Shown here: one piece after another, positions 1 to 26,132 of the stretch
Position numbering within the stretch: the stretch's first letter is position 1
Layout of the letters: each line of letters begins with the position of its first letter
IMG/VR virus record: IMGVR_UViG_2529292735_000025
Reading direction: 5' to 3' (one strand)
Length of the DNA: 26,132 nucleotides
DNA from: a virus
Taxonomy: Duplodnaviria; Heunggongvirae; Uroviricota; Caudoviricetes
The notes under the pieces: generated by a model
What the model was told of the DNA's origin: nothing
Seen by the model: only the letters and a program-made list of their open reading frames with translations
Database searches by the model: none
Program-made: the position numbers and the translations under genes

Positions 1-17535: not shown

Positions 17536-17680
17536 CCCGGAGACGAACGGCGATTTAAGTGCCGATATCCGACAGCTTGAGAACGCGCTGGCACGCTGTG
17601 CCAGCCAGGTAAAAATGATTAAACACTGTCAGGACGAAAACGATGCTCAAACCCGACAGCCTGCGCAGGGCGCTGACTGA
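17390..17680 (+). CDS. lysC: Spanin outer-membrane lipoprotein (Rz1-like), LysC
   Basis: Lipoprotein signal with lipobox LCAGC, proline-rich; embedded in and extending past lysB. Confidence 0.7.
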   Translation: MKTKIFAAGTALACLMLCAGCTSARPAPTPVIVANACPKVSLCPMPGSDPETNGDLSADIRQLENALARCASQVKMIKHCQDENDAQTRQPAQGAD

Positions 17681-18110
17681 TGCCGTCACGGTGCTGAAAA
17701 CCAGTCCCGAGATGCTGCGGATATTCGTGGATAACGGGAGTATTGCCTCCACACTGGCGACGTCGCTGTCATTCGAAAAGCGTTACACGCTCAACGTGAT
17801 TGTGACCGACTTTACCGGTGATTTTGACCTGCTCATCGTGCCGGTGCTGGCGTGGCTGCGGGAAAATCAGCCAGACATCATGACCACCGACGCAGGCCAG
17901 AAAAAGGGCTTCACGTTTTATGCAGACATCAACAATGACAGCAGCTTTGATATCAGCATCAGTCTGATGCTGACCGAGCGCACGCTGGTCAGTGAGGTGG
18001 ACGGCGCACTGCATGTGAAGAATATCCCGGAACCTCCGCCGCCGGAGCCGGTCACCCGCCCGGTGGAGCTTTATATCAATGGTGAACTGGTGAGCAAGTG
18101 GGATGAATGA
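17643..18110 (+). CDS. R: Tail completion protein R (155 aa)
   Basis: Length and order match P2 R. Confidence 0.8.
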   Translation: MLKPDSLRRALTDAVTVLKTSPEMLRIFVDNGSIASTLATSLSFEKRYTLNVIVTDFTGDFDLLIVPVLAWLRENQPDIMTTDAGQKKGFTFYADINNDSSFDISISLMLTERTLVSEVDGALHVKNIPEPPPPEPVTRPVELYINGELVSKWDE

Positions 18111-18555
18111 GTTTAAGCGTTTTGAAGACCGGCTGACCGGACTGATTGAGTCGCTGTCACCGTCAGGGCGTCGGCGACTGAGTGCCGAACTGGCAAAACG
18201 TCTGCGACAGAGTCAGCAGCGTCGGGTGATGGCACAGAAAGCCCCGGACGGCACACCCTACGCGCCACGCCAGCAGCAGAGCGCCAGAAAAAAGACTGGT
18301 CGTGTTAAGCGAAAAATGTTTGCGAAACTTATTACCAGTCGTTTTTTGCATATCCGCGCCAGCCCGGAGCAGGCATCAATGGAATTTTACGGCGGGAAGT
18401 CGCCGAAAATCGCCAGTGTGCATCAGTTCGGTCTGTCGGAAGAAAACCGGAAAGACGGTAAGAAAATTGATTATCCGGCGCGTCCTCTGCTCGGCTTTAC
18501 CGGTGAGGATGTGCAGATGATTGAAGAGATTATCCTGGCTCACCTTGAGCGTTAG
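18103..18555 (+). CDS. S: Tail completion protein S (150 aa)
   Basis: Length and order match P2 S. Confidence 0.8.
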   Translation: MNEFKRFEDRLTGLIESLSPSGRRRLSAELAKRLRQSQQRRVMAQKAPDGTPYAPRQQQSARKKTGRVKRKMFAKLITSRFLHIRASPEQASMEFYGGKSPKIASVHQFGLSEENRKDGKKIDYPARPLLGFTGEDVQMIEEIILAHLER

Positions 18556-18585
18556 TTTTATCCAGACAGAGGCTGATGCGCAATT

Positions 18586-18620
18586 AAACATTGAGCGGCC
18601 ATGCTGGTCGCTCAATGTTT
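18586..18620. terminator. Perfect 12-bp inverted repeat AAACATTGAGCG / CGCTCAATGTTT between convergent S and the accessory gene; candidate bidirectional terminator
   Basis: Arms at 18586-18597 and 18609-18620 with an 11-nt loop, lying between two convergent stop codons. Confidence 0.5.
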
Positions 18621-18626
18621 AGAGGT

Positions 18627-19385
18627 TTATGAGTGATTTTTATTTGATGCTTTGTATTCTAAAACCTTCTTATTGGCGTAAAAGAATTTTGTATATGACA
18701 GGAATATAACCAGACCTGAAGTGAAATAGACGAGGGATAGTATTAATAATGCTTTTTTGTGACTGTTATTATCTTTAATCTCCTGGCTTAACCATTCGGA
18801 GTCCTCCTCGTTTAGCTGTAAGAGCTTATTGCAGGCGATTTCAGGAAGTGTGTCTTTTATAAATACGTTTTGCAGTCTCTTGCAATCGGCAAGGCTATAA
18901 GTTTTATTAAATTCAACTGCTTTATTTTTGAAGGATAAAAGAACTTTGTCACTATAAACATAGTACATCATATTTTTATATGGTATGCCTATGGCATCTC
19001 TTACTATAGCGGATTGTTTGTTGTGTATATAACATGCGAAGAGAATATAAATAATACTGGCCAGAATTACAATTATTGTTTTAATTATGTGTGGTGGTTT
19101 TGTTATGTCACCCCAGATGCGAGTAAGGAAAAAATACGATGTTTTTAGTTTTCCATCAATCAGTCCCTGCTGTATCATTCTCACATTTTCAATGCCTGAT
19201 ACATTGATTCCGTTAATTATTTTAAATAGTTGAATGTCGCGCCACTCGCGGTCAAGTCTTTTTAATTTTTTGTCTGAATATCCAAAATTGAAATAATGTG
19301 CAATAAGCCTCATAAGGTTACTTTTACCAAAGCTAAAAAATGCTAATACTGCAAAGCTACAAAGGAAAAAACGATTAGCCCCCAC
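18627..19385 (-). CDS. AT-rich accessory (moron) gene encoding a predicted membrane protein of unknown function
   Basis: 252-aa ORF (GTG start as called by the track), opposite in orientation to the flanking tail genes and much lower in GC. Two strongly hydrophobic helices (IIKTIIVILASIIYILFACYI; ALLILSLVYFTSGLVIFLSY). The likely native start is ATG 19411 with an AAGGAG Shine-Dalgarno, in another frame (see findings). Confidence 0.7.
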   Translation of the reverse strand: MGANRFFLCSFAVLAFFSFGKSNLMRLIAHYFNFGYSDKKLKRLDREWRDIQLFKIINGINVSGIENVRMIQQGLIDGKLKTSYFFLTRIWGDITKPPHIIKTIIVILASIIYILFACYIHNKQSAIVRDAIGIPYKNMMYYVYSDKVLLSFKNKAVEFNKTYSLADCKRLQNVFIKDTLPEIACNKLLQLNEEDSEWLSQEIKDNNSHKKALLILSLVYFTSGLVIFLSYTKFFYANKKVLEYKASNKNHS

Positions 19386-19494
19386 ACATTAGTCACATTA
19401 TAGCTGACCATTACGCTCTCCTTGAATGTTGTCTGGTAGTTCTACAAATGAATCCAGATAGCATAACTTTTATATATTGTGCAATCTCACATGC

Positions 19495-20130
19495 ATGAAC
19501 ACTCTCGCAAATATTCAGGAACTCGCGCGCGCACTGCGCAACATGATTCGCACCGGCCTTGTCGTCGAAACCGACCTTAACGCCGGTCGCTGCCGTGTGC
19601 AGACCGGCGGCATGTGCACCGACTGGCTTCAGTGGCTGACCTGTCGTGCCGGGCGTTCGCGCACATGGTGGGCACCTTCCGTGGGAGAGCAGGTGCTGAT
19701 TCTGGCCGTGGGCGGTGAACTTGACACGGCGTTTGTTCTGCCGGGGATTTATTCCGGCGATAACCCCGCGCCGTCTGCGTCGGCGGATGCCCTGCATATC
19801 CGTTTCCCTGACGGGGCGGTGATTGAGTATGAACCCGAAACCAGTGCACTCACGGTAAGCGGAATTAAAACGGCCAGCGTGACGGCTTCTGATTCTGTTA
19901 CTGCCACGGTGCCGGTGGTCATGGTGAAAGCGTCAACCCGCATCACCCTGGACACACCGGAGGTGGTCTGCACCAACAGGCTGATTACCGGCACGCTGGA
20001 AGTGCAGAAGGGCGGGACGATGCGCGGCAACATTGAACACACCGGCGGTGAACTCTCATCAAACGGTAAGGTACTGCATACCCATAAACACCCCGGCGAC
20101 AGCGGCGGCACAACCGGGAGTCCTCTATGA
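19495..20130 (+). CDS. V: Baseplate spike/assembly protein V (211 aa)
   Basis: Length and order match P2 V; start at ATG 19495 (MNTLANIQ). Confidence 0.85.
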   Translation: MNTLANIQELARALRNMIRTGLVVETDLNAGRCRVQTGGMCTDWLQWLTCRAGRSRTWWAPSVGEQVLILAVGGELDTAFVLPGIYSGDNPAPSASADALHIRFPDGAVIEYEPETSALTVSGIKTASVTASDSVTATVPVVMVKASTRITLDTPEVVCTNRLITGTLEVQKGGTMRGNIEHTGGELSSNGKVLHTHKHPGDSGGTTGSPL

Positions 20131-20474
20131 CAGCGCGTTATCTCGGAATGAATCGCAGTGATGGCCTGACTGTCACTGACCTTGAGCATATCAGCCAGAG
20201 TATCGGCGATATCCTGCGCACGCCGGTCGGCTCACGGGTGATGCGTCGTGATTACGGCTCGTTGCTGGCGTCAATGATTGACCAGCCGCAGACCCCGGCG
20301 CTTGAGTTGCAGATTAAGGTCGCCTGTTACATGGCCGTGCTGAAATGGGAACCCCGCGTCACCCTGTCATCCGTCACCACGGCGCGCAGTTTTGACGGGC
20401 GAATGACGGTCACGTTAACCGGTCAGCACAACGACACCGGCCAGCCACTTTCGTTAACCATCCCTGTGAGTTGA
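20127..20474 (+). CDS. W: Baseplate protein W (gp25-like), 115 aa
   Basis: Length and order match P2 W; translational coupling to V. Confidence 0.85.
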   Translation: MTARYLGMNRSDGLTVTDLEHISQSIGDILRTPVGSRVMRRDYGSLLASMIDQPQTPALELQIKVACYMAVLKWEPRVTLSSVTTARSFDGRMTVTLTGQHNDTGQPLSLTIPVS

Positions 20475-20478
20475 AACC

Positions 20479-21387
20479 ATGCCGATTATCGACCTGAACC
20501 AGCTACCCGCACCGGATGTGGTCGAGGAGCTGGACTTTGAAACCATTCTTGCCGAACGCAAGGCGACACTGATTTCCCTTTACCCGGAAGACCAGCAGGA
20601 GGCGGTCGCCCGTACCCTGACGCTGGAATCTGAGCCTCTCGTCAAACTGCTGGAGGAAAATGCTTATCGTGAGCTTATCTGGCGTCAGCGTGTGAATGAG
20701 GCTGCACGGGCGGTGATGCTGGCCTGTGCCGCCGGTAATGACCTTGATGTGATTGGTGCCAATTACAACACCACACGCCTGATTATCACCCCGGCAGATG
20801 ATTCGACCCTCCCGCCGACACCGGCCGTGATGGAATCTGACACCGATTATCGTCTGCGTATTCAGCAGGCGTTTGAAGGTTTAAGCGTCGCCGGGTCGGT
20901 GGGGGCCTATCAGTATCATGGTCGAAGTGCCGACGGGCGTGTCGCAGATATCTCTGTCACCAGTCCTTCTCCGGCCTGCGTCACCATCTCTGTGCTGTCA
21001 CGTGAAAATAACGGTGTGGCATCCGAAGACCTGCTGGCGGTGGTGCGCAACGCCCTTAATGGTGAGGACGTCAGACCGGTGGCCGACCGCGTGACCGTGC
21101 AGTCTGCCGCCATCGTTGAATACCAGATAAACGCCACGCTTTACCTTTACCCTGGCCCCGAAAGCGAACCCATCCGCGCTGCTGCCGTGAAAAAACTGGA
21201 AGCGTACATCACGGCACAACACCGGCTGGGGCGTGACATCCGTCTGTCTGCCATTTATGCCGCTTTGCATGTGGAAGGCGTGCAGCGTGTCGAGCTGGCC
21301 GCACCACTGGCCGACATCGTGCTCAACAATACGCAGGCGTCTTTCTGTACCGAATACCGCGTCGTGACCGGAGGCTCGGATGAGTGA
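20479..21387 (+). CDS. J: Baseplate assembly protein J (302 aa)
   Basis: Length and order match P2 J. Confidence 0.85.
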   Translation: MPIIDLNQLPAPDVVEELDFETILAERKATLISLYPEDQQEAVARTLTLESEPLVKLLEENAYRELIWRQRVNEAARAVMLACAAGNDLDVIGANYNTTRLIITPADDSTLPPTPAVMESDTDYRLRIQQAFEGLSVAGSVGAYQYHGRSADGRVADISVTSPSPACVTISVLSRENNGVASEDLLAVVRNALNGEDVRPVADRVTVQSAAIVEYQINATLYLYPGPESEPIRAAAVKKLEAYITAQHRLGRDIRLSAIYAALHVEGVQRVELAAPLADIVLNNTQASFCTEYRVVTGGSDE

Positions 21388-21910
21388 TTCGCGACTGCTG
21401 CCGACCGGCTCATCACCGCTTGAAGTTGCCGCCGCAAAAGCCTGTGCGGAAATTGAAAAGACACCGGTCAGTATTCGTGAGCTGTGGAACCCGGATACCT
21501 GTCCGGCAAATCTGCTGCCGTGGCTGGCGTGGGCGTTTTCGGTCGACAGGTGGGATGAAAAGTGGCCGGAAGCGACAAAACGCGCCGTTATCCGCGATGC
21601 CTATTTCATCCACTGTCATAAAGGCACTATCGGCGCAATCCGGCGTGTGGTGGAGCCGCTCGGCTATCTCATCAACGTGACGGAGTGGTGGGAAAACAGT
21701 GACCCGCCCGGCACCTTCCGCCTTGATATTGGTGTACTGGAAAGCGGTATCACAGAGGCAATGTATCAGGAAATGGAACGGCTGATTGCTGATGCCAAAC
21801 CTGCAAGCCGTCACCTTATTGGTCTGAACATTACCCGGGACATTCCCGGCTACCTGTTCGCCGGTGGTGTGGCTTATGACGGCGATGTAATTACGGTTTA
21901 CCCCGGATAA
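21380..21910 (+). CDS. I: Baseplate protein I (176 aa)
   Basis: Length and order match P2 I; overlaps the J stop. Confidence 0.85.
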   Translation: MSDSRLLPTGSSPLEVAAAKACAEIEKTPVSIRELWNPDTCPANLLPWLAWAFSVDRWDEKWPEATKRAVIRDAYFIHCHKGTIGAIRRVVEPLGYLINVTEWWENSDPPGTFRLDIGVLESGITEAMYQEMERLIADAKPASRHLIGLNITRDIPGYLFAGGVAYDGDVITVYPG

Positions 21911-21920
21911 GTGAGGAATA

Positions 21921-24170
21921 ATGAGCACAAAATTCAGAACCGTTATCACCACTGCTGGTGCAGCAAAGCTGGCAGCGGCAACCGCGCCGGGAGGGCGGAA
22001 GGTCAACATTACCACGATGGCCGTCGGGGATGGCGGTGGTAAATTGCCTGTCCCGGATGCCGGACAGACCGGGCTTATCCACGAAGTCTGGCGACATGCG
22101 CTGAACAAAATCAGCCAAGACAAACGAAACAGTAATTATATTATCGCAGAGCTGGTTATTCCGCCGGAGGTGGGCGGTTTCTGGATGCGTGAGCTTGGCC
22201 TGTACGATGATGCTGGAACGTTAATTGCCGTGGCGAACATGGCTGAAAGTTATAAGCCAGCTCTTGCCGAAGGCTCAGGGCGTTCGCAGACCTGCCGCAT
22301 GGTCATCATCGTCAGCAGTGTGGCCTCAGTGGCGCTGACCATTGACACCACAACGGTGATGGCAACGCAGGATTACGTTGATGACAAAATTGCAGAACAT
22401 GAACAGTCACGACGTCACCCGGACGCCTCGCTGACCGCCAAAGGTTTTACTCAGTTAAGCAGTGCGACCAACAGCACGTCTGAAACACTCGCCGCAACAC
22501 CAAAAGCGGTAAAAGCAGCATATGACCTTGCTAACGGGAAATACACTGCACAGGACGCCACCACAGCGCGAAAAGGCCTTGTCCAGCTCAGTAGTGCCAC
22601 CAACAGCACGTCTGAAACGCTCGCCGCAACACCAAAAGCGGTAAAAGCAGCATATGACCTTGCTAACGGGAAATACACTGCACAGGACGCCACCACCGCG
22701 CGAAAAGGCCTTGTCCAGCTCAGTAGCGCCACCAACAGCGATTCTGAAACGCTTGCGGCAACGCCAAAGGCGGTTAAGACAGCGTATGACCTTGCTAACG
22801 GGAAATACACTGCACAGGATGCCACCACAGCGCGAAAAGGTCTTGTCCAGCTCAGTAGCGCCACCAACAGTGATTCTGAAACGCTGGCTGCAACACCAAA
22901 AGCGGTGAAGTCTGCCTATGACAATGCTGAAAAACGTCTTCAGAAAGATCAGAACGGTGCGGATATTCCTGATAAAGGACGCTTCCTGAGTAACATTAAT
23001 GTTTACAGCAAAGGTGAAGTGGATAAGAAAAAGGGAATGCGAAAGTATTCGTTTGCAGCCCCTGCAAATGTCGTTGCCGGGAAGTGGTATCCCGTTATCT
23101 TTCGCCGTGCTGCCAGCCTTTCAGGAGAAATGGCATCCCGCGTCGTTATTTCAACTGGTTGTTATAACGGCGATTATGTAATGAATAACTGCGAGTTTAA
23201 TGGCATGGTTATGCCCGGAGGCTGGACCGATCGTGGTTCATATGCGGCAGGTTATTTCTGGACGTATCAGACTAATGAGCGTTCAATCCATTCCATTGTT
23301 ACAAGCCTGAAAGATGATGATGTATGTAGTGTTTTTTATGTTGAAGCCAGAGCTTTCCCTGTACAAATTCTTGCAGAGGAAGGGCTAACGGTTATTGTTC
23401 CGACAGAGGATTATGTCGTCGGTCAAACGACATATAAGTGGGGGGCAACTAATCCCGCTACAGAAAGCACGAACGCACAGGCTATTCTGGATTTTAAAAA
23501 TGGGCGCGGTTATTACTGCTCACATCCATTTATTTCCAGCCTTTCAGGAAATGCTGCAACAGCAACGAAGTTAGCGAATGCAAGAAATATTAATGGTGTC
23601 AGATTTGATGGTTCTGCCGATATAAATATTAATACACTGGTATCCAGAAACCGTGTTACTGCATTAGGTGGGAGCTCAAAGGGTACACCAGGTATTCAGA
23701 TGTATGAGGCATACAACAATGGCTACCCAACAGCCTATGGTAATGTGCTTCATCTCACTGGCGTAACCGCAGTAGGAGAGGGTGAGTTACTTATTGGCTG
23801 GAGTGGAACCAGCGGTGCTCATGCTCCGGCATATATTCGCTCCCGACGAGATACCACAGATGCTAACTGGTCTGGATGGGCGCAACTATATACAACTGCT
23901 CATAAACCCTCAGCGGGAGATGTTGGTGCATACACCAAAGCTGAGTCAGATTCACGTTATGTGAGAGACATGCGACTGGGCGGTGCATCTACATATAAAC
24001 CAGCAAATAATGGTACTACATGGACGCATCAGGCTCCGTCAGGTTGCGTATATACCGGCATTATTGTTCAGGATACCGGCTCAAACTCTGCCGATAACAT
24101 TGGTGGCGTATATTACAGGCCGGTGCAGAAATACATTAACGGGACATGGTATAACGTGGCGCAGGTATAA
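21921..24170 (+). CDS. H: Tail fibre protein H (749 aa) with tandem fibre repeats and a mosaic C-terminal receptor-binding region
   Basis: Conserved N-terminus for baseplate attachment, 44-aa tandem repeats (QLSSATNS.SETLAATPKAVKAAYDLANGKYTAQDATTARKGLV), and an AT-richer C-terminal portion containing a second fibre motif (GNAATATKLANARNINGVRFDGSADINI). Confidence 0.85.
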   Translation: MSTKFRTVITTAGAAKLAAATAPGGRKVNITTMAVGDGGGKLPVPDAGQTGLIHEVWRHALNKISQDKRNSNYIIAELVIPPEVGGFWMRELGLYDDAGTLIAVANMAESYKPALAEGSGRSQTCRMVIIVSSVASVALTIDTTTVMATQDYVDDKIAEHEQSRRHPDASLTAKGFTQLSSATNSTSETLAATPKAVKAAYDLANGKYTAQDATTARKGLVQLSSATNSTSETLAATPKAVKAAYDLANGKYTAQDATTARKGLVQLSSATNSDSETLAATPKAVKTAYDLANGKYTAQDATTARKGLVQLSSATNSDSETLAATPKAVKSAYDNAEKRLQKDQNGADIPDKGRFLSNINVYSKGEVDKKKGMRKYSFAAPANVVAGKWYPVIFRRAASLSGEMASRVVISTGCYNGDYVMNNCEFNGMVMPGGWTDRGSYAAGYFWTYQTNERSIHSIVTSLKDDDVCSVFYVEARAFPVQILAEEGLTVIVPTEDYVVGQTTYKWGATNPATESTNAQAILDFKNGRGYYCSHPFISSLSGNAATATKLANARNINGVRFDGSADININTLVSRNRVTALGGSSKGTPGIQMYEAYNNGYPTAYGNVLHLTGVTAVGEGELLIGWSGTSGAHAPAYIRSRRDTTDANWSGWAQLYTTAHKPSAGDVGAYTKAESDSRYVRDMRLGGASTYKPANNGTTWTHQAPSGCVYTGIIVQDTGSNSADNIGGVYYRPVQKYINGTWYNVAQV
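22452..22925 (+). repeat. About 3.5 tandem copies of a 132-bp (44-codon) in-frame repeat inside H
   Basis: Near-identical 132-bp units beginning around 22452, 22584, 22716 and 22848, visible in both the nucleotide sequence and the translation. Confidence 0.85.
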
Positions 24171-24173
24171 TTT

Positions 24174-24282
24174 ATGCAGCATTTAAAAAATATTACGGCG
24201 GGTAATCCAAAAACGGTTGAACAATATCAATTGACAAAGAACTTTGATGTTGTCTGGTTTTTTCAGAAGATGGTAAGAACTG
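24174..24282 (+). pseudogene. G: Tail fibre assembly gene G, disrupted (N-terminal fragment; continues at 25619-25681 after IS2)
   Basis: [28 protein letters not shown] is the typical G N-terminus. The reading frame shifts inside a T6 run (24258-24263), IS2 is inserted at 24283, and the remaining G sequence (SEDGKNWYEE...TIKIAYDKDN) is cut again by an IS66-type end at 25682. Confidence 0.7.
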
Positions 24283-24373
24283 TAGACTGGCCCCCTGAAT
24301 CTCCAGACAACCAATATCACTTAAATAAGTGATAGTCTTAATACTAGTTTTTAGACTAGTCATTGGAGAGCAG

Positions 24374-24739
24374 ATGATTGATGTCTTAGGACCGGAGAAA
24401 CGCAGACGGCGTACTACACAGGAAAGATCGCTATTGTTCAGCAGAGTTTTGAACCGGGAATGACGGTCTCCCTTGTTGCCCGGCAACACGGTGTGGCAGC
24501 CAGCCAGTTATTCTCTGGCGCAAGCAATACCAGGAGGGAAGTCTTACTGCTGTGGCCGCAGGAGAGCAGGTCGTTCCTGCCTCTGAACTTGCTGCTGCCA
24601 TGAAGCAGATTAAAGAACTCCAGCGCCTGCTACGGACAAAAAAACGATGGAAAATGAACTCCTTAAAGAAGCCGTTGAATACGGGCGTGCAAAAAAGTGG
24701 ATAGCGCACGCGCCCTTATTGCCCGGGGATGGGGAGTAA
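24374..24739 (+). pseudogene. insC: IS2 orfA (insC), frame-disrupted in at least three places
   Basis: Segments of the recognisable InsC protein ([17 protein letters not shown] / [29 protein letters not shown] / [31 protein letters not shown] / [31 protein letters not shown]) are found in three different frames; net frame change is zero. Confidence 0.7.
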
Positions 24740-25602
24740 GCTTAGTCAGCCGTTGTCTCCGGGTGTCGCGTGCGCAGTTGCACGTAATTCTCAGACGAAC
24801 CGATGACTGGAAAGATGGTCGCCGCAGCCGTCACTCAGATGATACGGATGTGCTTCTCCGTATACACCATGTTATCGGAGAGCTGCCCACGTATGGTTAT
24901 CGTCGGGTATGGGCGCTGCTTCGCAGACAGGCCGAACTTGATGGTATGCCTGCGATCAATGCCAAACGTGTTTACCGGATCATGCGCCAGAATGCGCTGT
25001 TGCTTGAGCGAAAAACCGCTGTACCGCCATCGAAACGGGCACATACTGGCAAAGTGGCCGTGAAAGAAAGCAATCAACGATGGTGCTCTGACGGGTTCGA
25101 GTTCCGCTGTGATAACGGAGAAAAACTGCGAGTCACGTTCGCGCTGGACTGCTGTGACCGTGAGGCACTGCACTGGGCAGTCACTACGGGCGGCTTCGAC
25201 AGTGAAACAGTACAGGACGTAATGCTGGGAGCGGTGGAACGCCGCTTCGGCAACGAGCTTCCGGCGTCTCCAGTAGAGTGGCTGACGGATAATGGTTCAT
25301 GCTACCGGGCTAATGAAACACGGCAGTTTGCCCGGATGTTGGGGCTTGAACCGAAGAACACGGCGGTGCGGAGTCCGGAGAGTAACGGCATAGCAGAGAG
25401 CTTCGTGAAAACGATAAAGCGTGACTACATCAGTATCATGCCTAAACCAGACGGGTTAACGGCAGCAAAGAACCTTGCAGAGGCGTTCGAGCATTATAAC
25501 GAATGGCATCCGCATAGTGCACTGGGTTATCGCTCGCCACGGGAATATCTGCGGCAGCAGGCCAGTAATGGGTTAAGTGATAACAGGTGTCTGGAAATAT
25601 AG
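24697..25602 (+). CDS. insD: IS2 transposase orfB (InsD, DDE catalytic domain), 301 aa
   Basis: Full-length 301-aa ORF closely resembling E. coli IS2 InsD as recalled; normally expressed as an InsCD fusion by -1 frameshifting. Confidence 0.85.
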
Positions 25603-25681
25603 GGGCAAATCCAAACTGGTACGAAGAACAAAAGTATTTTGCTGATGACACGATAAAAATAGCGTACGACAAAGATAATAT

Positions 25682-26132: not shown

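What the first reader, a model, noticed from the sequence alone, without database searches (positions are those of the whole stretch)
18627..19411. AT-rich reverse-oriented membrane-protein moron at the P2 orf30 site between S and V
Seen in sequence: a 250-280-aa protein gene with very low GC is inserted antisense between tail genes S and V, with its own AAGGAG ribosome-binding site and a shared bidirectional terminator. The product has hydrophobic helices and no recognisable enzymatic motif. Established knowledge: this slot (orf30 in P2) is a known position for horizontally acquired lysogenic-conversion genes in P2-like phages. Inference: candidate single-gene superinfection-exclusion or abortive-infection membrane effector.
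Basis: partly seen in the sequence, partly recalled or inferred. Interest (0 to 1): 0.6.

Follow-up and report, generated by a model that had tools for sequence, protein, structure and literature searches.

The report
Phage P2 orf30 membrane-protein gene
The AT-rich backwards gene between tail genes S and V is phage P2's long-known, non-essential orf30. It encodes a three-helix inner-membrane protein of unknown function, and in this window it has a one-base frameshift that is probably a sequencing error.

Summary
The feature is real but already known. Window 18500-19520 is 98.7% identical to bacteriophage P2, where this gene is annotated as orf30 (261 aa, "nonessential"), and 99.9% identical to an E. 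coli APEC O2-211 prophage. An A7 run is A6 here (19366-19371), so the ATG at 19411 reads 22 codons and the long ORF (18627-19385) is in another frame. None of the 234 E. coli complete genomes that match this stretch has A6. All four indels between the window and APEC O2-211 are one-base homopolymer deletions, so this is probably an assembly error.

Orf30 matches no Pfam, PADLOC or solved-structure entry. It belongs to a small family (44 clusters at 50% identity) that touches Pfam DUF6216. Relatives at about 20% identity in Serratia, Sodalis, Yersinia and other Enterobacterales sit in the same antisense S-V slot. They are always about 35% GC and stay intact in decayed prophage remnants. The predicted topology is three membrane helices, N-terminus out and C-terminus in, with a conserved cytoplasmic loop and a periplasmic loop carrying a conserved cysteine pair. 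A prophage-expressed exclusion role at the envelope is the best guess, but it is untested.

The parts
18103..18555 (+). gpS, the tail completion / virion morphogenesis gene. It is the upstream flank of the slot and the last gene of the late O operon.
   Evidence: ORF. It is 99-100% identical to P2 and APEC gpS and is annotated.
18584..18622 (.). Perfect 18-bp inverted repeat between the convergent stop codons of S and orf30. It is a putative bidirectional rho-independent terminator.
   Evidence: Folds (z = -4.85 and -3.4). It corresponds to P2 9397-9433, annotated 'putative rho-independent terminator for O operon'. The U-tracts are weak on both strands, and the consensus scan did not call it.
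18627..19385 (-). Long open frame of orf30 as it stands in the window: 252 codons plus the stop. Codons 8-252 (from FFLC onward) equal residues 17-261 of intact Orf30.
   Evidence: and the alignment to the P2 and APEC sequences. PHROG phrog_2407 matches the intact protein at E = 1e-148.
19343..19411 (-). Native 5' end of orf30. It holds the ATG at 19411 and 14 native codons, then eight more out-of-frame codons before a stop, 22 in all.
   Evidence: Translation. Alignment with P2 and APEC O2-211.
19366..19371 (+). A6 homopolymer (T6 on the coding strand). It is the site of the one-base deletion relative to the A7 seen in every other copy examined.
   Evidence: None of the 234 matching E. coli complete genomes has the A6 form. 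All four indels in 24.3 kb against APEC O2-211 are homopolymer deletions.
19418..19423 (-). AAGGAG ribosome-binding site, 6 nt upstream of the orf30 ATG.
   Evidence: Read directly from the sequence.
19426..19453 (+). Activator (Ogr) binding site of the late V promoter. It lies in the 83-nt gap between the divergent orf30 and V starts. Any orf30 promoter must overlap this region or the start of V.
   Evidence: Mapped from the P2 annotation at 10239-10266. The consensus scan called no sigma-70-like site on the minus strand upstream of 19411.
19495..20130 (+). gpV, the baseplate spike gene. It is the downstream flank of the slot and the first gene of the late V operon.
   Evidence: Annotated. 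It is 96.7-100% identical to P2 and APEC gpV.

Best explanation
Identity. This is bacteriophage P2 gene orf30, carried here by a P2-type prophage of an avian-type E. coli. It is a self-contained accessory cassette between the late O and V operons. It is transcribed against them, has its own ribosome-binding site, and shares a terminator hairpin with gene S.

Protein. The intact product (261 aa) is an inner-membrane protein with three transmembrane helices. The short acidic N-terminus faces the periplasm. An ~80-residue basic, helical loop carrying the family's best-conserved motif (D-x-Q-L-F/Y-R/K-x3-G-I/V-N-V-x4-D-A) faces the cytoplasm. An ~85-residue beta-plus-helix loop with a conserved cysteine pair, probably a disulphide, faces the periplasm. 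The lysine-rich tail is cytoplasmic.

Function (inferred, not shown). The most likely role is a prophage-expressed protein that benefits the lysogen at the cell envelope. It would act as a superinfection-exclusion-type block on incoming phage DNA or ejection proteins at the inner membrane. The periplasmic loop and the helices would supply specificity, and the conserved cytoplasmic loop would supply a common structural or partner-binding role.

The frameshift. The broken frame in this window is most likely a homopolymer sequencing error, so the real gene is probably intact.

Confidence. The 0.4 given here refers to the exclusion mechanism. The identification as P2 orf30 is near certain.
For: Identity:
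- 98.7% nucleotide identity to P2, where the gene is annotated orf30, and 99.9% to APEC O2-211.
- The proteins are collinear.
- phrog_2407 matches at E = 1e-148.

It is a real, constrained gene:
- Seven alleles are all intact at 786 nt.
- dN/dS is about 0.45 overall, 0.25-0.4 in the two loops, and about 1.2 in the N-terminus plus first helix.

Topology:
- Three hydropathy peaks.
- Net charge is +5.1 for loop 1, -0.8 for loop 2 and +2.0 for the tail, with no K or R in the N-terminus.
- Cysteine columns are present in 25/28 and 28/28 members.
- The AF2 model (pLDDT 78) gives the same helices and a four-strand sheet in loop 2.

Accessory, lysogen-side role:
- Presence/absence polymorphism: 460 of 1583 E. 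coli genomes with this S-V region carry it, and most sampled others have an empty 66-nt gap.
- It is antisense to the late genes in every intact locus examined.
- It stays intact in decayed prophage remnants in E. coli B, Serratia rubidaea and Enterobacter.
- Relatives at about 20% identity keep the slot while gpV and gpJ stay 64-86% identical, which indicates fast evolution.

Frameshift as artefact.
Against: - There is no functional evidence of any kind. Orf30 hits no PADLOC model, and no model is hit consistently across the family.
- It shows no homology to P22 SieA.
- No promoter was detected by the consensus scan, so expression in the lysogen is assumed rather than shown.
- From my own memory of the classical P2 literature, not checked here: the exclusion phenotypes of P2 lysogens map to old, tin and fun, and P2 vir mutants plate on P2 lysogens. 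If so, Orf30 does not exclude P2 itself, and no leftover exclusion phenotype is known.
- About two thirds of E. coli P2-type prophages lack the gene.
Confidence: 0.4

Rival explanations
1. Orf30 is an abortive-infection membrane effector. The protein sits silent in the inner membrane. On infection it oligomerises or opens and depolarises the cell, killing it before the invader matures.
For: It is a small multi-pass membrane protein encoded by a prophage moron. The other two P2 moron regions are rich in abortive systems (PMC9122126). One Serratia relative gave a weak PADLOC hit to an RT-associated SLATT effector, E = 0.0025.
Against: The SLATT hit did not recur in any of the 28 family members scanned, and no Pfam SLATT family was hit. 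There is no sensor partner, because the slot normally holds this gene alone. A conserved periplasmic disulphide-type loop fits surface recognition better than a cytoplasmic trigger.
Confidence: 0.15
2. Orf30 is a lysogenic-conversion factor unrelated to phages. It would change envelope physiology, stress tolerance or host interaction of the lysogen, as neaT does at another P2-like moron site.
For: Intact copies persist in prophage remnants that can no longer make phage. Another AT-rich antisense moron in a P2-like prophage, neaT, affects fitness in an animal host (PMC3573123). Many of the closest copies are in avian pathogenic E. coli.
Against: The family is almost confined to P2-like elements and to one slot. 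Its fast divergence (about 20% identity between genera) with near-neutral change in the helices looks more like a conflict interface than a housekeeping envelope role. No domain suggests transport or enzymatic activity.
Confidence: 0.2
3. Orf30 is a phage-cycle accessory. It would modulate lysis timing, DNA exit or entry, or interaction with the P4 satellite during P2's own infection.
For: The position is fixed between late operons, next to the lysis and tail genes, across genera. Three helices with the N-terminus out and C-terminus in is also the class I holin topology (my own knowledge). One Leclercia homologue lies beside P4-like satellite remnants, with Psu at E = 6e-75.
Against: It is transcribed against the late operons. 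P2's record calls it nonessential. It is absent from about two thirds of E. coli P2-type prophages and from viable phages such as Wphi. At 261 aa with two 80-residue loops it is far larger than holins. It is kept in remnants that have lost the lysis genes.
Confidence: 0.1
4. The copy in this window is a genuine pseudogene. The A7-to-A6 change is a real, recent inactivating mutation or slipped-strand switching, not a sequencing error.
For: The window as given has the frameshift. orf30 can be lost naturally: it is split by IS2 in strain GPEC1054 and is absent from most relatives.
Against: None of the 234 matching E. coli complete genomes has A6, so there is no sign of phase variation. The window differs from APEC O2-211 over 24.3 kb by only 2 substitutions and 4 one-base deletions. 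All four are in A/T homopolymers. One is inside a tail-fibre-assembly gene and one inside the 652-aa ATP-binding gene. That is the signature of homopolymer miscalls.
Confidence: 0.15

Closest known systems
Bacteriophage P2 Orf30 (AAD03281.1; PHROG phrog_2407)
   Same: It is the same gene. Nucleotide identity is 98.7% and the protein is about 98% identical and collinear outside the frameshift. Position, orientation, ribosome-binding site and terminator hairpin are the same.
   Different: The window copy has a one-base homopolymer deletion after codon 14, probably an artefact, plus a few substitutions. It is identical in protein to the APEC O2-211 allele once the frame is restored.
Pfam DUF6216 (PF19723), an uncharacterised family of about 270 residues
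   Same: Length and end-to-end collinearity match. The Sodalis family member P0031 passes the Pfam gathering score (28.9 against 27.3 bits, residues 10-255 on profile positions 10-265 of 270). It sits in the same V-S slot. Nine of 28 family members give weak full-length hits.
   Different: P2 Orf30 itself gives no hit at E <= 1, so the link is transitive and remote. DUF6216 has no known function, so the link explains nothing mechanistically.
P22 SieA (inner-membrane superinfection-exclusion protein; PMC10883804)
   Same: This is a functional analogy only. SieA is a prophage-expressed multi-pass inner-membrane protein. Its small gene is transcribed against the adjacent late structural gene (gene 16), with its own promoter.
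   Different: There is no sequence relationship (hhalign probability 0.3%). SieA is 164 aa and lacks the two large loops. Exclusion by Orf30 has never been shown.
HK97 gp15 (a moron inside the tail-gene cluster; the record labels it 'moron product')
   Same: This is an analogy of layout. It is a moron embedded among tail genes with its own terminator. From my own knowledge, it encodes an inner-membrane protein that blocks DNA entry of HK97-like phages.
   Different: It is 62 aa, lies in the same orientation as the tail genes, and is unrelated in size. Homology was not tested.
Other P2 lysogenic-conversion genes (old, tin, fun/Z) and the P2/P4 defence hotspots (PMC9122126)
   Same: They are AT-rich non-essential cargo at fixed variable positions of P2-like genomes. 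The S-V site is the third recognised moron region (PMC6823313, PMC3091744).
   Different: Those sites turn over among many unrelated systems. The S-V site is mostly either empty or filled by this one family. Rare unrelated cargo does occur. No phenotype is assigned to Orf30.

Membership tests
P2 Orf30 (phrog_2407) | Full-length sequence homology to P2 Orf30 | tested here: met
   98.7% nucleotide identity to AF063097 9312-10333. phrog_2407 matches at E = 1e-148 over 1-261 for the intact allele.
P2 Orf30 (phrog_2407) | Located between S and V, transcribed against them | tested here: met
P2 Orf30 (phrog_2407) | Uninterrupted 261-codon reading frame from the ATG behind the AAGGAG | tested here: not met
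   A6 instead of A7 at 19366-19371 shifts the frame after codon 14. This is probably an assembly artefact.
Moron (self-contained accessory cassette in a phage genome) | Present in some close relatives and absent in others, with conserved flanks | tested here: met
   460 of 1583 E. coli genomes carry it. Most sampled others, and phages Wphi, pro483, P22H1 and 569R9, have an empty 66-nt gap.
Moron (self-contained accessory cassette in a phage genome) | Base composition distinct from the surrounding phage genes | tested here: met
   GC is 0.31-0.35 against 0.55-0.61. The same holds in all relatives, at 0.30-0.38.
Moron (self-contained accessory cassette in a phage genome) | Own terminator | tested here: met
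   An 18-bp hairpin lies 4 nt past the stop codon and is annotated as a terminator in P2. Function is not shown.
Moron (self-contained accessory cassette in a phage genome) | Own promoter active in the lysogen | tested here: inconclusive
   The consensus scan found no minus-strand site upstream of 19411. By eye there are only weak TATATA/TATAAA-type hexamers overlapping the V promoter region. No expression data were available.
Pfam DUF6216 (PF19723) | Score at or above the Pfam gathering threshold (27.3 bits) | tested here: inconclusive
   P2 Orf30 gives no hit. Family member P0031 scores 28.9 bits end to end, P0038 scores 24.3, and seven others score 12-17 bits. No profile-profile test against the Pfam seed was possible.
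SLATT membrane effectors (RT-associated, PADLOC PDLC03819) | Significant match to a SLATT model | tested here: not met
   There was a single weak hit in one Serratia relative, E = 0.0025. None of the 28 members hit in the family-wide PADLOC scan, and there were no Pfam SLATT hits.
Any catalogued anti-phage defence system (PADLOC-DB v2) | Match to a defence-protein model | tested here: not met
   No hits for the window protein. There was no consistent hit across 28 members.
P22 SieA-type superinfection exclusion proteins | Sequence homology to SieA | tested here: not met
   hhalign of the family profile against P22 SieA gave probability 0.3%.
P22 SieA-type superinfection exclusion proteins | Blocks DNA entry of superinfecting phage when expressed from the prophage | not testable with these tools
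   This needs plating, adsorption and DNA-entry assays.
Class I holins | Small (about 70-110 aa) three-helix protein with short loops, encoded in the lysis cassette and co-transcribed with the endolysin | tested here: not met
   The helix count and orientation match. However, the protein is 261 aa with two ~80-residue loops, the gene is antisense to the late operons, and it lies outside the lysis cassette. The window's own holin-family gene lies near 15904-16185 by mapping from the APEC O2-211 annotation.

The most novel reading that the evidence does not exclude
Orf30 and its DUF6216-like relatives are a dedicated, fast-evolving inner-membrane exclusion module of P2-like phages. It would be a fourth P2 lysogenic-conversion function, held for a long time at one fixed antisense slot between S and V across Enterobacterales. 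It would be kept AT-rich by selection, for example for H-NS-type silencing or regulation, rather than by recent transfer. Its periplasmic disulphide-bonded loop would recognise the ejection machinery of rival phages.
Probability: 0.3. Interest if true: 0.55.

Novelty: already known. Interest (0 to 1): 0.25.

Why it matters
P2 is a model phage. Orf30 is one of its few genes still without a function, and the gene is intact in E. coli B strain B-StaR and in roughly 8% of complete E. coli genomes (460 of 5426).

This work adds a testable frame:
- a defined family and predicted topology;
- a conserved cytoplasmic motif;
- a periplasmic cysteine pair;
- positional conservation across genera;
- retention in dead prophages.

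If the protein proves to be an exclusion or defence factor, it would extend the list of defence-bearing positions in P2-like prophages to the S-V slot. It would also give DUF6216 a function. For the scan itself, the finding is ordinary: an already annotated gene, with a probable sequencing artefact in this copy.

Tried and rejected
- **Family and defence libraries.** Pfam, NCBIfam and PADLOC scans of the window protein gave nothing usable. The NCBIfam 'tick cell line' hit (E = 0.018, 15 bits against a cut-off of 120) covers only the third transmembrane helix and is noise.
- **SLATT lead.** One Serratia relative hit it. It was rejected after the family-wide scan.
- **Other cargo at the S-V slot.** I tested whether other E. 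coli cargo are hidden homologues: a 357-aa antisense protein in MS1494 and a 246-aa sense protein with a CxxC...H motif in PEC165. They are not, and they have no Pfam or PADLOC hits.
- **P22 SieA homology.** Rejected.
- **Phase variation at the A-run.** Rejected, since none of the 234 matching genomes has A6.
- **Other searches.** No homologue on PLSDB plasmids. No Rfam family in the window.
- **Literature.** Searches found only statements that Orf30 is of unknown function and that the site is variable. The Christie and Calendar P2 review was not held.
- **Tool failures.** The search for related loci failed on the two most diverse alignments for lack of a conserved stretch. Two single-protein scans of viral contigs found nothing.

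Full report
**1. What is at the coordinates**

The window carries a P2-type prophage. Between gpS (18103-18555, +) and gpV (19495-20130, +) lies a minus-strand gene. Its GC content is 0.31-0.35, against 0.55-0.61 on either side.

The stretch 18500-19520 is 98.7% identical to bacteriophage P2 (AF063097 9312-10333). There the gene is annotated orf30, 'nonessential', 786 nt, 261 aa. The stretch is 99.9% identical to a prophage of E. coli APEC O2-211.

- The AAGGAG is at 19418-19423, 6 nt before the ATG at 19411.
- An 18-bp perfect hairpin at 18584-18622 lies between the two convergent stop codons. It coincides with P2's annotated O-operon terminator.
- No Rfam family matches anywhere in the window.

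**2. The frame is broken here, probably by a sequencing error**

From the ATG at 19411 the frame closes after 22 codons. The long ORF (18627-19385, 252 codons) is in another frame and starts at a GTG with no Shine-Dalgarno-like sequence upstream by eye.

Alignment with P2, APEC O2-211 and GPEC1054 shows one missing base in an A7 run, which is A6 at 19366-19371. A BLAST of 80 nt around the run matched 234 E. coli complete genomes, and none was an exact match.

Over 24.3 kb the window differs from the APEC O2-211 prophage by two substitutions and four one-base deletions. All four are in A/T homopolymers (window 8444, 9228, 19365, 24257). One lies inside a tail-fibre-assembly gene and one inside a 652-aa ATP-binding gene. 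That pattern is typical of homopolymer miscalls. I put the artefact reading at about 0.85. The rest of the analysis uses the intact 261-aa protein.

**3. It is a real, constrained gene**

Seven alleles from P2-type phages are all exactly 786 nt and intact. Pairwise dN/dS values:

| Gene or region | dN/dS |
|---|---|
| orf30, overall | about 0.45 |
| gpS | about 0.05 |
| gpV | about 0.15 |
| orf30, the two large loops | 0.25-0.4 |
| orf30, N-terminus plus first helix | about 1.2 |
| orf30, third helix plus tail | about 0.9 |

So orf30 is under purifying selection, but it evolves much faster than its neighbours.

**4. The family**

- A word-indexed search found only five clusters at 90% identity.
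- An exhaustive HMMER search of 1.84 billion representatives, using a profile of those five, found 44 clusters at 50% identity. About half of them (23) are full-length, at 249-271 aa.
- P2 Orf30 hits no Pfam family.
- Nine of 28 aligned relatives give weak, end-to-end hits to DUF6216 (PF19723). One of them, Sodalis P0031, passes the gathering score at 28.9 against 27.3 bits.
- The family is therefore a remote branch of, or neighbour to, an uncharacterised Pfam family.

**5. Predicted protein anatomy**

- There are three hydrophobic helices, at about residues 10-28, 109-131 and 219-241.
- Family-wide charge counts give a net of -0.8 and no K or R for the N-terminus, +5.1 for loop 1 (29-108), -0.8 for loop 2 (132-218) and +2.0 for the tail.
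- By the positive-inside rule this gives N-terminus out and C-terminus in, with loop 1 cytoplasmic and loop 2 periplasmic.
- Loop 1 is the best-conserved part, with a mean pairwise identity of 0.33 against 0.14-0.24 elsewhere. It carries the motif D59-x-Q-L-F/Y-R/K-x3-G68-I/V-N-V-x4-D76-A and G87.
- Loop 2 is predicted as four beta strands plus helices. It holds two conserved cysteines, C177 in 25/28 members and C194 in 28/28, which fits a periplasmic disulphide.
- The better AF2 model has pLDDT 78 and pTM 0.56.

**6. Genomic context of relatives: the most informative result**

*Same slot.* Relatives at only 18-25% identity to P2 Orf30 sit in the same place and orientation, between gpV and gpS and antisense. 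They are found in P2-like prophages of:
- Serratia nevei, S. ureilytica and S. quinivorans;
- Sodalis;
- Yersinia frederiksenii and an unnamed Enterobacteriaceae isolate;
- 11 of 12 IMG/VR viral contigs of one subgroup; the twelfth ends before S.

In these loci gpV and gpJ remain 64-86% identical to the window's.

*Remnants.* Decayed P2 remnants in E. coli B, S. rubidaea and Enterobacter still hold a full-length, uninterrupted orf30-type ORF beside fragments of S, R or V.

*Exceptions.*
- Two environmental P2-like contigs carry the gene upstream of R. In L025 the S-V slot holds a 441-aa P-loop protein.
- A Leclercia copy lies beside remnants of a P4-like satellite: Psu, a Delta-like ORF, and alpha and integrase fragments.
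- An Enterobacter copy lies at a contig end next to an outer-membrane beta-barrel gene.

*Composition.* Every copy is 30-38% GC, whatever the flank GC (0.45-0.60). Low GC is thus a stable property of the family. That weakens the simple reading 'AT-rich, therefore recently acquired'. The alternatives are selection for AT-richness or continual replacement from a shared AT-rich pool. I cannot separate them.

*Other collections.* No homologue was found on PLSDB plasmids. Among cultured phages only P2-type phages have the gene.

**7. What else occupies the slot in E. coli**

I queried complete genomes with S + orf30 + V:
- 1583 genomes match, and 460 (29%) carry orf30.
- Most of the sampled rest have a span of 1155 nt, meaning S, a 66-nt gap and V. 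This is also the case in phages Wphi, pro483, P22H1 and 569R9.
- Rare alternatives are a 357-aa antisense protein with C-terminal hydrophobic segments (MS1494) and a 246-aa sense-strand protein with a CxxC...H motif (PEC165). The latter is the same length (741 bp) and position as the R18C ORF16 described in PMC6823313; the two were not compared.
- Neither alternative is related to Orf30, and neither hits Pfam or PADLOC.
- In GPEC1054, orf30 is split by IS2.

**8. Function**

Nothing in the accessible literature assigns a phenotype. Orf30 is listed as 'unknown', and the site is one of three variable moron regions (PMC3091744, PMC6823313). The defence-hotspot studies concern the old/tin and Z/fun sites (PMC9122126; bioRxiv 10.1101/2024.10.15.618418).

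Orf30 hits no PADLOC model, and no model is hit consistently across the family. A single weak SLATT hit in one Serratia relative did not generalise. P22 SieA is unrelated.

Several observations point to a protein made in the lysogen that acts at the envelope in a conflict:
- the antisense, self-contained layout;
- the presence/absence polymorphism;
- retention in dead prophages;
- fast evolution with near-neutral helices;
- a periplasm-facing disulphide-type domain.

My estimates for the alternatives are:

| Reading | Probability |
|---|---|
| Superinfection exclusion at the inner membrane | about 0.4 |
| Envelope or host-fitness conversion factor | about 0.2 |
| Abortive-infection membrane effector | about 0.15 |
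| Accessory role in P2's own cycle or P2-P4 interplay | about 0.1 |

Two points against exclusion come from my memory of the classical literature and were not checked here. P2 vir mutants plate on P2 lysogens. The known exclusion phenotypes of P2 lysogens map to old, tin and fun.

**9. Verdict**

The feature is already known as P2 orf30.

The new points from this check are:
- the probable artefactual frameshift;
- the family definition and the DUF6216 link;
- the predicted topology;
- positional conservation across Enterobacterales;
- the uniformly low GC.

Interest is modest.

Noticed in passing
window 8444, 9228, 19365 and 24257: Against the near-identical APEC O2-211 prophage, the window has four one-base deletions, all in A/T homopolymers, and only two substitutions (14377, 14417) in 24.3 kb. 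Three of the four fall in coding sequence: a 652-aa ATP-binding protein, orf30 and a tail fibre assembly protein. The assembly behind this window probably has systematic homopolymer errors, so other apparent frameshifts in it should be distrusted.
   Followed up: yes
window about 5895-8945: This is the P2 old/tin hotspot, between replication gene A and portal gene Q. The matching APEC O2-211 prophage annotates a DNA cytosine methyltransferase and a convergent 652-aa 'ATP-binding protein' there. Close relatives carry a BbrUII/HgiDII-family restriction enzyme instead. It is probably a defence cargo.
   Followed up: no
L010 (E. coli GPEC1054) 825-2946: orf30 is interrupted by an IS2 element in a prophage whose S-orf30-V region (2,028 nt) is otherwise identical to the window's apart from the A-run. 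The A-run there is A7.
   Followed up: yes
L041 (E. coli B strain B-StaR) 4249-6020: The defective P2-like prophage of E. coli B has lost everything from the portal gene to the middle of S but keeps an intact 786-nt orf30. An 'ABC-three component system' with an AAA ATPase occupies its old/tin hotspot.
   Followed up: partly
L012 (E. coli PEC165) 301-1511: Where the S-V slot holds the 246-aa sense-strand protein with a CxxC...H motif, gpS is only 54.7% identical to the window's. gpR and gpV are 99% identical. So S appears to be exchanged together with the cargo.
   Followed up: no
L022 4965-5899: In one IMG/VR P2-like contig the slot holds two extra genes upstream of the orf30-type gene, in the same orientation. 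One is a 180-aa protein with an HExxH motif (HEFVH). The other is a 133-aa protein with a lipoprotein-like signal (LTGC). They may be a toxin/immunity-like pair.
   Followed up: no
L025 2431-3756: In a more distant P2-like contig the S-V slot holds a 441-aa protein with a Walker-A-like GKS motif. The orf30-type gene lies upstream of gpR instead.
   Followed up: no
L030 (Leclercia adecarboxylata) 385-3750: An intact orf30-type gene lies next to remnants of a P4-like satellite: Psu (E = 6e-75), an Ogr/Delta-like zinc-finger ORF, a primase C-terminal fragment and an integrase fragment. There are no P2 late genes within 3 kb.
   Followed up: partly
all orf30-type loci (L003-L005, L013-L031, L038-L040): The gene is 30-38% GC in every lineage, although the flanks range from 45 to 60% GC and the proteins have diverged to about 20% identity. 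Low GC looks like a maintained trait of the family rather than a trace of recent import.
   Followed up: partly
window 24283-26132: Similarity to the APEC O2-211 prophage ends at 24282, inside the tail-fibre-assembly gene. The rest of the window, towards the Z/fun hotspot, differs from that relative.
   Followed up: no

Follow-up and report, generated by a model that had tools for sequence, protein, structure and literature searches.

In the window analysed here, that is, the whole stretch of 26,132 nucleotides, the homologue of the phage P2 gene orf30 lacks a single T from a run of seven, and its reading frame is interrupted after 22 codons. We infer that this particular missing base is an error. 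The T6 run probably reflects the under-calling of a homopolymer in a draft of 2012, in which case the real orf30 would be intact and would start at the ATG at 19411, and the organism itself most likely does not have the break. The break carries little biological weight, whether it arose as an error of draft assembly or as an ordinary slip that inactivated a nonessential gene of the prophage. The window can be recognized by its similarity to P2 as a P2-like (Peduovirus) prophage, and the features that frame the gene and its start region are as follows.

18103..18555, plus strand, tail completion gene S (flanking context)
18586..18620, no strand assigned, 12-bp inverted repeat AAACATTGAGCG ... 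CGCTCAATGTTT between the convergent orf30 and S genes, a putative rho-independent terminator in the P2 annotation
18627..19385, minus strand, long open reading frame (ORF) taken from the ORF list and counted from a GTG, covering Orf30 from about residue 16 to residue 261 plus the stop codon
19311..19313, minus strand, internal ATG corresponding to Met34 of Orf30, start in the DEC14C GenBank annotation (EHX83966.1, 228 aa)
19343..19411, minus strand, 22-codon truncated frame from the authentic ATG, closed by a TAG stop codon at 19345-19343
19366..19371, minus strand, T6 run (A6 on the plus strand), T7 in all tract-bearing relatives from outside the DECA project
19409..19411, minus strand, authentic orf30 start ATG, equal to the annotated starts of P2 orf30 (AF063097 10224) and WP_001504911.1
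19418..19423, minus strand, Shine-Dalgarno (SD) sequence AAGGAG of orf30, supported by direct reading, by anti-SD pairing and by its retention in divergent alleles
19426..19453, plus strand, late promoter pV activator binding site, just upstream of orf30 and in divergent orientation, with coordinates transferred from the P2 annotation
19495..20130, plus strand, baseplate/spike gene V (flanking context)

The identity of the gene was established by comparison with P2. Across 961 nt, the window is 98.6% identical at the DNA level to P2 orf30 (AAD03281.1; PHROG 2407), and both genomes carry the gene in the same S-V interval and in the same orientation, with the same SD, ATG, stop codon and terminator. 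The pV activator site is likewise identical to that of P2 over its aligned part. On these alignments, the gene is recognizable as a homologue of orf30, a P2 cargo gene that is long known and of unknown function. P2 orf30 and its near-identical counterpart in the prophage of E. coli APEC O2-211 (WP_001504911.1) both measure 786 nt and have as start codon the ATG that corresponds to 19411; over 142 aligned bases, the T7 run that they carry in place of T6 is the sole difference from the window. Unlike P2 orf30, the window thus has T6 at codons 14-16. With the frame repaired, the window protein shares 98% identity with P2 Orf30 and 100% with WP_001504911.1, and it matches phrog_2407 over residues 1-261 of 261 (E 1.1e-148). 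The P2 record labels orf30 as "nonessential" and gives its product as 261 aa, a length shared by all five representatives of the protein-family clusters. The orf30 region, between 18500 and 19500, also stands out by its GC content (0.28-0.40 vs 0.55-0.65 in the flanks).

An earlier reading, made from the sequence alone, had proposed that a start codon with a strong ribosome-binding site opens a 22-codon frame that is out of frame with the long ORF. Direct inspection of the sequence agreed, the minus-strand frame from the ATG at 19411 being translated as MVSYNVTNVWGLIVFSFVALQY and the long ORF (19385-18627, 252 codons from the GTG) lying in the -1 frame relative to it. No single continuous 261-codon frame from the SD-associated ATG is present in the window as sequenced, with T6 and a stop codon after 22 codons. 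The AAGGAG motif and the ATG are as described, with the correction that the spacer between them is 6 nt (AGCGTA) rather than the 7 nt given in that reading. Pairing with the anti-SD sequence of the 16S rRNA reached -8.5 kcal/mol at this ATG, against a background in which, among all 20-mers of the window, 1.2% reach -9.0 and 3.7% reach -7.0 kcal/mol. The GTG located 26 nt downstream had been said to lack a ribosome-binding site and scored +0.7 kcal/mol, consistent with that description; the internal ATG at 19313 scored -2.8 kcal/mol, corresponding to a weak SD.

The same reading had placed the defect in the homopolymer at 19366-19371, where one extra base would join the two frames. Adding one T to the run indeed yields MVSYNVTNVWGLIVFFLCSFAVLAFFSFGK..., identical to the annotated P2 orf30 and E. 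coli WP_001504911.1 proteins. It had also predicted that the repair adds an N-terminal membrane helix, and the segment gained is hydrophobic at residues ~10-28 (Kyte-Doolittle peak of 2.4). This helix is retained in alleles that are only 80-88% identical, despite their diverged codons. The comparison with homologous genes that the reading had called for located the start at the strong-RBS ATG, since P2 and APEC O2-211 share it together with the T7 run and the full-length gene. Homologues with a confirmed 6-mer and a downstream start, which would have spoken for the opposite view, were absent from the relatives that do not belong to the DECA project, and SD, ATG and frame are all preserved in divergent alleles.

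A census of tract length was compiled across several collections. The T7 run was found in all 35 sequences of a set comprising 33 IMG/VR contigs, P2 and APEC O2-211, in 15/15 metagenome contigs and in the single GTDB genome contig; none of the viral, metagenome and genome-contig matches had T6, all 49 being T7. Among complete E. coli records, searched for exact matches with 82-84-nt queries, 158 carried T7 and none carried T6 or T8. Altogether, T6 was absent from orf30 in more than 200 sequences from sources outside the DECA project, in which relatives have either T7 or no tract at all and in which the start ATG is the same throughout. Divergent phage alleles of the latter kind show TTTTGTATC in place of the T7 run, with SD, ATG and frame conserved, indicating that the run is incidental to one allele and is not a conserved signal. 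One match came from an unexpected source, namely a 579-nt contig (JANCAF010000122.1, L072) of an assembly labelled Actinacidiphila cocklensis DSM 42063; the contig includes the start region of P2 orf30, with T7, and is most likely a contaminant from E. coli or P2.

The T6 run was found in only three contigs, namely those of E. coli DEC14C (AIHM01000067.1) and E. coli DEC14B (AIHL01000077.1) and AIHP01000031.1, all of which are DECA drafts. Their accessions fall inside the range of the DECA collection, AIEV-AIHS (PMC3558956). The window itself belongs to this group, as positions 8627-26132 are identical to the DEC14C draft contig, bar one N in the stored copy. The drafts of DEC14B and DEC14C, which are named for the same clone group and contain the same prophage, differ by nine single-base indels and one substitution in 24.3 kb, whereas the window is separated from contigs obtained outside the project by 0-12 substitutions, without a single indel. 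Judged from these alignments, nine indels for one substitution is not a product of evolution, and the proportion shows that indel errors are dense in the DECA drafts. The frameshifts private to DEC14B affect the integrase, ATP-binding protein, portal and scaffold genes as well as orf30, and the same contig (L041/L050) also has two insertions outside homopolymers in the scaffold gene, at window positions 13040 and 13048; pseudogene calls made from this assembly are unreliable. Private to DEC14C are an intergenic indel at 9228-9231 and a frameshift in the tail-fibre assembly gene. An indel suspected in the portal gene of DEC14C was rejected, the 322-aa call being an annotation choice and the ORF in the window encoding 344 aa.

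The third contig provides the most telling comparison. The prophage of AIHP01000031.1 is an independent lineage, about 3% divergent with ~250 substitutions per 9 kb, and its private 1-nt indels number only two, both in orf30: the T7 to T6 change and an A6 to A5 change at nt 147. The latter is identical in DEC14B and AIHP01000031.1. Two identical rare changes that occur in unrelated templates of one project and nowhere else fit a context-dependent homopolymer under-call, and it is very unlikely that independent real mutations would have recurred identically in unrelated DECA templates.

The window was also compared with the APEC O2-211 prophage over 24,282 bases, revealing two substitutions and four indels. 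At all four indels, the window is one base shorter in an A/T run.

8444, T7 to T6, in the ATP-binding protein gene
9228, T4 to T3, intergenic
19366-19371, A7 to A6, in orf30
24257, T7 to T6, in the tail-fibre assembly gene

Of the seven 7-base runs, three were shortened, and no shortening was seen in any of the 113 runs with five or six bases. The possibility that all four indels are artefacts was rejected, as the change at 8444 is present in independent datasets: the 179-aa fragment that it creates is also found in ENA metagenome and Logan assemblies. The T6 run at 8444 can therefore be taken as real, being common to independent ENA and Logan contigs (0-12 substitutions, no indels), and it follows that not every shared homopolymer difference in the DECA drafts is artefactual. 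Unlike the change in orf30, the frameshift at 8444 is, as far as these independent contigs indicate, a real circulating allele. The affected gene (6987-8944, minus strand) encodes a 652-aa HATPase_c_3 "ATP-binding protein" in a variable cargo region; it is split into pieces of 179 aa and 333 aa by T6 (8444-8449) vs T7 in APEC O2-211, is described in some records as a BbrUII/HgiDII family restriction enzyme, and adjoins a DNA cytosine methyltransferase gene. At 9228-9231, DEC14C has T3, and T4 is found in APEC O2-211, DEC14B and two further contigs (L037 and L038); this T3 is probably another single-base assembly error.

Taken together, these comparisons make a homopolymer under-call the likely origin of the T6 run in orf30. 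One T missing from a T7 run would be enough to create the apparent frameshift, and the under-call would probably stem from 454 pyrosequencing; the real gene in DEC14C would then read straight through from the ATG at 19411 to give a 261-aa protein. The DECA genomes were reportedly sequenced and assembled in the same way as those of a sister project, that is, with 454 Titanium FLX reads and the Celera assembler. Use of this platform and assembler is documented for the sister project, conducted in 2012 by the same laboratory and sequencing centre (PMC3491183). The pattern resembles known pyrosequencing-era homopolymer errors in that the under-call of one base falls in the longest A/T run class of the window, that indels far exceed substitutions between DECA drafts of the same prophage, and that the same sites are struck in unrelated strains of one project. 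It departs from them in that one shared homopolymer difference, at 8444, is real. The records of DEC14C (EHX83966.1, with its 228-aa product from the internal ATG), DEC14B and AIHP01000031.1 mis-describe orf30, and frameshifts in A/T runs of DECA drafts call for resequencing before a pseudogene is assigned.

The T6 run could alternatively be a real replication-slippage deletion of the DEC14 lineage that turned orf30 into a pseudogene, an explanation that we regard as unlikely but worth weighing. An inherited mutation would be expected to be common to DEC14B and DEC14C, as T6 is, and the change at 8444 provides a precedent for a real shared homopolymer difference in this prophage. The gene is nonessential in P2, and it has been independently inactivated in other prophages, making a real slip biologically plausible. 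The lesions concerned were found through a 114-aa C-terminal Orf30 fragment, in assemblies from outside the DECA project. They comprise a stop codon at W10 (TGG to TGA), insertion of IS21 near nt 306, and changes of T6 in both directions, to T5 and to T7, in each of two runs, one at nt 279-284 and the other, in the P2-type allele, at nt ~358-363; some of these cannot be homopolymer miscounts. They suggest a recurrent loss of orf30 in lysogens, and the several independent knockouts in natural prophages suggest that this loss is tolerated or even favoured. The 114-aa fragment itself is indexed in 58 blocks of the sequence collection.

The tail-fibre assembly gene of the DEC14C prophage (24174-24332) is a 52-aa stub, with T6 in place of T7 at 24257-24263, where DEC14B has T7. 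Homology with the intact prophage stops at 24282 and is followed by an element (24283-25602) with an rve-family transposase (24697-25602), so that an IS appears to have inserted in this gene in DEC14C and to be absent from DEC14B. The insertion suggests that the DEC14C prophage may be decaying, which would agree with a genuine loss of orf30. Against such a loss stand the recurrence of the same T7 to T6 change, together with the identical change at nt 147, in an unrelated prophage lineage of the same project, the lack of T6 in the more than 200 sequences from other sources, and the 9:1 excess of indels over substitutions between two project drafts of the same prophage. If the T6 run were nonetheless real, the strong start would yield only a 22-aa hydrophobic peptide, and the remainder would be untranslated or translated at trace level, having no usable ribosome-binding site; a product from Met34 would be devoid of the first membrane helix.

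Another view is that orf30 is a mutation-prone on/off cargo gene, of which the DEC T6 allele is a genuine OFF state made leaky by -1 slippage. By means of its many A/T runs (among them the T7 and three of T6 or A6), lysogens could repeatedly switch a costly membrane protein off and occasionally on again. We consider this highly improbable. Even harder to credit is that T6 is itself functional, either through programmed -1 ribosomal or transcriptional slippage that restores Orf30 or as a phase-variable on/off switch. The wild-type protein would be regenerated exactly if tRNA-Phe slipped by -1 on UUU or if the mRNA gained one U, there is an SD-like GGGGG 7 nt upstream of the T6 run, and other A/T runs of orf30 vary by ±1 among assemblies. 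As in the P2-family tail chaperone E/E+E' and in dnaX, a T-rich run, here in a P2-like genome, marks a place where a -1 shift would join two frames. Unlike in those systems, however, the 0-frame sequence GUU UUU UCC contains no X XXY YYZ slippery heptamer, leaving only single-tRNA P-site slippage, and no stimulatory structure was detected downstream of the run (MFE of -10.8 kcal/mol vs a shuffle mean of -12.6, z +0.62). The two-frame arrangement is not conserved either, as homologues either carry T7 within a single frame or lack the run, and programmed recoding is therefore not supported. A run of 6-7 nt is also short for efficient slippage in E. coli. Finally, the tract is invariant in nature (158 T7, 0 T6 and 0 T8), and the locus is thus not behaving as a phase-variable one.

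That orf30 truly starts at the GTG at 19385 or the ATG at 19313, making the upstream SD-associated ATG irrelevant, is barely conceivable: the latter start is used for the 228-aa product in the DEC14C annotation and in some automatic calls on intact T7 DNA, but both downstream codons lack a usable SD (+0.7 and -2.8 vs -8.5 kcal/mol), all five family representatives are 261 aa long, four E. coli-type clusters share the N-terminus M-V/F-S-x-N-V-T-N (the fifth being a partial record), and the N-terminal helix as well as the SD and ATG at the DNA level are kept in divergent alleles. The other carriers of the exact 228-aa call have T7 and not T6, apart from one further contig that ends just before the tract, indicating that these calls reflect the choice of start codon or the W10 stop. 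Two of them, L037 and L038, had been considered as T6 carriers and were rejected, the former being a start choice on T7 DNA and the latter a case of the W10 stop. In L037, a JGI contig (3300045988) with an intact T7 run, the automatic caller took the internal ATG (228 aa) over the SD-associated ATG (261 aa), showing that annotation of the orf30 start is inconsistent even without a frameshift.

Read from the SD-associated ATG, intact Orf30 contains three hydrophobic segments, at residues ~10-28, 108-128 and 221-239, and is predicted to be a 261-aa membrane protein with three helices. Searches of Pfam and PADLOC with Orf30 returned no match, and PHROG 2407 is a family with no known function. An AlphaFold2 model of the protein (pLDDT 72) gave no significant fold match in PDB or BFVD. 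In P2-like phages, the orf30 site is one of three variable cargo regions, and the function of Orf30 is given as unknown (PMC3091744). Elsewhere in the window, secondary BLAST alignments revealed direct repeats of ~336 nt in the tail-fibre gene (22461-22928), which are 91% identical and offset by 132 nt.
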